A DNA stretch of 64,000 nt. Source: Atribacterota bacterium (GTDB taxonomy: Bacteria; Atribacterota; Phoenicimicrobiia; Phoenicimicrobiales; Stramentimicrobiaceae). Of this stretch, positions 1-64,000 are shown piece by piece. Below the pieces are notes generated by a model. The model had not been told where the DNA came from. It was given only the letters and a program-made list of their open reading frames with translations, and ran no database searches. How positions within the stretch are numbered: the stretch's first letter is position 1; each line of letters opens with the position of its first letter. A program made the translations under genes and the position numbers. The stretch covers positions 44,436 through 108,435 of the forward strand of contig JAQVMU010000001.1 of assembly GCA_028703475.1 (NCBI GenBank), in the 5' to 3' direction.

Positions 1-222
1 CTGACTGTCACAATAAAATTCAACACTTTCTGCAGGTATATTTTTTATCTCTTCCAATCCTCTGATTACAGCCTGATATTCAGCAATGTTGTTTGTTCCC
101 CTGCCGATAATTTCATTTACTTTTTTAACAATATTTCCATCCTTATAGATTACAACACCAATAGCCATTTTTCCCGGATTGGGAATACATGAACCATCAA
201 CACGCAATAATAATTTAGACAT
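1..222 (-). CDS. rnhA: Ribonuclease HI (type 1 RNase H), 5' part only; the gene continues beyond the window start
   Basis: Manual translation of the minus strand from ATG at 220-222 gives MSKLLLRVDGSCIPNPGKMAIGVVIYKDGNIVKK...TNNIAEYQAVIRGLEEIK...FYCDSQ. The DGSC-NPG, TNN-E and DSQ catalytic motifs of RNase HI are present. A GAGGA Shine-Dalgarno lies upstream. Confidence 0.8.
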   Translation of the reverse strand, partial: MSKLLLRVDGSCIPNPGKMAIGVVIYKDGNIVKKVNEIIGRGTNNIAEYQAVIRGLEEIKNIPAESVEFYCDSQ

Positions 223-486
223 AATAATCCTCTACTTTTGTCATTTCTTTTAATATTTCTCTTGATTAGTTAAAATCACTGGTACAAAAAACCTGGTAAT
301 TATTCAGATAACTGTTAATCCGGGAACAAGTTTCAAACGGGAATCGGAATGGTTAAAGTCCCCAAAATATAATTTATCCTGAAATAATTAAGTATCATTT
401 TTATACTCTTACTCTTATATATTATCATATATTATCACTTTAATTACCAAATTTTGTCAGCAAATTACAACATATCCACGAAAGAT

Positions 487-514
487 TTGACATTTTTAAA
501 TATATAACTAAAAT
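487..514 (+). promoter_or_regulatory. Putative sigma-A type promoter (TTGACA, 16 nt spacer, TAAAAT) upstream of the unknown two-gene cassette
   Basis: TTGACA at 487-492 and TAAAAT at 509-514 read directly. It sits about 70 nt upstream of the ATG at 588. Confidence 0.3.
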
Positions 515-587
515 GTTGTAAGTGAGTATAACTTTATACAAAAAAACAATGATTTGTATAAAAATGTATTCCTAAAAAGAAGGGATA

Positions 588-1322
588 GTGAATATGGACA
601 AGAGAATACAGTATGCATTTGAAAACTCGAAAATATTAAAATGGCCGAAGCAGCTTTTGTCTTCCTTTGGTTCCTCAGAAATACACTATCATGTTTTGAC
701 AGAGCCTGTTTACCAGGAATTTACCAAAGGAGATACCGAAACTGTTGTCAGAGAGGGAACAGTCAGCTGGCATCGTCCGCAGCTCTTAACACCAGGGTAT
801 ATTCTTCGAATTGAGGGCTTTAGTGATGAAGCCAGAAATGCTTTTTCTGAATTAGCAGATGAAATGCCTGATTTAGCCAGCATTTTATATCGTTTCCATT
901 TCAAAAGAGAAGTAGACTCAATGAACTTTGTTTCAGGAAATTTAGAAACTGTTGCAGATAAGATTGCAAGGGGCATCGAAAAAAGAGGAGATAATCTATC
1001 TGCTATTATTCAAGGAGTAGGAGATTTATGGGATATTTCACTCTCTAAATTTATTCTTGACATGATGACTAAAAGTGCGCGACAATCTCATTTTCCGGAA
1101 CTAAGAAAAAGAGGGCTGGTATCTTATAATCAATTTGGCCAGCAGGTAGTATCAAGAGATAACCAGGGTATTCCGCTTATTGCTAAAAAAGAAATTGAGT
1201 CAATGTTCCAGATGGTAAAAAATGGTGATATGGAACCCAGGGATTTAAAAAAGGAATTAGATCGTTGGGGATTATTTGAATTATATCAGGATCGTTTTTT
1301 CGATTTGTTCAGAAGGAGGTAA
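588..1322 (+). CDS. Hypothetical protein of 244 aa with no recognisable family motif; first gene of a two-gene cassette
   Basis: Long ORF with plausible codon usage and a GGGATAG purine-rich stretch before the ATG. Its stop lies 2 nt before the GTG start of the next ORF. No signal peptide or TM segment is apparent. Confidence 0.55.
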   Translation: MNMDKRIQYAFENSKILKWPKQLLSSFGSSEIHYHVLTEPVYQEFTKGDTETVVREGTVSWHRPQLLTPGYILRIEGFSDEARNAFSELADEMPDLASILYRFHFKREVDSMNFVSGNLETVADKIARGIEKRGDNLSAIIQGVGDLWDISLSKFILDMMTKSARQSHFPELRKRGLVSYNQFGQQVVSRDNQGIPLIAKKEIESMFQMVKNGDMEPRDLKKELDRWGLFELYQDRFFDLFRRR

Positions 1323-1324
1323 GT

Positions 1325-1918
1325 GTGGCAAAGATCAAATCAGCATTAGAAATAGCCATGGAAAAATCAAAAAAAATTGAAAAATTAAGTTCTCAGGAAA
1401 TGAATGAGATAAGACAACAAGAAAAAATTGATAGAATTTTAGCGAAATATTACAAAGACGAAATTGAGGCAGATGATTTATGGCGTCATCTAAAAGATAT
1501 TTCCAATAAAATGTTAATTAATGCACAAAATAACTTTCTTCAATCATTAACATTTCAAAGCAATGAATTTGAGATTGAAAAAAGAAAAAACGGAATACTT
1601 GCAATTGAAAACCTGAAAAATGACAATTTAACTTCAGACATTGAATTCTCTTTTGAGCAACTGGCCAAAATACGTACTGAGTTCAAAAAAAACAAAGAGC
1701 AATTGATGCAAATACTTCGAGAAGAGTTAGAAAGAGATCCCCAAAGGAGATTTCAGACATTTCAACAGGATGGTCAGATTGTTGTAAAACAATTAAGTAT
1801 GGAAGAAGCCATGGAACAGGATGAGCAGTTGAAGAAAAATTTAAAACAACTGGAAATACAATTCAGCAAAAAGTATAATACCGTTAAAGAAAAAATAAGT
1901 AACATTATTAACAATTAG
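1325..1918 (+). CDS. Hypothetical coiled-coil protein of 197 aa, rich in E, K and Q; second gene of the cassette
   Basis: GTG start preceded by AGGAGG. Heptad-like charged composition throughout. Followed immediately by a strong terminator hairpin. Confidence 0.5.
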   Translation: MAKIKSALEIAMEKSKKIEKLSSQEMNEIRQQEKIDRILAKYYKDEIEADDLWRHLKDISNKMLINAQNNFLQSLTFQSNEFEIEKRKNGILAIENLKNDNLTSDIEFSFEQLAKIRTEFKKNKEQLMQILREELERDPQRRFQTFQQDGQIVVKQLSMEEAMEQDEQLKKNLKQLEIQFSKKYNTVKEKISNIINN

Positions 1919-1935
1919 CTTAGCAGTCTATATAC

Positions 1936-1975
1936 AAAAACCGGTCTTTTTATCAGAAAGACCGGTTTTTTTCCA
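1936..1975. terminator. Bidirectional rho-independent terminator between convergent genes
   Basis: aaaaaccggtcttt / loop / aaagaccggttttttt forms a perfect 14-bp stem with A-run and T-run flanks. It can terminate both the plus-strand cassette and the minus-strand DUF4139 gene. Confidence 0.7.
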
Positions 1976-2022
1976 TTTATCCAATAAGGCATATCTTTTA
2001 TTATGTATCAAAAATGTTTATT

Positions 2023-3684
2023 TTATGGCAAATCTATTACCTGTAAATCTCTCGGATGTATAACAGTGTACCCAATATTGATTTCAATCTTCTCCTTTGG
2101 CTGTAATAAAACTTCCCACATCCATACTCCTTTTTTATCATTCCAATCCTTTATATCAGGCTCCAGACTGATATCTTCAATATTTACCTGAATTCTATCA
2201 TCCGCCGGAATAGGGATATTTTCAAAAATCTGGCATAGCGATTCCGAATCCTGATAATTTTCTAATACTATTTTGTATTCATACTTAGTGGCAATTTTAG
2301 AGGAAGGTATACTGGCAATTAAGGTTTCATCTACGTATTTTCTAATTAGCTTTCTCTGTATCCGAACATTTTCCGCAATTCCTAATGAAACTTCAAAGTC
2401 TTCTCCCGTGGGAATATAATCTATTGAGCTGTTACCTATATAACCTCCTTCTAAAAATAGGTTAGCTTCACCGGGTAGTAAGGGAATATCCATGTTATTT
2501 TTTAAAGATACATTATAATAAACAAAAGGGCTTTCCTTTGGATATGCCTTATACTGAAAATTTCCTGTTAATTCTTCTTCAGAGATTAACAACTTTTCCT
2601 GTCTGTTACCTGATAAAACAGAAATTTTGTGAGGAATATTATAAGTAACACTTGTACCTTTATGCTCTACGGGTACAATATTTTTTTCATACATACTGTC
2701 TCCTGAAACTGCTTCTAAGGCATATTCCTCCATTATAGGAGTCTGTACCATCTTACTGTCTCTTTGCTCTAACTGGAATGGTTTTAAAAACCACGGTTCA
2801 ACGGTAGGCATAATACCTGATACAGTTGGCCTTGCAGTAGATAAAGAAATATAAACATCCTCCCAGTTTGTTCCAGTAGACTGATTTATTAAGGCATATG
2901 TAAAGATAGTGATGCTGTTTTCATTGATATTTGCCCTGATATCATAAGCGGGTCGCCAGCTGATTTCATTATCTACCAGATATGATATTAAAATATGTGG
3001 ATTGCTTTTTTTATAGACATCTAACTCAATAGTTACTATTACTTTGGTATCAATTTGTCTATCTATTATTTGCTGTAATTGTTTTTCCAGGAAAACAATC
3101 TTTTCCTGAAGTGATTCTATTTCCAAGTCATAATTCAGTTCTTCTTCATAGTTTGATTTTAATTTTTCATCTAAAAAATCATAGATTCTTTCAAACTGCT
3201 CCACTGCTGGCATCTGAATAATGTAATCAGAAGATATATCCTGGTTTTGAAAATAATATATAATTGAATCTAAAAATCCTTTTTTGTCTTTTAGAGTATC
3301 TTTTTTACTGATTAGCAGTCTTATCTCTTTTTCCAGCTGCACAATCTCTTCCTTTAACTGCCTGATTTCTATAGAAGGCTCTACTTCTAATAAAACTTTT
3401 TCAATACTTACATTTCTTATACTGATTGCATCTTCACTGATTCCTTTTAATTCCGCATTGATTGTTCTCTCATCAAATGTTTCTAAAATATTATCAAATA
3501 CAATTTTGTGAAAGCCCTCACCCAGTTCAACTTCTGTTTCTCTGATTATCATTCCGGTATTGGGATAAATATTTATTCGGGTTGGCTGTGAATCTATTAT
3601 CACTTCCTGTGTCATCGAAAGTGCCACTCCGGAAAATATAAACATAACAAAAAAAACAGCTATTATTTTTTTAATCATCCTCAT
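2023..3684 (-). CDS. DUF4139/DUF4140-like predicted-secreted protein (mucoidy-inhibitor MuiA-like family) with N-terminal signal peptide and central coiled coil
   Basis: N-terminus MRMIKKIIAVFFVMFIFSGVALSM is signal-like. The central block is rich in coiled-coil-forming residues. The C-terminal region resembles DUF4139 proteins. Family assignment is from memory, not a search. Confidence 0.5.
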   Translation of the reverse strand: MRMIKKIIAVFFVMFIFSGVALSMTQEVIIDSQPTRINIYPNTGMIIRETEVELGEGFHKIVFDNILETFDERTINAELKGISEDAISIRNVSIEKVLLEVEPSIEIRQLKEEIVQLEKEIRLLISKKDTLKDKKGFLDSIIYYFQNQDISSDYIIQMPAVEQFERIYDFLDEKLKSNYEEELNYDLEIESLQEKIVFLEKQLQQIIDRQIDTKVIVTIELDVYKKSNPHILISYLVDNEISWRPAYDIRANINENSITIFTYALINQSTGTNWEDVYISLSTARPTVSGIMPTVEPWFLKPFQLEQRDSKMVQTPIMEEYALEAVSGDSMYEKNIVPVEHKGTSVTYNIPHKISVLSGNRQEKLLISEEELTGNFQYKAYPKESPFVYYNVSLKNNMDIPLLPGEANLFLEGGYIGNSSIDYIPTGEDFEVSLGIAENVRIQRKLIRKYVDETLIASIPSSKIATKYEYKIVLENYQDSESLCQIFENIPIPADDRIQVNIEDISLEPDIKDWNDKKGVWMWEVLLQPKEKIEINIGYTVIHPRDLQVIDLP

Positions 3685-3760
3685 ACCTACCCGTATTTCT
3701 GAAGTTTTTTTTAGAACTAAAAATATATTTTATTTCCTATTATTATCAATATTATTAGTA

Positions 3761-4612
3761 TTAATATTGTAAGACAACCCCTGAACCAATCTCTTCTAAT
3801 GGAGAAACCTGTGATAAGGCAATCTTTGATTTTAAGTCAACACAATGACAGGCATGTAACTTTTTAGGATTAATCCTTTTAAAATATTCAATTGTATTTT
3901 TTAATTGTTCTTTTGGTGAATTCAGTAGATGAAATCCGCCAATAATGTCATATATTCTGTCTTCCTTACACACCGATATTGCATAATCTATAATATTGCA
4001 AATACCAGCATGTGAGCAACCGGTGACAATTATTAATCCTTCCGGGGAATTAATAGCTATGGCAGAATCGTCAAAATTAAAATCATCAACTTCCCTTTCT
4101 TCTATACAGGTTTTACCAATCGGAGTTTTCGCCTCAAACTCATATTTCCTGGGAATCTCTCCCAGAAAAACTACATTGGGAGTTAACCATAGTGGTTTTA
4201 TAGAAGTCTTCGTCGGAAAAAATCGTTCCAGGGAATTTCTATCCAGCATGGAACCGATAGCTCCGATTTCAGGAATTTTTTTAGATGAAAAAGCATCAGG
4301 GTGTGAAATGACTGTTGGCTTATGATAAGACAATCCCTCTATTGCAGCTTCGCTTATCAATCTAATCAGATATGGTAAACCCCATGTGTGGTCCATATGT
4401 CCATGAGAAATAACAAGATAATCAAGACTCAATAAATCTATTTTCATTTTTTGAGCATTTATTAAAAAAGCATCTGAATACCCGGTATCAAATAAGATAT
4501 TCTTATTGTCAGTTTCTATATATATGGAAAGTCCCGGCTCAGCCAGAAAGTATCTGTCAATAATACTGTTGTTATCTATCAGGATTGTTATCTTTATCTC
4601 TTTATCCCCCAA
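3761..4612 (-). CDS. MBL-fold metallo-hydrolase
   Basis: HGHMDH metal-binding motif (VISHGHMDHTWG). Length and N-terminal region are typical of stand-alone MBL hydrolases. The gene starts 3 nt after the upstream ORF stop, suggesting co-transcription. Confidence 0.7.
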   Translation of the reverse strand: MGDKEIKITILIDNNSIIDRYFLAEPGLSIYIETDNKNILFDTGYSDAFLINAQKMKIDLLSLDYLVISHGHMDHTWGLPYLIRLISEAAIEGLSYHKPTVISHPDAFSSKKIPEIGAIGSMLDRNSLERFFPTKTSIKPLWLTPNVVFLGEIPRKYEFEAKTPIGKTCIEEREVDDFNFDDSAIAINSPEGLIIVTGCSHAGICNIIDYAISVCKEDRIYDIIGGFHLLNSPKEQLKNTIEYFKRINPKKLHACHCVDLKSKIALSQVSPLEEIGSGVVLQY

Positions 4613-4615
4613 CTC

Positions 4616-5140
4616 CTAAATCTCGCCTCTAACCTTAAAGAAGATAATGGCAAAATCCTCTATCATTCTATTTATATGATTTCTGGCTATCTGTTTTATA
4701 TCCTTTTCATCACAAATCCCAAGCACCTCATCAGTCCACATTTCGTACTTTTCGTAATTACCTGCCTTGCACTCAATAAGGTAGGCTATGGGTGAGTTCT
4801 CTCCTGCTATCCATACTCTAAACCAGATACTCCCTGCTCTTTTTGCTTTTTCCTCTTCCTGAAATATAGATGTTTCTTCTGCAGTTATTTCCTGATACTC
4901 AATACCGCTAAAATTATTCTTATATCTGAGTTTTGCATAATCCGTCAGCTCTTCGCTGCTCAATCCGATTCTTGGTGCCCGTTCTCCCTGTACTTTAACA
5001 TAAATATAACCAAAGGTTTCTATTTGTGCTAAATCGCCATATAGTATATCAGTAATATTTCTTTGAGCAGCAGCGTTTATACCGGCTAATAAGAAAGCTA
5101 CCATCAGGATGGAAATAACAATAACTATATTCCTGAACAT
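4616..5140 (-). CDS. Hypothetical predicted-secreted or membrane-anchored protein of 174 aa
   Basis: Hydrophobic N-terminus MFRNIVIVISILMVAFLLAGINAAAQ resembles a signal peptide. No recognisable domain. Confidence 0.45.
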   Translation of the reverse strand: MFRNIVIVISILMVAFLLAGINAAAQRNITDILYGDLAQIETFGYIYVKVQGERAPRIGLSSEELTDYAKLRYKNNFSGIEYQEITAEETSIFQEEEKAKRAGSIWFRVWIAGENSPIAYLIECKAGNYEKYEMWTDEVLGICDEKDIKQIARNHINRMIEDFAIIFFKVRGEI

Positions 5141-5260
5141 ATTTAATCACCTCTATATACAATTGTAACCAATTTGCTACAAAACAAATCATTTTTATGA
5201 TATTTTAGATCAAGGATTTAAAATGTTATTTTTAAATCTATACTTTTTTAATCATTCTGA

Positions 5261-6439
5261 CTATTTCAATTTATTGTGATTATCGGCAATTTGTTCTGCC
5301 AGCTTATCAAGTTTTGCTAAATCTTCCTTTCTGGGGTAACTTTTTACCATTACTGTTGGCAATAATTCAACTTTTAAATTACTTATTAATTGAAGAATAT
5401 TTTCCTCCATTTTACTGCCCCATCCATAAGAACCTATAATCCCTGCATATTTTGTCTTGGGTTTTAAAGCATTACAGAGGTAGGCAGCATATACAATTTG
5501 CGGATGAGGACCTGTTAGCACTGTCGGGGAAGCTATAATGACTGTTGCCGCATCTACTAAATCCATTGCCAGGTCACCAATATCAGTATAAATAAGGTTA
5601 TATGGGGTTACATTGATGTCTCTTTTTATAAGTTGATCTACCAGGTATGAAACCATCATCTCTGTACTGCCATGCATAGAAACATAAGGAATTATCACCT
5701 TATTTTTCACCTTCTCAGATACCCAATCACGATAAGCGTTTAGAATGAAATCAGGGTCTTTGTAAACCGGACCATGTGATGGAGCAATAATTTTAATGGA
5801 AACATTATCTAATTTTTTCAAGTGTCCTTTAATCTGTTTCCTGAAAGGCATCATAATTTCTGCATAATAGCGTTTGGCAGCACGATAAAAATATGCATCA
5901 TCCCTGGCCCATAATTCACTTGTAGCCATATGGGAGCCAAAAAAATCACAGGTGAATAATATTTTTTCGTTAATCAGGTAGGTTAAAAAAGTTTCCGGCC
6001 AATGTACCCATGGTGCAAATATAAATTTAAACTTCATCTCACCAAATTGAAATATTTCCCCATCCTTAATCTCATAAAAATCTTTTTCTTCCAGGTGTAA
6101 TTCATCGATTAATAATCCCTTACATTTTTTATTTGTGATAACACGACAACCTGGGTACTCTATTAATACATCTTTTATGCATCCGGAATGGTCCTGTTCA
6201 GCATGGTGTGCAATAATATAACTGATTTTCTTGATTTTTATTTCTTTTAATTTTTGAAAGAACTCTTCCTTCTTTGCAGGATCAACAGTATCAATAAGAA
6301 TTGCTTCATCTTTGTTTTTTACTAAATAGGAATTATAGCTGGTCCCATCAGGTAAGGGTATTAATTCATCAAAAAGTCTTCGATCCCAGTCTATGGAACC
6401 AATACAGTAAATATTGCTATCAAGTTGTCTGAATGCCAA
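5261..6439 (-). CDS. fprA: Flavodiiron protein (FprA-type O2/NO reductase; MBL-like diiron domain plus flavodoxin domain)
   Basis: H-x-E-x-D-H diiron motif (HHAEQDHSG). About 400 aa architecture with a C-terminal flavodoxin-like region. The start is TTG at 6437-6439, because the ORF track shows alternative starts as M. GGAGGAG lies 7 nt upstream. Confidence 0.75.
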   Translation of the reverse strand: MAFRQLDSNIYCIGSIDWDRRLFDELIPLPDGTSYNSYLVKNKDEAILIDTVDPAKKEEFFQKLKEIKIKKISYIIAHHAEQDHSGCIKDVLIEYPGCRVITNKKCKGLLIDELHLEEKDFYEIKDGEIFQFGEMKFKFIFAPWVHWPETFLTYLINEKILFTCDFFGSHMATSELWARDDAYFYRAAKRYYAEIMMPFRKQIKGHLKKLDNVSIKIIAPSHGPVYKDPDFILNAYRDWVSEKVKNKVIIPYVSMHGSTEMMVSYLVDQLIKRDINVTPYNLIYTDIGDLAMDLVDAATVIIASPTVLTGPHPQIVYAAYLCNALKPKTKYAGIIGSYGWGSKMEENILQLISNLKVELLPTVMVKSYPRKEDLAKLDKLAEQIADNHNKLK

Positions 6440-6441
6440 TA

Positions 6442-6603
6442 TTACTCCTCCTTTTCAAATTCGTCTTTGCCTGCTCCGCATAGGGGGCATACCCAATCAT
6501 CAGGCAAATCATCAAAAGAAGTTCCGGGCTCAATTTCTGATTCCGGGTCCCCTTTCTCCGGGTCGTAGATATAACCGCAAACTGTGCATTTATATTTATC
6601 CAT
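6442..6603 (-). CDS. rub: Rubredoxin, 53 aa; absent from the ORF track, probably because it is under 60 aa
   Basis: Manual minus-strand translation gives [53 protein letters not shown]. The two CxxCG knuckles (CTVCG, CPLCG) are present. The stop lies 2 nt upstream of the flavodiiron TTG start. Confidence 0.85.
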
Positions 6604-6663
6604 TATTTTTCCCCTTTCATTTTTATATTTATATTATATTGTTTTTATTATAATTAATACAAG

Positions 6664-8148
6664 CTAATTTGACAATTTATTCACTTTTTCTTTTAATAAA
6701 TCAAGCACCAAATCCGGTTGTGCCCTTCCTTTTGTGTATCGCATAACCTGTCCTACTAAATAATTTAATGCTTTTTCCTTACCAGAATGGTAATCCTGTA
6801 CTGACTGGTAATTTTGGCTGATAACTTTTTCTATTACAGTATCAATTTCACTCTTATCGCTAATTTGGGTTAAACCGCTTTCCTGTACCAACTCTTCAGC
6901 TCGCTGTCCTGTTTTATACATTTTTTCAAAAATTGTTTTAGCAATCTTTCCACTGATAATATTTCTGTCAATCAAAACCAATAATTCTGTTAATCTTTCA
7001 GCTGAAACCGGGCTTGAACTAATATCGATACTGTCTTCGCTCAGATATCCCAGCAGCTCACTTAGAATCCAGTTAGTCAGCTTTTCATAATTTTTATAAT
7101 GTCCTACCGCTTCCTCAAAGTAATCACCTAATGATTTTACCTCCACCAATCTGTCTGCATTATACTCGGAAAGGCCAAAATCTTTCACAAATCTTTTTTT
7201 TCTATCTGCAGGCAATTCAGGCAAGTTATCTTCTATCTCCTTAATCCAGGAACTTTCAATTGTTAGAGGCAATAAATCAGGTTCGGGAAAATATCGATAA
7301 TCATGTGCTTCTTCCTTGGTTCTCATGCTAATAGTTTTATTGTTTGCCTCATCCCATCTTCTCGTTTCCTGTAATATTTTTTCACCATCTTCAATCATCT
7401 TTCTCTGTCGAATTATTTCATAATCCAGAGCCTTCTTGATTGCCCGGAATGAATTCATATTTTTAACTTCAGTCTTGGTACCTAATTGATGGGTTTTTGA
7501 ATCCCTTATAGAAATATTTGCATCACATCTCATAGACCCTCTTTCCAGATTGCCATCACAGACACCAAGATACTGAACAATGCTCCTGAGATTTTGTAAA
7601 AATATTATAGCTTCATCGGAAGAATGTATATCCGGTTCAGTAACTATTTCCAGCAATGGAATACATGAACGATTATAATCTACTAAAGAACCGGTTATCC
7701 TGCCATTCTCTTCAATATGTACTAATTTACCGGCATCTTCTTCCATGTGGGCTCGATTTATTCTTATTCTGACCTTTTCATTTTGATTACCGGTCAGAAT
7801 TTCCAGATACCCTTCCCCTGCTAAGGGTAAATCATATTGTGATATCTGATAGGCCTTTGGTAAATCCGGGTAAAAATAATTTTTTCGATGAAAAATATTT
7901 GTTGTATTTATATGGCAATTTAAAGCAATTGCCGTTCTAACAGCTAATTCCACTGCTTTTTTATTTAAGACCGGCAGGCATCCGGGCAATCCTAAACAAA
8001 CCGGACATGTGTTAGTATTGGGTTCCCGGTCTATATAATCTGTGCTGCAATGGCAAAATAGTTTTGTTTGCGTTAACAATTGAACATGGATTTCTAAACC
8101 AATTACAATATCATCTTGCATTATAATTCTCCAATCCTTTAAATTCAC
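6664..8148 (-). CDS. gatB: Asp-tRNA(Asn)/Glu-tRNA(Gln) amidotransferase subunit B
   Basis: N-terminal VIGLEIHVQL motif, overall length, and position after gatA and gatC. The true start is probably the internal Met (MQDDIVIG). Confidence 0.9.
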   Translation of the reverse strand: MNLKDWRIIMQDDIVIGLEIHVQLLTQTKLFCHCSTDYIDREPNTNTCPVCLGLPGCLPVLNKKAVELAVRTAIALNCHINTTNIFHRKNYFYPDLPKAYQISQYDLPLAGEGYLEILTGNQNEKVRIRINRAHMEEDAGKLVHIEENGRITGSLVDYNRSCIPLLEIVTEPDIHSSDEAIIFLQNLRSIVQYLGVCDGNLERGSMRCDANISIRDSKTHQLGTKTEVKNMNSFRAIKKALDYEIIRQRKMIEDGEKILQETRRWDEANNKTISMRTKEEAHDYRYFPEPDLLPLTIESSWIKEIEDNLPELPADRKKRFVKDFGLSEYNADRLVEVKSLGDYFEEAVGHYKNYEKLTNWILSELLGYLSEDSIDISSSPVSAERLTELLVLIDRNIISGKIAKTIFEKMYKTGQRAEELVQESGLTQISDKSEIDTVIEKVISQNYQSVQDYHSGKEKALNYLVGQVMRYTKGRAQPDLVLDLLKEKVNKLSN

Positions 8149-8217
8149 ATTCTTCTTATTATTTCCTTTATTTTATGGAATATACAATTTTTACTGACAT
8201 AATTCTATGTTTACCGG

Positions 8218-9696
8218 TTAGCCTACTGGAGGTTTTGGTCTTTTAATCTTTAGTGTCTGATTATAATGTCTTTCAAGATTATAGCCAACACGTAATATAT
8301 TTTCTTCCTCAAATGCCCTGCTGATAATCTGTAATCCAATAGGTAAATTATCCTCATTAGTAAATCCACAATTCAGGGACATACCGGGCAGTCCTGCCAG
8401 GTTCACCGGCATTGTATAAGTATCAGTTAAATACATAGTCAGTGGATCATCTATTTTTTCGCCTATTTTAAAAGCAGGAACAGGAGAGGCAGGACAAAGT
8501 ATAATGTCAATATTTTTAAAGACTTTATCAAAATCTTCTTTGATTACAGTTCTGACCTTTTGTGCTTTTAAATAATAGGCATCGTAATAACCTGAACTTA
8601 AAGCATAGGTGCCAAGCATTATTCGGCGAATTACTTCCGGTCCAAATCCGGAACTTCTCGTTTTTCTGTACATATCCTCAAGGTCATCATTATCATCTAT
8701 TCTCAAGCCATATTGCACTCCGTCAAATTTAGCTAAATTCGAACTTGCCTCTGCCATCCCTATCAAGTAATAAGCAGGCAGTGCGTACTCTATACTCGGT
8801 AAGGATATTTCTTCTACTTTTCCACCTAATTTTGATATATGATCAATTGCTTTTAGTACAGCATCCTTTACCTCAGGATTTAAGCCTTCTTTAAAATACT
8901 CTCCGGGGACACCAAATCTTAAATCTGAAATATCATCACGGCATGCACTAAGAAAATCCGGTACAGGTACTTTAGCTGATGTGGAATCCATTTCATCATA
9001 GCCACATATTATATTCATCATTAAAGCAGCATCCTGAACACTTTTAGTTAAAACACCTACCTGGTCTAAAGAGGAGGCATAGGCAATAACACCATAACGG
9101 GATACCCGTCCATAAGTAGGTTTAAGACCAACCACCCCACAAAATGAAGCAGGCAATCTAACGGAACCCCCGGTATCTGTTCCCAAAGCCACCAGTGCTT
9201 CGTCTGCTGCTACGGCTACTGCCGAACCACCACTGGACCCTCCGGGAACACGGGTAATATCCCAGGGGTTTGTAGTTACCTGATATGCAGAATTTTCATT
9301 AGATGAACCCATACCAAATTCATCCATATTTGTTTTGCCTAATATAATCGCACCAGCATCTTTTATTTTTCTGATAACCGTGGCATTAAAAGGAGGGATA
9401 AAACCCTGTAAAATCCTGGATGCACAGTTAGTTTCTATACCTTCTGTACAAATAATATCTTTTACAGCCACCGGAAGCCCTGCAAGAGGAGGAATCTTTT
9501 CACCATTGCTTATTTTTCTATCTATTACCCTTGCCTCCTGTAATGCTTCATCCCGATTTGTCCTCAGGTAGGCCTTAAATATTTTATCAGTCTTATCAAT
9601 TTGACTAAATATATCCAATATAACCTGTTCAACTGATAATTCCTTTTCATGGACCATTCTTATATAATCAATTCCCTTTAGCTCATTCAATTGCAA
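8218..9696 (-). CDS. gatA: Glutamyl-tRNA(Gln) amidotransferase subunit A (amidase signature family)
   Basis: Amidase signature GGSSGGSAVAVAA...GTDTGGSVRLPASFCG. Confidence 0.9.
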   Translation of the reverse strand: MQLNELKGIDYIRMVHEKELSVEQVILDIFSQIDKTDKIFKAYLRTNRDEALQEARVIDRKISNGEKIPPLAGLPVAVKDIICTEGIETNCASRILQGFIPPFNATVIRKIKDAGAIILGKTNMDEFGMGSSNENSAYQVTTNPWDITRVPGGSSGGSAVAVAADEALVALGTDTGGSVRLPASFCGVVGLKPTYGRVSRYGVIAYASSLDQVGVLTKSVQDAALMMNIICGYDEMDSTSAKVPVPDFLSACRDDISDLRFGVPGEYFKEGLNPEVKDAVLKAIDHISKLGGKVEEISLPSIEYALPAYYLIGMAEASSNLAKFDGVQYGLRIDDNDDLEDMYRKTRSSGFGPEVIRRIMLGTYALSSGYYDAYYLKAQKVRTVIKEDFDKVFKNIDIILCPASPVPAFKIGEKIDDPLTMYLTDTYTMPVNLAGLPGMSLNCGFTNEDNLPIGLQIISRAFEEENILRVGYNLERHYNQTLKIKRPKPPVG

Positions 9697-9765
9697 ATCA
9701 ATTTCCTCCCATTTTTTAGCATTTATTTTCCTTGTATTATATATTATAAAAAATATTCAAATTAC

Positions 9766-10059
9766 TTATAATGTTTTTGGAACCTTAAAATATCCATCTT
9801 TTCTGGAATTAGTCAAATTCATTACTTTTTCCTGAGGCAGTGACGGCCTCGGAATATCCTCATGAAACGTAAGATTAGAATGCAATATTTGAGAAGTAGG
9901 GCTTACCTCCCTGGTATCTAATTCATTTAATTTCTTGAAATAAGTAAGTATATCATTAAATTGTTTTACATATAATTCTTTTTGTTCTTCAGATAATTCC
10001 AGTTTAGCTAATTGTGCTACATATTCGACATCTTTTTTCTCAATAATTTTTTCAGACAT
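9766..10059 (-). CDS. gatC: Glutamyl-tRNA(Gln) amidotransferase subunit C
   Basis: 97 aa with a GatC-like sequence, immediately upstream of gatA in gatCAB order. Confidence 0.85.
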   Translation of the reverse strand: MSEKIIEKKDVEYVAQLAKLELSEEQKELYVKQFNDILTYFKKLNELDTREVSPTSQILHSNLTFHEDIPRPSLPQEKVMNLTNSRKDGYFKVPKTL

Positions 10060-10082
10060 ATGAAACCATTCCTCCTATCAAA

Positions 10083-12104
10083 TTATCCGCTTTTACCTAT
10101 CATTTTTTTAAAATCTTCTTCTTTAATTATTTTTGTATTCAGTTCTAATGCTTTTTGATATTTCTTACCCGGATCATTTCCTAATACTAAATAATCTGTT
10201 TTCCCTGTTACATTACCGGTGACTCTCCCGCCTAATTTTTCAATTTCAATTTTTGCCTGTTCTCTGCTGAAACTTTCCAGTGTGCCGGTTATAACAAATT
10301 GAGTACCATCCAACAGTTGCTTCTCCTCTTTTCCTGTTACTGCACTCAGTTTAACTCCTGCATCCTTTAATTTATCAATTATTAATAAATTTTCTCTTTC
10401 CTTAAAAAATAATTGAATGCTCTCTGCAATCTTAGGACCTATCTCCTGAATACTGATTAAATCGTCTAAGCTCTTATTTTGTAAATCATAAATATTGTCT
10501 ATTTTTTGGGAAATTACTTTCGCAGCATAACTGCCAACATAGCGAATGCCCAAAGCATACAGCAAATTAGGTAAAGGTCTGTTTTTACTTTCTTTTATAG
10601 CATTTATTATATTTTCCGATGATTTTTCTGCCATTCTTTCCAGTTTAATCAAATCATCCTTTTTCAGATAATACAAATCAGCAAAATCATTGATAATCTT
10701 CCTGTCAACAAGCTGTTCTATTAAGGCTGAACCCAGGCCATCAATATCCATTGCCTGCCTGGAAACAAAATGCTTAATCCTCTCTTTTACCTGAGCAGGA
10801 CAGGCAATATTATTACAGCGAGTAGCGACTTCATCATTTAATTTTACGACACGGGAATTACAAACAGGACATTTCGATGGCATATTAAACTTTCTTTCTT
10901 TACCATTACGATTTTCCTTGATTACTTTTACCACTTCAGGAATAACTTCTCCAGCTTTTTGTACCAGTACAGTGTCCCCGATCCGAATATCCTTTCTTCT
11001 AATTTCATCTTCATTATGCAATGTAGCTCTCTGAACTCTTGACCCGGAAATAATTATCGGTTTCAAAACAGCTACCGGGGTAAGAGTTCCGGTTCGGCCA
11101 ACACTTACTTTAATATCTTTTATTACAGTTGTCATCTGCACAGCGGGAAATTTAAAGGCTATTGCCCAACGGGGACTTTTAGAAGTGGAGCCAAGTTGTT
11201 CTCTGATTTTTAACTGGTTAATTTTTATCACCATTCCGTCAATCTCGTAGTTAAGGTCATTTTTTCTTTTACTCCAGGAATCACAATACTCTATAGCATC
11301 TCTTATATCCCGGCAATGTTTAATATGCGGATTTACCTTAAACCCAGCATATCTTAAAAATTCCAATACTTCCATATGTGTTCTGAATTCACTTTTTTCA
11401 GGTAGCATTGCCTGGTAAATAAAGGTGTCGAGCTGCCTTTTTGCTGTTATTGCAGGATCCAGCTGGCGTACTGAACCGGCAGCGGCATTGCGGGGATTAG
11501 CAAACAGGTTTTCACCTTTTTTTATTCTTTCTTCATTAAGCATCTTAAAGCTATCCTTGTTCATATATACTTCACCGTAAACTTCAATACGTTGAAATTG
11601 ATTATTATTTCTTAATTTTAATGGTATACTGTTTATTGTTCTTAAATTTTGAGTAATATCCTCTCCGGTAAAACCATCGCCTCTGGTTGCCCCGCGAATT
11701 AGAATCCCTTCTTCGTAAACCAGGGCAATTGCAAGTCCATCTATCTTTAATTCAACAACATAATCAAATAATTCTGATGGATAACTCTTCTTGATTCTTT
11801 TATCAAAATCTAACAATTCTTTGTCTGAAAAAGCATTGGACAGACTTAACATAGGAACAAGGTGTTTAGCAGTTTTAAATTCAGCTAAGGGTTTTGCTCC
11901 AACTCTTTGCGTAGGTGAGTCAGGAATAATTAATTCAGGATATTTTTGTTCTAATTTAATCAATTGATTCAGCAAAGTATCATATTCATAATCTGATATA
12001 AGAGGCTTATCAAGAATATAGTAATTATAATTGTGGTTTCTAATTACCTCTCTAAGTTTGTTTATCTCCTTTTTTATATCCGATTTATTTCCTGTTAATC
12101 CCAT
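10083..12104 (-). CDS. ligA: NAD-dependent DNA ligase
   Basis: Adenylation motif KLDGLA. Four-Cys zinc finger (CPVCNS...CNNIACPAQ). C-terminal HhH and BRCT regions. Confidence 0.9.
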   Translation of the reverse strand: MGLTGNKSDIKKEINKLREVIRNHNYNYYILDKPLISDYEYDTLLNQLIKLEQKYPELIIPDSPTQRVGAKPLAEFKTAKHLVPMLSLSNAFSDKELLDFDKRIKKSYPSELFDYVVELKIDGLAIALVYEEGILIRGATRGDGFTGEDITQNLRTINSIPLKLRNNNQFQRIEVYGEVYMNKDSFKMLNEERIKKGENLFANPRNAAAGSVRQLDPAITAKRQLDTFIYQAMLPEKSEFRTHMEVLEFLRYAGFKVNPHIKHCRDIRDAIEYCDSWSKRKNDLNYEIDGMVIKINQLKIREQLGSTSKSPRWAIAFKFPAVQMTTVIKDIKVSVGRTGTLTPVAVLKPIIISGSRVQRATLHNEDEIRRKDIRIGDTVLVQKAGEVIPEVVKVIKENRNGKERKFNMPSKCPVCNSRVVKLNDEVATRCNNIACPAQVKERIKHFVSRQAMDIDGLGSALIEQLVDRKIINDFADLYYLKKDDLIKLERMAEKSSENIINAIKESKNRPLPNLLYALGIRYVGSYAAKVISQKIDNIYDLQNKSLDDLISIQEIGPKIAESIQLFFKERENLLIIDKLKDAGVKLSAVTGKEEKQLLDGTQFVITGTLESFSREQAKIEIEKLGGRVTGNVTGKTDYLVLGNDPGKKYQKALELNTKIIKEEDFKKMIGKSG

Positions 12105-12240
12105 AACCGCAATTCCTTCAATTAACTTTTAAATTTTATTGTATTATAGTATATAACAAAATACATGGGAACCTCAATATTTAATGCTTAAATAACATAC
12201 AATTAAAATTCTTATGTGTTTAAACAGGGTTAAAGTAAAT

Positions 12241-12269
12241 TTGACAAATATTCTTAGTAATATTATATT
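12241..12269 (+). promoter_or_regulatory. Putative promoter (TTGACA, 17 nt spacer, TATATT) for the PPIase gene
   Basis: Hexamers read directly, about 45 nt upstream of the ATG at 12314, with AAGGAG as RBS. Confidence 0.3.
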
Positions 12270-12313
12270 TATAATCGATATCCAAATTAATTTTAAGGAG
12301 ACTATATACCACT

Positions 12314-13435
12314 ATGCAATTTATTCGTAAGAACGTAAAACCAATTCTACTAATCATTGTTGCTGCCTTTGTTGTCTCAATATTTTATGGTCTTGGCCAA
12401 TACAGGTCTTCTGGTGGAAGTCAACAAAACCCGGGAGCACTAATAGCGCAAGTGAATGATACAGGAATCAGTTATCAGCAATGGCAAAGCGCTTTTACAA
12501 ATTTTATTTCCCGTTATGACAATCAGACACTATCAAATATGAATGAGGAAACCCTGGCGTATATAAAAAACAGCATAACTGAACAACTGATTAATTCAAT
12601 ACTATTATATCAGCACGCACAGAACGAAAATATAAAGATTTCTGACAGTGATATCAGTAATGAATTAGAAGCAGTTAAAAGCACTTTCGACTCAGAAGAA
12701 TCATTCAACCAGGCTTTAAAAAGAAATAATATTACCGTTAACCAGTTAAAAGATGACATAAACATGCAATTGATGATAGGAAAAGCTGTCGAACAGGAAT
12801 ATGATAAAATTGAGATTACTGAAGAGGAAATCTTGCAATATTATGAAGAAAACAAAGAATTCTTCTTTCAACCGGAACAAAGAAAAGTCAGCCATATTTT
12901 AGTTGAGAGTTTGGAAGAAGCTGAAAATATTCAAAATCAATTAAACGACAAAATGGTTGATTTTGAAAAATTGGCAACTGATAACTCTATATGTCCTTCT
13001 GCAGAACAAGGCGGAGATTTAGGCTATATTTCCCGTGGACAAACAGTTCAACCATTTGAAGATGCTGCTTTTTCCTTAGAGCCCGGAGAAATAAGTGATA
13101 TAGTGGAAACTGAGTTTGGTTTCCATATTATTAAAAGTGAAGAGATTCTTGAAGAACATCAGTCTGATTTTGAGGAAAGCAGAGAAGAAATTGAAAATAT
13201 TTTAAAAACTCAAAAACAGAATTCTGCTATAAATGAATTAGTAACTCAACTAAGGGAAGATTCGGAAATAGAGATTTATTATGATTTTACTTCTGAATTA
13301 GAAGAGTCAGCCCAGGCTGAAAGCCAGGAAGTTTTATCTGAAGACGATGGTGACAATGAACAGATAACCATTGATGAAAATAATCCTGAAGATGAAGGAC
13401 TGGAAGAATCAATAACAGAAACAGATGAAGAATAA
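12314..13435 (+). CDS. prsA: Parvulin-type peptidyl-prolyl cis-trans isomerase (PrsA/SurA-like) with N-terminal membrane anchor and acidic C-terminal tail
   Basis: N-terminal TM segment. Parvulin domain (VSHILV...GGDLGYISRGQTVQPFEDAAF...FGFHIIK). Confidence 0.7.
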   Translation: MQFIRKNVKPILLIIVAAFVVSIFYGLGQYRSSGGSQQNPGALIAQVNDTGISYQQWQSAFTNFISRYDNQTLSNMNEETLAYIKNSITEQLINSILLYQHAQNENIKISDSDISNELEAVKSTFDSEESFNQALKRNNITVNQLKDDINMQLMIGKAVEQEYDKIEITEEEILQYYEENKEFFFQPEQRKVSHILVESLEEAENIQNQLNDKMVDFEKLATDNSICPSAEQGGDLGYISRGQTVQPFEDAAFSLEPGEISDIVETEFGFHIIKSEEILEEHQSDFEESREEIENILKTQKQNSAINELVTQLREDSEIEIYYDFTSELEESAQAESQEVLSEDDGDNEQITIDENNPEDEGLEESITETDEE

Positions 13436-13446
13436 TTTTAAAATAG

Positions 13447-13487
13447 AAAAAAGGCCTTGTAATTTAAAATACAAGGCCTTTTTTTAT
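13447..13487. terminator. Bidirectional rho-independent terminator
   Basis: aaggccttgt-aatttaaaat-acaaggcctt forms a 10-bp perfect stem flanked by an A-run and a T-run, between convergent genes. Confidence 0.7.
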
Positions 13488-13509
13488 TCTTACTTTGTTG
13501 CTAATTTTG

Positions 13510-14355
13510 CTATGGAAGAATCATGTCAAAATAATCCAGTAATTTTTCAATACAAATAAGATGAAACTCTACCCTCCTGCCATATTCTATCTTAGTACAT
13601 GTTTCAAAAGTTATACCGGGTGTACCAGTTTTATCCAGGGATTCATAAGTGCTGCTTCCTTCAATGGGTTTTTGAATAATTTGGAATTGATTTTCAGGAT
13701 ATATTATTGCACTGTTTAATTCCTGTAATAGATAGTCTGCTACTTCCTTTAAAAGCATATAATGGTCATCAAGTACAATAGTTTGCCCATAAAAAGTTGC
13801 ACCTTCTTGAAAATAATCAACTGATTCATGCAAATCTAACAAAAAATCAACTTCATTTTTTATGATTATATCAAATATTTCTCCGGCTAATCCTTTTATT
13901 CCTTCTGAAGCAGGTTCTCCTGGGAAATTCCGGTTTAAATCTTCTAAAGGAGACATTGCTCTAACACTATTGTTAACTGCCTCCTTGTTAGCTTCAGGGA
14001 TAATTATGACTGTACCTTTTTTAAGCCCGGTATCATTTATTCTTTTTATAAACTGTTTTGTTGCCTCAATTCCTGCAAATTCATCTCCATGAACCCCTGC
14101 CATAATCATTACAATTGGGCCATTCTGTTCAGACAAAAAAAAGTATGCAGTAGTTTCAAATTGAGATCCTTCACAAAGTATTTTTTGTGAACTGGTAATA
14201 GCTGAGGTATTATCAGCGTAAACAAACATCAGGGATATGGAAAAGATTAAACTTACAATTATTAATAATAAAAATACGCTATTTCTATTTTTTAAATTAA
14301 CCGGGTTATTTTTATCCATATTTTTATTCGAATCTTGATAATTTAAATCAATCAA
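13510..14355 (-). CDS. Succinylglutamate desuccinylase / aspartoacylase (AstE/AspA) family zinc hydrolase (M14-like), predicted secreted or membrane-anchored
   Basis: MAGVHGDEFAG zinc-binding motif typical of the AstE/AspA-M14 fold. N-terminal hydrophobic segment. The start overlaps the vanW-family gene end by 8 nt. Confidence 0.55.
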   Translation of the reverse strand: MIDLNYQDSNKNMDKNNPVNLKNRNSVFLLLIIVSLIFSISLMFVYADNTSAITSSQKILCEGSQFETTAYFFLSEQNGPIVMIMAGVHGDEFAGIEATKQFIKRINDTGLKKGTVIIIPEANKEAVNNSVRAMSPLEDLNRNFPGEPASEGIKGLAGEIFDIIIKNEVDFLLDLHESVDYFQEGATFYGQTIVLDDHYMLLKEVADYLLQELNSAIIYPENQFQIIQKPIEGSSTYESLDKTGTPGITFETCTKIEYGRRVEFHLICIEKLLDYFDMILP

Positions 14356-15736
14356 CTATTACTTTCATTGGTACACTTAAATATTTATCATTTGAAATAA
14401 ATTCCATACTTTCGCCACGGGAATCGGCAATAACCCTATATGTCTTTACAGTATAACCAGGAATGCCTTCCTGTAACACTCTATCCTTAATATACTCCAT
14501 ATTTTGTCTCTTAATCTCTATAATATCAAAATCATGTATCTCTTCATCCCGGGTTATAATTGTAATTTCTTTATCTAATACCCTTTCACCATATACAGTC
14601 GTTATAAGGTTACCTTCTTTAGTCTCAGAAAATATTACAATTGTCTGGTCAAGTGAATTCTTAAACCTTAAATCTTTAAAGCCATAAAATATTGCCGCAT
14701 CTCTTCCCAGGGGAACATAGTTTGTAGCCTCTCCATATATAGAATGATTGTATCTCTCAATTATTTGAAGGTTAGCAAGAAGTACTGCATTATATAAAGT
14801 GGTTGATACCTGGCAAACACCACCCCCATACCCGTTGGTATATTGTCCATTTACTATAATAGTACTCTCCTTGTATCCATCTTCCTTCTCAGCAGGTCCA
14901 ACCAATTGGTTAAACAGGAAGTTATCTCCTGGTTTAAGTATGATTCCATTAATATCGTCAGATGCCTTTTTTATATTAAATAATGTATTGCTTTCCTTCC
15001 CCTGCAGGCTGGTTTTAAAAGAACTGATTTCCTGATTGATTCCTAATTGTGCAAGAAGTTTGTCTGTTGATATTTCAGGATATTCACGTTTAACCGGTAC
15101 CTCAACTATGACATCTGTAGTGTCCGCATTTGCTGCATGGAGTAGATTTCTATTTATTTCTTCATATAATTCCTGCTTTTGTATTTCAATTCCTATCTGT
15201 GAAGGAATAATTCTGTCTACTTTTAATTCTGCATCTCTTGTGGGTTGCTCTATTTCAGTTTTAAGTATATTAATCAAATCATCATAGTCTGAATTATTAA
15301 AATCAAAATAGGGAGTAACGATCTTTGCCCTTCTTATTAAAGATATTCTATCTGCTATTCTCTGCCATACACTACCCTGTCTGCAAATTGCATATGCTTT
15401 ATCAATTAATTTATCTAAATCTATGGAAGCGCCAAGATCCTCCCGGGGAACAATAGTAATTGCATAATCATCATGTTTTATTTGAATTGATCTATGCAGC
15501 AGCTCTTCTACTATTGGTGATAAGGCATTCTCAGTTTGGGTTTTGTTCAGCTTTCCAATATTATGTTCTAAAGCAAAAACATTGCTATAATTTTTCCCTC
15601 TATGGATTAAATAATCCACAGAAAATATCAAGAAAAAAATCAGGACAAGTAAAAGAAATGCTGTAAAAATGTTTTTATAAATACCGGCCTTATTATTTTT
15701 GGTTTGCCTTCTTCTATAATAATTTTGTGAATACAA
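14348..15736 (-). CDS. VanW family protein with N-terminal transmembrane anchor
   Basis: VanW signature region GYGGGVCQVSTTLYNA. N-terminal TM helix. Confidence 0.7.
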   Translation of the reverse strand: MYSQNYYRRRQTKNNKAGIYKNIFTAFLLLVLIFFLIFSVDYLIHRGKNYSNVFALEHNIGKLNKTQTENALSPIVEELLHRSIQIKHDDYAITIVPREDLGASIDLDKLIDKAYAICRQGSVWQRIADRISLIRRAKIVTPYFDFNNSDYDDLINILKTEIEQPTRDAELKVDRIIPSQIGIEIQKQELYEEINRNLLHAANADTTDVIVEVPVKREYPEISTDKLLAQLGINQEISSFKTSLQGKESNTLFNIKKASDDINGIILKPGDNFLFNQLVGPAEKEDGYKESTIIVNGQYTNGYGGGVCQVSTTLYNAVLLANLQIIERYNHSIYGEATNYVPLGRDAAIFYGFKDLRFKNSLDQTIVIFSETKEGNLITTVYGERVLDKEITIITRDEEIHDFDIIEIKRQNMEYIKDRVLQEGIPGYTVKTYRVIADSRGESMEFISNDKYLSVPMKVIVD

Positions 15737-15845
15737 CTATTTTTCCTCCGTATTTGATATACCTGTAATTGTTTAAATTATAAATATAATGTTCATTGAA
15801 AAATAAAGATTTTTAATATATAATAAAAATCTATCAAGACATTAT

Positions 15846-15921
15846 GCGGGAATAGCTCAGTTGGTAGAGCGTTGGCTTCCCAAGCCAAAGGCCGCGGGTT
15901 CAAACCCCGTTTCCCGCTCCA
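15846..15921 (+). tRNA. tRNA-Gly (anticodon CCC), CCA encoded
   Basis: Hand-folded cloverleaf. Acceptor GCGGGAA/TTCCCGC. D-arm GCTC-AGTTGGTA-GAGC. Anticodon stem TTGGC/GCCAA with loop TTCCCAA. T-loop TTCAAAC. Close to canonical tRNA-Gly (GCGGGAATAGCTCAGTTGGTAGAGC...). Confidence 0.85.
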
Positions 15922-15950
15922 TCCAGTTTCAACTTACCATTTTTTCCAAA

Positions 15951-16166
15951 TTATCCCAGGAACCTTCCAATCACATCTTCTCCTTTGAGCATCAGATAAA
16001 TGATGTAAATAAGCATTGCCAGCAGGAATCCAAGCAATATTCTACTGTATGCAATAGGTATCCTGTATTTTTTATCATCTGTTTTCATCATCCTTACCGT
16101 AAAACTTGAAATAACAGCAATTATAAAAACTATTATTAATAAGAGCATTATTACTTCATTTGTCAT
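15951..16166 (-). CDS. Small hypothetical membrane protein of 71 aa with two predicted TM helices
   Basis: Two hydrophobic stretches separated by a basic loop (KTDDKKYR). May be spurious in this AT-rich region. Confidence 0.3.
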   Translation of the reverse strand: MTNEVIMLLLIIVFIIAVISSFTVRMMKTDDKKYRIPIAYSRILLGFLLAMLIYIIYLMLKGEDVIGRFLG

Positions 16167-16268
16167 CTTAATCCCTCTTTTTGTTTCTCACTTATGAATA
16201 ACCCTATTATGAAACATAGCTTCGGCTTATTTGCTAATAATTGCAATCCCAAAACTATATCAATATAT

Positions 16269-17663
16269 CTATATTAATCTACTCTTAATTTCCCGGGCAG
16301 TAATAACTCCGGAAATAGATGCTTGAATCAATCCTCTTGTAATACCTGCTCCGTCACCAATAGCGTAAAGGTTTTCAACCTCTGTTTCAAGACATCGGGA
16401 CAATTTAATCCTTACAGAATAAAATTTTACCTCTACCCCATATAATAATGTCTGCTTACAATAAGTACCAGGAGCTATTTTATCCAGCGCCTTTAAAGTT
16501 TCAAGTATATCACTCAGAATTCTATAGGGTAAAACAAAACTTAAATCACCGGGTGTAGCACTGTTTAGAGTAGGTATTACAGCAGAATTTTTTATCCTGT
16601 CAATAGTTGACCTTCTACCAGCAAGTAAATCTCCTAAACGCTGTACAATAACTCCTCCGCTTAAGATATTAGCCAGATTAGCGATAAACCTTCCATAAGC
16701 AATAGGGTCTTTAAATGGTTCTGTAAAATTAGTACTCACCAATAATGCAAAATTTGTATTATTGGTCTTTTTATCAGTATAACTATGACCATTTACTGTG
16801 GTTATTTCATTATTATATTCTAATACTACCTCACCGTGAGGGCACATACAGAAAGTTCGTACCTGGTCATCAAACTGGGCTGTGTAATAAACTAACTTTG
16901 ATTCATAAAAAATATCTGTTATATGTTCCATAACTATGGCAGGTAATTCCACTCTTACTCCAACATCTACAGGATTATTAAAAGTACTTAAACCTAAATC
17001 AAGAGATTGTTTTTTTAACCATTCAGACCCAACCCTTCCAGGTGACAAAACAACATATCTACTATGGATAACTTCATCGGTTGTGGTAATTATTCCCTGT
17101 ATTTTGTTATTTTTTTCGATTATTTCTTTTACTTCCGTTGAAGTTCTTATTTGTACTTTATTCTTGATAAAATTATAGATACTGTTTAATATTAAGGAAC
17201 ATTTTTCAGTACCAAGGTGTCTTACTCTGGCTGAAATAAATTTAAGATTTGCTTTAGCAGATGCCTTTCTTATGAGATTAATTTCTTCCTGATTGTTACC
17301 ATAGATTTTTTCATCTGCACCAAATTGTAGATATATATCATCCACATATTTAATCAGGCATCCTAATTCTTCTGAGCTTATATAATCAGATAGTTGTCCT
17401 CCGATATTACCGGTTAGATTTAATTTTCCATCACTAAAGGCGCCGGCACCGCCCCAGCCTGCCAATAAGGAACAGGGCTTACAATGCTGACAGGGTATAT
17501 TTTGCTCTCTCATAGGACATTTTCTTTCATCGATATTTTTCCCTTTTTCCAGCATTAATATATCAACTTTATTGTTATCTTTCAGAAGTTCAAGAGCTGT
17601 AAAGATACCAGCTGGTCCTGCCCCTACAATAATTACATCATATATCTTATTCATTCGAATCAC
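16269..17663 (-). CDS. NAD(P)/FAD-dependent oxidoreductase (COG2509-like uncharacterised FAD-dependent dehydrogenase)
   Basis: N-terminal dinucleotide-binding GxGxxG (DVIIVGAGPAG). Cys-rich insert (CPMREQNIPCQHCKPC). C-terminal AIGDGAG motif. Confidence 0.65.
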   Translation of the reverse strand: MIRMNKIYDVIIVGAGPAGIFTALELLKDNNKVDILMLEKGKNIDERKCPMREQNIPCQHCKPCSLLAGWGGAGAFSDGKLNLTGNIGGQLSDYISSEELGCLIKYVDDIYLQFGADEKIYGNNQEEINLIRKASAKANLKFISARVRHLGTEKCSLILNSIYNFIKNKVQIRTSTEVKEIIEKNNKIQGIITTTDEVIHSRYVVLSPGRVGSEWLKKQSLDLGLSTFNNPVDVGVRVELPAIVMEHITDIFYESKLVYYTAQFDDQVRTFCMCPHGEVVLEYNNEITTVNGHSYTDKKTNNTNFALLVSTNFTEPFKDPIAYGRFIANLANILSGGVIVQRLGDLLAGRRSTIDRIKNSAVIPTLNSATPGDLSFVLPYRILSDILETLKALDKIAPGTYCKQTLLYGVEVKFYSVRIKLSRCLETEVENLYAIGDGAGITRGLIQASISGVITAREIKSRLI

Positions 17664-17703
17664 CTTCTTACCTGTTTAAAGGGTTTAAGCAATTAGTGAT
17701 TTA

Positions 17704-17728
17704 ATAAAAAAACGTCCCGGGGGACGAT
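17704..17728 (-). terminator. Rho-independent terminator downstream of thrC
   Basis: The minus strand reads cgtcccccgggacg hairpin followed by a T7 run. Confidence 0.6.
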
Positions 17729-17769
17729 TATACAACATGTCATTCTTATTAATGTCAAATATGTAAACA

Positions 17770-19002
17770 CTATTTTTTTAGTATTGAAACAATATTTTCC
17801 TTCATATTTTCCAATGTACATGTTCTTATGTCAAATCTGTGATAATCAAGGATACCAGGATATTTTAAGCCGGAACCGGTAATTATAGCCACACACTTAT
17901 CTGTTTTACTGATTATTCCCTTTATCCTTAATTTTTGGATTGCCGGTAAGGATACCGCAGCTGCGGGTTGTGCAAAAATCCCCTCTCTCGCTAACATTTT
18001 TTGAGCTGCAAGTGCCTCCTTATCAGAAACAGCAGTAACAATACCGTCGTATTTTCTTAGTTTTCGCAATAACTCATTTCCACTTGGCGGATAGGGGTTG
18101 GCAATAGCATTATCAATAGCTTTGGGCTTTACAACCGGAGAAATTCTGTCAATCCGGTCAATCCATGCCTGATATATAGGTGCACAGCCTTCCAGCTGAA
18201 CACAAACAAATCTGGGTAAATTATCAATAATCCCACTTTGGTAAAATTCTAAAAACCCCTTTATTATTCCTCTGGCATTTCCCCCTGAACTGGTTGGTAT
18301 TATTACATAATCCGGAACATCATAGTTAAATTGTTCACAAAGCTCAAAGGCAATGCTTTTGGAGCCTTCAACTCTGAAAGGAACATCTGAATTTAGAAAA
18401 TAAATACCAGTTTCACGACCAATTTTTAAACTCTCGAAATACAATTTTCCATAATTACCTTCTACCTTTATCAATACGGGGTTATATATCAAAACAGGTT
18501 TAATTTTTTCTTCAGGTATATCAGCGCTTACCAATACAAATGTTTTAATATTGGCACGGGCACCGTAAGCGGCTACTGAAACGGCCATATTTCCACTGGA
18601 AACAGTTCCTATATAATTATAACCGGAATTCTTTGCGTGCTGAATGCTGCTAAGCGTCCCCCTGTCTTTGAAAGACCAGGTCGGGTTGACAGTTTCATTT
18701 TTCAGATAAATGTTGTCAATATCCAATAACGATGGCAAACTATTTGCCTGTATTAGGGGTGTATTGCCTTCCTTTAAAGATAGTTCTTTATCTAAATGGG
18801 TAAAGGAATAATATGAGGCATATTTGCTTAGAATATTGTTATCATGAATATCAACAGTGGTCTTTGGATGATTCTTCTTATTAATTTTTTCCTGAAATAT
18901 TTCTACTTCTAATGGCTCAAAACAATCATCACAACGTGGGAATATTCTATCTGGCGGATATCTCTTTTGGCATCCTGTACATACAAAATATTTTTCTTCC
19001 AA
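17770..19002 (-). CDS. thrC: Threonine synthase-like PLP-dependent enzyme with N-terminal Cys4 zinc-ribbon
   Basis: PLP lysine motif SFKDRG. Fold-type II PLP enzyme glycine-rich loop. N-terminal CTGC...CDDC. Confidence 0.6.
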   Translation of the reverse strand: MEEKYFVCTGCQKRYPPDRIFPRCDDCFEPLEVEIFQEKINKKNHPKTTVDIHDNNILSKYASYYSFTHLDKELSLKEGNTPLIQANSLPSLLDIDNIYLKNETVNPTWSFKDRGTLSSIQHAKNSGYNYIGTVSSGNMAVSVAAYGARANIKTFVLVSADIPEEKIKPVLIYNPVLIKVEGNYGKLYFESLKIGRETGIYFLNSDVPFRVEGSKSIAFELCEQFNYDVPDYVIIPTSSGGNARGIIKGFLEFYQSGIIDNLPRFVCVQLEGCAPIYQAWIDRIDRISPVVKPKAIDNAIANPYPPSGNELLRKLRKYDGIVTAVSDKEALAAQKMLAREGIFAQPAAAVSLPAIQKLRIKGIISKTDKCVAIITGSGLKYPGILDYHRFDIRTCTLENMKENIVSILKK

Positions 19003-19031
19003 TACTCCCTCTCTAATTAATTAAAAAAGTA

Positions 19032-19109
<78 letters not shown>

Positions 19110-19215
19110 ACTTTTTGATTAACACAAATATTATTATACAGTAGCATTTTTATTCTAGCAACTATAAATAAATAAACTTTGCCTCATTCTTTGAATAATG
19201 ATTAGAAAGGAGTGT

Positions 19216-20343
19216 TTATATCCGGATGAATCTTTTGCCTTCAATTTCCCTGATTATGTTTTTCAACTCAAGGGATAATAATATCTCATTAACCTTTGCC
19301 TGTGGTAATTCGGTTAAATCAGCTATTTCATCTATGTGTAGCGGTTCAGTGGAAATAAATGTTAAAAATTTCCTCTCAAAGACAGTCAACTCTTTTACTA
19401 TTTCCTGCTCTCTGTTTGTATTAGTCTCACTATTATTTTCACAAAAACTACCTTCTTCTTCTATCTCCTCTATTATATCCTTATAATCATTTACCAGTTT
19501 TGCTCCCTGTTTAATCAAATTATGACAACCACTGGATAAAAAAGAATGTACATTGCCGGGAATGGCAAATACTTCTCTTCCCTGCTCAAGGGCAAAATCG
19601 GCAGTAATTAAGGCTCCGCTTTTTGCAGCTGCTTCAACAACCAAAATACCTGCAGATAAACCGCTGATTATCCTGTTTCTTCGTGGGAAATTAGCCCTTT
19701 CCGGTTTAGTATAAATGGGGAATTCTGAGATAATCGCTCCCTTTTTTGTAATTTTATCAGCCAATTCCTTATTTTCTGCAGGATATATTCTATCAAGACC
19801 GCATCCCAATACTGCGACTGTCTCTCCATCTGCATTCAATGCCCCTATATGTGCATTTGTATCAATACCTCTTGCCAATCCACTTATAATAATATAATTA
19901 CGGGTAGATAAATCCAGGGCAATCTCTCTGGCTATTTTTTTTCCATAATAAGTTGCCTTTCTGGAGCCAACAATAGCAATAGCCTTTTTTTTGTTCACTA
20001 TCCCGGTAAAATTTCCTCGATAATAGATAATTGGGGGAGGATCATAAATGTTTTTCAACAATTCCGGGTAATCTTTTTCCTTGATGGTGATAACCTTGAC
20101 TTTCATCTTATCCAGATATATTAATTCATCTTCCGGCTTAATCTTTTGCTTTTCCGATTTAATCCTCAACCATGTATCCTGGCTGATATGTAACAATTCT
20201 GCTATGTTTTTTATTTCAGAACTTTTATTCCAGGCCTCTTCAAGTGAAGAAAAATATTTCATTAAATATCCAAAGCGAATGGGACCAATTTCTTTCACTC
20301 TGTTCCATGCTAACCAGTATTTTAATTCTCTATTATCAATCAT
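19216..20343 (-). CDS. dprA: DNA-processing protein DprA (Smf)
   Basis: Rossmann-like DprA core (AIVGSRKATYYG...ISGLARGIDTNAHIGAL) with C-terminal winged-helix-like tail. Confidence 0.85.
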   Translation of the reverse strand: MIDNRELKYWLAWNRVKEIGPIRFGYLMKYFSSLEEAWNKSSEIKNIAELLHISQDTWLRIKSEKQKIKPEDELIYLDKMKVKVITIKEKDYPELLKNIYDPPPIIYYRGNFTGIVNKKKAIAIVGSRKATYYGKKIAREIALDLSTRNYIIISGLARGIDTNAHIGALNADGETVAVLGCGLDRIYPAENKELADKITKKGAIISEFPIYTKPERANFPRRNRIISGLSAGILVVEAAAKSGALITADFALEQGREVFAIPGNVHSFLSSGCHNLIKQGAKLVNDYKDIIEEIEEEGSFCENNSETNTNREQEIVKELTVFERKFLTFISTEPLHIDEIADLTELPQAKVNEILLSLELKNIIREIEGKRFIRI

Positions 20344-20394
20344 TTCCCTACCCTGCTGGATATATTTTTTTAAATACCTGTTTCCTGGTACTTT

Positions 20395-20928
20395 TTAGTA
20401 CAAACCTTTACTGACTAAAATATTAATTCTTCCATTTTTTTCAATTTGTTCTCCCGGACCAGGGGTCTGAGCAATTATCATACCCTGAGATAATTGATGG
20501 TGCATTGAATATGCAATACTACCAATCTGGTAACCTGTTTCAGATAATAAAAATTCAGCTTCCTGGACAGTTTTCCCTATTAAATTTGGTATTTGATTTG
20601 CAGCTATTGATGTTCTTACTTCAACTGCTACACTGCGATTCTTTTTTATCTCTTTCCCTGGAAAAGGATTCTGGCTTACTACATAAAGATTTCCCCCTTT
20701 AGAAAAAAGAGGTTCATCGATAATCTCCATCTTTAAACCTGCTTTATTTAAAATATCATGGGCATCCTTAATCTCCATATCAAGTACAGAGGGGACATTT
20801 ACATTTGGTATATAAAATACGGTTTGATAAGTTAAAAAAGCCACATATCCACCCATGGCTACTGTTCCGAATATAACAGCCATTATTACTATAAAACGAA
20901 AAATTCCCGAAAATAGCTTTAAAAACAT
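20395..20928 (-). CDS. Membrane-anchored stand-alone PASTA-domain protein (two PASTA repeats, no kinase or PBP domain)
   Basis: N-terminal TM helix followed by two PASTA-like repeats of about 65 aa (VPSVLDMEIKDAHDILNKAGLK... and IPNLIGKTVQEAEFLLSETGYQ...). Confidence 0.7.
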   Translation of the reverse strand: MFLKLFSGIFRFIVIMAVIFGTVAMGGYVAFLTYQTVFYIPNVNVPSVLDMEIKDAHDILNKAGLKMEIIDEPLFSKGGNLYVVSQNPFPGKEIKKNRSVAVEVRTSIAANQIPNLIGKTVQEAEFLLSETGYQIGSIAYSMHHQLSQGMIIAQTPGPGEQIEKNGRINILVSKGLY

Positions 20929-20942
20929 ACTCTTGTCCTATT

Positions 20943-22313
20943 CTAATTGTCTTTTACAAGTTTTACCATATAGAAGCCATCAATATCGTCTCCTGAAAAA
21001 CCGGGTAAAAGTTGTATTGATTCCTTTATCTCTGTGCTATATTTTTTCACACTATATTTTTTTATAAAAGAAGAACTGTCCTGCACAGTATATTGCTTAT
21101 TATGTTTAAGGAAGTCCATGATTAACAAGTCATTCTCTTCTCTTTCCATACTGCATGTTGAGTAAAGCAATTCTCCTCCATTTTTTACATATTTTGAGGC
21201 AATATTAAGAATATTCATCTGTAATTCATTTAAAATCCTTATTTGCTTGCTGTTTATATTCTTCCACTTGATATCCGGCTTTTTCCTGATAACTCCGGTC
21301 CCGGTACATGGTACATCTGCCAGTACTTTATCAGCCTTTTCAAAATAATCTTCCTTATAATCAGCTGCATTTCCCTTTTTAGTTTCCACAATATCAATAT
21401 CAAGTCTCTTGCATTCCTCTCTCACCATTTGAAGCCTTTTAGGGTTTTTTTCCAGGGCAATAATTCTCCCCTTATTAGCCATCAACTGTGCCATATGAGT
21501 AGTCTTTCCTCCCGGTCCGCTGCACATATCAATAATAAGCTGACCTGGTAAAGGATTCAAAAACCTGGATGCCAGGGCAGAGCTTTCATCCTGGATAGAA
21601 AATAACCCATCTTTAAATATTTTTAAACTGGCAACATCGGTTAAATTCTCAAGAAATATTATTTCAGAAGGAATATATTTACCTTCTTTGAATATAATAT
21701 CCCCTTCAGATAACACTTTTTTTAACTCCGCCATATTAATTTTTAGACTATTTGCCCGTATACTTGTATTTGGTTTTTTATTCATAGTCTTACAGATAAC
21801 TTCACATAATTCTAAACCAAACCTCTTTATCCACCTATCTATCAGCCAGTTAGGAAATGAATAAACCACGGAAATATATTCTACAGGATCTTTTGATATA
21901 TCTGGCCAATCAAAATTACCGAATTTTCTGATTATATTCCTTAATACCCCATTAACTAAATTTGAATATTTAAAATGCTTTCTTTCTTTAGTCAATTTTA
22001 CTGCTTCATTGACAATAGCATAATCAGGTACCTTATCTAAAAAGATAATCTGGTAAACACTCATTCTTAAAATATTTTGAATTACAAAAGGCAGTTTTTT
22101 ATTTTGTATTTTAAGAAATTGAAAAATAATCCAATCTAATTTTTTTCTAAATCGGGTTACACCATAGGTTGTCTCCTGCAGGAAAGCCCTATCTTCTTTT
22201 TTAAAGGAATAATTATTTAAATAATACTGAACCAGGATATTTAAATAAGAATTCTTTTCTTCCACCCTTACAAGTATTTCTAATATTACGTCTCTTATAT
22301 TTTCTGCTTTCAA
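20943..22313 (-). CDS. rsmB: 16S rRNA (cytosine967-C5)-methyltransferase RsmB (NusB-like N-terminal domain plus SAM methyltransferase)
   Basis: SAM-binding DMCSGPGGKT. Catalytic DVPCTGTG and PK motifs. NusB-like N-terminus. Follows fmt as in conserved synteny. Confidence 0.85.
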   Translation of the reverse strand: MKAENIRDVILEILVRVEEKNSYLNILVQYYLNNYSFKKEDRAFLQETTYGVTRFRKKLDWIIFQFLKIQNKKLPFVIQNILRMSVYQIIFLDKVPDYAIVNEAVKLTKERKHFKYSNLVNGVLRNIIRKFGNFDWPDISKDPVEYISVVYSFPNWLIDRWIKRFGLELCEVICKTMNKKPNTSIRANSLKINMAELKKVLSEGDIIFKEGKYIPSEIIFLENLTDVASLKIFKDGLFSIQDESSALASRFLNPLPGQLIIDMCSGPGGKTTHMAQLMANKGRIIALEKNPKRLQMVREECKRLDIDIVETKKGNAADYKEDYFEKADKVLADVPCTGTGVIRKKPDIKWKNINSKQIRILNELQMNILNIASKYVKNGGELLYSTCSMEREENDLLIMDFLKHNKQYTVQDSSSFIKKYSVKKYSTEIKESIQLLPGFSGDDIDGFYMVKLVKDN

Positions 22314-22383
22314 GTTTTACATTCCTTTTTATTTTACCATGCAAATAACATCACTTTTTATTCAATAATTGCAATAAACCAGG

Positions 22384-23352
22384 TTAATATTCAAATGAAT
22401 CTTCTACAGTAATTTTGTAACCGTTAATAAATTGAGAGACATCCATCTCTTTAGAACCAGGCAGAATAAGACGCTTTATTACTATGCTATCATCATCTCC
22501 CGTTAATACTTGTATACCTTTCTTACTTACATCTATTATATCTCCCGGCCTTTGGCTCTGTTTGATATGATTTGTGTTTTCCAGTGTAACCAAAGATGCT
22601 TTGGTTATTTTGATTCTTTTGCCTTTAAATTCAGTATAAGCGCAAGGAATATAGGCAATTCCTCTAATAAGGTTAAAAATGTCCTTACCGGTTTTACTCC
22701 AATCGATTCTACAGTCATCCTTGCATATTTTTCTTGCATAAAAATATTCTCCCTCTGCCTGGGAATACTTTTTATAATTGCCTTTTTTTAAACTATCAAG
22801 TATATCGGGTAGCATTTCCGCACTCTGAATGGAAAGTCTGTTACTTAATTCCAGATAATTTTCTCCGGGCAATATATTCACTTTTTTTTGTAAAATAATA
22901 TCTCCCGAATCAATCTTCTCACTCATAAATAAAAAACTTATACCGGTTTCTTTCTCACCCCGTATGATTGTCCACTGGACAGGTGCAGAACCTTTATAAT
23001 ATGGTAATAAGGATGGATGAATATTCAGACATCCCTGTACTGGTATTCCTAATACGTTCCTGGACAGTATCTGACCATAGGCAATTAAAACAATCAAGTC
23101 CGGTGAAAGTTCTTTAATTTTTTTAACGGAATCCCCGGAATTAATACTTTCTGGCTGATACAGGCTTAGTCCTGCATTGATGGCAGCCTCTTTTATAGGG
23201 GAAGGCTGCAGCTTTTTACCTCTTCCTGCCGGCCTATCCGGCTGAGTAATAACTGTTACTATCTCTTCTTCCAAAGAGATTAATTTTTCTAATACAGGAA
23301 CTCCGAATGCTGCTGTTCCTACAAATATAATTCTCACAACAAACCTCCTCAA
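22384..23352 (-). CDS. fmt: Methionyl-tRNA formyltransferase
   Basis: N-terminal formyltransferase domain (IIFVGT...NIHPSLLPYYKG) and position downstream of def. Confidence 0.9.
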   Translation of the reverse strand: MRRFVVRIIFVGTAAFGVPVLEKLISLEEEIVTVITQPDRPAGRGKKLQPSPIKEAAINAGLSLYQPESINSGDSVKKIKELSPDLIVLIAYGQILSRNVLGIPVQGCLNIHPSLLPYYKGSAPVQWTIIRGEKETGISFLFMSEKIDSGDIILQKKVNILPGENYLELSNRLSIQSAEMLPDILDSLKKGNYKKYSQAEGEYFYARKICKDDCRIDWSKTGKDIFNLIRGIAYIPCAYTEFKGKRIKITKASLVTLENTNHIKQSQRPGDIIDVSKKGIQVLTGDDDSIVIKRLILPGSKEMDVSQFINGYKITVEDSFEY

Positions 23353-23357
23353 ACAGG

Positions 23358-23843
23358 CTATTTAATCTCTTTTAGCTGATTTTTAATCATTATCCTTTTT
23401 GCAGGTCCAAGCCTATCTATAAAAAGATATCCCTCTAAATGGTCTATCTCATGCTGTAAGGCAATAGCCAAAAACCCTTCCCGGGTAATTTGAATCTTCT
23501 TTTCATCTAAATCAATTGCTTCTACAGTGACCGAGTATGATCTTTTTACCGGTGAATAGATTCCGGGCACACTTAAGCATCCCTCTTCTTCACTGGTTTC
23601 TCCCTCTCGTTTAACAATTTCAGGATTTATCAAGACAATGGGACCTTTATCCTCTGTATCAATTACAATTATTTTTTTGGAAACACCAACCTGGGGAGCA
23701 GCCAAACCAGCTCCTCCTTCGGCATACATTGTCTCAATCATATTGTTTACTAATTCCCTGATTTCATCATCAATTTTAGTTACCGGCATAGCCTTTTCTC
23801 TTAAAACCGGAGAACCATATTTGTGTAATCTTAAAATAGCCAT
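23358..23843 (-). CDS. def: Peptide deformylase
   Basis: The three PDF motifs GLAAPQVG, EGCLS and HEIDHL. Confidence 0.9.
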   Translation of the reverse strand: MAILRLHKYGSPVLREKAMPVTKIDDEIRELVNNMIETMYAEGGAGLAAPQVGVSKKIIVIDTEDKGPIVLINPEIVKREGETSEEEGCLSVPGIYSPVKRSYSVTVEAIDLDEKKIQITREGFLAIALQHEIDHLEGYLFIDRLGPAKRIMIKNQLKEIK

Positions 23844-23852
23844 TTCCTACTC

Positions 23853-25907
23853 CTAATACATTTTCATTGGATTAACATCAATTATTAATTTTACATCATG
23901 TGACCGATATTTTGAAATATATTTGGATAAACTGTCTTTAAAAAAATCCAGATCATTTTTTTCAGTATTTATCCTCATAATAAAACTTACCTTGCTATTA
24001 TATTTCTCCCGCGTAATAACTATATTATCCTTATCCAGTTGAAATCCTAATTCATATTTATTTATCAAATCAAGATGATTAAAGTATTGAATTAACTCGT
24101 CTGCATTTTTTTTTACATTTTCTCTTTTTTTTCCTAAAAAATCAATTTTTATCATCTGAGTAAAAGGGGGATAATCAAGCTCTTTCCTGATTAATAACTC
24201 CTGTTGATAGAATAACCTGTAGTTAATTTTTTCGATAGCCTGCAGACTATAATGTTCAGGCTGATAACTCTGTATTAATATCTTTTTTGCATCTTTTCTG
24301 GTACTATATTTCAAAGCCAGATTATAAATAAACTGAAATGTTAATTCAGCTGACCGGTAATCAGGGATATTAAGCAGATAATCCGCTAAAATTAATCCTA
24401 ACAGACCTACATTATCATATTTTACCTGCCTGAAAATAATCTGGGTTCCTATTAAAATATCAATTTTTCCTCTGTTAAATTCATTTATTATTTTTTTCTG
24501 TTCAATGGCACCGGGTGCATTATCGATATCAAGTCGACTGACAGTAGCTTTAGGAAACATTCTTTTTGTTAGCGCCTCTACATGTTGAGTTCCTGCTCCA
24601 ACCGGTTTTATTCTTCCTTTACCACACTTGGGACAATACTCTTCCATTCTTACTCTTTTTCCACACATATGACATAGAACAGATTTAATCTCACCAGTAA
24701 TGTGATAGGCTAAAATGTGATTACATTCGGGACATTTTATTACATGACCGCATTGAGAACAAACCATATGCCCGGCAAATCCACGCCTGTTTAAAAATAG
24801 TATGACTTTTTCACCTTTTTTCAGGCATTGGAGGATATTTTGTTGTAACTCGAAACTTATAATTCGCTGATATGCTTTCTCCTCTTTCAAGTCAACTAAT
24901 TTTATCTCAGGAAATATTTTCTGAGAATGTATCATTCGTTTTTCAGTTTTTAAAATATACTTATTATTTTCTGCACACCAATAACTATCCACTGAGGGAG
25001 TATGACTGCTTAGAATTACCTCTATTTTCTCTAATTTTCCCCTGCTTAAGGCAACATGTTTGGCATTATAGCGGGGCATTCTTTCTTCCTTATATAATAA
25101 TGAGTTTTCCTGCTCAACAATAATCAATCCTAAATCCTTAAAAGGAAGAAATATATTGGACCTGGTTCCAATTACTACATCCACATCACCTCTTTTTGCC
25201 TTCAGGAATCGAATATATTTTTCTGTTTGACTCACTTTTTTGTCAAATATCCCCAATTTAGCTCCATACCTGTTCGCCAGTTTCTTTTTTAATTCAGCAC
25301 AACACCATTGGTCTGGAACCATAATAAAAACCTGTCTTTTTCTCTGCAGTACCCTATTAATACATTTCCTGTAGAAACGATCTCTCAGGTTATGATTATT
25401 ATAATGAAACAAAAATGGTTTATCAGGGGCATCATTGTATTGCAATTCACTGTTTTCAGGCAAGGGGAATTGATTTTCTTTCTCTTCAAGAGTACTGATA
25501 CCATTATTTACCATGTTAATATCAACACCTGGTTGAGATTGGTTGTCTACTCCATTCTGAAGAAAAGCTAATATTTTTTTTCTTGATATCTTGGTAGGAA
25601 CAATATAATTCACAACAGTCCCTATTGGACATATATAATACCTGGAAATCCAGTCAGCCAAATCCAAAATTGATTCGGTTATTACAGGAATAGGGTCAAT
25701 TACCTCTTCAATATTTTTCAGGCTGGTAATATTGGTCTGGTAAATTTTTTTGGTAATAACACCGACTATCTGCTTATTTCTGAATGGAATTTTTACTCTT
25801 TTACCAATATCAGCTATATCCTCCATCTCAGGAGGTATATAATAATGAAAACCTTTGGTTAAATTGTTCCTTAATGGAATTATTTCTGCTACACTTTTCC
25901 TGCTCAT
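23853..25907 (-). CDS. priA: Primosomal protein N' (PriA) homologue whose Walker A, Walker B and motif VI are degenerate
   Basis: N-terminal 3'-DNA-binding domain. Zn-binding Cys cluster (CSQCGHVIKCPECN...CHMCG...CPKCG). Helicase motifs III, IV (ILFLNRRGFAG) and V (IDILIGTQII) are present. Motif I reads NNHNLRDRFY instead of GxxGSGKT, motif II reads VEQEN instead of DEEH, and motif VI reads NLALKYSTR instead of QVAGRAGR. Confidence 0.8.
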   Translation of the reverse strand: MSRKSVAEIIPLRNNLTKGFHYYIPPEMEDIADIGKRVKIPFRNKQIVGVITKKIYQTNITSLKNIEEVIDPIPVITESILDLADWISRYYICPIGTVVNYIVPTKISRKKILAFLQNGVDNQSQPGVDINMVNNGISTLEEKENQFPLPENSELQYNDAPDKPFLFHYNNHNLRDRFYRKCINRVLQRKRQVFIMVPDQWCCAELKKKLANRYGAKLGIFDKKVSQTEKYIRFLKAKRGDVDVVIGTRSNIFLPFKDLGLIIVEQENSLLYKEERMPRYNAKHVALSRGKLEKIEVILSSHTPSVDSYWCAENNKYILKTEKRMIHSQKIFPEIKLVDLKEEKAYQRIISFELQQNILQCLKKGEKVILFLNRRGFAGHMVCSQCGHVIKCPECNHILAYHITGEIKSVLCHMCGKRVRMEEYCPKCGKGRIKPVGAGTQHVEALTKRMFPKATVSRLDIDNAPGAIEQKKIINEFNRGKIDILIGTQIIFRQVKYDNVGLLGLILADYLLNIPDYRSAELTFQFIYNLALKYSTRKDAKKILIQSYQPEHYSLQAIEKINYRLFYQQELLIRKELDYPPFTQMIKIDFLGKKRENVKKNADELIQYFNHLDLINKYELGFQLDKDNIVITREKYNSKVSFIMRINTEKNDLDFFKDSLSKYISKYRSHDVKLIIDVNPMKMY

Positions 25908-27154
25908 TACAACAACATACCATTATGTCGGTTGCTAAGTTTTATTTCTATAATATTAAGAATATGTTCAGCTAACTTGTGCTTGGACATCAGTGGTAAA
26001 TCCTTTTTCTCACCTTCATTGTCAATAATTATAACTTTATTGGTATTAGTTCCAAATCCACTGTCTTTTCGGGTTATATCATTAGCTATGATATAGTCTA
26101 ACTTTTTTGTTTTTAATTTTGTTAACGCATTCTCCAGCAAATCCTGGGCTTCAGCAGCGAACCCTACTAATATCTGGTTTGTTTTTTTCTCTCCTGCCTC
26201 TTTCAAAATATCGATATTCTTTGCAAGCTTAACAGTAAATGTTTCCTGCCCTTCTTTTTTAATTTTTCCGGAATACTGTTTAACAGGTTTAAAATCTGCT
26301 ACAGCGGCTGCTGATATAAATACATCTGAATCCATAAAATAATTCATTACCTGTTTTCTCATCTCTTCTGCTGTAATAACATGGATTGTCCTGGCTCCAG
26401 GAGGATCCTGTAAACAGGTAGGACCGGTAATAAGTGTTACATCTGCACCATAGTTTACAGCTGTCTCAGCTAAGGCAAATCCCATCTTGCCGGTAGAATA
26501 ATTTGTTATAAACCTTACCCTGTCAATCGGTTCTCTTGTTGCAGAGGCTGATATTAATATTTTTTTATCTTTTAAATTATTCTTTCTGTTAATTTGCCCT
26601 TTTATAAAATTTACTATGTGAACAGGTTCAGCCATACGCCCATCTCCGTAATCCCCGCAAGCCAGATTGCCTGTTTCTGCATTAATAAAGTAATATCCCT
26701 TTTCTGTTAAGTATTTGACATTATCCTGATAAATAGAGTTATTTATCATTACAGTATTCATTGCAGGAGCCAGGTATACTTTTCCCGGAAAAGCCAATAC
26801 AGTTGAGGTTAATATATCATCTGCCATCCCGTTAGCCATTTTGGCAATAGTATTTGCCGTAGCAGGAGCAATGATTATCAAATCAGCCCATTGAGCCAGT
26901 GAGATATGCCGGATTTCCTCCTCTTCCCTGTTAACAGAAAACAACTCAGTATATACCCTGTTTTCACTTAAAACCGCCAGGGTAAGGGGCGTAATAAAAC
27001 GCTCTGCGTTGTTGGTCATCATTACCTTAATGCTGTGCCCTTCTTTTTTTAATAATCGTATTAATTCAGCACTCTTATAAGCTGCTATTCCACCTGTTAT
27101 TCCAATAACAATATTTATTTTTTTATTATTTTCTTTTTCTTTTTCTTCAAACAT
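25907..27154 (-). CDS. coaBC: Bifunctional phosphopantothenoylcysteine decarboxylase / phosphopantothenate-cysteine ligase
   Basis: N-terminal flavoprotein domain (GITGGIAAYKSAELIR). C-terminal CoaB domain. Position upstream of priA. Confidence 0.88.
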   Translation of the reverse strand: MFEEKEKENNKKINIVIGITGGIAAYKSAELIRLLKKEGHSIKVMMTNNAERFITPLTLAVLSENRVYTELFSVNREEEEIRHISLAQWADLIIIAPATANTIAKMANGMADDILTSTVLAFPGKVYLAPAMNTVMINNSIYQDNVKYLTEKGYYFINAETGNLACGDYGDGRMAEPVHIVNFIKGQINRKNNLKDKKILISASATREPIDRVRFITNYSTGKMGFALAETAVNYGADVTLITGPTCLQDPPGARTIHVITAEEMRKQVMNYFMDSDVFISAAAVADFKPVKQYSGKIKKEGQETFTVKLAKNIDILKEAGEKKTNQILVGFAAEAQDLLENALTKLKTKKLDYIIANDITRKDSGFGTNTNKVIIIDNEGEKKDLPLMSKHKLAEHILNIIEIKLSNRHNGMLL

Positions 27155-27265
27155 ATTCCTGACCGGTATCTTTCACTAAAATTGTATTACTTAAATATGA
27201 TAATTCGTTTTATAATCATTATTTTAATAATACCATATATAACAAATAATATAAAAACTATAGTC

Positions 27266-27877
27266 TCATAATTTAAAATCAGACAGCCCATCTCTTACCC
27301 TGCACCTTTCGGCAATTATAATGCACTTCAGTTCCTTTAATGCCTCGAGGAGGTGATTATTAATTACCAGATAATCATAGTGTTTTATCTGTTTTAGCTC
27401 AGAATGGGCATTATTAAGCCTTTTTTGAAGGATTTCCTCGTCTTCAGTATTTCTACCTCTTAACCTTTTTTCCAGCTTTTCCCAGGAAGGAGGCGCAATA
27501 AATATAAATATTCCCTGCGGAAATTTCTCTTTAAGCTGCAGAGCTCCCTGTACATCAATTTCTAAAACAAGATCTTTCCCCTGTTCCAAATTTTGTTTAA
27601 TAGTATTTAGCAAAGTTCCTTTATACTCACCATGAACCAATGCCCACTCAGCAAATTTCTCATCCTTTATATACTGTTTAAAGGTCTCCTCATTGACAAA
27701 ATAATAATCCCTGCCCTCTTCTTCATCTCTTCTTGGTTTCCTGGTTGTGACTGAAACAGAATAAGATAGATTGGATATCTGCTGAAATAGTTTTTCTCTC
27801 AAAGTTCCTTTACCTACTCCGGATGGTCCGGATATTACAAATAAATGTCCAGTCTTTTTTTTCATTTTTTCTTCCAA
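27266..27877 (-). CDS. gmk: Guanylate kinase
   Basis: P-loop GPSGVGKGT and length of about 200 aa. Follows remA and yicC as in Firmicutes. Confidence 0.9.
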   Translation of the reverse strand: MEEKMKKKTGHLFVISGPSGVGKGTLREKLFQQISNLSYSVSVTTRKPRRDEEEGRDYYFVNEETFKQYIKDEKFAEWALVHGEYKGTLLNTIKQNLEQGKDLVLEIDVQGALQLKEKFPQGIFIFIAPPSWEKLEKRLRGRNTEDEEILQKRLNNAHSELKQIKHYDYLVINNHLLEALKELKCIIIAERCRVRDGLSDFKL

Positions 27878-27882
27878 ACTAT

Positions 27883-28140
27883 TCAGTCATTGTTATCTTT
27901 TTTCTGATAACTGGCTAACCGGTTAATAATAGTTTCAGGCTGTAATGCTGATAAGATAACCTGGTTGCTGTCTGTTATCAGAATAGAGCGAGTCCTGCGG
28001 CCATAAGTTGCATTAATCAGTTTTTTTTCTTGTTTTGCTTCTTCCCGCAATCTTTTCATCGGGGCAGAATCAGGGTCCAGGATAGCTATCACCCGATTTG
28101 AATTAACAAAATTTCCAAAACCTATATTCATCATAAACAT
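27883..28140 (-). CDS. remA: RemA/YlzA family (DUF370) small regulator
   Basis: 85 aa with [10 protein letters not shown] core typical of DUF370. Conserved position between yicC-family gene and gmk. Confidence 0.75.
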
Positions 28141-28168
28141 ATTCTATAATTCTCCTGATTTATTTGAT

Positions 28169-29044
28169 TTATTCAATATTTCTTGACTGCTCCTTTATTT
28201 TTTCTAATTCATCTTTTATTCTAATTATTTTTGATGATATGCCTTTATGGTTAGATTTGGCACCCATTGTATTTATCTCCCTGCCTATTTCCTGGGTATA
28301 AAATTCTAACTTTCTACCAATAGGAGTTACATTTTTTGTAAGTCTTTTTAATTGGTTAAAATGACATTTAAGCCTGGTAATTTCTTCAGAGATATCACTC
28401 TTCTGAGCTAAAATAGAGACTTCCATTTCCAGTCTACCCTGGTCAAGAGTAACATCCTGGCCAATTTGCTGAATTCTTTGTTTTAATTTCTCCTGGTACT
28501 CCAAAAGGCACTCATCTTTATCTTTTTCTATTTGATTAACAACTGTTTTCATTTTTTCAATTCTTTTCAGAATATCATCAATCAGCTTATTTCCCTCTTC
28601 TTCCCGGCATATTATCAGATTGTCCAGTGCTTTTTCCAGAGATACTTTTATTGATTTCCATAAATCATCATTTTCTTCTTCTTTTTTAAAATCAAAAATC
28701 TCCTTAAAACGCAACAGTGATTCCAAATTAATCTCATCATTGATTTTACTGATTTCTTTTAACCTGTGTAAAGAATTCAGGTATGATTTTAGCAATTCTT
28801 CATTAAGTTGTATACTACTGATATTATCATTAGAAGATTCAGATTTTATCAATACATTTATACTTCCCCTGCTAATCCTTTTCTGAATAATATTTTCAAT
28901 TTTTTGCAGAACATCCAGTGATTGAATTGGCATCCTTACTTTAATATCACAATAGCGATTATTTACTGATTTTATTTCAGTCTTGGAAGTAATACCGTTT
29001 ATTACTGATTCTCCCATCCCAAAGCCAGTCATGCTCTTTGTCAA
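28169..29044 (-). CDS. yicC: YicC/YloC family stress-induced protein
   Basis: Characteristic N-terminus MTKSMTGFG. About 290 aa with a coiled-coil middle. Synteny with remA and gmk. Confidence 0.8.
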   Translation of the reverse strand: MTKSMTGFGMGESVINGITSKTEIKSVNNRYCDIKVRMPIQSLDVLQKIENIIQKRISRGSINVLIKSESSNDNISSIQLNEELLKSYLNSLHRLKEISKINDEINLESLLRFKEIFDFKKEEENDDLWKSIKVSLEKALDNLIICREEEGNKLIDDILKRIEKMKTVVNQIEKDKDECLLEYQEKLKQRIQQIGQDVTLDQGRLEMEVSILAQKSDISEEITRLKCHFNQLKRLTKNVTPIGRKLEFYTQEIGREINTMGAKSNHKGISSKIIRIKDELEKIKEQSRNIE

Positions 29045-29210
29045 TGATTTCTTCTCCTTTCCAGTCCGGTTATTTTACAATCATTTTAGGTAATTCATTT
29101 CTTGCTGTCAAATAAGTATTATAATTATATAACTTAAAAACTACTTGACCTAAAAGATTAAATGTATTATAAATTACCTGTAATAGAAATAAAAAGGTGT
29201 ATTTTATAGC

Positions 29211-31007
29211 ATGAAATTAGACAGTATTGCAATAGCTTCTGTTGTGTTTGAAACAAAAAAAAATATAATTCCGGCAAAAATTATCGAGTTATACCAGCCA
29301 AGCAAATATGAAATTCTATTTGTATTGAAATCTAAAAAAGGTATCGGGAGACTTTTTTTCTCAATCAGACCTGATAGGATGGCTTTTTTTAGAAGTGAAT
29401 CCCTGATACCGTCAGAAAATTTTACATCACTATTTTTCAATCATCTGCAAAACTGGTTACAGGGAGCAGATCTGTTAGACATTGAACACTATCAATTTGA
29501 TCGGATAATAAAACTAATTTTTCAGCCTTATATTAAATTCGGCACTACAAAAAATTATCAACTGATAATTGAGTTTATGGGCAAACACAGTAATGCTGTT
29601 CTGGTAGACGAACAATTAAATATTAAATCCGCCATAAAACAGGTTGGCTCAGAAGTAAACCGTTTTCGGGAGATTAAACCGGGTATTCCCTATGTTTATC
29701 CACCAAAACAGGATAAGCATAATCCCTTATCCATTAGCCAGGAAATGTTTTTAAACTTATTAAATGATGATATTAAAAATAATGATATTATATTTTTTTG
29801 GCAATTCCTGCAGCATAATTTTAGCGGATTAGGTAAAAAAAGCGCGAAAGAGATTGTGACTGCCATGGGCTTATCTTCTCAATATTATTTAAGAGAGTTT
29901 AGCCAGGGAGATTATGCCAGAATGTGGCAATTGTTTTCTGAGGTTGTCAATAAAATTGCTAATAATATAATGTTTCCTGCTGTAATTATTGATAAGAAAT
30001 CCAATAATATACTTGATTACTCCTTGCTTTCTCCTGTAACGAAAAAGGAGGATTCCATTGTTGTTAATTTTAAGGAAACATCTAATTGCCTTGAATTTGT
30101 ATTTAACAGGTTAACCGAACAGGATAAAAAGAAAGAATTATATCAAAATATTAATAAAATTTTAAACAAGAATATAAAAAAATTTGAGAAAATGAAAAAT
30201 ATTTTCCAAAAAAAGAAAAAGGATATAGAAAGCAGTGAAGAATACCGCAAAAAAGGTGAGTTAATAAAGGCAAATCTTTATCGTATTAAACCCGGCGTGA
30301 AGGAGGTTTCCCTTGTTGATTATATTGATAATGAAAAAGAAATAATTGTGAGTTTAAATCCGGATTTTAATCCTGTTCAAAATGCAGAATATTATTTCAA
30401 TAAATATAAAAAGTTGCAGCAAAATAGTAAAAATATAAAACAACAGGCTGAGGAAACAGAAAACGCTTTTCGCCAGTTAGAGGAAATAAGAAAAAAAACT
30501 GAGGAAAATAAAGATTCTCTGGAAATTCTTTCTGATATTTACAAAGAACTTTCCAAATCAGGATATATTAAAACTGAAAAAAGAAGAAATACAAAAAGAA
30601 AAAAGCCACAACCCAATATAAGTAAGTTCATTTCTCCAGATGGATGGACAATAATTGTTGGAAAAAATAATAAACAGAATGAATATCTTTTAAGATATTT
30701 ATCTTCCGGGAATGATTTCTGGCTGCATAATCTAACCAGCCCCGGGGGACATATAATTATAAAAAACCACAAAAATCTGGATAATCCTCCATTTCAAACT
30801 CTTCTTTTTGCAGCTCGCTTAGCAGGATATTACAGTAAAATTAAAGATAAAGAATATGCTATTATTATTTACACTCAGAGAAAATATGTTAAAAAACCCA
30901 AAAACTCCAAACCGGGAAAGGTAATTTATTCTAATGAAAAAACTCTGCAAATATTAATAAATCATGATGAGATTAAAAATGATATGCATAAAATGTGGAC
31001 TGGCTAA
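29211..31007 (+). CDS. rqcH: Ribosome-associated quality control protein RqcH (NFACT family; FbpA/YloA fibronectin-binding-like)
   Basis: About 600 aa. N-terminal NFACT-N-like region. Long K/E-rich coiled coil. C-terminal NFACT-R motif (DFWLHNLTSPGGHIIIKN). Sits next to the yloC-like block as yloA does in Bacillus. Confidence 0.7.
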   Translation: MKLDSIAIASVVFETKKNIIPAKIIELYQPSKYEILFVLKSKKGIGRLFFSIRPDRMAFFRSESLIPSENFTSLFFNHLQNWLQGADLLDIEHYQFDRIIKLIFQPYIKFGTTKNYQLIIEFMGKHSNAVLVDEQLNIKSAIKQVGSEVNRFREIKPGIPYVYPPKQDKHNPLSISQEMFLNLLNDDIKNNDIIFFWQFLQHNFSGLGKKSAKEIVTAMGLSSQYYLREFSQGDYARMWQLFSEVVNKIANNIMFPAVIIDKKSNNILDYSLLSPVTKKEDSIVVNFKETSNCLEFVFNRLTEQDKKKELYQNINKILNKNIKKFEKMKNIFQKKKKDIESSEEYRKKGELIKANLYRIKPGVKEVSLVDYIDNEKEIIVSLNPDFNPVQNAEYYFNKYKKLQQNSKNIKQQAEETENAFRQLEEIRKKTEENKDSLEILSDIYKELSKSGYIKTEKRRNTKRKKPQPNISKFISPDGWTIIVGKNNKQNEYLLRYLSSGNDFWLHNLTSPGGHIIIKNHKNLDNPPFQTLLFAARLAGYYSKIKDKEYAIIIYTQRKYVKKPKNSKPGKVIYSNEKTLQILINHDEIKNDMHKMWTG

Positions 31008-31011
31008 CATT

Positions 31012-31950
31012 CTAATCTCCATAAAGTATGGCCAGTTGTTTCTTTATATCATCAGGAAGGGCTGATGTAAAACTCATCGTTTGTCCAGTAGCAGGATGAG
31101 AAAATTGTAGATAATGGGAATGCAAAGCCTGTCTTTGAATTGAAATATAGTTATTCTTTTCTTTTCGGATGCCATACAGCTTATCTCCAACTACCGGGTG
31201 TCCAATAAATCTTAGATGTACTCTAATCTGATGAGTACGACCTGTATACAACCTGAGCAACAATAGTGTAAATGACTCAAAATACTTGATAACCTCAAAG
31301 TACGTTTTTGCTTCACGGCTGGCTATATTAGAAACACTCATTTTATTCCTGTGATTTTTATCTCTACCTATAGGTGCTTCAATATACCCTGCTTTATCTT
31401 TTAAAATACCGTACACAAGAGCAATGTATTTTTTTACAATACTTCTTTCCTTTATTTGCTTGGTCAAACTATGATGTGCCAGTTCTGTTTTAGCAATCAT
31501 CATTAATCCGGATGTTTCCTTATCCAATCGATGAACAATCCCGGGTCGGTTTACACCATTGATGCCCGGGAGGTTTCCCTGACAATGATACAATATTGCA
31601 TTAACAAGTGTACCAGTTCGAACTTTACCTGTTGGATGCACAATCATCCCTGCGGCTTTATCAATAACCATCATATGCTCATCCTCAAAATAGATATCAA
31701 GAGGTATGTTTTCCGGCTGCAGATTCAATTCTTTTTGCTCAGGAATATTTATAGAAATTCTATCTCCATTTTTTAAAATGTAACTGGCTTTTATTTTTTT
31801 ATCATTCACCAGAATATTTCCCTGAGTAATCAATTCCTTGATTCTATTTCTGGAAAAGCTACAATACTGGCCCTTTGCTAAATAAATATCAATTCTTATA
31901 TTTTCTTCATTTGTATAGATAATTTCTCTAGTTTTACTTTGTAACTCCAA
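31012..31950 (-). CDS. rluD: RluA-family 23S rRNA pseudouridine synthase (RluD-like) with N-terminal S4 domain
   Basis: Catalytic motif HRLDKETSGLMMIAKT. N-terminal S4-like region. Position downstream of lspA. Confidence 0.85.
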   Translation of the reverse strand: MELQSKTREIIYTNEENIRIDIYLAKGQYCSFSRNRIKELITQGNILVNDKKIKASYILKNGDRISINIPEQKELNLQPENIPLDIYFEDEHMMVIDKAAGMIVHPTGKVRTGTLVNAILYHCQGNLPGINGVNRPGIVHRLDKETSGLMMIAKTELAHHSLTKQIKERSIVKKYIALVYGILKDKAGYIEAPIGRDKNHRNKMSVSNIASREAKTYFEVIKYFESFTLLLLRLYTGRTHQIRVHLRFIGHPVVGDKLYGIRKEKNNYISIQRQALHSHYLQFSHPATGQTMSFTSALPDDIKKQLAILYGD

Positions 31951-31991
31951 AATTGATTACTTCCCTTTTTAAAAAAATCTTTAATAACTAA

Positions 31992-32498
31992 TCAATTATC
32001 ATCTTCATTTTCATTAATCTCTTCCTTTTGAAAAAGAAAATAAATAATCAGCATGAATAGACCTATATTAAGCGCTGAATCAGCAATATTAAAAATAGGC
32101 CATATTTGGAAATCCAGGAAATCGATAACACTTCCTACCCTGAGACGATCAATCATGTTACCCAGGGAACCACCTAAAATAAATATCAAAGAGAAGAAAA
32201 CCAGTTTGTTCTCTGGGGTTATCTTTTTTCTCAATAAGAATATTATCAGTAAAATAACCAATATGGTTACAACAACAAATACAGTATTTGGAAATCTAAG
32301 AATACCAAAAGCAGAGTTAGGATTTAAAATATAGGTTATATGGAATACTCCCTTTATAATCGGTATGGATTCCATTAAATTCATTTTTGTTTCAACCCAA
32401 ATTTTTGTTATCTGATCAAAAAGGGTAATCAGAAATATACCTGATAAAAAGTATATTGAAATACCCTTTTTAGCAACCTTTTTCTTTTTCCCTGCCAT
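31992..32498 (-). CDS. lspA: Lipoprotein signal peptidase II
   Basis: Four TM segments. Conserved NxGAAFS-like (NPNSAFGI) and FNIADS motifs. Confidence 0.85.
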   Translation of the reverse strand: MAGKKKKVAKKGISIYFLSGIFLITLFDQITKIWVETKMNLMESIPIIKGVFHITYILNPNSAFGILRFPNTVFVVVTILVILLIIFLLRKKITPENKLVFFSLIFILGGSLGNMIDRLRVGSVIDFLDFQIWPIFNIADSALNIGLFMLIIYFLFQKEEINENEDDN

Positions 32499-32510
32499 TA
32501 GTATATATCC

Positions 32511-35312
32511 TTATTTATCATATGTTAATACAGTAACACATTTATGGCAGATAGTCGGATATTCTTTGTTTTCTCCTACGCTTTCTGAATAACACCAGCA
32601 TCTTTCACATTTTTCTCCAGGGGCTTTCTTTACTGACACTGATAGTTCCGGAACTTCTTCCCCTTTTAAAATATTATCAGCAGATACTTCCTCTGATGCT
32701 TTGATTATCTCAACTTTTGAAACAATAAAAATAGTTTCCAGTTTATCCTTAAATTTGCCCAAATACTCGTATAATTCATTATTATCAGTGATCAAATCAA
32801 CCTGTGCCTGTAGAGCATTACCAATAAGCCCTTCTTTTCTGGAAATCTCCAATGCCCTTAGAACATCCTTTCTTACTGCCAACAATTTGCTCCACTCTTC
32901 CTCCATCTGTGTTTGAACCATATGTTTGTCTACTTCCGGCCATGATGAGAGGAAAACACTTCCTTCTTTTTTATTTTCTTTATTTAAATTCTGCCATATT
33001 TCTTCTGCAGTAAAGCTTAATACCGGAGCAATCAAGCGAGTTAATTCATTGACAATTTTATAAAGAACTGTTTGAGCTGATCTTCTTGAAATAGAATCAG
33101 CATTGAGTACATATAATCTATCCTTAATTATATCAAGATAAAAAGAACTCAAATTAAGAGTACAGAAATTATGTATATCATGATATAGAGAATGAAATTC
33201 ATAATTATCATAATTCTCAGTAGTATGTTTAACCAGTTGCTGGAATTGACTTAATATAATCTTATCAATATCTTCCATTTTTTCATATGGAATACTATTC
33301 TTTTCCGAATCAAAATCATTTAAATTGCCCAGGATAAAGCGGGTAGTATTTCTTATTTTACGATATATTTCTACCAGTTGTTTTAATATCTTTTTAGATA
33401 TTCTGACATCTCTCCGATAATCAGAGGATGCTACCCATAATCTCAAAATATCTGCACCATATTCATCAATTACCTGTTGAGGAGGAATTACATTACCGAT
33501 AGATTTAGACATTTTTCTTCCCTCTTCATCCACAATAAATCCATGAGTTAAGACTGATTTATACGGAGCTCTGTCAAAACTCGCTACCGATGTCAAAAGA
33601 GAAGTCTGGAACCATCCGCGATGCTGATCTGTACCTTCTAAATATAACTCACAAGGCCAGTGCAAGTCTTTTCTGGTTTGTAATACAGCTGCATGACTGC
33701 ATCCTGAGTCAAACCAGACATCCATAATATCAGTTTCCTTTTCAAACTTATCACCATTACAGTGAGGACATTCGAATCCTTTTGGGAGAATCTCGTCTGC
33801 ATTCATGGCAAACCATGAATTTGAACCTTTTTCTCTAAACAATTCTTTGACAATATCAATTGTTTGTGGTGTTATTACTATTTTTTTACAGTTACTGCAA
33901 TAAAAGGCAGGGATAGGAACTCCCCATACCCTTTGACGTGATATACACCAATCAGTCCTTTCTTCTACCATACTGTATATTTTTTCTTTACCCCAGCGTG
34001 GAATCCATGTTACTTCATCAATAGCCTTTAATGACTTTTCTCTGAATTTATCCACCGAAACAAACCATTGCTCTGTTGCTCTGAATAAAATTGGTTTTTT
34101 ACATCTCCAGCAATGAGGATATGAATGTTTAATTTTGCCACTTACTAAGAGTTTTCCATTTTCTTTTAGGGATTCAATAACCTTCTTATTACCTTTTTGA
34201 TAATCCAAACCATTAAAAGGTCCAGAATTTTCATTTAGTCGCCCCTTGCTGTCAAGGACTGAGATAATCGGCAGACCATATTTAATACTAACTTCATAGT
34301 CTTCCTGTCCATGACCGGGAGCAGTATGAATACAACCTGTACCTTCTTCCAATGATACATGGGATCCTAAAATAATAAGAGAATCTCTGTCTAATATCGG
34401 ATGCTTTGCTTTTATTCTTTCAAAGGCCTTGCCTTCTTGTTCACCTAAAACCTGATAAGAATCAATCCCAACCTTTTTCATTACCTCTTCTACTAATTTT
34501 GATGCTATAATCAAATTTCCCTGATTAGTCTTCACCAGGCTATATTTAAAATCCGGGTGAAGTGTGATGGCCAAATTAGCAGGTATTGTCCAGGGTGTAG
34601 TCGTCCATATTACTATATATACCTCACCAGGTTCTACCCTGGGAAAAATTGAGCTTATATCATCTTCTATCTTAAATTTAACATAAATTGAGTCACTCTC
34701 TTCGTCACTATATTCAATTTCTGCTGCAGCCAATGCAGTTTCACAGGAAGGACACCAATAGACCGGCTTTAAACCTTTATATATATATCCGCGCTCATAC
34801 ATTCTCCCAAATATTTCAATTTGTTTTTCTTCATATTCAGGCAAAAATGTCAGGTAAGGATTTTCCCAATCAGCAATAACTCCCAGTCTTTTAAATTCAT
34901 CCATTTGAATATTAATATATTCTTTTGCATATTTCTGGCATTCTTCTCTTAATTTAACCGGGTCGATGTCATGCAGGGTGACATTTAAGTTCTTGCTTAC
35001 CCTGTGCTCAATAGGCATTCCATGAGTATCCCATCCAGGTACATAATATGCATTATATCCTTTCATCCACCGGTACTTAGGAATTATATCTTTCAGAATC
35101 TTATTATATGCTGTACCTATGTGAATATTCCCGTTAGCATAAGGAGGACCGTCATGCAGGATAAACTTTTCGTTATCTCTGTGTTTTTCCAATAATTTCT
35201 TATCTAATTCCATGCTATACCAGAAATCCAACATTTTTGGTTCTTCTTTTGGTAAATTAGCTTTCATGGAAAAATCTGTTTTTGGTAAGTTTAGTGTTTC
35301 TTTAAAATCCAT
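32511..35312 (-). CDS. ileS: Isoleucine-tRNA ligase
   Basis: HIGH (NGNIHIGT) and KMSKS motifs. 933 aa. C-terminal zinc-binding Cys cluster. Preceded by a T-box leader. Confidence 0.95.
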   Translation of the reverse strand: MDFKETLNLPKTDFSMKANLPKEEPKMLDFWYSMELDKKLLEKHRDNEKFILHDGPPYANGNIHIGTAYNKILKDIIPKYRWMKGYNAYYVPGWDTHGMPIEHRVSKNLNVTLHDIDPVKLREECQKYAKEYINIQMDEFKRLGVIADWENPYLTFLPEYEEKQIEIFGRMYERGYIYKGLKPVYWCPSCETALAAAEIEYSDEESDSIYVKFKIEDDISSIFPRVEPGEVYIVIWTTTPWTIPANLAITLHPDFKYSLVKTNQGNLIIASKLVEEVMKKVGIDSYQVLGEQEGKAFERIKAKHPILDRDSLIILGSHVSLEEGTGCIHTAPGHGQEDYEVSIKYGLPIISVLDSKGRLNENSGPFNGLDYQKGNKKVIESLKENGKLLVSGKIKHSYPHCWRCKKPILFRATEQWFVSVDKFREKSLKAIDEVTWIPRWGKEKIYSMVEERTDWCISRQRVWGVPIPAFYCSNCKKIVITPQTIDIVKELFREKGSNSWFAMNADEILPKGFECPHCNGDKFEKETDIMDVWFDSGCSHAAVLQTRKDLHWPCELYLEGTDQHRGWFQTSLLTSVASFDRAPYKSVLTHGFIVDEEGRKMSKSIGNVIPPQQVIDEYGADILRLWVASSDYRRDVRISKKILKQLVEIYRKIRNTTRFILGNLNDFDSEKNSIPYEKMEDIDKIILSQFQQLVKHTTENYDNYEFHSLYHDIHNFCTLNLSSFYLDIIKDRLYVLNADSISRRSAQTVLYKIVNELTRLIAPVLSFTAEEIWQNLNKENKKEGSVFLSSWPEVDKHMVQTQMEEEWSKLLAVRKDVLRALEISRKEGLIGNALQAQVDLITDNNELYEYLGKFKDKLETIFIVSKVEIIKASEEVSADNILKGEEVPELSVSVKKAPGEKCERCWCYSESVGENKEYPTICHKCVTVLTYDK

Positions 35313-35339
35313 AATATACTCCCTTATATTCTAAATATA

Positions 35340-35625
35340 TAAAAACAAAAGCCTCTTGCCTTCAAAAGGGCAAGAGGCTATAATTTCCTGCGGTACCACC
35401 TTATTACACGTTGTTCTATTAATTATTTATAACAAGAACAACCTTTATGAAAGATATGTTATTACATTCTTCCATCATTCAGCTTTATCGAGACAACCGT
35501 TTTGGCTTATTATATATATTTCAGCCAAAATCTCAAGAGGTGATTTTCAGAATTATTAACTTTCTTACTCTTCCCCTTGCTTATTTTTAAAATAATTATT
35601 TCTCATTATTGTGATAAAAAATAGT
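35340..35625 (-). promoter_or_regulatory. T-box riboswitch leader for ileS: promoter, stem I with candidate AUC (Ile) specifier, T-box antiterminator sequence, and intrinsic terminator
   Basis: Minus-strand AAGGTGGTACCGCAGGAAATTATAGC matches the conserved T-box sequence (plus 35377-35402). It overlaps the left arm of the terminator hairpin GCCTCTTGCC/GGCAAGAGGC (plus 35351-35378), which is followed by a U-run. AUC-A lies at 35542-35544 on the minus strand. A promoter-like TTGACT-17-TACTAT lies upstream near 35630-35660. Confidence 0.75.
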
Positions 35626-35683
35626 ATCACTTTTTTTATAAAGAGTCAATTAAAGGACACAAAATATTTTCAGATTAAAGATT

Positions 35684-36319
35684 TTAAAAATCCTTATCAT
35701 TCTGTATATCATCAAATTCCTTCTGGTTATTTTTTTTATTATTTGAGTAAAATTTCATTTTAATATCTTCTATTGCTTTATCCCGGATATCTTCCGACTC
35801 CCCTTGATCTACCTGCTTCACTTGCTCTTCCGGTTTGTGTTGCTCTTTAAGATTTTCTTGTTCTTCCGGTTCTTCAATAATCTCTTCATCTAACATCCTG
35901 ATATGAATTTTTAGTGTATTTTTTAATTTTTCTAAAATCAGGTATTTTCTTTTCTTTAATTCTACTATCTCATTATTGATATCATAGATTTCCTGTTTTG
36001 CCTGCTGCTTAATCCTCTCAGCCTCAATTTTGGCATTTTCTAATACGACCTGTGCTTCTTTTTGTACATTTTCTTTAATATTAGAAGCACTCTTCTGAGC
36101 ATTAATCAAGGCACTTCTAAGAGTTTCGTCCATTTTTGAATATTCTTCAACCCTTGATTTAAATCGTTCAACTTCTTCTTTGAGCTTTATATTTTCATTA
36201 AGCACTTCCTCGTAATCTTTAGCAATACGATCCAGGAAATCATCGACTTCTTCCTCATTATATCCTCTGAAGGATCTATTAAACTGTTGCTGTTCAATAT
36301 CCATCGGGGTAATCTTCAT
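35684..36319 (-). CDS. divIVA: Cell-division protein DivIVA
   Basis: N-terminal DivIVA domain MKITPMDIEQQQFNRSFRGYNEEEVDDFLD followed by coiled coil. Synteny with yggT and ileS. Confidence 0.85.
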   Translation of the reverse strand: MKITPMDIEQQQFNRSFRGYNEEEVDDFLDRIAKDYEEVLNENIKLKEEVERFKSRVEEYSKMDETLRSALINAQKSASNIKENVQKEAQVVLENAKIEAERIKQQAKQEIYDINNEIVELKKRKYLILEKLKNTLKIHIRMLDEEIIEEPEEQENLKEQHKPEEQVKQVDQGESEDIRDKAIEDIKMKFYSNNKKNNQKEFDDIQNDKDF

Positions 36320-36376
36320 TAATCGCCCTCCTTCTATTGGCTGTCTTTTTTAGCCATATGAATGTAATTCCTAAAA

Positions 36377-36646
36377 TTAATAATATATATTAACAATTAA
36401 TCTTATCAATGATGTTCTTAACAGGTTTAGTAAAAAATATACAATAATCGGGGACAAATCAATCCCCATCCCCCCCAAAGGAATGATTACCCTGAAAGGA
36501 GCTAATATCGGCTCAGTAGCCTGATATATCAGTTTAATAATAGGATTAGACCTATCAACCGGTAACCATGATAAAAATATTCTGGCTAATATAATATAAC
36601 TGTAAATCCTGAAAACTATATTAATAATATTTATTAAAAAATACAT
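36377..36646 (-). CDS. yggT: YggT family membrane protein (YlmG-like)
   Basis: 89 aa, two TM segments. YggT-like sequence (ARIFLSW...EPILAPFR) upstream of divIVA. Confidence 0.75.
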   Translation of the reverse strand: MYFLINIINIVFRIYSYIILARIFLSWLPVDRSNPIIKLIYQATEPILAPFRVIIPLGGMGIDLSPIIVYFLLNLLRTSLIRLIVNIYY

Positions 36647-36654
36647 AGATATCC

Positions 36655-37359
36655 TTAACTATCCCCTCTCATTTGTCCAAACTTTTCTTTTATTCTTTCC
36701 CCATCAACAATGTACACTACCCTCTCGGCGAGATTTCCGGCATGGTCTCCTATTCTTTCCAGATTATCAGAGATAAAAATCAAATGTATTGCCCGGCTGA
36801 TTGTATGGGGATCTTCTAACATAAATGTTAACAGTTCGCGAAGTATCTGTTGATTTATCTGATCAACCAGCTTGTCTTTTTCCCAAACCGCTTTAGCTAA
36901 TTCTACATTCCCGCTAAGATATGCTTCAAGACTATCCTTGAGCATTTCTTTTGTTAAATCTGCCATCCTGGGAATATCCACTAATGGCTTTACCATGGGC
37001 TTAGATGATAAATACTGGCTAGCTCCGGCAATATTAGCCGCCCTATCCCCAACTCTCTCTAAATCAGATATGGCTTTCATGGCACTTGTTATAACTCTTA
37101 GTTTTTTAGATACCGGGTGTTTTAATGCTATTAATTGCAGGCACTGTTCTTCAATATCCAATTCCATTCGATCTACTATTTCATCACCGTCAATTACCTG
37201 TTGTGCCATCTCCCAGTCTTTATTAACCAAAGACTGTACAGCCTTTTCCAGGGAAATTCTAACCATTTTTGACATTTTAATCAAGTTATCCCTTAAATCT
37301 GCCAGCTCATTATTAAAAATAGCTATTAATTCCTTATCTTCTTTGCTTTTTTGACTCAT
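36655..37359 (-). CDS. phoU: PhoU-family protein (two PhoU repeats)
   Basis: Two copies of the PhoU metal-binding motif (ERVGDRAANIA and ERIGDHAGNLAE). About 230 aa. Confidence 0.8.
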   Translation of the reverse strand: MSQKSKEDKELIAIFNNELADLRDNLIKMSKMVRISLEKAVQSLVNKDWEMAQQVIDGDEIVDRMELDIEEQCLQLIALKHPVSKKLRVITSAMKAISDLERVGDRAANIAGASQYLSSKPMVKPLVDIPRMADLTKEMLKDSLEAYLSGNVELAKAVWEKDKLVDQINQQILRELLTFMLEDPHTISRAIHLIFISDNLERIGDHAGNLAERVVYIVDGERIKEKFGQMRGDS

Positions 37360-37531
37360 ATTGCTTTATTCCTAAAATAAATTAAACATATTAACTTGCA
37401 TATAATATAACAAAAAAGGTTCATTTTTTCAATTAAATTATAATAACTGAAACCAATGACTGAATCACATTAATAAACATTAATAGAATATCATAATGCT
37501 TTAAGCCAGGGTTTTAAAGTTTGGGCCTTTT

Positions 37532-38302
37532 TTATTTGATTCTTTCAAAACCAGGTTTACTCAGGTTTTTGCCTCTTATGGCACTTCCACCAAGATATGC
37601 TTCCTGTATTTTCTTATCATCCTTTAATTTTGAAGACAAACCGCTTATACTTATCCTGCCTGTTTCCAGTACATATGCCCGATTAGCAACAGCTAAGGCC
37701 TTTCTGGCATTTTGTTCAACTAATAAAATTGCAACACCCTGTTCATTGATTTCCTTAATTATTTTAAAGATTTGTTTTACCAATAATGGTGCAAGCCCTA
37801 ACGATGGTTCATCCAATAGCAATAATTCCGGGTCACTCATTAATCCTCTGCCAATAGCAAGCATCTGCTGTTCACCACCTGACAATGTACCAGCTAACTG
37901 TTTTTTTCTATTTTTTAAAATTGGGAATAAATCATAAACACGTTCTTTTCTTTCTAAAACAATTTTTTTATCACTTCTACGGTTAAAAGCACCTAAATTT
38001 AGATTTTCCTCAACGGTCAATGTAGCAAAAACATGCCTTCCTTCAGGAACATGGGAAATACCATCAATTACAATTTTGTATGCTTCTCTTTTTTTTAAAG
38101 AATTTTCCTGAAACAATATATCACCATCATGTACAGGAACCAGTCCGGAAATAGCTCTAAGCAATGTACTTTTACCTGCACCGTTTGCACCTAAAACGCT
38201 AACAATTTCGCCTCTTGAAACATCCAGAGAAATTCCTTTTAATGCCTTTACTGCATCATAATAGATATGAAGGTCTGTTATTCTTAATAATGATTTTACC
38301 AA
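37532..38302 (-). CDS. livF: Branched-chain amino-acid ABC transporter ATP-binding protein LivF
   Basis: Walker A GANGAGKST. Strong end-to-end similarity to E. coli LivF (EGR-VF--LTVEENL, SGGEQQMLAIGRGLM, LLLLDEPSLGLAP, EAYLGG). Confidence 0.85.
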   Translation of the reverse strand: MVKSLLRITDLHIYYDAVKALKGISLDVSRGEIVSVLGANGAGKSTLLRAISGLVPVHDGDILFQENSLKKREAYKIVIDGISHVPEGRHVFATLTVEENLNLGAFNRRSDKKIVLERKERVYDLFPILKNRKKQLAGTLSGGEQQMLAIGRGLMSDPELLLLDEPSLGLAPLLVKQIFKIIKEINEQGVAILLVEQNARKALAVANRAYVLETGRISISGLSSKLKDDKKIQEAYLGGSAIRGKNLSKPGFERIK

Positions 38303-38304
38303 AA

Positions 38305-39132
38305 CTACAAATAATCCTCCTCTTCTTCTTTTCCTAAGTAAGCTTCAATAACAACGGGATTATTATACACTTCTTCTGGTTTTCCCTCAGCAATTTTTTT
38401 CCCTTCATCCATTACCGTTACCCAGTCGGAAATTCCCATTACAACATTCATATCATGCTCGATAAGTAGTATTGTTAAATCTTCTTTTTTTAATTTATTG
38501 AGAAAAAACATCAAATCTTCAGATTCTTTATCATTTAAACCACTGCTGGGTTCATCAAGTATCAATAAATCAGGGTTGCTAGCTAAAGCCCTGGCAATTT
38601 CTAACATCCTTTGATTACCATATGCTATATTTTTTGCCAGTTCAAATTTACAAGAACTAAGCCCTATTTGTTCCAGCTTGCTCTCTGCAACTTCCTGTAT
38701 CCTTTTTTCTTCTTTTATTTGTGACGGTAACCGAAATACAGAAGGCCATAATCCTGATTTACTGCGTGCATGCTGTCCGGACATTACATTTTCGAGACAA
38801 GTCATATCTTTAAATAAGCGAATATTCTGAAAAGTTCTGGCCATTCCTTTTGCAAGTATTTGATGTGGTTTTAATTTAAATAATCTTTCATCTTTAAAAT
38901 AGTATTCTCCACTATCGGCTTGATAAATTCCAGTAATTACATTAAAAACAGTAGTTTTACCGGCACCATTTGGACCAATTATACTGCTTATATTTCCCTT
39001 CCTGACTTTTAAATCAAGCTGATTAACAGCAATTAATCCACCGAACTGCTTGGTTAATTTTTTAGTCTCCAGTATAATTTCTGTATTGGCAGTTTGCAGA
39101 TTTTTTTCTTCTTTAGTATATTTTTCAGTCAT
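38305..39132 (-). CDS. livG: Branched-chain amino-acid ABC transporter ATP-binding protein LivG
   Basis: Walker A GPNGAGKTT, signature SYGNQRMLEIARAL, Walker B LLILDEP. The typical LivG C-terminal extension is present. Confidence 0.85.
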   Translation of the reverse strand: MTEKYTKEEKNLQTANTEIILETKKLTKQFGGLIAVNQLDLKVRKGNISSIIGPNGAGKTTVFNVITGIYQADSGEYYFKDERLFKLKPHQILAKGMARTFQNIRLFKDMTCLENVMSGQHARSKSGLWPSVFRLPSQIKEEKRIQEVAESKLEQIGLSSCKFELAKNIAYGNQRMLEIARALASNPDLLILDEPSSGLNDKESEDLMFFLNKLKKEDLTILLIEHDMNVVMGISDWVTVMDEGKKIAEGKPEEVYNNPVVIEAYLGKEEEEDYL

Positions 39133-40136
39133 TATATTTCACTCTCTTCTCCCTTAATAACCATTGGTTCTACTTGCAGTTTGCCTCTTTGTCTCGGCCA
39201 TGCGCCACCTGGCCTGAACATCATCATCAATACCATTACTGCCCCAAATATTAACATACGGTATTGGGCAAAAGTTTGAAATATTTCCGGGAAAAGAGAT
39301 ATTGCCGCAGCTCCGATAAATACACCGGGTATTGAACCCATTCCTCCAATTAGAACAATACAGAATAGCAGACATGATTCCATAAAAGTAAAGCTATCCG
39401 GGGAAACAATCATAAGTTTGCTGGCATAGATATTACCTGCTACACCAGCTAATGCAGCACCGATAACAAATGCAAGCAATTTATAGTACCTGACATCAAT
39501 GCCTGACGCTTCGGCCGCTATATTGTCTTCACGGATACAATTCCAGGCTCTTCCAATCCTGGAATTCTGTAACCTTATTAAAGCTATAACTGTCAATCCA
39601 ACGACTATCCATATATAATAGTAAAATTCTGTAGAATTATTTATAACTAAAAAATTGCCGATAGAAGGAAATTGTATTCCAAAAATACCGTTTGGACCTC
39701 CTGTAATCCCGAGTGGATTGTTAATCAACGTCAAACGGATAATCTCTCCCATTCCGATAGTTACAATACACAGGTAATCTCCCCTCAAATGTATTATAGG
39801 AGAACATACTATGTAAGCAAAAATAGCAGCTGCAATAGCACTAACAGGTAATAAAGCTAATATGGGTAGATTAAAGCTGGTATTTAGAATTGCAGCGGAA
39901 TAAGCCCCAATTGCAGCAAATCCCATGTGTCCTAAGTCAAATAGTCCTACTTCACCTAACACGACATTCAGGCTTAATCCTAACAGTGTATAGATGCCAA
40001 AGAAAAAAGCAACATCAATAATATAATTATTTTTGACAATAACAGGAAAAAGTAAAAACGCTATAATAATACCTGTTAAAAAATATCCACTTTTTTTATA
40101 AGCAAAACCATTTTTGGTATTGTTTTTTTCAATCAT
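39132..40136 (-). CDS. livM: Branched-chain amino-acid ABC transporter permease LivM
   Basis: Polytopic membrane protein with LivM-like layout, between livH and livG in livKHMGF order. Confidence 0.75.
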   Translation of the reverse strand: MIEKNNTKNGFAYKKSGYFLTGIIIAFLLFPVIVKNNYIIDVAFFFGIYTLLGLSLNVVLGEVGLFDLGHMGFAAIGAYSAAILNTSFNLPILALLPVSAIAAAIFAYIVCSPIIHLRGDYLCIVTIGMGEIIRLTLINNPLGITGGPNGIFGIQFPSIGNFLVINNSTEFYYYIWIVVGLTVIALIRLQNSRIGRAWNCIREDNIAAEASGIDVRYYKLLAFVIGAALAGVAGNIYASKLMIVSPDSFTFMESCLLFCIVLIGGMGSIPGVFIGAAAISLFPEIFQTFAQYRMLIFGAVMVLMMMFRPGGAWPRQRGKLQVEPMVIKGEESEI

Positions 40137-40147
40137 ATTATTCTACT

Positions 40148-41059
40148 CTAAACTTTCTCAGCTACTTTCTCACCAAGAATTCCCCTTGGCCTAAAAATCA
40201 ATACAAGAATTAACACTAAAAAAACAAATACATCTTTGTATGCAGTTGAAAGATAAGTTGAACCAAGCATTTCTAAAAGTCCTAAAATCAGTCCCCCTAT
40301 CATTGCTCCGGGAATATTTCCTATTCCACCTAAAATTGTTGCTGTAAAAGCTTTAAGACCATAATTCCAACCCATGATAAAACTTATTCTGCGATAATAA
40401 ACCCCAACCATAACTCCGGCTGTTCCTCCCAGTGCAGGTCCAAGGGCAAAAATAAAAAATATAATTAGATTAATATTTATTCCCATTAGAGCAGCTGTCT
40501 CTCTATCCAGCGCACAAGCCCTGATAGCAGCACCAAAGGTAGTTCTTTGAATAATATAATACAGTATGCCCATTAATAAAAAAGATAAAAGCAGAATTAT
40601 AATCTGTAAAACATTAATTCTTAAACCACCAATATTTAAAATATGATTAGGGATAACATTTGATGTGTATGCCTGTGGTCTGGCTCCCCAAATAACCATA
40701 ATGGCATTCTGTAAAAAAATCGAAACACCTAATGCGGATACTACGGCCGGTAATCTACCTGTAGGATATATGGGTCTGTATGCTAACCTTTCCACAATAA
40801 TTCCCATAATACCTGTACCGATTGCGGCTACCAACATAGCCGCAATCAATCCACCCCACAAACCAAAGGTAGAGGTTACATAAGCAGTGCTCATAACTAA
40901 TAGAGTATATCCAAAGTATGACCCCAAAGTAAATAAATCGCCGTGGGCAAAATTTATCAATTTCATTACACCATATACCATTGAATACCCTAATGCAATA
41001 AGAGCATAAAAAGAACCAATTGTTAATCCATTCAAAAGCTGTTCAATAATTAATTTCAT
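40148..41059 (-). CDS. livH: Branched-chain amino-acid ABC transporter permease LivH
   Basis: Polytopic membrane protein with LivH-like N-terminus (EQLLNGLTIGSFYALIALGYSMVYG). Confidence 0.8.
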   Translation of the reverse strand: MKLIIEQLLNGLTIGSFYALIALGYSMVYGVMKLINFAHGDLFTLGSYFGYTLLVMSTAYVTSTFGLWGGLIAAMLVAAIGTGIMGIIVERLAYRPIYPTGRLPAVVSALGVSIFLQNAIMVIWGARPQAYTSNVIPNHILNIGGLRINVLQIIILLLSFLLMGILYYIIQRTTFGAAIRACALDRETAALMGININLIIFFIFALGPALGGTAGVMVGVYYRRISFIMGWNYGLKAFTATILGGIGNIPGAMIGGLILGLLEMLGSTYLSTAYKDVFVFLVLILVLIFRPRGILGEKVAEKV

Positions 41060-41089
41060 TTACCTCTACCCCAATAATACTACTAATTT

Positions 41090-42268
41090 TTATCTCTCAA
41101 CAATAGCATAGCTACCATCATCATTAACTATATACAGATTTATACCAGTTCCTACACGGTCTCCTTTTTCATCAAATCCAATTGGTCCGGTAATGCTTGG
41201 AAATTCTTCCATTTCATTTTTCAGATAATCAGCTAACATATCTGAATCTGTTGAACCTGTTTTATCAATAGCTTCAGCTATTACCATCAAAGCATCGGCA
41301 GCATAAACAGACCATGGGCTGGAAGGTAAAGCGTTATAAGCTTCCTGATATTTTTCTTTAAATTCCATAGCTTCCGGATTAGTAAAATATTGTATCAATG
41401 CTTCCTGAGTCATATAACAGCCTGAGGCATATTCCAATCCAGCAATTCTGATAAAATCTTCGTTAATTGCTGCATCTCCTCCCACAAAAACAGCATCAAT
41501 GCCAATTTCTCTGGCCTGTCTAATAATTAAACCCGCCTCTGAAAAATAACCGGTAAAATAGAATAAGTCAGGATTTGTTTCCCGCATCTTAGTTAATGGA
41601 ACTGTATAATCAGATTCTCCCGGAGTAATAGCATCAAAATAAACCAGCTCAGCTGTGCCGGCTTCTAAAAGAAATTTTCTGGCTTCCTCTGCTAATCCTA
41701 AAGCAAATGAGGTGTTGTCATGCAGGATAGCGACTTTTTTTGCTCCAAAGTATGGCACAACTTCCTCAGCAAAAAAGATTCCCTGCGTATCTGTTCTACC
41801 ACAAGTTCGGAAAAAATACTTTAAACCTCTTTCAGACAATTCTGAAACTGTTGCTCCATATGCAATATTAACTATTTTATTAGCTTCGTAAATATCTGAA
41901 GCAGGTTGTGTGACAGATGAACCATAAGTTGAAATACCTGCAACTATTCCCCTTGAAGTTAGGTTTTGAGCAGCAAGGGAACCACCTTTTGGAGTACATT
42001 CATCGTCTACCACAATTATTTCAATCATTTTTCCATCTAAAACGCCACCCTTATCATTAACCATCTGCGCTGCTATTTCTACACTCTGTTTCGCCATTTC
42101 ACCTTCAATTGCCTCTGATCCTGTTAGCGGACATTGCAGGCCAATTAATACAGTATCTTGTGCAGCAACATTAATGGGAAATAATATTAGTAAGGCTATT
42201 AATATCACGAAAATCTTCTTAATTCTTAACATAAATTCCTCCTCTTTGTTCTGAATTTTACTTTGCAT
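41090..42268 (-). CDS. livK: Branched-chain amino-acid ABC transporter substrate-binding protein (LivJ/LivK-like)
   Basis: Signal peptide. Type-I periplasmic-binding fold length (392 aa). Heads the liv operon. Confidence 0.75.
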   Translation of the reverse strand: MQSKIQNKEEEFMLRIKKIFVILIALLILFPINVAAQDTVLIGLQCPLTGSEAIEGEMAKQSVEIAAQMVNDKGGVLDGKMIEIIVVDDECTPKGGSLAAQNLTSRGIVAGISTYGSSVTQPASDIYEANKIVNIAYGATVSELSERGLKYFFRTCGRTDTQGIFFAEEVVPYFGAKKVAILHDNTSFALGLAEEARKFLLEAGTAELVYFDAITPGESDYTVPLTKMRETNPDLFYFTGYFSEAGLIIRQAREIGIDAVFVGGDAAINEDFIRIAGLEYASGCYMTQEALIQYFTNPEAMEFKEKYQEAYNALPSSPWSVYAADALMVIAEAIDKTGSTDSDMLADYLKNEMEEFPSITGPIGFDEKGDRVGTGINLYIVNDDGSYAIVER

Positions 42269-42558
42269 ATTATTTTATTTAATAGAAATCTTATCTATTG
42301 TCATACCTCCTCTTATAATATTACAAATTTTATTCAAATATAATAATATACCATAATACCAAAAAGAAGTAAATTAAACCACTTTTAGCCTTGAAATATT
42401 TTTTTTGGTTATTTTTTGTGTCAAAATAATCCGTTAATAATTTTTTCTATAAAATATATCAGAAAGATATCTTTGCTATTATAATTGCATTCAGAAGAAA
42501 AAATTGAGAGATTTAATCTGAAGAAATACTCTTCCTTATCATTAACCGGTTCGGCCTA

Positions 42559-43272
42559 TCACCTTACCCTACATTCTAAAACATTATTTTTAACCTTTTT
42601 TAGTATGTCAGTTATTTTTTCTTCATCGTACGCTTTCACATCTTTAAGATCAGGGTCTAACATTTCTTCTGATTGAATAAACCTTTGTAATATATATCTG
42701 CGTGCACCTGTTATTTCTTCGGCTATGTTTTTTATTACCTCTATATCATGAAATTTTGGAATAATTGTTGTTCGAAATTCGTAATCAATACCTGAATTCA
42801 TTATTAAGTTAATACTATTCCTGATTTTTGAGATAATATTATCAATCTTTAACCCAATTACCTCTGAGTAATCCTCTTCCCTTAACATTGTTTTTATGTC
42901 CATTGCAATATAATCAACTAAATTTTTTTCTATTATATCTTTTAATATTTCTGGATTACTGCCATTAGTATCTATTTTTATCTTTAAATTATGTTTCTTA
43001 ATCTCCAAAAGGAAATCTTTAACCCCTTCATTTAATGTTGGCTCACCACCGCTCAGACAAATACCATCTAAAAAAGGTTTTTTTGAAAGTATTGAGGAAA
43101 TCATTTCTTCTATGGGAATATCCTGCAAAGACTGATGCCTTAGCACTAAATCTGTATTATAACAAAATGGGCAGCGGAAATTACACCCACCTACATATAG
43201 AGTTGAAACAATCATGCCCTCCCAATCAATTAAGGATGTTGAGATTATCTTTTTTATCTTAATCATTTCCAT
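42559..43272 (-). CDS. nrdG: Anaerobic ribonucleoside-triphosphate reductase activating protein (radical SAM)
   Basis: Radical-SAM CxxxCxxC (CNFRCPFC). About 230 aa, downstream of nrdD. Confidence 0.85.
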   Translation of the reverse strand: MEMIKIKKIISTSLIDWEGMIVSTLYVGGCNFRCPFCYNTDLVLRHQSLQDIPIEEMISSILSKKPFLDGICLSGGEPTLNEGVKDFLLEIKKHNLKIKIDTNGSNPEILKDIIEKNLVDYIAMDIKTMLREEDYSEVIGLKIDNIISKIRNSINLIMNSGIDYEFRTTIIPKFHDIEVIKNIAEEITGARRYILQRFIQSEEMLDPDLKDVKAYDEEKITDILKKVKNNVLECRVR

Positions 43273-43276
43273 ATTT

Positions 43277-43531
43277 TTAACTTATTATTTTTCCTTCAAT
43301 ATCTTTTATGTCAGGCACAATGCCTCTCCAGGAATCCATTTCATTATCATAGTTATCCAGTATAATTATTGTTGGGGTACTCATAACATTCAGCATACAT
43401 GCCTCTGTTAATCCATCAACAGTATCAATATCACAATATTGAACCTCAACTTTATCTTCTAATAACCTACCAATTTTTTTTGCCTGTGGGCAATTAGGGC
43501 AGTCTTTTTTCCAAAATATCTTGATTTTCAT
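43277..43531 (-). CDS. Glutaredoxin-like / NrdH-like small thioredoxin-fold protein
   Basis: 84 aa with a CPNC active-site dithiol near the N-terminus and a thioredoxin-fold layout, between nrdD and nrdG. Confidence 0.65.
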   Translation of the reverse strand: MKIKIFWKKDCPNCPQAKKIGRLLEDKVEVQYCDIDTVDGLTEACMLNVMSTPTIIILDNYDNEMDSWRGIVPDIKDIEGKIIS

Positions 43532-43572
43532 TTTTATCTTTTTCCTTCATTCAAAATAATTCAGATGACATT

Positions 43573-45984
43573 TTAAACAACCTGGTATTTGCCTATTCTC
43601 CTGTCTTTTAATTCGCCAATCTTATTTTTGTTCCAATTATTAATCTTGCTATAATACCCAACAATTCTGGTAATACCATAGACATTTTCACTATGACAAT
43701 AGCTACATGAATCAAGCAGGCCACGGCTAATTTTATTACATTGATTACATACCGTAAACTCCGGTGAAATTGTTATTTGGGCAGAAAGTGTATTTTCCCA
43801 TACTTTTTTTATCAAATTATAAATACTATCAGCAGGTGGCTGCTTTTCGCCGACAAAGGCATGGATGATAGCCCCACTTTTAATAAGAGGATGAAATTTA
43901 CTCTGTTTGATTATTCGCGAAAGAAGGTCAATATCTGCTGCAGCTGCAAAATGAATGCTGTTTGAATAATAGCACTCATCATCTAAAATGCTTCCCTTGA
44001 CCACTTTTTTGCTTTCCGGAAACTCTCTCAAATCTATTTTTGCAAGCCTGCCAGCAGCACTTTCAGCAGGAGATTCTTCCAGTGACAGCTTTATTCTGTA
44101 TTTCTTTGAATACTCATTACATTTAATATGTAAAAAAGAGACAGTTTTTAATCCCAGATTGTAAGTATCCTCATTTTCATGTAACTGTTGACCTGTTAAA
44201 TATTGAATAGCCTCATTTAATCCAATAATACCTACCAGGTATGTCCCTTTTTCTAAATCAACATAAGGCTCTCCATCAGGACTTATTTTCCCAACTTGCC
44301 ATAATGGACCTTCCGGGGAATCCATCATTTTTTTCAAGAAATGCTTTTTTTCTTGATGTGCCTTAATAACTAATTTAAGAACTAAGTCTATCTGTTGGAA
44401 GAAATTATCAAATAATTCTCTCCTTTTGTCTGTGCCGGATTGTAATCTCATATCTTTGAGAGTCCTATAGGCACACTGTGGTAAATTTATTGTCACATTC
44501 TGTATTCCTGAAAACCTTAATTTTTCAGGCTTTTTAATCATCTGCATGTCTGTTATTTCATTTTTTAATCTACAACAGGCAGATAATGTAACACTATCCC
44601 TATCAAATATGAAATAAGGTGTTCCGTTTTTGGAAGCAATCTGACAGGCATACTCCAGCAATTCTTTTTGCCTGGGATCACAAAAAGAATCGTTATTAAT
44701 ATGAAGGTCCATTTTAGGAAAGGCAAAAACTTTTCCGTTAGAATCTCCTTTTTCCCATACCTCCATTAAAACCTTCAGGAATTGCTGGGCTTCTTGTGTA
44801 TAATCCTGATATTTTTTTCCGGTATATTTGCCTCCCGGACCTATTGCAGGTACATCTTTTAAATGGTCAGGAATGCCGGTATGTACATTGAAATCCAGAA
44901 ACAAACTTTGCCCTCCCCTTGAAAAGGCATTTTGTGAACCGCTGAAAATCAGGTATTGTGCTTCCTGCTTCATTTCCTCATAAGACATCCCGACCAAATA
45001 AGGCGCATAAAAGATATTAAGATAAGCTATACCTAAAGCCCCTGCATAATAGGCCTGCATCGAGGATAGGAATGTATTCAGGTGACCTGTTAAGGTTCTA
45101 GCATATTTAGCAGGTGAAGAGGAAGTATCTAAATTATCCAGATTTAATCCATATTTTTTTATATATTCGAGGGAATGTCCTGAACAGTAAATACGTGGAT
45201 ACCCTAAATCATGGATATGAATCATCCCTTTTAGATGTGCTTCTGCAACTTCCTGGCTAAAAACTTCCTGGAGCATATACTGCTTAATTGTATTTTCGGC
45301 AATAGCCAAATTAATTGCTTCAGGATTATTATTTGCAATATTGCTATTCTCTTTTGTCTTAGACAAAAAGAGGCGATTTAAATCATAAAATGGCATCCCG
45401 ATAATTTTTTGTTTTATCCATTTTTTTTCATAACCACGGATAAATAACTCATTATCTACAAACTCCCTGATTAAACCGGTAGAGATATTGTCAAAATTTA
45501 AATTAAATATTTTTTCTTCAACATTTTTGGCAATTTTTCTTGCTACTCCAGAAGTGATATCTGCTTCCTTACACAGTGCATCTACAATCTTGCTTCTATC
45601 CCAGGGAGCAATAGTCTCCCTGGTAGGTGTTGAGACTAATAATGACATTTCTGTACTGTTCTTATATTTCTTATCACTGCCACGTACATATAGTTTTTTG
45701 CGAATTTCATTTCTTTTATTTCTATATAGAATATAGGCTTTAGCAACTCTGGTCAGTCCTGAAGAAATAAGCTGTTCTTCAACAATATCCTGTATTTCTT
45801 CTACTGATGGAATATTCTTCTCAAAATTTACTTCCAACCTGTAAATTACGTGATCAGTTATTTTTCTAGCCTGGGTATAATTTTTTTCTCCAACTGCCTC
45901 CATTGCTGACAGAATTGCATTATATATTTTTTCCTCATTAAAATTGACCAGATGTCCTTCTCTTTTTTTTATTTTTTCAACCAT
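43573..45984 (-). CDS. nrdD: Anaerobic ribonucleoside-triphosphate reductase (class III RNR)
   Basis: N-terminal ATP-cone. About 800 aa. C-terminal Zn-ribbon Cys4 (CNQCN...CSYC) and glycyl-radical region (RIVGYY). Confidence 0.9.
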   Translation of the reverse strand: MVEKIKKREGHLVNFNEEKIYNAILSAMEAVGEKNYTQARKITDHVIYRLEVNFEKNIPSVEEIQDIVEEQLISSGLTRVAKAYILYRNKRNEIRKKLYVRGSDKKYKNSTEMSLLVSTPTRETIAPWDRSKIVDALCKEADITSGVARKIAKNVEEKIFNLNFDNISTGLIREFVDNELFIRGYEKKWIKQKIIGMPFYDLNRLFLSKTKENSNIANNNPEAINLAIAENTIKQYMLQEVFSQEVAEAHLKGMIHIHDLGYPRIYCSGHSLEYIKKYGLNLDNLDTSSSPAKYARTLTGHLNTFLSSMQAYYAGALGIAYLNIFYAPYLVGMSYEEMKQEAQYLIFSGSQNAFSRGGQSLFLDFNVHTGIPDHLKDVPAIGPGGKYTGKKYQDYTQEAQQFLKVLMEVWEKGDSNGKVFAFPKMDLHINNDSFCDPRQKELLEYACQIASKNGTPYFIFDRDSVTLSACCRLKNEITDMQMIKKPEKLRFSGIQNVTINLPQCAYRTLKDMRLQSGTDKRRELFDNFFQQIDLVLKLVIKAHQEKKHFLKKMMDSPEGPLWQVGKISPDGEPYVDLEKGTYLVGIIGLNEAIQYLTGQQLHENEDTYNLGLKTVSFLHIKCNEYSKKYRIKLSLEESPAESAAGRLAKIDLREFPESKKVVKGSILDDECYYSNSIHFAAAADIDLLSRIIKQSKFHPLIKSGAIIHAFVGEKQPPADSIYNLIKKVWENTLSAQITISPEFTVCNQCNKISRGLLDSCSYCHSENVYGITRIVGYYSKINNWNKNKIGELKDRRIGKYQVV

Positions 45985-45996
45985 AAACTAATTTCC

Positions 45997-46482
45997 TCAC
46001 ATTTTTTCTCTTTCTTGATCTTCGCTTTCCGGCACTTCTTTTATTCTGTTAATCTCTTCCAAAAAGCTTCCCACATCCTCAAAATGACGATATACAGAGG
46101 CAAATCTTACATAAGCTACTTCGTCCAGACTCTTTAATCGATCCATCACCAGTCTGCCAATAATCTCACTTCTAAATTCATTAGTGGGACCTTGTTTTAA
46201 TCTTTCTTCTATATCCTCAGCAATTTGATTTATTTCAGCCATGCTTACAGACCTTTTCTCACATGCTTTAATTATTCCCTTGATAATCTTGTCACGATTA
46301 AATACTTCTCGTCTTTTATCTTTTTTAATAACCACCAGGGGGACTATCTCAATACGTTCGTGTGTAGTAAAACGTTTATTGCATTTTTTACAAAATCTTC
46401 TTCGCCGTATTACTAAATCATTCTCCATTGATCTGGATTCAATTACACCGGTATCCATGTTATTACAGAAGGGACATTTCAT
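45997..46482 (-). CDS. nrdR: Transcriptional repressor NrdR (zinc ribbon plus ATP-cone)
   Basis: N-terminus MKCPFCNNMDTGVIESR...RRRRFC..C and the rest of the sequence match the NrdR family. The stop lies 12 nt before the nrdD start. Confidence 0.9.
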   Translation of the reverse strand: MKCPFCNNMDTGVIESRSMENDLVIRRRRFCKKCNKRFTTHERIEIVPLVVIKKDKRREVFNRDKIIKGIIKACEKRSVSMAEINQIAEDIEERLKQGPTNEFRSEIIGRLVMDRLKSLDEVAYVRFASVYRHFEDVGSFLEEINRIKEVPESEDQEREKM

Positions 46483-46492
46483 TTAACAACTC

Positions 46493-46532
46493 CATATTTA
46501 GGGCTATTACTAATAGTAATACCCTAAATATG
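46493..46532. promoter_or_regulatory. 40-nt near-perfect palindrome directly abutting the nrdR ribosome-binding site; candidate operator or translational-control hairpin
   Basis: catatttagggctattacta-a-tagtaataccctaaatatg has 19-nt arms with a single-base bulge, and ends 10 nt from the nrdR ATG. Confidence 0.4.
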
Positions 46533-46723
46533 TAATGTCAAGACATAATTAACAAAATGGGGATAAATATTTTAATAGTTTTTTTGTGCAGATATTTACA
46601 CTATCAGAGAGTAAAAATAAAATAAATATATAATTTAATAAGAGTAAATAAAATATTTTTGGATAATTTGGATAATTTATATATATAAAGTATTTCAGGG
46701 GAGAAAACTCCCCTGATTATTTT

Positions 46724-47869
46724 TTATCTGTTTCTACGTAAAAAAGTCGGTATTTCTAAATCATTATAATCAACATCATTTTTATCAGGCATTTCTTCCC
46801 TGGCCTTTTCTTCTTCATTTTCTATTTTGTTCTCTTTTAAAGGTTCATGCTCTGGCTTAGCAGTTCTTTCCTCAATAAAACTTCTTTCTTTTTCTCTTTC
46901 TTTTTCTTCTGAAGATAGTTCATCGAAACCGGTTGCTATTACAGTTATGCGAATATCTTCACCCAATGCTTCATTGATAACAGCACCGAATATAATATTG
47001 GCATCAGGATTTGCAGCTTCCTGAACAATTTCTGCAGCCTGGTTTACCTCAAAGAGAGTTACATTTTTACCACCGGAAATATTAAACAATATACCTCTTG
47101 CATCTGTAATTTTAGTTCCTAAAAGAGAGCTGTTTACAGCATTGTGAGCCGCTTCAATAGCTCGATTTTCACCACTTGCTCTGCCAATTCCCATAATAGC
47201 AGTACCGGCATTTTCCATAATCATTTTTACATCTGCAAAATCAACATTGATTAAGCCAGGCTCAACAACAATTTCGGAAATTCCTTTAATTCCATGAAGT
47301 AATAACTCATCAGCCACTTTAAATGCTTCTAAAACCGGGGTATTCTCGGCAATTATCTGCAATAATCTATCATTAGGGATAACTATCAAAGTATCCACAT
47401 AATCTTTAAGTTGCTGGATACCTTCTTCTGCCTGTTTTTTTCTCTTAACTCCTTCAAAGGTAAATGGTTTTGTTACTACACCCACAGTCAAGGCTCCAAG
47501 TTCTTTAGCAAGCTGGGCAATAACGGGACTTCCTCCGGTACCGGTTCCTCCTCCCATACCGGCAGTAACAAATACCATATCAGCTCCCTCCAGGGCCTTA
47601 CTAATCTTATCCTTGTCTTCTTCCGCAGCTCTCTTACCTATATCAGGGTTTGAGCCGCTACCTAAACCCATAGTAATCCTGCTCCCTATCTGTATTTTTT
47701 GCTCAGCATTCGATAGGGCCAATACCTGGGCATCTGTGTTTGCAGAAATATATTTTACTCCATTTATTTTCTCTTCAATCATTCGGTTGACTGCATTTCC
47801 CCCTCCGCCGCCAACTCCAATGACTTTAATATCGACAAATGAACTGGGTCTTTCATTTATATTGTTCAA
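46724..47869 (-). CDS. ftsZ: Cell-division GTPase FtsZ
   Basis: Tubulin signature GGGTGTG. N-terminal [14 protein letters not shown]-terminal conserved tail ([10 protein letters not shown]). Confidence 0.95.
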
Positions 47870-47933
47870 AACTTATCCTCCTCCAATTTTGGTGGTAAAA
47901 TTTAGAAAATTATTCTCTATATTTTAGTGTAAT

Positions 47934-49166
47934 TTAAAAGAAATCTCTTAACCAGTTGGTAATTTTTGCAAAAATTGTATTTCCGCCTCTACGGCTTCTT
48001 CTGTTTGAACCTTCTATAGTTTCTATCTCAACAGCAAAGTCGATTAACCCCATTACAGTTGAAAGTCTTGGCTCATTAATCAAATCACCTAATTCACCCT
48101 TATATTCTGGCCTACCCAGTCGTACATTAGTTTCAAAGACTTTACCTGCAAGCTCTGTAATACCTGGTAAAAGGGCACATCCACCGGTTAATACAACACC
48201 CTGTGTTATTAAATGGTAGTTATTAGACCTCTCTAATTCTTCTCTTATCAGGCTAAACATTTCATGAACCCTTGCTTCAATAATGTCAACAAGGTATTTT
48301 TTTGATACTGACGCTTTTTTTTGTCCCTGGATTCCGGCTACTTCTATTACTTCTTCAGGGGAAATATAATTACTCATAACATTCCCATGTTTTATTTTTA
48401 ATTGTTCTGATTCCTCGATTGATGTTTTTAAACCAATTGCCAAATCGTTAGTAATCTGAATTCCACCTAAAGGAAGGATAGAAGAGTAAGCAATATTACC
48501 ATTCAGGAATACTGAAACATCTGATGAGCCAGCTCCGATATCAATCAGAAGCACACCTAATTCCTTCTCTGTTTTGGTTAAGAGGGCATTTCCGCAGGCA
48601 AGGTTTCCAAATATCAATTCATCCACATCTACATTCACTTTTTCCATACATTTTAAGAGATTTTGAACTGCTGTGACTGAACCTGTAACAATATGAACTT
48701 TTCCTTCTAATCTTGAACCGGTCATTCCCAGCGGATCCTGGATGCCCTTTTGTCCGTCTAAAATAAACTCTCTTGGCAGGACATGGATTAATTCCCTTTC
48801 AGGGGCAATAACCCCCGCTTTTGCGGCTTCAATTACTTTTTCAATATCATCCTCGCTGATTTCCGGGTTTTCCTTTGCTATAGCAATAACTCCCTGGCTA
48901 TTAAATGAAGAGATATGGCTTCCGTTAACAGCAACCACGGCTGAACTAATCTTTCCACCAGCCATTCTTTCTGCATTGGCTATCGATTCCTTAACCGCCT
49001 CGGCAGCTTTGTCTAAATCAACAATAACCCCTCTTTTAATCCCTTTTGATGGGACAGATCCAATCCCAACAATATCAACAAGGTTATCCTCTCCTAACTC
49101 TGCTATTATCGTGTTAGTATTATTTGTTCCAATATCCACACCTGCTACCAGTATTTCACTTCTCAT
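47934..49166 (-). CDS. ftsA: Cell-division protein FtsA
   Basis: Actin-like ATPase motifs (VGVDIGTNNT, DIGAGSSDVSVF). Position upstream of ftsZ. Confidence 0.9.
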   Translation of the reverse strand: MRSEILVAGVDIGTNNTNTIIAELGEDNLVDIVGIGSVPSKGIKRGVIVDLDKAAEAVKESIANAERMAGGKISSAVVAVNGSHISSFNSQGVIAIAKENPEISEDDIEKVIEAAKAGVIAPERELIHVLPREFILDGQKGIQDPLGMTGSRLEGKVHIVTGSVTAVQNLLKCMEKVNVDVDELIFGNLACGNALLTKTEKELGVLLIDIGAGSSDVSVFLNGNIAYSSILPLGGIQITNDLAIGLKTSIEESEQLKIKHGNVMSNYISPEEVIEVAGIQGQKKASVSKKYLVDIIEARVHEMFSLIREELERSNNYHLITQGVVLTGGCALLPGITELAGKVFETNVRLGRPEYKGELGDLINEPRLSTVMGLIDFAVEIETIEGSNRRSRRGGNTIFAKITNWLRDFF

Positions 49167-49418
49167 AGACGCCCCTCCTGCATTTTAAGTAATGCAATAA
49201 ATTTCATAATTATTATATTAAAGGTAAGATTTTTTCAAGCCTTATTTTATATTTTTTTAATTATTGTTAAGAATAAATTCTTGATTAGTATATTCTTTAT
49301 ATATATACATATTATAACTGTATGGTTACTGCTACTCTTTATCTTCCCTGAAATAATAATAATTAAATTAAGAATATTCCTGAATATTATGTTTCCATCA
49401 GTAAAAATAGACAAAACA

Positions 49419-50186
49419 CTACTCTTCAAGTATTATTGATAATCTGTCTTCATATTTCATATTAATTTCTTTAATAGGGGTATTTTCCTGGATAACATTT
49501 TGGATTGCCCTTTCCAGCAAATACCATTCATCAATCAACTGGTCCCCATCTTTAATTCTAACCTTTATCTGATCTTTTTTATGAAATAACAGATATTCCT
49601 CGTTTGAAATGACCTGAATCTTATAGAATTGTTCAGGAAAAATATTATTTAAAGCATAAATAATTCTTTTAATATAATTGTATTTTTCAATATCTATTTT
49701 TTCCCCGGGAATATTATTTTTAATATCTAAACCTGTTACAATGTACAAACCATGTTCATTGTCAGATTGTCCTGATGCCGATAAAATTACCCCTTCTTCA
49801 CTAATAAGATAAAAAACTTCATTATTATAAAGGAGCACCTCTGGCTTACGTTCTATAATTTTTACACTTAATCTGTTCGGGGGTCTTTTTTTGATATATA
49901 CATCTGCAATCCATGGGTTTTTCAGAATGTCCAAACCTGATGCCTCAACATCAAAGAGAAACAGATTAATATGTTTATCTAATCTTCCTTGCTTGATGAT
50001 AGTTTCGTTACTGGTATAGTAATTACCTTCAATATTAATCTCTTTTATGTCAAACCAGAAAAATGTAAAGATAAAACTAAAAAAACTCCAACCGACAAAT
50101 CCAATTATGATATAGTAAAAAATTATTTTGAAAATATTGAATCTTTTATTATCTTCAACTTCTTCTGGAAGAATTTCTTCATACAC
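49419..50186 (-). CDS. ftsQ: Cell-division protein FtsQ/DivIB (TM anchor plus POTRA)
   Basis: Single N-terminal TM segment, about 250 aa, position between murB and ftsA. Confidence 0.7.
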   Translation of the reverse strand: MYEEILPEEVEDNKRFNIFKIIFYYIIIGFVGWSFFSFIFTFFWFDIKEINIEGNYYTSNETIIKQGRLDKHINLFLFDVEASGLDILKNPWIADVYIKKRPPNRLSVKIIERKPEVLLYNNEVFYLISEEGVILSASGQSDNEHGLYIVTGLDIKNNIPGEKIDIEKYNYIKRIIYALNNIFPEQFYKIQVISNEEYLLFHKKDQIKVRIKDGDQLIDEWYLLERAIQNVIQENTPIKEINMKYEDRLSIILEE

Positions 50187-50235
50187 TTCTGAGTCCTGAT
50201 ATTTGATAAAGCTAATTCCTCTTGTCTATGATTTA

Positions 50236-51159
50236 TTAGTTATAATTAAGCCCAATTATATCTATTTCTATCTCTAATGCTATCCCAAAAGACTTTTCAA
50301 CTCTGTCAGACACTTCCTCAATTAATAAAAGGATATCTCTGGCAGTTGCATTTCCCCTGTTAATTATAAAATTAGCATGTTTCTCAGATACTTGAGCATC
50401 CCCTATCGTTAAACCTTTTGCTCCGGCCTTCTCTATCAGATAACCGGCTGATTCTTTTTCAGTATTTTTAAATACACAGCCGGCACTTAAATATTCAAGA
50501 GGTTGACTGCTTTTTCTTTTTTTATAATATTTTTTTATTCTCTCATTTATTAATACTTTTTCATCCTCTATCATCTCTAAAACGGCACCGGTAATCACAA
50601 ACTTCTCAATTCCTATATCTATACCACGATAGGAAAAATTGAGCTTTCTCCGGCCTAAATCTATTAAATTTCCCTTATAATCCAATACTGTTATCTGTTT
50701 AACAATATCCGCCATAGATTTGTTGTTAAAACCAGCATTGTTAATTATAGCTCCACCTAAAGTACCAGGTATGTGTGCGGCAAATTCCATTCCACTTAAT
50801 TCTTTATCCGTCATTTTTTTTACTAAATCAGGTAACAGAATCCCGGAACCTGCTTTTATCATTTTACCAGAATATTCTATTTTGTCGATAGCTCCTGATA
50901 CCTTTACCACCAATCCCCTGATTCCCTCATCTGGAACCCATAAGTTAGTGCCATTGCCAATAACATAAATAGGTATCTCATGATTTTCAGCAAATAATAA
51001 AACTTTTTTTAAAGAAATCACATCCGGGGGTATACAAAAAAAATCAGCAATCCCACCAATTCTCCATGAAGTATGCTTTTTCATTAATTCATCAGGTTTT
51101 ATCTCTTTTGTTAATCCACACTTTTTGATTTCTTTTAAAATTAATCTCTTATTGAACAT
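50236..51159 (-). CDS. murB: UDP-N-acetylenolpyruvoylglucosamine reductase
   Basis: FAD-binding domain (IGGIADFF...GNGTNLW) and MurB C-terminal domain. Confidence 0.88.
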   Translation of the reverse strand: MFNKRLILKEIKKCGLTKEIKPDELMKKHTSWRIGGIADFFCIPPDVISLKKVLLFAENHEIPIYVIGNGTNLWVPDEGIRGLVVKVSGAIDKIEYSGKMIKAGSGILLPDLVKKMTDKELSGMEFAAHIPGTLGGAIINNAGFNNKSMADIVKQITVLDYKGNLIDLGRRKLNFSYRGIDIGIEKFVITGAVLEMIEDEKVLINERIKKYYKKRKSSQPLEYLSAGCVFKNTEKESAGYLIEKAGAKGLTIGDAQVSEKHANFIINRGNATARDILLLIEEVSDRVEKSFGIALEIEIDIIGLNYN

Positions 51160-51162
51160 TGC

Positions 51163-52578
51163 TTAATTGGTTATGCCAACTTTTGGCTCATTCCGCTTGG
51201 TTTTTTTTGCAAATTCTTTCCCAATTTTCCAAACATCACCAGCTCCCAAAGTCATTACAATATCTCCGTCTGCTACTATATCTTCCAAAAAAGAAATAGC
51301 CTTTTCTTTTTCGGGACGATAAAAAACTTTTTCTTTTTTATAATCTTTTATTTTCTGGTAGACTAATTCAGCTGAAATTCCGGGTAATGGCTTTTCATTT
51401 GCGGAATAAATATCATTAACAACAACAATATCAGCATTATAAAAAGCATTTCCAAATTCTTCCAGTAAAAATTTTGTACGGCTATAGCGATGTGGTTGAA
51501 ATACTGCAATAATCCTTCGATTTGGCCATCCCTTTCTGATTGCCTCTAAAGTTGCCTTTATTTCAGAAGGATGATGGGCATAATCATCAATAATCATAAG
51601 TTTACCTTCATAATCAGCAATTATCTCCTGTCTACGTTTTACTCCTCTGAAATGAAAGAGAATCTCTTTAATATTATTAAACTTAATATCCAGCTTGATT
51701 CCAGTAGCAATTGCAGCCATGGCATTGGAAATATTATGGTATCCGGGGATGTTTAATTTAAGGGACCCTAATTTTTCCTTTTTATAATATATCTCTGATG
51801 TAGAAGTGTTTTTATCTAATATACAATTCATTGCCCTTATTTGAGAATCACTATGAAAACCGTAAGATATAATTTGTTGGGAGGAAAGATGCTTTTTGAC
51901 AATCTGTCTTGCATTTGGACAGTCATTGCCATAGATTACACATCCGTTTTCAGGAACTTTATTAATGAACCTTTCAAAACTTTCTATAGTCTTTCCTATA
52001 CTATTATAATAGTCCAGGTGGTCATTTTCAATATTTGTTACAATCGCTATATTCGGGTTGAGCAATAAAAAAGAGCCATCACTTTCATCTGCTTCCACAA
52101 CAACGTAATCTCCCTTACCTAATTTTGCATTACCGCCAATATCGTTTACTTCTCCTCCTATAGCAATAGTCGGGTCCAGATTCATTTTCTCCAGGATAAG
52201 GCTTATCATCGAAGTGGTTGTGGTTTTTCCATGCGTTCCTGCAACGGCAATCCTGTGATTCTGATGCATAATTCTGGAAAGCATTTCTGCTCTGGGGATA
52301 ATCTCTATTTTTTTCTTTTTAGCTTCAATAACTTCCTGGTTTTCTTCATTAATAGCTGAAGATATTACAACTAAATTTGCTCCTGAAATATGACTTCCGT
52401 CATGTCCTTTATAAATCATAGCACCCTTGCTGGTTAATCTCTTAGTGACAATAGTACTCTGTAAATCTGAGCCACTTATACTATAGCCTAAATCCAATAA
52501 GATTGAAGCAATTCCACTCATTCCGGTTCCACCTATTCCAATAAAATGGATATGCTTTCCTTCAATATTCATAAACAC
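51163..52578 (-). CDS. murC: UDP-N-acetylmuramate-L-alanine ligase
   Basis: N-terminal GIGGTGMSGIA. Mur ligase central P-loop AGTHGKTTTTSM. Confidence 0.9.
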   Translation of the reverse strand: MFMNIEGKHIHFIGIGGTGMSGIASILLDLGYSISGSDLQSTIVTKRLTSKGAMIYKGHDGSHISGANLVVISSAINEENQEVIEAKKKKIEIIPRAEMLSRIMHQNHRIAVAGTHGKTTTTSMISLILEKMNLDPTIAIGGEVNDIGGNAKLGKGDYVVVEADESDGSFLLLNPNIAIVTNIENDHLDYYNSIGKTIESFERFINKVPENGCVIYGNDCPNARQIVKKHLSSQQIISYGFHSDSQIRAMNCILDKNTSTSEIYYKKEKLGSLKLNIPGYHNISNAMAAIATGIKLDIKFNNIKEILFHFRGVKRRQEIIADYEGKLMIIDDYAHHPSEIKATLEAIRKGWPNRRIIAVFQPHRYSRTKFLLEEFGNAFYNADIVVVNDIYSANEKPLPGISAELVYQKIKDYKKEKVFYRPEKEKAISFLEDIVADGDIVMTLGAGDVWKIGKEFAKKTKRNEPKVGITN

Positions 52579-52667
52579 ACCTTTCTGTTTTGCTCATAAA
52601 GAAACTACTAATTCTCATAATAGTTTACCTTATTTTATTTATTATTAAAAGAAATTTTTTTTAAGGA

Positions 52668-53780
52668 CTAAACCTCTTTTTTTATATTGTTATAAATTAA
52701 ATCAATAATCTCTTTTGCAGTATTTCTATTGCCTGCTTTTCTACTGTTTTCAGCCATTTCACTTAATACTTCATTATCAAGCAAAAACTTACTTATTTCT
52801 TCTGCAAGTCTTTTTTCTGATAATTCCTGTTGTGCTATCACTACAGCAGCCTGCTTGTTTTTCAGGTACATGGCATTATACATCTGATGATTGCCAGTGG
52901 CATATGGATATGGTATTAAAATAGATGGGAGTCCTACAGCAGTCAGCTCTGCGATAGTTGTAGCACCTGATCTGCATATTACTAAATCAGCCAAATCATA
53001 AGCATCTTCCATATTATACATGTAGGGCGTAATATAAATACTGGCTTTGTGTTTAGAAAATTTTATTTTATCCAGCATGTTCGAATAATCCTCTCTCCCA
53101 CTAATTAACAATACTTGCCATTTATTAAAAGAAAGGTCATCAATTAAGTCTATACAATTTAAAAATACCTGGCTGATAGCATTTGCACCTTTACTCCCTC
53201 CAAAAACAAGAATTGTTTTTTTGTTATAACTCATTTTTTCTTTGCTGATTATATTCTTCCTGTCACCGTTCCAGATACTCTTTCTCACCGGGTTTCCTGT
53301 ATATACTACCTTTTTCTTCTTCCAGAAATACTGCTCAGATTCCGGAAAACTGGTAAATACTATCCTGCTGAATATAGATAACGCCTTATTGGTTATCCCG
53401 GGTAAAGCATTTTGTTCATGAATAAATACAGGCACTCCTGATAAAGCCGACATCAAGGAAACCGAACCGCTGACATATCCGCCTGTACCTATAACCAGGT
53501 CAGGTTTTATTTTTTTGATTAATTTAAAAGAATTAAACAATGAACCTAAAAACAGGAATATTGCATAAATATTATCCAAACATATTTCCCTCTTTATGCC
53601 CTTTACTTTTAAAGATGCAAATTCATATCCCTCTCTGGGAACTATATCTGCTTCCATACCGGTGCTTGTACCTACAAAGATTATTTCATTCTTCTTATCC
53701 CTGTTTTGAAACTCTTTAGCTAAACTGATGCCCGGGTAAATATGCCCTCCTGTACCGCCTCCGGTAATGATAATTTTCAT
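52668..53780 (-). CDS. murG: UDP-N-acetylglucosamine-N-acetylmuramyl-(pentapeptide) pyrophosphoryl-undecaprenol N-acetylglucosamine transferase
   Basis: N-terminal GGGTGGHIYPGISLA, GT-B fold, position in the dcw cluster. Confidence 0.9.
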   Translation of the reverse strand: MKIIITGGGTGGHIYPGISLAKEFQNRDKKNEIIFVGTSTGMEADIVPREGYEFASLKVKGIKREICLDNIYAIFLFLGSLFNSFKLIKKIKPDLVIGTGGYVSGSVSLMSALSGVPVFIHEQNALPGITNKALSIFSRIVFTSFPESEQYFWKKKKVVYTGNPVRKSIWNGDRKNIISKEKMSYNKKTILVFGGSKGANAISQVFLNCIDLIDDLSFNKWQVLLISGREDYSNMLDKIKFSKHKASIYITPYMYNMEDAYDLADLVICRSGATTIAELTAVGLPSILIPYPYATGNHQMYNAMYLKNKQAAVVIAQQELSEKRLAEEISKFLLDNEVLSEMAENSRKAGNRNTAKEIIDLIYNNIKKEV

Positions 53781-54904
53781 TTGTTACGATACTCCAATCT
53801 CTCTGAAGTATTTTTGGAAATATTTAAAAGGATGCCACAACAAAACATATTCACAATCAAAGAAGAACCCCCATAACTTATAAAAGGTAAAGTTATGCCG
53901 GTTGTTGGTATTAATTTTGTTACAACACTAATATTTATTATAGCTTGAAAAGTTATCAGTGAAGTAATTCCAGCTGCTAATAGTAAGCCATAATTATCCT
54001 TTGCCCTTAAGGAAATCAAGAAGCCTCGCCACAAAAATAGGAGAAATAATACTATTACTGAAAATGCTCCTATAAAGCCAAGTTCCTCACCGATAATTGA
54101 AAATATAAAATCTGTGTGCTGGTCCGGAAGATAAAAAAACTTTTGTCTGCTCTCAGCTATTCCTACACCGGTTAAACCCCCGCTTCCAAGGGCAAGTAGT
54201 GACTGGATAATATGAAATCCACTATTCAATGGGTCCTCCCATGGATTTAAAAAAGAAAGCAGTCTAACCCTCCGATAATCTTTTCCCAGAGCTAATAGCA
54301 AACCCGGGGGCATCAAAAACACAATTAATGCAAACAATTGTGTTATCTGGCTGCCACCAATGAATAGCATAATAAATGAACAGCCCATTATAACAATACC
54401 TGTACTGAAATCAGGCTGACTGAAAACCAGGAAAAAGATAAATACTGTAACAATAAATACAGGTAATACTCCCCAGATAAAGCTACTTATATCTTTTTCT
54501 TTTTTCCGGGTCAGGCAATCAGCAATATAAAGTATAATCGCAACTTTTGCCAGTTCTGATGGTTGAAATGGAATAGGTCCAAGATTAATCCACCTTCTGG
54601 CACCTCTTACACTCCTTGCAACCCCCGGAAAATATAGCATAGCTAATAAAAATATAGACAGTATCAAGATAGGAATAGCAAATTTTTGCCAGATATGATA
54701 ATCTAAATGCATCGCCACAAATAGAACAGCTATTCCAATTAAAGCAGAAAATGCCTGTTGGGTAAAAAAATGAAAACTATCATCATACCATTTATATGCC
54801 ATAACATAACTGGAGCTAAACACCATGATTATCCCTATGGTTAACAAAATGAATATAGTAGCTATTAAAATGTAATCAGGTTGTTTTGTTTGTGATATAT
54901 TCAT
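53777..54904 (-). CDS. ftsW: SEDS-family peptidoglycan glycosyltransferase FtsW
   Basis: Ten-TM SEDS protein between mraY and murG. Confidence 0.8.
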   Translation of the reverse strand: MNISQTKQPDYILIATIFILLTIGIIMVFSSSYVMAYKWYDDSFHFFTQQAFSALIGIAVLFVAMHLDYHIWQKFAIPILILSIFLLAMLYFPGVARSVRGARRWINLGPIPFQPSELAKVAIILYIADCLTRKKEKDISSFIWGVLPVFIVTVFIFFLVFSQPDFSTGIVIMGCSFIMLFIGGSQITQLFALIVFLMPPGLLLALGKDYRRVRLLSFLNPWEDPLNSGFHIIQSLLALGSGGLTGVGIAESRQKFFYLPDQHTDFIFSIIGEELGFIGAFSVIVLFLLFLWRGFLISLRAKDNYGLLLAAGITSLITFQAIINISVVTKLIPTTGITLPFISYGGSSLIVNMFCCGILLNISKNTSERLEYRNK

Positions 54905-54944
54905 TTTTATTAACTATCTCCCATTTATTATTATCTTTTAAAAA

Positions 54945-55955
54945 TCAATTAAACGAATAGGCAATCAATCCTATTAAAGAAAACATTATTCCTGCTACCC
55001 AAAATAATAAAATAATATGCACTTCTTTCCATTGTAACATTTCAAAATGATGATGCAGCGGACTCATCTTAAAGACAGGTTTTTTCTTTATTTTAATAGA
55101 ACATACCTGGATAATAACAGACAGTGTTTCTATTACGAAAACACCTCCAATAAGTAATAAAAAAAGTTCAGTTCTGGTAATAACAGCAATGGCTGCTAAT
55201 ACACCTCCTAAACCAAGAGATCCTACATCACCTAAAAATATTTTTGCAGGATGAAAATTGTAAAACATAAAACCAAAACAGGAAAATATGACTATTAAAG
55301 AAAGTGTCCCCAGATCCTTCTGCCCCTGGAAAAACGCAATAATAGTATATGAAATGAGGGCAATAATCATTAGCCCTGTAGCAAGTCCATCTAAACCATC
55401 AGTGAGGTTCACTGCATTGGTAGAAGATATAAACACCAGTATAACAAATGGTATAAAAAGTATCAGTGGAAGATACAGGGAATCCTGAGAAAAAGGCAAC
55501 ATCACTGTTTGTGTAACTGATTCATTCTGAAAATACCATATAAAAAAAAAGAAACAGATTAACAGCTGCATAGCAATCTTACTTCTTGCTTTTAAACCTA
55601 ATGATCTCCCTTTATAATATTTTATAAAATCATCCAGGAAACCGACAAAACCAAAACCACAGAACAGCAAGAACACTACATATACAGTTTTATCCTCCGG
55701 TTGAAAAATAAGCAAAGAAATAAGAACTGAAAATAGAATAACTATGCCTCCCATAGTTGGAGTTCCGGCTTTATGCTGGTGCAAATCCGGACCTTCCTGC
55801 CTGATTCTTTGGCCAATTTTGTATTTTTTCTGGATTTTTATAAAAATCGGTATTACCAGTATTGGAACAGATAAGGCAATCAGAAGGGAAATTATAATTT
55901 TAAACATTTTTATAATTCTACTCCTTCCTTTCTGTTTCTTCCCAATGCCGGGCAA
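54945..55955 (-). CDS. mraY: Phospho-N-acetylmuramoyl-pentapeptide transferase
   Basis: Polytopic membrane protein with MraY motifs (NAVNLTDGLDGLA). The true start is probably the internal Met (MFKIIISLL), which removes the apparent overlap with murF. Confidence 0.88.
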   Translation of the reverse strand: MPGIGKKQKGRSRIIKMFKIIISLLIALSVPILVIPIFIKIQKKYKIGQRIRQEGPDLHQHKAGTPTMGGIVILFSVLISLLIFQPEDKTVYVVFLLFCGFGFVGFLDDFIKYYKGRSLGLKARSKIAMQLLICFFFFIWYFQNESVTQTVMLPFSQDSLYLPLILFIPFVILVFISSTNAVNLTDGLDGLATGLMIIALISYTIIAFFQGQKDLGTLSLIVIFSCFGFMFYNFHPAKIFLGDVGSLGLGGVLAAIAVITRTELFLLLIGGVFVIETLSVIIQVCSIKIKKKPVFKMSPLHHHFEMLQWKEVHIILLFWVAGIMFSLIGLIAYSFN

Positions 55956-57336
55956 TATCTTCCATCTGCATATTTCTAGAGCCCTTTAGTAATACAATTC
56001 CGTTATCAGGGATATTCTTTCTTAATATGTCTGTTATTTTTTCTTTATCCTCTACATTAAAACAATAAATTTTATCTTTGGACATTCCCTGTTCCAGTGC
56101 ACCCTGTATTATCCAATTTCCATAATCTCCAAAGGCAACTAATAAATCGTAGGAAAGTATTTCGGCTATTTTCCCGATTTCCCTATGATAATTTTCAGTT
56201 TTCTCGCCTAATTCAAGCATATCTCCTAATACAGCAGCTTTGAATCTCCCCCCTGCCATACTGGCAACGCTATTTAGCACTTCCCTTACTGCTGTAGGAT
56301 TGGAGTTATAATAATCCTGAACAAAAATTATTCCCCGATTAAAGTAATGGCAATTCATTCGCATATCCGGACTCTTAAAATTTGAGATATAATATATCAT
56401 TTCTTCTATAGGAATATGCATCTTTATTCCTGCCGCAAAAGCAGATAATGCATTATATACATTAAATTTGCCTAATAATGGCAGAAAAACATAGTATTTT
56501 TTTCCTTGAAATGAAAAATCAAAATGAAGGCCTTCTTTTTTGTCCTGCCGCAGGTTTTCTGCTTTCAGGTGTGATTCTGGATGAAATCCGATACTTATAA
56601 AATCATTATGATGTATCAAACATTCTCTAAAATAATCATAATATTCATCATCATGATTCAATATTGCAGTTCCTTTATCTTTTAATGATAATATCAATTC
56701 AGATTTTTCCCTGGCAATATTATCTCTGCTTCCAAACAAACCAATATGGGCTTCGCCAACATTGGTTATCACCGACAAATCAGGTTTAACAATATTGGTC
56801 AATTCTTTTAATTCTCCCAATTTTCGGGCAGCCATTTCCAATACCAGGACATCATGATTCGATTCCAGTTTAAAAATAGTTAAAGGAACACCAATTTCAT
56901 TATTATAGTTTCCCCTTGAATGTAAAACATTATACTGAGATTTTAGTAAGTGCACTATCATTTCCTTGGTAGTGGTCTTTCCATTACTTCCTGTAATACA
57001 GATATTGAATGGTTTAAATAATGAATGATAATGGTGTGCCCATAATTGTAGAGCCAATAATGTGTTATCGACCATAAGTACAGGGTGAGAAAAACTTTTT
57101 TTTATAGTATCGCTACTCTGGTAAAAGCTTTTTTCCAGGACTACTGCAACCGCACCTTTGTTAATAGCATCCAGGGCAAATTTGTGACCATCATACCTTT
57201 CACCTCTGATAGCAAAAAAGATATCACCAGACTTTATTGTCCTGCTGTCAATGGAAATGTCCTGCCATTTAACATCAGGATTTCCCAGGAGCATTGCTCC
57301 CGGTATTACCCCTACCAAATCCCTTAATAAGAACAT
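55918..57336 (-). CDS. murF: UDP-N-acetylmuramoyl-tripeptide-D-alanyl-D-alanine ligase
   Basis: MurF-type N-terminus (DSRTIKSGDIFFAIRGERYDGHKFALDAINKGAVAV). Mur ligase P-loop TGSNGKTTTKEM. Position between murE and mraY. Confidence 0.85.
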   Translation of the reverse strand: MFLLRDLVGVIPGAMLLGNPDVKWQDISIDSRTIKSGDIFFAIRGERYDGHKFALDAINKGAVAVVLEKSFYQSSDTIKKSFSHPVLMVDNTLLALQLWAHHYHSLFKPFNICITGSNGKTTTKEMIVHLLKSQYNVLHSRGNYNNEIGVPLTIFKLESNHDVLVLEMAARKLGELKELTNIVKPDLSVITNVGEAHIGLFGSRDNIAREKSELILSLKDKGTAILNHDDEYYDYFRECLIHHNDFISIGFHPESHLKAENLRQDKKEGLHFDFSFQGKKYYVFLPLLGKFNVYNALSAFAAGIKMHIPIEEMIYYISNFKSPDMRMNCHYFNRGIIFVQDYYNSNPTAVREVLNSVASMAGGRFKAAVLGDMLELGEKTENYHREIGKIAEILSYDLLVAFGDYGNWIIQGALEQGMSKDKIYCFNVEDKEKITDILRKNIPDNGIVLLKGSRNMQMEDIARHWEETERKE

Positions 57337-57343
57337 TTACCTT

Positions 57344-58837
57344 TTATCCTTTTTCTTTCAATATTTGCCGGACAGCTTCTTCGTCATTATGGTAAACTAC
57401 CCTGTCCTGATATATCTGTTTTTTTTCAGGTCCTTTACCGGCAATTAACACGATGTCATTCTCTTCGGCAATTTCCAGTGCATATTGAATAGCCTGAAAT
57501 CTATCCGGAATGATTCGATAATTACTATTTTTAATATCCTGCAAGCCTTTCTCTATTTCCTTTGATATTTTTTCCAGGCTTTCACTTCGAGGGTTATCAG
57601 CCGTTATAATACTAAAATCACTGTGGGTACCGGCAACTTGCCCCATTTTTCTCCTTACTCTGCTGTCTCTCTCTCCGCCATGACCAAAGATAGTAATAAT
57701 TCTGTTTCTGGGGAAAAGTTCCAATGTTTTCAAAATATGTTCTAATCCATGAAAATTATGTGCAAAATCAATAATAATATTATATGGTTGTCCATAATCT
57801 AATATTTTATATCTTCCAGGTGCTCCGGAAAACTTTTGAAAAGCATTTGTAATTATTTCTAAAGAAATACCCTGGTCAACAGTTGCGGCAACTGCTGCCA
57901 GAGCATTATATATATTATATTTACCACTCATGTTTAAAAGTATTTCCGCATCTCCCTGTGGAGTTTCCAACTTGAACCGGGTTTCTTTTAATCCCATTTT
58001 TATGTTGCTGGCACGAAACATCGCCTCTTTTTCAATGGCATAGGTAATTTTGTTAACCTTTTCTGTATTAATAATATTAATAAATTCTCCGGAATACATT
58101 TCATCTATATTGACAATTCCTGTTTTTCTTTTCTGACCGGTATTATTGTCTGTTAGATTCAATAATTGAAACAGTTTCTTTTTACTATCAAGATAATTTT
58201 GAAAATTTTTGTGCACCTCGAAATGTTCATCACTTATATTAGTAAAGATAGCGGTATCAAAATCACATCCGTCAACTCTTGACAAACTGAGGGAATGGGA
58301 GGAGACTTCCATGACACAAAATTCCGTGTCACCGGAAATCATTTTACAAAATGATTTTTGTAAATCCAATGCTTCCATGGTAGTCATTGTTGATTGTACT
58401 GCTTGTCTGTTAATAATATTTTCAACTGTCGTCAATAAACCGACTTTCCTGTTAGCTTCCTCTAATATTGCCCTTATCATATAAGCAACAGTTGTCTTGC
58501 CATTAGTGCCGGTAATACCAATAAGCCTTAATTTTCGCGAAGGATAACCATAAAAATTATTTGCCAGTATTGCCAATGCTTTACGGGAATCTTTCACCTG
58601 TATAATAGTGATACCTTTGGGCTTAGGAATATCTTTCTGGACTATAACAGCTTTTGATCCACCTTTGATTGCATCTTTAATATAGTTATGCCCATCTGAA
58701 ACAAATCCTTTAATACAGACAAAAAGGTAGTTTTCTTTAATATCTCTGGAATTTTGGGATATTCCCTTGATATCAATATCGGTATCACCTGAAATTTTCA
58801 CAATATTTAATTCTTTAATCAATTCATTTAACTTCAC
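57344..58837 (-). CDS. murE: UDP-N-acetylmuramoyl-L-alanyl-D-glutamate-2,6-diaminopimelate ligase
   Basis: P-loop GITGTNGKTT. DNPR motif (ITADNPRSE) indicating meso-DAP specificity. Confidence 0.88.
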   Translation of the reverse strand: MKLNELIKELNIVKISGDTDIDIKGISQNSRDIKENYLFVCIKGFVSDGHNYIKDAIKGGSKAVIVQKDIPKPKGITIIQVKDSRKALAILANNFYGYPSRKLRLIGITGTNGKTTVAYMIRAILEEANRKVGLLTTVENIINRQAVQSTMTTMEALDLQKSFCKMISGDTEFCVMEVSSHSLSLSRVDGCDFDTAIFTNISDEHFEVHKNFQNYLDSKKKLFQLLNLTDNNTGQKRKTGIVNIDEMYSGEFINIINTEKVNKITYAIEKEAMFRASNIKMGLKETRFKLETPQGDAEILLNMSGKYNIYNALAAVAATVDQGISLEIITNAFQKFSGAPGRYKILDYGQPYNIIIDFAHNFHGLEHILKTLELFPRNRIITIFGHGGERDSRVRRKMGQVAGTHSDFSIITADNPRSESLEKISKEIEKGLQDIKNSNYRIIPDRFQAIQYALEIAEENDIVLIAGKGPEKKQIYQDRVVYHNDEEAVRQILKEKG

Positions 58838-59001
58838 ATCATTATCCTTTTTTTACTATTCAATTAAAAGTTAATATTTTGTATAATATTATTTACATTA
58901 ATGTACCGGATTTAATCGTTATTTTTTGCTATAACACTATTTTAAAATGTACAAGGAATATCTTACTGAATATCCCGTAAAAAGTAAACTGTTTTTTTGC
59001 T

Positions 59002-60684
59002 TTATTCAGGAGGAATTGACAGATAAGGAAGTACTTTTGATGCAATCTCCTGAAATACCGGTGCTGCTACTGTACCACCATAATAACTTCCTTTAGGCTC
59101 ATCTAACATCACTAAAATGGCAATTTCCGCATCATGACTGGGAGCAAAACCAACAAACCAGGAAGTAAATTTTTGATTGGAGTATCTTCCCAAAGAAAAA
59201 TCAAATTTCTGTGATGTTCCTGTTTTGCCACCAGCAGTGTATTCTTCCAGCTTAGCCCTACTTCCTGTTCCATCATCAACAACTTCATATAAAATATTTT
59301 GCATAACCTCTGCTGTATTTGTGGAAATCACCTGTCTTACCTGCTCAGGCTGATATTTTTTAATTATATTATACTCTGAATCAATAATTTCTTTTATAAT
59401 TAATGGTTTCATCAAAACACCATCATTCGCAATAGCAGCTGTTGCCATAATCAGTTGAAGGGGTGTCACCGATATTTCCTGGCCTATCGACAAAGATGCA
59501 ATAGATATTTTTGACCACTGGTCTACCGGTCTAAATAATCCGGGAGTTTCGCCCGGCATAGGGATACCGGTTTCTGCACCAAAACCAAAGCTCCGAATTG
59601 TATCAGCAAAAATGTTTTCATCCATTCTGGACCCAACTTCAATTAATCCCACATTACATGAATTCTTTACAATTGCAGTCAAATCCTGAAAACCGTGAGG
59701 ATCAATATCCCTTATAACTGTGCCATGATAATTAATCCATCCAGTACAATTGAATGTGTCATTCAGGCTGGCATAGTTGTTTTCCAATGCAGTAGCAATA
59801 GTAAATATTTTAAAAGTTGATCCCGGTTCATAATTATCAGTAATACATCGGTTTTTCCAGTAATCTTCCGGTGAGTACTGGTAATTGTTATTATCATAAG
59901 TAGGCTTTACAGCCATACTTAATATCTCTCCCGTTTCCGGCTTTACAACAATTGCAACTGCTGACTTTGGATTATATTGCAGATAAGCCTTTTCCAAGGC
60001 CTCTTCAGTGATATATTGAATAACTTCATCAATAGTTAAAACAATTGATTGACCATCTTTTGAAGGGAGTGTACTTTTTATGCTCAGGGGTATTTTCTGT
60101 CCGGAGGCATCTCTTTCCATAACCACCAATCCGGGCAAACTTTTCAATTCTTCATCAAAATATAACTCAATTCCCTCTAAACCCTGATTATCAATTCCGA
60201 CAAAACCCAGTATATTGGCAGCCAGCTCATCTCTTGGATAAAAACGTTTACTTTCGGTTACAAAATCAATTCCTTCCAGGTCCAGTTCTTCTATCTCTTC
60301 AAAAGTTGTTTGAGGCAATTTTCTCTTAAGCCAAACAAAATACCTTTCTTTCTCTAACTGAGTTATAATATCAGAATATTTCATATCTATTTTTTCTGAT
60401 AGTATTTTTGCTGTTTCTTCAGGATTATCAATTTTGTAGGGTATGGCAAATAAGGATTTTGAGTCAACATTGACGGCTAACCTTTTTAAGTTTCTGTCAA
60501 ATATTGTACCCCTCTGGCCGTCAAACTCATATGATAAAATGTGTTCTTTTTTGGCAAGCTCTGTAAGCTTACTCCCTTCTACAACCTGTATTTGAAATAA
60601 GCGATAAATTAGAATAATAAAAATAACAATAAGGACAACTATTAGAAAATAAATTCTTTTTCTTTTCTCAGCCAATTGGAACAA
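59002..60684 (-). CDS. ftsI: Class B penicillin-binding protein (FtsI / PBP2B-like transpeptidase)
   Basis: N-terminal TM anchor, dimerisation domain, transpeptidase motifs STFK and KTGT, and position between ftsL and murE. Confidence 0.85.
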   Translation of the reverse strand: MFQLAEKRKRIYFLIVVLIVIFIILIYRLFQIQVVEGSKLTELAKKEHILSYEFDGQRGTIFDRNLKRLAVNVDSKSLFAIPYKIDNPEETAKILSEKIDMKYSDIITQLEKERYFVWLKRKLPQTTFEEIEELDLEGIDFVTESKRFYPRDELAANILGFVGIDNQGLEGIELYFDEELKSLPGLVVMERDASGQKIPLSIKSTLPSKDGQSIVLTIDEVIQYITEEALEKAYLQYNPKSAVAIVVKPETGEILSMAVKPTYDNNNYQYSPEDYWKNRCITDNYEPGSTFKIFTIATALENNYASLNDTFNCTGWINYHGTVIRDIDPHGFQDLTAIVKNSCNVGLIEVGSRMDENIFADTIRSFGFGAETGIPMPGETPGLFRPVDQWSKISIASLSIGQEISVTPLQLIMATAAIANDGVLMKPLIIKEIIDSEYNIIKKYQPEQVRQVISTNTAEVMQNILYEVVDDGTGSRAKLEEYTAGGKTGTSQKFDFSLGRYSNQKFTSWFVGFAPSHDAEIAILVMLDEPKGSYYGGTVAAPVFQEIASKVLPYLSIPPE

Positions 60685-60719
60685 AATAGTAAGCCTCGCC
60701 TGTCAAAATCTATTTTTAT

Positions 60720-61163
60720 CTATTGATTTCTAAAAAATTGCAAATTAGCAAACTCTTGCAGAGTATTTCCTGCCTGCAGATACCCTCTGCTCCCTTTTTC
60801 TTCAGAAGGCATTTCGGCAACCATAGAGGCTATGTTTAAATCTGCAGGAAGCATGGCAATAAATTTGATATTTTCGGCTCTGCACATTCCTAATTCCAGT
60901 TTTGCAATTCCTTCAATTCTGGTTAAAGAAGAAAGGCGTTCGACCGAATACTCCAGGTGGTTTCTTTCTACTAACAACTGGTCTCTTTTTTGTTCTAATT
61001 CAATCGACTGGTACCCCAGTTTCATTAAAACAATATTGCTGCAGATATACCCTATAACCAGCAAGCCAATTAAGATAATAATAAATAAAAATAAAGAGAA
61101 TGTTGTTTTGTAATTTTTTGACTGAAATTGTTTTTTTTCATCAGCTAAGATATAATCTGTCAT
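60720..61163 (-). CDS. ftsL: Cell-division protein FtsL (septum formation initiator family)
   Basis: Single TM helix followed by coiled coil. Position between rsmH and ftsI. Overlaps the rsmH end by 4 nt. Confidence 0.65.
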   Translation of the reverse strand: MTDYILADEKKQFQSKNYKTTFSLFLFIIILIGLLVIGYICSNIVLMKLGYQSIELEQKRDQLLVERNHLEYSVERLSSLTRIEGIAKLELGMCRAENIKFIAMLPADLNIASMVAEMPSEEKGSRGYLQAGNTLQEFANLQFFRNQ

Positions 61164-62098
61164 TTTTTATACACTTCCTCTGAAATTATTTTTTCAGCTA
61201 CTCTCATTTTTGCACTACGAGCTCTACGGTTTTCCTTTATTTCATCCTCTGAAGGATAAATGGGTTTTTTTGACATCACCTTCACCCCATATTTGTTTAA
61301 ACTTATAAAATCATCCCTGGCCATTTCCCTGAAAGAATGCTTAACAATTCTATCTTCAAGAGAGTGATAAGAAATTACACAAATCCGTCCATTTGGCTCT
61401 AATTGCTTAACTGAATCTATTAAAGCTTTACTTAATATTTCTAATTCCCTATTTACCTCAATTCTTAGTGCCTGAAAAACCCTCGTTGCCGGATGTATGT
61501 TCCATCTTTTTTTCTTAAACCTGGCATAAATATTTGTTACTAATTCTGCCAGTTGACGGGTAGTCTCAATTCTCTTTTCTTTTCTTTTTTTTACAATCAT
61601 CCTGGCAATTGAACGGGAAAATCTCTCTTCTCCATACTTGCTGAATATATCCACTAATTCTTGCTCAGAATATTGATTTACAATATAACGGGCATCTATC
61701 TTTCTGCTTAAATCCATTCTCATATCCAATAAATTTTCCTCTAAAAAACTAAAGCCCCTAACTTTAGTATCAACCTGATATGACGATAATCCCAGATCAA
61801 ATAGAACACCGGTAACCTGATTAATTCCCAAATCCTGCAGCAATAATTTTAAATCATTAAAATTACTTTTTACTATAACCACCCTATCCTTGTTTTTTGA
61901 TAATCTTTCCCTGGAGAATTCCAAAGCTTCGATATCCTGATCCAATCCTATTAATAATCCGTCAGGATATATTTTTTTTATTATCTCCTCCGAATGACCT
62001 CCTCCACCTAAAGTACAATCGACATATATGCCCTCTTTTCTGGTAATTAATAAGTCAAGAACTCTTTCGCTCATCACAGGAATGTGAAAATTTATCAC
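61160..62098 (-). CDS. rsmH: 16S rRNA (cytosine1402-N4)-methyltransferase RsmH (MraW)
   Basis: RsmH N-terminus MINFHIPVMSERVLDLL...YVDCTLGGGGHSEEI and full-length similarity. Follows mraZ. Confidence 0.9.
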   Translation of the reverse strand: MINFHIPVMSERVLDLLITRKEGIYVDCTLGGGGHSEEIIKKIYPDGLLIGLDQDIEALEFSRERLSKNKDRVVIVKSNFNDLKLLLQDLGINQVTGVLFDLGLSSYQVDTKVRGFSFLEENLLDMRMDLSRKIDARYIVNQYSEQELVDIFSKYGEERFSRSIARMIVKKRKEKRIETTRQLAELVTNIYARFKKKRWNIHPATRVFQALRIEVNRELEILSKALIDSVKQLEPNGRICVISYHSLEDRIVKHSFREMARDDFISLNKYGVKVMSKKPIYPSEDEIKENRRARSAKMRVAEKIISEEVYKK

Positions 62099-62547
62099 TA
62101 ATCCTTTTCCTCTTTTTCGTAAATTCGCTCGGCAATATCTTCATAAGACTGTTCTGTTTCTTCGGCATATTGATTCCATTTATCTAAATCCCATATCTCG
62201 ATTCTTTCAAAAACGCCTATAATCATGACATTTTTGTTGATTTGGGCATAGTCTCTTAAATTTTTTGAGATTACTACTCTTCCCTGCTGATCAAAATGGC
62301 TGATTAATGCTCTGGAGGCTAAAGTCCTTTTAAAAGCCCTGGTATCTTTTTTACCCAAAGGGAGTCCCTGGAGATTATTGGCTAATTTTTTCCACTCTTC
62401 CATAGGGTAGACGAAAAGGCATTTATCAAGTCCAAAGGTTATTACAAAAGTATCGCCTAAATCATCCCGAAAGCTTGAAGGCATAATTATTCTGCTCTTC
62501 TTGTCTAATGAATGCTCATATTGTCCAAGAAACATCATATTTGCCAC
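62098..62547 (-). CDS. mraZ: Transcriptional regulator MraZ. The ORF track extends to a GTG at 62545-62547; the probable true start is ATG at 62533-62535 (MFLGQYEH...)
   Basis: Matches the MraZ N-terminus (MFMGEY.H..D.KGR...P..FR) and two MraZ/SpoVT-AbrB-like halves. First gene of the dcw cluster. Confidence 0.88.
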   Translation of the reverse strand: MANMMFLGQYEHSLDKKSRIIMPSSFRDDLGDTFVITFGLDKCLFVYPMEEWKKLANNLQGLPLGKKDTRAFKRTLASRALISHFDQQGRVVISKNLRDYAQINKNVMIIGVFERIEIWDLDKWNQYAEETEQSYEDIAERIYEKEEKD

Positions 62548-62568
62548 TTTCCTCCACTTTCCTCCACT
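62545..62568 (-). repeat. Tandem 10-bp direct repeats GTGGAGGAAA (two full copies plus GTGG) overlapping the mraZ RBS, resembling MraZ-box repeats
   Basis: The minus strand reads GTGGAGGAAAGTGGAGGAAAGTGG directly. MraZ is known to bind direct GTGG-type repeats at 10-bp spacing. Confidence 0.4.
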
Positions 62569-62776
62569 TAGATATAGTATACAACATTAATTAAAAAAAA
62601 TCCTCTTTTTTTAATATTTTTTTGTAAAAATAAAAAATATTTTCAAAAGTTTTTCCTGTTATTTGGAATAGCAGGTTTTGTTTCCGTAAAGGATAATAAT
62701 TTTATTATTCAGGGGTTAATAAATAGGGGAAAAACAAGGGGTATAATAATTTTTAACTAATAATATAAGAAAAAAT

Positions 62777-62810
62777 CAGGGATATACTGATTAATACCAG
62801 TATATCCCTG
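62777..62810 (-). terminator. Rho-independent terminator downstream of rnpB
   Basis: Perfect 13-bp inverted repeat cagggatatactg / cagtatatccctg with an 8-nt loop, followed on the minus strand by ATTTTTTCTT. Confidence 0.7.
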
Positions 62811-62816
62811 ATTTAT

Positions 62817-63205
62817 CTTTCGGCAAGTAAATCATAAGCCGAGTTCTGTCACTGCACATTCCTTATTAATAGAGATTAATAAAAATATGCAGTGTGGTAA
62901 TCATCTATCTGGGGCATAAGTTGCCTTAATACCTCATAGCGACCTACCCGGAAACCTATAGCGGGCAACTAATTGTTTCCTTCTTGGTCTTGCTCCAAGT
63001 GGGGTTTGCTAAGCTTATTGGTTACCCAATAACTGGTAGGCTCTTACCCGGCCTTTTCACCATTGCCAATTTGGCTGTTTCCTTTTCTGTAGCACTTTCC
63101 CGGGGTCACCCCCGCTGGGAATTACCCAGCACTCTGCCCTGTGGAGCTCGGACTTTCCTCAAACCCGTAATACGAGTCTGCGATTACCTGATTTACTTGC
63201 CAAAG
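62817..63205 (-). ncRNA. rnpB: RNase P RNA (bacterial type A)
   Basis: The minus strand contains GAGGAAAGTCCGAGCTCCACAGGGCAGAGTGCTGGGTAA (P4 region consensus) and ACAGAACTCGGCTTATGA (3' P4 strand). The P1 helix CTTTGGCAAGTAAATCA pairs with TGATTTACTTGCCGAAAG. Length is about 389 nt. The region is GC-richer than the flanking DNA and non-coding. Confidence 0.88.
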
Positions 63206-63215
63206 AAATATTTAT

Positions 63216-63929
63216 TTATTTCTTCCATATCAATATTCTATTACAATTGGGGCAGGTTATCAATACATCATCCCTTTGCAGATGATAAATTACATCACTT
63301 GGTAAAGAAAGATTGCAACCGCTGCAGGTAGCACTATCGATCTCTACAACAACTTCTCCTTCTTTCCCTTCCCATAAAATTTGATATCTTTTCATTAATT
63401 CATTATCAGTAATTTTTGTGGCAATCTCTTCCCGCTGCCGTCCTTTTTTTTCAATTCGAGCATTGACAGCTTTTTCCTGCTGGCTTATTTCTATTTTTCT
63501 TTCCTGAAGCTGTTCTTTTGCTATATTTAATTCCTCTTGTGCTTTGCTTAAGCGTTCTTTTATATTATCTTCTTCGTCCATAAGCACTAATAATTCCTCT
63601 TCAACCTTGTCTCTGTCTTTCTTTAACAACTCAATAACTTTTTGCAATTGTTTTAATTCTTTAATATCACTGGTCTTTCCACCATACAATTCGTCTTGAT
63701 GTTTATCAATTTTTGTATTAACTGCCTTGACATCAATCTCTTTTCTTTTTGCTTTTAGTTGTAATTCTTTCAGACTTTCCTTTAGTTTCTTATATTTTTC
63801 CTCTTTTTTAAATACTTCATTTTCAATTTCTGTAATTTTGGCAGGAAGTTTTTTTAGCAATTTCTTTTCCCTGACAATCTCTTTATCTACATCCTGTAGT
63901 GTTAACAGGGTATATAGCTGCTCTCTCAA
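63216..63929 (-). CDS. C4-type zinc-ribbon domain protein (COG1579-like; long coiled coil plus C-terminal zinc ribbon)
   Basis: K/E-rich coiled coil of about 190 aa followed by CSGCN...CPNCNRIL. Architecture is typical of the DUF164/zf-RING_7 family. Confidence 0.6.
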   Translation of the reverse strand: MREQLYTLLTLQDVDKEIVREKKLLKKLPAKITEIENEVFKKEEKYKKLKESLKELQLKAKRKEIDVKAVNTKIDKHQDELYGGKTSDIKELKQLQKVIELLKKDRDKVEEELLVLMDEEDNIKERLSKAQEELNIAKEQLQERKIEISQQEKAVNARIEKKGRQREEIATKITDNELMKRYQILWEGKEGEVVVEIDSATCSGCNLSLPSDVIYHLQRDDVLITCPNCNRILIWKK

Positions 63930-64000
63930 AAATATACCTCCTTTTTGAATGCTATAATTTTTGTTTATAAAACAAAAAAGCCTTACTTTTTTTTATAAAG

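Follow-up and report, generated by a model that had tools for sequence, protein, structure and literature searches.

An exported-looking protein, a COG1237-type hydrolase and a MuiA-family protein share a variable locus downstream of the rubredoxin and flavodiiron protein genes in Atribacterota

Three adjacent genes in an Atribacterota genome, which encode a 174-aa predicted exported protein (g1), a 283-aa metallo-beta-lactamase-fold hydrolase (MBL) and a 553-aa DUF4139 protein of the MuiA family (g3), form an ordinary gene neighbourhood and are not supported as a conserved system. The genes are real, and we consider it likely, with a probability of about 0.7, that their functions are separate and that they are neighbours at one locus rather than parts of a single machine. 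The initial annotation of the stretch of DNA analysed here (64,000 nt; hereafter, the window) had read the linkage of DUF4139 to the MBL as a sign of an uncharacterised envelope-associated system. This linkage did not survive comparison: the MBL and DUF4139 genes are not co-conserved (3/17 species-level Atribacterota loci and 0/80 loci outside the phylum), and each was found without an intact copy of the other. The source genome is assigned to Atribacterota by the g1 product, which is 100% identical to a protein of an Atribacterota MAG at NCBI.

All three genes are intact ORFs on the minus strand, g1 at 5140..4616 (start ATG), MBL at 4612..3761 (start TTG) and g3 at 3684..2023 (start ATG), and the co-oriented arrangement with gaps of 3 and 76 nt that had been described for them was confirmed. 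At the g1-MBL junction (4613..4615, minus strand), GAG separates the TAG stop codon of g1 from TTG. The 76-nt spacer between MBL and g3 (3685..3760, minus strand) is AT-rich and contains a sigma-70-like TTGATA-16-TATATT element at 3749..3722 that matches the consensus in 10 of 12 positions, in a scan that as a whole did not rise above chance (31 sites vs 24.6 +/- 5.0 in shuffled sequences). This spacer may contain a promoter specific to g3, with all promoter predictions taken as leads only. The scan for terminator-like sites detected none between g1 and g3; the single one follows g3, a hairpin at 1936..1970 with a 16-bp stem including 5 GC pairs and a T tail, flanked by A-runs and T-runs on both sides. 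As judged from its sequence, this hairpin can be used as a putative terminator both ways and would close the g1-MBL-g3 direction of transcription. Because no terminator-like site was detected from g1 to g3, the three genes, even together with the pair upstream, could share one transcript.

The upstream pair encodes a 53-aa rubredoxin (Rd; 6603..6442, minus strand) and a 392-aa flavodiiron protein (FDP; 6439..5261, minus strand), both recognized by profile matches and both absent from the initial annotation. The gap between FDP and g1 is 120 nt in the window. A 9-bp perfect palindrome in this spacer (5215-5238) was considered as a regulatory element and rejected, being absent from every fetched locus. 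On the other side, beyond the hairpin, lie two convergent genes on the plus strand, encoding proteins of 244 aa (588..1322) and 197 aa (1325..1918), a conserved pair that marks the far boundary of the variable stretch. Neither product had a match in Pfam, NCBIfam, PADLOC or PDB, and a search of the 244-aa protein against PDB sequences returned nothing meaningful.

Gene content was compared across 23 Atribacterota loci, 17 of them species-level, a modest sample of MAGs and metagenome contigs in which absence means absence from the locus and not necessarily from the genome. The backbone ligA-gatCAB-Rd-FDP-g1 is conserved, and the stretch between g1 and the convergent gene pair varies in content among related species. 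The MBL was detected in 3 of the 17 species-level loci (the window, L020 and L024; 5 of 23 overall), and DUF4139 occurs without it in at least nine (L010, L012, L016, L017, L018, L019, L021, L022, L023). As judged by tblastn and gene tables, the arrangements comprise g1-MBL-DUF4139 (window, L001 (=L024), L015, L020), g1-MBL-MFS with DUF4139 fragments amounting to about 460 nt (L014), g1-MFS-DUF4139 (L008 (=L023), L021, L022), g1-DUF4139 (L010, L012, L016, L017, L018, L019) and g1-MFS only (L003, L006 (=L029), L025, L026, L027, L030, L032, L033). A 201-aa gene that appeared in the gene table to replace the MBL in L001 was discarded as such, tblastn revealing that its start was mis-called and that the MBL is full-length there. 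In a neighbour-joining tree of FDP and g1, the MFS-only loci form one clade, set against a clade with patchy MBL, MFS and DUF4139. Identity to the window copy is 62-68% for the MBL and 66-79% for FDP, and this similar divergence fits vertical descent with repeated loss. Four Atribacterota lineages share the order g1-MBL-DUF4139, at DUF4139 identities of 46-54%, so the arrangement is old and a shared use of the three genes is possible, a finding that counts against our main reading.

Outside the phylum, the flanks of 80 DUF4139 loci contained no COG1237-type MBL, no g1 homolog and no MFS gene; in these loci, DUF4139 is located between ahcY and pfkA. This survey was seeded with a 14-sequence alignment of the Omnitrophota type, which replaced a 64-sequence DUF4139 alignment too diverse to serve as a seed, and accordingly draws for the most part on that branch (41-72% identity to P0192). 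MBL homologs from Bacillus and a further metagenomic lineage have unrelated neighbours. Among PADLOC defence systems, the only match was a generic RTasMBL hit in the N-terminal region of the MBL (26.5 bits, residues 25-89), with none for g1 or g3.

These observations bear on three alternatives to separate functions at a shared locus. That g1, MBL and DUF4139 constitute one dedicated, uncharacterised envelope-associated operon system would be in keeping with the co-orientation, the short gaps, the position of the sole terminator-like site past g3, the hydropathy of two of the three products, which look exported, and the repetition of the three-gene order in L001/L024, L015 and L020. We nonetheless regard it as very improbable: 14 of the 17 species-level loci lack the MBL, at least nine loci keep DUF4139 in its absence, L014 retains the MBL while DUF4139 has decayed, and the whole MFS-only clade listed above keeps g1 without either gene. 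Moreover, none of the 80 DUF4139 loci outside the phylum includes an MBL or g1, and the MBL itself is cytoplasmic, with close homologs (53-60% identity) in organisms and contexts lacking DUF4139. A looser arrangement, in which g1-MBL-MFS-DUF4139 was an ancestral module that is now eroding, appears unlikely. In its favour, L014 holds the MBL, MFS and DUF4139 remnants in one orientation, all four genes are confined to the variable stretch among the loci examined, and the match between the divergence of the MBL and that of the flanking genes suggests common descent rather than repeated insertion. In such a module, the hydrolase might, for example, make or detoxify a small molecule that the MFS protein moves across the membrane, with g1 and DUF4139 on the envelope side. 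Against it, most presence-absence combinations were observed, so that no member depends on another, no pairing recurs outside Atribacterota, and the collinearity of the whole block, including ligA and gatCAB, implies that adjacency can be merely inherited.

The third alternative concerns g1 alone, as an envelope accessory of an O2/NO-reducing Rd-FDP unit of oxidative or nitrosative stress, with the MBL and DUF4139 as bystanders. In every Atribacterota locus whose upstream region can be read, g1 is immediately preceded by Rd-FDP on the same strand, and these two genes are the sole invariant neighbours of g1 among the Atribacterota loci; in the MFS-only clade, the gap between FDP and g1 is only about 27-36 nt (L003, L006, L026, L027), suggesting co-transcription. 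This proposal is, all the same, decidedly doubtful, given that no FDP or Rd occurs close to five distant g1 homologs (L035-L039, 27-44% identity), that the conserved order spans housekeeping genes and may be inherited synteny, that FDP and Rd are cytoplasmic whereas g1 looks exported, and that the FDP-g1 gap of the window measures 120 nt.

With respect to the individual products, g1 contains a single strongly hydrophobic segment, located at the N-terminus between basic residues and an AAA|Q site after residue 25, which delineates a predicted signal peptide (residues 1-25; nt 5140..5066, minus strand). Across 38 homologs, this segment diverges in sequence yet remains hydrophobic, xxA|Q is conserved where the signal peptide ends, and the mature protein begins at a conserved AQ(K/R). 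The hydropathy and the conservation of this pattern thus point to export of g1. The mature protein is an alpha/beta domain with two conserved cysteines, C124 and C143, the only ones in g1. The family is unnamed, comprises about 260 clusters at 50% identity, and lacks both a Pfam model and a solved structure; searches of g1 and of its profile against PDB sequences yielded nothing meaningful, and the only fused domain in longer family members was a single, uninformative Sel1/TPR repeat. In structure prediction, which had been suggested for this protein, the fold resembles CsgG, HpaA, PelC and the N-domain of TolB, which are periplasmic or outer-membrane-associated, and the alpha/beta fold is common to these proteins and to TraT, LptE, LpoB and PqiC. 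Of these, CsgG, PelC and TraT form rings. Unlike lipoproteins of the CsgG/PelC/HpaA/LptE class, g1 lacks a lipobox cysteine at the signal-peptide cleavage site.

The MBL matches Pfam Lactamase_B (1.4e-13) and aligns with PDB entries 3h3e (TM1679 of Thermotoga maritima; E 1.3e-26, in two stretches) and 2p4z (E 6.7e-26 over residues 6-261), by which it is classified, at the sequence level, as a metallo-beta-lactamase-fold hydrolase of the COG1237/TM1679 type. It shares with these solved members a similar length, a 'KITILIDNN' N-terminus and the HxHxDH, CSH, GGFH and CHC motifs. The motifs are found at residues 70-75 (HGHMDH; nt 4405..4388), 199 (CSH), 225 (GGFH) and 255 (CHC), and are conserved in 10 aligned homologs save for CSH/CAH and ACHC/PCHC variants. 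The HGHMDH motif had been noted previously, along with the cytoplasmic appearance of the protein, and both stand, hydropathy revealing neither a hydrophobic N-terminal segment nor an export signal. Assignment as a class B beta-lactamase was rejected, with scores of 20.8 bits against a cut-off of 100 for bla_class_B_core and 15.9 against 240 for subclass B3. Homologs number 3006 at E<=1e-10; those outside Atribacterota with 53-60% identity come from Bacillaceae, Methanolobus, Chloroflexota and Clostridia. Many homologs are named '7,8-dihydropterin-6-yl-methyl-4-(beta-D-ribofuranosyl)aminobenzene 5'-phosphate synthase', which is a transferred JGI label only; the PDB names of 3h3e and 2p4z carry no assigned function, and a literature search on COG1237, TM1679 and MJ0301 gave no mechanistic information.

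At the conserved start position of the MBL gene, most Atribacterota copies have no canonical start codon, and translation in the window may truly begin at ATA (4597..4595) instead of TTG (4612). The g1-MBL junction is tight in all five MBL-bearing loci: tblastn places the first aligned MBL residue 6-14 nt past the g1 stop, and the MBL gene as called follows g1 by 20 nt in L014 and overlaps it by 11 nt in L015. This is the only consistently tight junction of the stretch, which suggests co-translation.

The assignment of the 553-aa protein to the DUF4139 family was substantiated by profile searches. DUF4140 was detected at residues 38-138 (nt 3573..3271, minus strand; 4.9e-12, 46.6 bits vs the Pfam cut-off of 27) and DUF4139 at residues 233-545 (nt 2988..2050, minus strand; 2.6e-39, 135.5 bits vs 31.8), and TIGR02231 covers residues 37-549 (model positions 5-523 of 524) with 280.7 bits vs a cut-off of 112.6 (E 2.3e-83). 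Like g1, for which a signal-peptide-like N-terminus had also been proposed, g3 contains a single hydrophobic segment at its N-terminus (19-residue Kyte-Doolittle mean of 2.41), preceded by three basic residues and followed by ALS|M after residue 23; hydropathy thus suggests export, with a predicted signal peptide at residues 1-23 (nt 3684..3616, minus strand). The coiled-coil centre ascribed to this protein corresponds, in an AlphaFold2 model (pLDDT 84.5), to an antiparallel helical hairpin (104-147/161-207; residues 104-207, nt 3375..3064, minus strand) between beta domains, with a low-confidence loop at residues 305-334. Comparison with solved structures in PDB identified no relative beyond helical hairpins, and the sequence search gave nothing meaningful.

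The order of DUF4140 and DUF4139, the length of about 550 aa and the central helical hairpin are shared with the MuiA family, and the predicted N-terminal export signal would be a further common feature, although identity to the proteobacterial, myxobacterial and Bacteroidota members is only 19-28%. In Pseudomonas aeruginosa, MuiA (mucoidy inhibitor A) is controlled by the envelope-stress ECF sigma factor SbrI and suppresses alginate production, according to a review statement (PMC10418997). By contrast with this setting, no ECF sigma or anti-sigma gene was detected among the ORFs of 1..9000, where six proteins were scanned. The literature search provided this one review statement for MuiA and no mechanistic information for DUF4139. 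Alginate production is not known in Atribacterota, and the phenotype described in Pseudomonas is therefore not transferable to g3.

Under the reading that we favour, of separate functions at a shared locus, the collinear ligA-gatCAB-Rd-FDP-g1 block is followed by a variable stretch ending at a putative bidirectional terminator hairpin and the convergent pair. In the clade that includes the window genome, the ancestral stretch was probably MBL-MFS-DUF4139, from which lineages would have lost different members. The g1 product would be exported by Sec, with its signal peptide cut after AAA, and would act as a soluble envelope protein with a fold like those of proteins beneath the outer membrane (CsgG, HpaA, PelC, TolB-N). 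The MBL, probably translated in coupling with g1, would be a binuclear metal hydrolase that remains cytoplasmic. The g3 product, probably expressed from its own promoter, is a MuiA-family protein in which a long helical hairpin accompanies beta-sandwich domains, and it would be exported. Cultured members of the phylum possess an outer lipid layer, together with a narrow space resembling a periplasm (PMC7736352); the signal peptides of Atribacterota are reported to be atypical (PMC7736352), which bears on the hydropathy-based prediction of export for g1 and g3.

Being dispensable and lineage-specific, the adjacency of a DUF4139/MuiA gene to an MBL gene in one genome offers no clue to the function of DUF4139, and solved structures still include no structural or mechanistic relative of DUF4139 proteins. 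The MBL genes appear to start at near-cognate codons just past the upstream stop, which led automatic calling to truncate the intact gene of L001. The g1 product represents an unnamed, apparently exported family with a confidently predicted fold. At long odds, it may be the founding member of an undescribed exported envelope family, hard-wired behind rubredoxin and flavodiiron protein in Atribacterota, with its translation coupled to that of a COG1237 hydrolase whose start codon is AUU, AUC or AUA; g1 would then be the envelope-side part of an O2 or NO stress response in strict anaerobes with an unusual multilayered envelope.

The picture that best fits this locus is a conserved Atribacterota gene block with a lineage-variable stretch at its end, a stretch that holds members of two known families without an assigned function and of one unnamed exported family. 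The three co-oriented genes delineated in the initial annotation are intact ORFs on the minus strand, namely, g1 (5140..4616; 174 aa, ATG start preceded by GAGGTG), the MBL-fold hydrolase gene (MBL; 4612..3761; 283 aa, TTG start) and the DUF4139 gene g3 (3684..2023; 553 aa, ATG start), separated by 3 nt and 76 nt, respectively. Directly upstream of g1 lies the gene for a flavodiiron protein (FDP; 6439..5261, minus strand; 392 aa, ODP and flavodoxin domains), preceded at 2 nt by a rubredoxin gene that the initial annotation did not include (Rd; 6603..6442, minus strand; 53 aa, under a 60-aa ORF cut-off) and, farther upstream, by gatB, gatA and ligA. Convergent to g3 are the genes for a 244-aa (588-1322, plus strand) and a 197-aa protein (1325-1918, plus strand), and the hairpin between this pair and g3 (1936-1970, 16-bp stem) can act as a terminator in both directions. 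Elsewhere, the window encodes a bacterial class A RNase P RNA (62820-63199, minus strand, 274 bits) and two tRNAs (15846-15918, plus strand; 19035-19109, minus strand).

Loci anchored on g1 were collected by exact-protein look-ups and by scanning a single genome from each species, and the window proteins were placed in them by tblastn. All contigs that extend far enough carry the SurA / ligA-gatCAB-Rd-FDP-g1 backbone as well as the convergent 197/244-aa pair, and the gene content between g1 and that pair varies. The order g1-MBL-DUF4139 occurs in the window, L001 (identical to L024), L015 and L020; g1-MFS-DUF4139, with a transporter gene (MFS), in L008 (identical to L023), L021 and L022; g1-DUF4139 in L010, L012, L016, L017, L018 and L019; and g1-MFS alone in L003, L006 (identical to L029), L025, L026, L027, L030, L032 and L033. 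L014 carries g1-MBL-MFS and, over approximately 460 nt (10262-10719) at the site of the full gene in its relatives, three short tblastn fragments matching DUF4139 residues 22-97, 161-198 and 195-255, which look like a pseudogene remnant beside intact MBL and MFS. Among the 17 informative species-level loci, MBL is found in 3 and MFS in 11; DUF4139 is found in 9 of 16. MBL is seen without DUF4139, DUF4139 without MBL, and g1 without either. A neighbour-joining tree of FDP and g1 separates an MFS-only clade from one with patchy MBL, MFS and DUF4139. Because the MBL copies and the flanking genes show similar divergence from their window counterparts (62-68% identity for MBL vs 66-79% for FDP), the simplest history is an ancestral MBL-MFS-DUF4139 stretch followed by repeated independent losses.

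The only invariant adjacency at the locus is Rd-FDP-g1, with an FDP-g1 gap that narrows to approximately 27-36 nt in the clade lacking MBL and DUF4139. The 244-aa protein is 73-86% identical across the Atribacterota loci (g1, 49-80%; DUF4139, 45-65% in the same loci), has no match in Pfam, NCBIfam, PADLOC or PDB, and has a constant partner in the 197-aa protein, which is lysine/glutamate-rich and lacks a strongly hydrophobic segment. The two form a strongly constrained gene pair.

Outside Atribacterota, aligned DUF4139 proteins of the Omnitrophota type were used to scan metagenome contigs, yielding 80 loci (L040-L119), of which 58 include 3 kb or more of flank. COG1237-type MBL, g1 homologues and MFS were found in none of the 80. 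When the flanking ORFs were clustered, DUF4139 proved to be bordered by ahcY on one side (in 49 loci, at a median of 72 nt) and by pfkA on the other (in 33 loci, at a median of 14 nt), which is again housekeeping synteny; from reading the ORF sequences, we take these flanks to be S-adenosylhomocysteine hydrolase and 6-phosphofructokinase, with a presumed SAM synthetase-like ORF further upstream. Two MBL homologues (57-59% identity) occupy unrelated contexts, downstream of rpsF-ssb-rpsR in Bacillus atrophaeus and, in a metagenomic lineage, adjoining another MBL and an ECF sigma pair. FDP, MBL and DUF4139 are all missing from the surroundings of five distant g1 homologues (27-44% identity; Nitrospirae, Halanaerobiales, Ignavibacteriaceae and unclassified MAGs). 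The co-conservation that the initial annotation required of its proposed three-component, envelope-associated system thus fails both inside and outside the phylum, and such a system is not supported. Seven of the 80 loci (L067-L070, L097-L099) carry, approximately 1-4 kb downstream of DUF4139, a same-strand cluster that we read as an Rrf2-type regulator, desulfoferrodoxin, a flavin reductase-rubredoxin fusion and a flavodiiron protein. DUF4139 thus lies close to O2/NO-detoxifying genes for a second time, in another order, which may reflect chance or a single sub-lineage.

The genes g1 and MBL are likely co-transcribed and probably translationally coupled, given that their junction is tight in all five MBL-bearing loci (first aligned MBL residue 6-14 nt past the g1 stop by tblastn), with a Shine-Dalgarno-like element within or just past that stop. 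The AT-rich 76-nt spacer upstream of g3 holds TTGATA-16-TATATT, and the g1-to-g3 distance is 66-190 nt where MBL is absent, so that g3 may be transcribed from a separate promoter; the promoter scan as a whole, however, gave no excess over chance, and no terminator-like site was found between g1 and g3. The FDP-g1 spacer contains a perfect 9-bp inverted repeat, GATTTAAAA-N6-TTTTAAATC (5215-5238), which occurs once in the window (0.08 chance matches expected) and in none of 123 fetched loci.

The MBL annotation was right: the protein matches Lactamase_B (Pfam), has no strong N-terminal hydrophobic segment by hydropathy, and is closest by sequence to the structural-genomics proteins TM1679 (3h3e, 1.3e-26) and 2p4z (6.7e-26, residues 6-261), scoring far under the NCBIfam cut-offs for true class B beta-lactamases, RNase Z and other named subfamilies. 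Its motifs (HGHMDH at residue 70, CSH at 199, GGFH at 225, CHC at 255) are kept in Bacillaceae, Methanolobus and Chloroflexota homologues, except for CSH/CAH and ACHC/PCHC variants. The conserved COG1237 start (Met of 'MKLTVLVDNN' in other phyla) is ATG in L014 (start region 7978-8003), and the same position is ATA in the window (4595-4612, minus strand), ATC in L001 (8529-8560) and ATT in L020 (868-900) and L015 (1764-1800). These near-cognate codons lie 7-10 nt past a Shine-Dalgarno-like element, just past the g1 stop, and in L001 and L020 no canonical start lies in frame upstream, a pattern that points to initiation at near-cognate codons or to termination-reinitiation coupling. Gene calling in L001 gave a truncated 201-aa product without HxHxDH; a different 201-aa gene was ruled out by tblastn, which recovered MBL at full length (61.7% identity over 282 residues) with a mis-called start.

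The DUF4139 assignment of g3 was borne out by Pfam (DUF4140, 4.9e-12; DUF4139, 2.6e-39) and by an end-to-end match to TIGR02231, 'mucoidy inhibitor MuiA family' (280.7 bits, cut-off 112.6). The predicted structure (pLDDT 84.5) falls into five regions: a beta-sandwich (residues 26-98), an antiparallel helical hairpin (104-207), for which alone solved relatives were found, beta domains (213-282), a low-confidence loop (305-334) and further beta domains (339-544). The single statement on MuiA/DUF4139 function found in the literature concerns P. aeruginosa, where the envelope-stress ECF sigma SbrI drives muiA, and muiA affects alginate promoter activity (PMC10418997).

The signal-peptide-like N-termini noted for g1 and g3 were recovered by hydropathy, each having one strong hydrophobic segment with basic residues before it and a small-residue site after it (AAA|Q past residue 25 in g1; ALS|M past residue 23 in g3). 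Across 38 g1 homologues, the first 25 residues vary in sequence but keep their hydrophobicity and conservation begins at AQ(K/R), as expected of a signal peptide that is cleaved. We infer, rather than take as established, that both proteins are exported, since signal peptides of Atribacterota are reported to be unusual (PMC7736352).

The g1 protein has no sequence match in Pfam, NCBIfam, PADLOC or PDB; at 100% identity it matches a protein from an Atribacterota MAG at NCBI, and among its 39 close homologues, all those with a source-assigned organism are from Atribacterota. A profile run against 1.84 billion representatives yielded 261 clusters (165 at E<=1e-10), mostly of 165-200 aa, those inspected having predicted signal peptides and no Pfam domain, which places g1 in a family that, though unnamed, is not tiny. 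The residual novelty of the locus lies in this family, in the invariant place of g1 behind the rubredoxin-flavodiiron protein genes, and in the apparent near-cognate start codons of MBL.

Follow-up and report, generated by a model that had tools for sequence, protein, structure and literature searches.

A PriA orthologue with degenerate catalytic motifs, predicted to be a pseudohelicase, in the Atribacterota

The priA locus and its product

The window analysed here, a 64-kb stretch of DNA from an Atribacterota bacterium, carries the genes coaBC, priA, def and fmt in this order on the reverse strand (Table 1). The start codon of priA overlaps the stop codon of coaBC by 1 nt (TAATG). The order coaBC-priA-def-fmt is identical in relatives whose PriA is 99%, 60%, 57%, 45% and 38% identical, representing both subclades, and so is the wider order ileS...yicC-remA-gmk-coaBC-priA-def-fmt-rsmB-PASTA-dprA. 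The shared synteny agrees with the view of the initial annotation that the gene is the orthologue and not a paralogue.

That the 684-residue product is a PriA homologue, as also proposed from the sequence, was borne out by several comparisons. The protein passes the PriA family cutoff of TIGR00595 (410.9 bits, cutoff 230.35), the match starting at model position 14, just past the P-loop; with the lineage-specific NF0040xx equivalog models it scores below their cutoffs. The Pfam DEAD and ResIII models do not match. The PriA chains 6dcr, 8fak and 4nl4 of the PDB are found by phmmer at E about 1e-76. The AF2 model (pLDDT 84, pTM 0.84) superimposes on E. coli PriA bound to a fork (8fak_H) with Foldseek TM scores of 0.78/0.82, and the top nine PDB matches, with TM up to 0.82, are all PriA. 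The model and the Foldseek matches show two RecA-like SF2 lobes in the arrangement specific for PriA.

Table 1. Genes of the priA locus and features of the PriA protein (positions in the window)
Feature	Residues	Position	Strand	Remarks and basis
fmt (methionyl-tRNA formyltransferase)		22384..23352	-	
def (peptide deformylase), downstream neighbour		23358..23843	-	
priA orthologue, catalytically degenerate (predicted pseudohelicase)	684 aa	23853..25907	-	ATG start, TAA stop
coaBC, upstream of priA and translationally coupled to it		25907..27154	-	Flavoprotein and DFP domains in orthologous loci
3′-DNA-binding domain (3′BD), retained	1-105	25593..25907	-	Pfam PF17764
Short, poorly conserved linker replacing the winged-helix domain	106-162	25422..25592	-	AF2, clade alignment
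RecA-like helicase lobe 1	163-330	24918..25421	-	Fold kept, catalytic motifs replaced; confident AF2 model
Former motif I/Walker A	168-179	25371..25406	-	HYNNHNLRDRFY; aligns to E. coli 223-AGVTGSGKTEVY
Former motif Ia	198-203	25299..25316	-	PDQWCC for PEIxLT; PDQ(W/F/H)(S/C)C conserved clade-wide
Former motif II/Walker B	263-268	25104..25121	-	IVEQEN; alignment
Loop after motif II	272-286	25050..25094	-	YKEERMPRYNAKHVA; shared with intact PriAs (E. coli YKQQEGWRYHARDLA)
Motif III remnant	300-304	24996..25010	-	SSHTP (E. coli GSATP); alignment
Motif IV, fully conserved	370-378	24774..24800	-	LFLNRRGFA; alignment
Cys-rich region (CRR)	381-432	24612..24767	-	Four CxxC pairs, two Zn sites; alignment
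RecA-like lobe 2, second part	433-560	24228..24611	-	Confident AF2 model; identity 0.62
Motif V, half kept	484-497	24417..24458	-	ILIGTQ retained, AKGHHF to FRQVKY; alignment
Former motif VI	529-536	24300..24323	-	NLALKYST; alignment
C-terminal domain, folded but divergent	591-684	23856..24137	-	AF2, Pfam

Helicase motifs

Motif equivalences were taken from the phmmer matches to the PDB chains and from a MAFFT alignment of E. coli K-12 PriA with 63 homologues. In Walker A the sequence GSGKT is replaced by HNLRD: G224 is changed to Tyr, G227 to His, G229 to Leu, K230 to Arg (R175) and T231 to Asp (D176), leaving no P-loop glycine. In Walker B residues 265-EQEN-268 correspond to 320-DEEH-323 of E. 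coli PriA, with the changes D320 to Glu, E321 to Gln and H323 to Asn, and with E322 kept. In motif VI GRAGR has become LKYST (529-NLALKYST-536 for 580-QVAGRAGR-587); the replacements G583 to Leu, R584 to Lys and R587 to Thr, together with the loss of G586, remove both arginines and both glycines. The degeneration of motifs I, II and VI described in the initial annotation was thus confirmed, but the register of motif II was off by one residue, the change being DEEH to EQEN and not DEEHD to VEQEN. Motifs III, IV and V had been regarded as conserved, which holds for motif IV; half of motif III and half of motif V are lost. In motif III SAT is changed to SHT: the serine is kept, A357 is replaced by His, and T358 is kept in this protein, whereas 30/36 members of the clade described below have Ala here and read S(F/G)A. 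The loss of motif Ia had been overlooked. Motif Ia contacts the DNA backbone in SF2 helicases, and since it is also changed, the core may bind single-stranded DNA differently from the core of E. coli PriA.

The replacement residues, RD(R/L)YY, PDQxxC and VEQENS, are conserved in turn. The clade consensus at motif I is F(H/Q)YxxYxxRD(R/L)YY; among the 36 core sequences the arginine and Y169 are present in all and the aspartate in 34, and R175 is also found in 4/6 basal members. At motif II the core clade has Glu in 35/36 and Gln in 28/36 sequences. A basal Atribacterota subclade (P0039-44) retains D(Q/H/R)EH or EREH at this place.

Because all P-loop glycines are replaced by bulky residues, the threonine is changed to Asp, the motif VI arginines are gone and the DEAD and ResIII models do not match, a canonical phosphate-binding loop cannot form. 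From these changes the protein is predicted to lack ATPase activity: it would neither bind nor hydrolyse ATP in the canonical site and, as a consequence, would neither translocate nor unwind DNA.

One may ask whether the protein is instead a nucleotide-binding switch incapable of hydrolysis, which binds ATP, ADP or another ligand in the remodelled R175/D176/E265/Q266/E267 pocket or in the reported second, weak nucleotide site, and in this way regulates fork binding or partner release. The E321 to Gln replacement is the classic Walker B change that blocks hydrolysis but not binding, the Lys to Arg replacement keeps the positive charge, the replacement residues are nearly invariant in a clade with 43-60% overall identity, and a review mentions evidence that E. 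coli PriA has a second site at which nucleotides bind more weakly (PMC5778457). However, each P-loop glycine is now Tyr, His, Leu, Val or Glu, the Mg2+ ligand T231 is now Asp, neither motif VI arginine is left, and the DEAD and ResIII models of Pfam no longer recognize the protein. Moreover, D. radiodurans PriA, in which the changes are milder, has no ATPase activity (PMC4504706). We therefore regard a switch of this kind as improbable. Apart from nucleotide binding, the invariant R175, Y169 and E267 could constitute a new ligand- or partner-binding site and not merely a plugged pocket.

DNA-binding and zinc-binding domains

In contrast to the catalytic motifs, the 3′BD and the Cys-rich region are conserved, as originally suggested. 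The 3′BD matches PF17764 at 5.6e-23 (81.1 bits, cutoff 22.7). In its pocket the equivalent of Y18 (Y22) is invariant and the equivalent of K61 (K64) is present in 35/36 sequences; D17 is replaced by His or Tyr, a change that also occurs in some intact PriAs. The Pfam Zn_ribbon_PriA model gives only a marginal match, and all eight cysteines of the CRR (E. coli C436, 439, 445, 448, 463, 466, 476 and 479) are invariant in 42/42 sequences. In the loop following motif II, which we take to be the DNA-contacting aromatic-rich loop of PriA, K273, E274, E275, R276, P278, Y280 and A286 are invariant (alignment A1). Lobe 1, in which the catalytic motifs are replaced, has a within-clade identity of 0.61, the level of the other domains. 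The C-terminal domain gives a weak match to PF18074 (PriA_C; 21.1 bits, under the cutoff of 26.9); AF2 predicts its beta-alpha-beta elements with pLDDT of about 85-92, and PriA structures align with the model as a whole.

The winged-helix (WH) domain, which in E. coli PriA lies between the 3′BD and lobe 1 (residues 109-181), is absent, a feature that had also been missed. Its place is taken by a linker of 57 residues (32-61 in the clade, 115 in E. coli), which has a within-clade identity of 0.25 and an AF2 pLDDT below 50 at residues 120-160. The best single-stretch PDB match of the protein is a delta-WH construct (6dcr). The WH domain is also absent in 32/132 intact PriA representatives and thus is not universal in the PriA family.

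Conservation in the Atribacterota and selection

Whether close relatives share the degeneration was a question posed by the initial annotation. The same degenerate state was found in 42/42 relatives (cluster representatives from many samples; 36 core-clade and 6 basal sequences) at 36-99% identity, and these form one clade in the tree. Wherever a credible name exists, the clade members are Atribacterota. They come from independent assemblies deposited in ENA, JGI, NCBI and Logan, and cluster look-ups found no cultured isolate among them. A search of genome contigs with this protein alone returned only two weak, irrelevant matches, the patterns being too specific. Throughout the sampled Atribacterota clade motifs I, II and VI are lost while the 3′BD, the CRR and the helicase scaffold are retained.

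Three independent priA pairs with 87-89% identity and unsaturated dS gave dN/dS values of 0.157, 0.203 and 0.159; the value of the def control was 0.076. By domain, dN/dS was 0.22 for the 3′BD, 0.17 for lobe 1, 0.10 for the CRR, 0.10 for the second part of lobe 2 and 0.28 for the C-terminal domain. Compared with the 99% identical contig (L008), eight codons differ, four synonymously and four nonsynonymously, which is too few for dN/dS.

Motifs that are shifted but intact, or a frameshift, were looked for in all six frames of the gene and of 300 nt on either side, and no Walker A or DExH pattern was found. Collinearity of the alignment throughout this part of the gene, together with the absence of the motifs from every frame, excludes a frameshift or sequencing error. 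A sequencing or assembly artefact, or a pseudogene decaying under relaxed selection, is refuted by the uninterrupted 684-codon reading frame collinear with PriA, the empty alternative frames, the identical state in independent assemblies, the dN/dS of 0.16-0.20 and the transcription of the gene (see below); we consider this explanation to have virtually no chance of being right. As the motif loss is clade-wide and the gene is under purifying selection, a retained non-catalytic role is far likelier than decay.

The motif state of 150 PriA representatives was judged by the presence of GK[ST] and RxGR, ASGKT and DEEQ being accepted as ordinary variants. Dead PriAs were seen in about 12 other uncultured lineages, and almost all of these proteins are missing the WH domain.

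Copy number and expression

The degenerate gene might be a non-catalytic paralogue accompanying an intact PriA helicase encoded elsewhere in the same genome. The window covers only 64 kb of the genome, and K04066 has two matches in three of 44 published Atribacterota genomes (PMC11227167 Table S6), which may hold a real paralogue. Against this, the same table lists exactly one K04066 in 40/44 genomes, including the complete genome of B11, and double counts can result from split gene calls, as in the case of P0350 and P0352, which lie on one 552-kb contig. There is no second priA in the window, in all lineages examined it is the degenerate gene that stands at the priA locus, and no intact Atribacterota-labelled PriA is present among the matches listed. 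On these grounds a co-resident intact paralogue was rejected as very improbable, and the concern that a second intact priA exists has largely been removed.

The priA gene of Atribacter laminatus RT761 (RT761_00100) has an RPKM 2.5-2.7 times the median (PMC7736352 Suppl. Data 3), and transcripts of priA occur in two MAG metatranscriptomes as well. Since every Atribacterota-labelled sequence in our sample is degenerate, the single-copy and expression data probably refer to the degenerate form.

Comparison with characterized PriA proteins

The canonical PriA (TIGR00595; 4NL4, 6DGD, 8FAK) shares with the Atribacterota protein the 3′BD, the two lobes with an 8-Cys two-zinc CRR within lobe 2, the C-terminal domain, motif IV, the fold (TM 0.78-0.82) and the coaBC/def/fmt neighbourhood. 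The Atribacterota PriA differs by the lack of motifs I, II, VI and Ia and of the WH domain, and has 684 residues as opposed to 732.

PriA proteins without a motor have been described before. In Deinococcus-Thermus PriA is a pseudohelicase; the D. radiodurans protein, devoid of ATPase and helicase activity, binds forks and DnaB (Lopper, Boone & Morrow 2015, PMC4504706). The Atribacterota PriA resembles it in being a chromosomal orthologue with degenerate Walker A and B motifs and a retained DNA-binding architecture, and in the replacement of the Walker A lysine by arginine (R175). In both groups the loss is lineage-wide, at the level of the phylum, and not a one-strain mutation, and PriB/DnaT partners are not known. 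However, the two phyla are separate and unrelated, and the Atribacterota PriA is more degenerate: it has no P-loop glycine, the threonine is changed to Asp and the motif VI arginines are lost; in addition, motif Ia is replaced, half of each of motifs III and V is lost and the WH domain is missing. The inactivity of the Deinococcus protein was found by assay in vitro; that of the Atribacterota PriA is predicted from the sequence. In trees that did not include Deinococcus-Thermus sequences the PriAs that branch closest to the Atribacterota clade are intact, which suggests that the Atribacterota loss was independent of that in Deinococcus-Thermus.

In E. coli the K230R substitution (priA300) on its own abolishes ATPase, helicase and translocase activity, and restart is still supported; PriA-PriB restart and primosome assembly require none of these activities (PMC5778457). 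The priA300 allele is lethal-like in combination with a priB-null mutation because the PriA-PriC pathway needs the helicase activity. The Walker A lysine is replaced by arginine in priA300 just as in the Atribacterota PriA, but the former is a single engineered substitution in a helicase that is otherwise intact, with WH domain and PriB/DnaT/PriC partners, whereas the latter is naturally evolved and multiply substituted.

Proposed function

Taken with the orthology of the gene, these features make it probable that the protein is the sole PriA of this Atribacterota bacterium and a pseudohelicase, the best reading of its function being a passive scaffold for fork recognition and primosome loading. 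A non-catalytic primosome-loading role had been suggested from the sequence of the one gene, and is supported by the clade-wide loss under purifying selection. With the 3′-end-binding domain, two RecA-like lobes, the two-zinc CRR and the C-terminal domain all kept, the protein would recognize an abandoned fork or D-loop that has a 3′ end at the junction, using the 3′BD, the surface of the helicase core and the CRR. Serving as a platform, it would then bring the replicative helicase to the exposed lagging-strand template, either by direct contact or with a loader or SSB as intermediary. No gene for these putative partners (DnaB, a loader or SSB) lies in the window. Unwinding of the nascent lagging strand would fall to another helicase; RecG is encoded in most Atribacterota genomes. 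By analogy, this role most likely resembles that of PriA-K230R in the PriA-PriB pathway of E. coli and the role proposed for D. radiodurans PriA.

A different possibility is that the protein has left replication restart and acquired a new function, such as that of a structural or regulatory DNA-binding protein, and that restart in the Atribacterota is independent of PriA. Such a departure would fit the altered or missing DNA-contact parts (motif Ia, the second half of motif V and the WH domain) and the unusual cell biology of the Atribacterota, in which a membrane appears to enclose the nucleoid (PMC7736352). PriB/DnaT-type partners are not known here, and the dnaT row has no counts across the published Atribacterota genomes (PMC11227167 Table S6). 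Yet it is the restart-specific parts that are best conserved, namely the Tyr and Lys of the 3′BD pocket, the 8-Cys CRR, motif IV and the loop after motif II, and the genomic position is the same as in other bacteria. A helicase-dead PriA suffices for restart in E. coli (PMC5778457), and the Deinococcus pseudohelicase binds forks and DnaB (PMC4504706). We find neofunctionalisation unlikely, and prefer the restart scaffold.

Significance

In the literature we found nothing on the Atribacterota PriA or on an Atribacter primosome, nor on Walker A degeneration in actinobacterial PriA. The concept of a PriA pseudohelicase already existed (PMC4504706; priA300, PMC5778457), and what the Atribacterota probably add is a second, independent-looking phylum-wide example of what had been described only for Deinococcus-Thermus.

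Members of the Atribacterota, of which two have been isolated in culture, abound in the subsurface and in anoxic habitats. Atribacter laminatus RT761 and Thermatribacter velox B11 offer a natural, tractable test system. The question opened by this phylum is which helicase, if any, substitutes for PriA, and how DnaB is recruited without PriB and DnaT.

The dead PriAs in about a dozen further lineages make a systematic, phylogeny-aware survey worthwhile. As a tentative conjecture, motor loss in PriA may be recurrent in many uncultured phyla and tied to a short PriA lacking the WH domain, with the replacement residues of the Atribacterota protein forming a new functional site. Y169, R175-D176, E265-Q266-E267 and PDQxxC may form a latch that binds a partner or a ligand, and not a dead pocket. 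If this conjecture is true, the loss of the PriA motor is not a Deinococcus oddity, and a sizeable fraction of bacterial diversity would have a distinct, helicase-independent form of replication restart. A PriA that is stripped of its motor, yet conserved, single-copy and expressed, strengthens the case that the essential job of the protein is to recognize forks and recruit the helicase rather than to unwind DNA.

Motor motifs of the PriA homologue

The product of the uninterrupted priA ORF (the query) is a PriA by all sequence tests. It matched Pfam PriA_3primeBD with 81 bits and the NCBIfam model TIGR00595 ('replication restart helicase PriA') with 410.9 bits (cutoff 230.35), and phmmer matched it to PriA structures from E. 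coli and Klebsiella at E ~1e-76. The TIGR00595 match begins at model position 14, directly past the P-loop.

Motifs were compared in an alignment of the query, 63 homologues and, as reference, E. coli K-12 PriA (from NC_000913). The Walker A segment, AGVTGSGKTEVY from residue 223 in E. coli, is HYNNHNLRDRFY from residue 168 in the query, with the replacements G224Y, G227H, G229L, K230R and T231D (E. coli numbering). Motif II changes from DEEH (E. coli residue 320) to EQEN (265), and motif VI from QVAGRAGR (580) to NLALKYST (529). The loss of motifs I, II and VI claimed in the initial annotation was thus borne out by the HNLRD-type Walker A, EQEN and NLALKYST, with the register of motif II corrected by one residue. 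Motifs III, IV and V had been described as conserved. This holds for motif IV; motif III is altered to SHT (S-F/G-A in most relatives), and motif V keeps no more than its first half. Motif Ia reads PDQWCC in place of PEIxLT. The loop past motif II (YKEERxPRYNA) is conserved, and the 3′-DNA-binding domain (3′BD) and Cys-rich region (CRR) are kept, as had been noted: none of the eight cysteines of the CRR is missing, and Y18 and K61 of the 3′BD pocket (E. coli numbering; PMC5778457) are present. Judged from its sequence, the query cannot form a canonical ATP site, since Lys is replaced by Arg, all P-loop glycines and both motif VI arginines are lost, and Thr to Asp, Asp to Glu, Glu to Gln and His to Asn replacements have occurred.

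A frameshift, or shifted but intact motifs, would mimic such a loss. No G(x)4GK[ST] and no DExH pattern was found in the six frames of priA ± 300 nt, and the alignment to PriA is collinear on either side of each lost motif. A database search yielded 44 clusters at 36-99% identity to the query, in independent assemblies from ENA, JGI, NCBI and Logan. Every cluster whose sequence spans motifs I and VI shares their degeneration, and the Pfam DEAD match is missing from all except P0039. Sequencing error or frameshift was therefore rejected.

Distribution, orthology and selection

In an NJ tree (without bootstrap) 42 degenerate sequences formed one clade with two subclades. The core subclade (P0002-P0037 and the query) has an invariant Arg at the K230 position, with Asp at T231 and Tyr at G224, and its motif II is mostly VEQEN. 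Walker A and motif VI are gone from the basal subclade (P0039-P0044, likewise named Atribacterota) as well, but its motif II still reads D(Q/H)EH, EREH or DREN, which suggests that motifs I and VI went first. Source names, where given, were 'Atribacterota' or 'Candidatus Caldatribacteriota', with two exceptions. P0124 (684 aa, 'Arcobacteraceae bacterium' MAG) falls in the ≥90% identity cluster of P0001, which is 99% identical to the query, and P0018 ('Elusimicrobiota bacterium' MAG) is nested within the clade; both labels are probably binning errors, that is, contamination in public MAGs.

Both subclades have the neighbourhood yicC-remA-gmk-(rpoZ)-coaBC-priA-def-fmt-...-rsmB-PASTA-dprA. This indicates that the genes are orthologues, as the initial annotation had argued from the coaBC-priA-def-fmt context, and that the motif loss is older than the split of these lineages.

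Selection was estimated as NG86 dN/dS from three independent orthologue pairs (dS 0.29-0.40). Whole-gene priA values were 0.157, 0.203 and 0.159. Pooled domain values were 0.17 for lobe 1, 0.10-0.13 for lobe 2, 0.10 for the CRR, 0.22 for the 3′BD and 0.28 for the C-terminal domain; the control gene def gave 0.076. Selection on Atribacterota priA is purifying. Lobe 1 is conserved as much as the other domains (within-clade identity 0.61), and the residues replacing the lost motifs are nearly invariant across the clade.

The sister group in the sampled tree includes PriAs (P0047, P0052; locus L017) with an intact Walker A but with TDEH at motif II and a degenerate motif VI. These may represent intermediates, or PriAs that are decaying on their own. 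The context of P0047 differs, with UDG upstream, Cu-oxidase_4 downstream and separate coaB and coaC genes nearby.

Features of the priA locus and of compared loci
Feature	Location	Strand	Description
priA	window 23853-25907	-	684 codons
coaBC/priA junction	window 25905-25909		stop and start share one base (TAATG)
gmk-coaBC interval	window 27155-27265		~112 nt, without ORF
ORF	window 588-1322	+	244 aa, no Pfam match at E ≤ 1e-5
ORF	window 1325-1918	+	197 aa, no Pfam match at E ≤ 1e-5
ORF	window 4616-5140	-	174 aa, no Pfam match at E ≤ 1e-5
NFACT gene	window 29211-31007	+	598 aa, NFACT_N/NFACT-R_1, RqcH-like ribosome quality-control factor
rpoZ	L015:5768-6142		RNA_pol_Rpb6, between gmk and coaBC
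PriA homologue	L017:6001-8037		sister group of Atribacterota clade

The 1-nt coaBC/priA overlap recurs in most relatives examined (e.g. L004, L008-L011, L013, L014), which suggests that priA is translationally coupled to coaBC. The L015 rpoZ belongs to a basal Atribacterota lineage (P0042); closer relatives resemble the window in having no ORF in the gmk-coaBC interval, and in these rpoZ has therefore been relocated or lost. The two plus-strand ORFs lie opposite to nearly all window genes, where the GC skew is reversed. The NFACT gene also runs against an otherwise co-directional block, and its position is conserved in all Atribacterota loci examined.

Structure model and the winged-helix domain

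An AlphaFold2 model of the query, built with the clade alignment, had pLDDT 84.2 and pTM 0.84. Its top nine Foldseek matches in the PDB were all PriA structures, the best being 8fak_H, E. coli PriA on a fork with PriB (TM 0.78/0.82). The winged-helix (WH) domain, residues 109-181 in E. coli (PMC5778457), is missing from the modelled protein: residues 120-160 are disordered, and the segment from the 3′BD to lobe 1 has 32-61 residues in the clade versus 115 in E. coli. Consistent with this, the best single-stretch sequence match was the ΔWH construct 6dcr. The WH domain is also missing from some intact PriAs, e.g. in Omnitrophota.

Copy number and expression

The window (GC ~33%), which the source names above assign to an Atribacterota genome, is core chromosome, carrying gatA/B, ligA, dprA, the priA block, ileS, divIVA, a BCAA transporter, nrdRDG and the dcw cluster. 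Neither a second priA nor a helicase-loader gene was found within its 64 kb. In 44 published Atribacterota genomes, a phylum described as having two classes, K04066 (priA) was counted once in 40, twice in three and not at all in one (PMC11227167 Table S6). Counts of two may be split gene calls. P0350 (218 aa) and P0352 (378 aa), PriA fragments from one cluster on one 552,031-bp NCBI contig, show that in one genome the priA call is split or frameshifted, and calls like these could account for the 3/44. Thermatribacter velox B11 (complete, single contig; first column of the table) has one K04066 (PMC11227167), and in Atribacter laminatus RT761_00100 ('Primosomal protein N'') is expressed with an RPKM 2.5-2.7 times the median (PMC7736352 Supplementary Data 3), both values being for published gene annotations, whose motif state is presumed from the sampled Atribacterota sequences. 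Transcript values for priA also exist in two MAG metatranscriptomes, there in the context fmt-def-priA-coaBC.

In the same Table S6 recG is present in most of the genomes and the dnaT row carries no counts (PMC11227167). For holA (K02340, Pol III delta) the first 24 genomes score 0 and the other 20 score 1, recD shows a similar split, and dnaQ is 0 except in five. Part of the phylum seems to have an unusual replisome annotation, or replisome proteins that diverge too far for the KEGG models; this pattern is consistent with a divergent PriA.

Loss of motor motifs in other lineages

A profile was searched exhaustively against 1.84 billion representatives, and motifs were scored in the best 150 matches. 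Twelve non-Atribacterota representatives, a sample biased by a search profile itself from a dead, WH-less PriA, had neither GK[ST] nor the arginines of motif VI: P0181, P0195, P0197, P0199, P0214, P0218, P0238, P0251, P0297, P0307, P0308 and P0323. One is from Omnitrophota, and several of the clusters are singletons. Five more of the 150 were partly degenerate. The nearest neighbours of most of the 12 are intact PriAs, and Fitch parsimony on an NJ tree required at least 7 changes of motif state. The WH domain was missing from 12/13 dead PriAs (the 12 and Atribacterota P0016) versus 32/132 intact ones (Fisher p = 1.9e-6, kinship ignored). As a lead, this suggests that PriA motor loss is recurrent and tied to the short architecture.

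Discussion

[quoted passage not shown] D. radiodurans PriA, with a Lys to Arg change and weak Walker A and B motifs, neither hydrolyses ATP nor acts as a helicase, yet it binds ssDNA, forks and DnaB (PMC4504706). Atribacterota PriA shares the Walker A Lys to Arg replacement with both proteins and goes beyond it in its further P-loop, motif II and motif VI changes. No paper that connects PriA with Atribacterota was found in a literature search. The motif loss in Atribacterota was probably independent of that in Deinococcus-Thermus, since it is intact PriAs that lie closest to the clade in trees that took in no Deinococcus PriA.

From the observed motif loss, fold, selection, orthology, copy number and expression we infer, in line with the scaffold role initially proposed, that Atribacterota PriA acts as a passive fork/D-loop recognition platform, the best-supported model. 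The 3′BD, helicase-core surface and CRR would recognise a fork or D-loop and recruit the replicative helicase; lagging-strand clearing, if any, would fall to a different helicase, for example RecG. The WH domain aids binding to forks without a 3′ end (PMC5778457), and a PriA that lacks it may therefore favour substrates in which a 3′ end lies at the junction, such as D-loops and forks whose leading strand reaches the junction. PriA pseudohelicases are an already known kind, of which the Atribacterota protein appears to be a phylum-wide, more extreme form.
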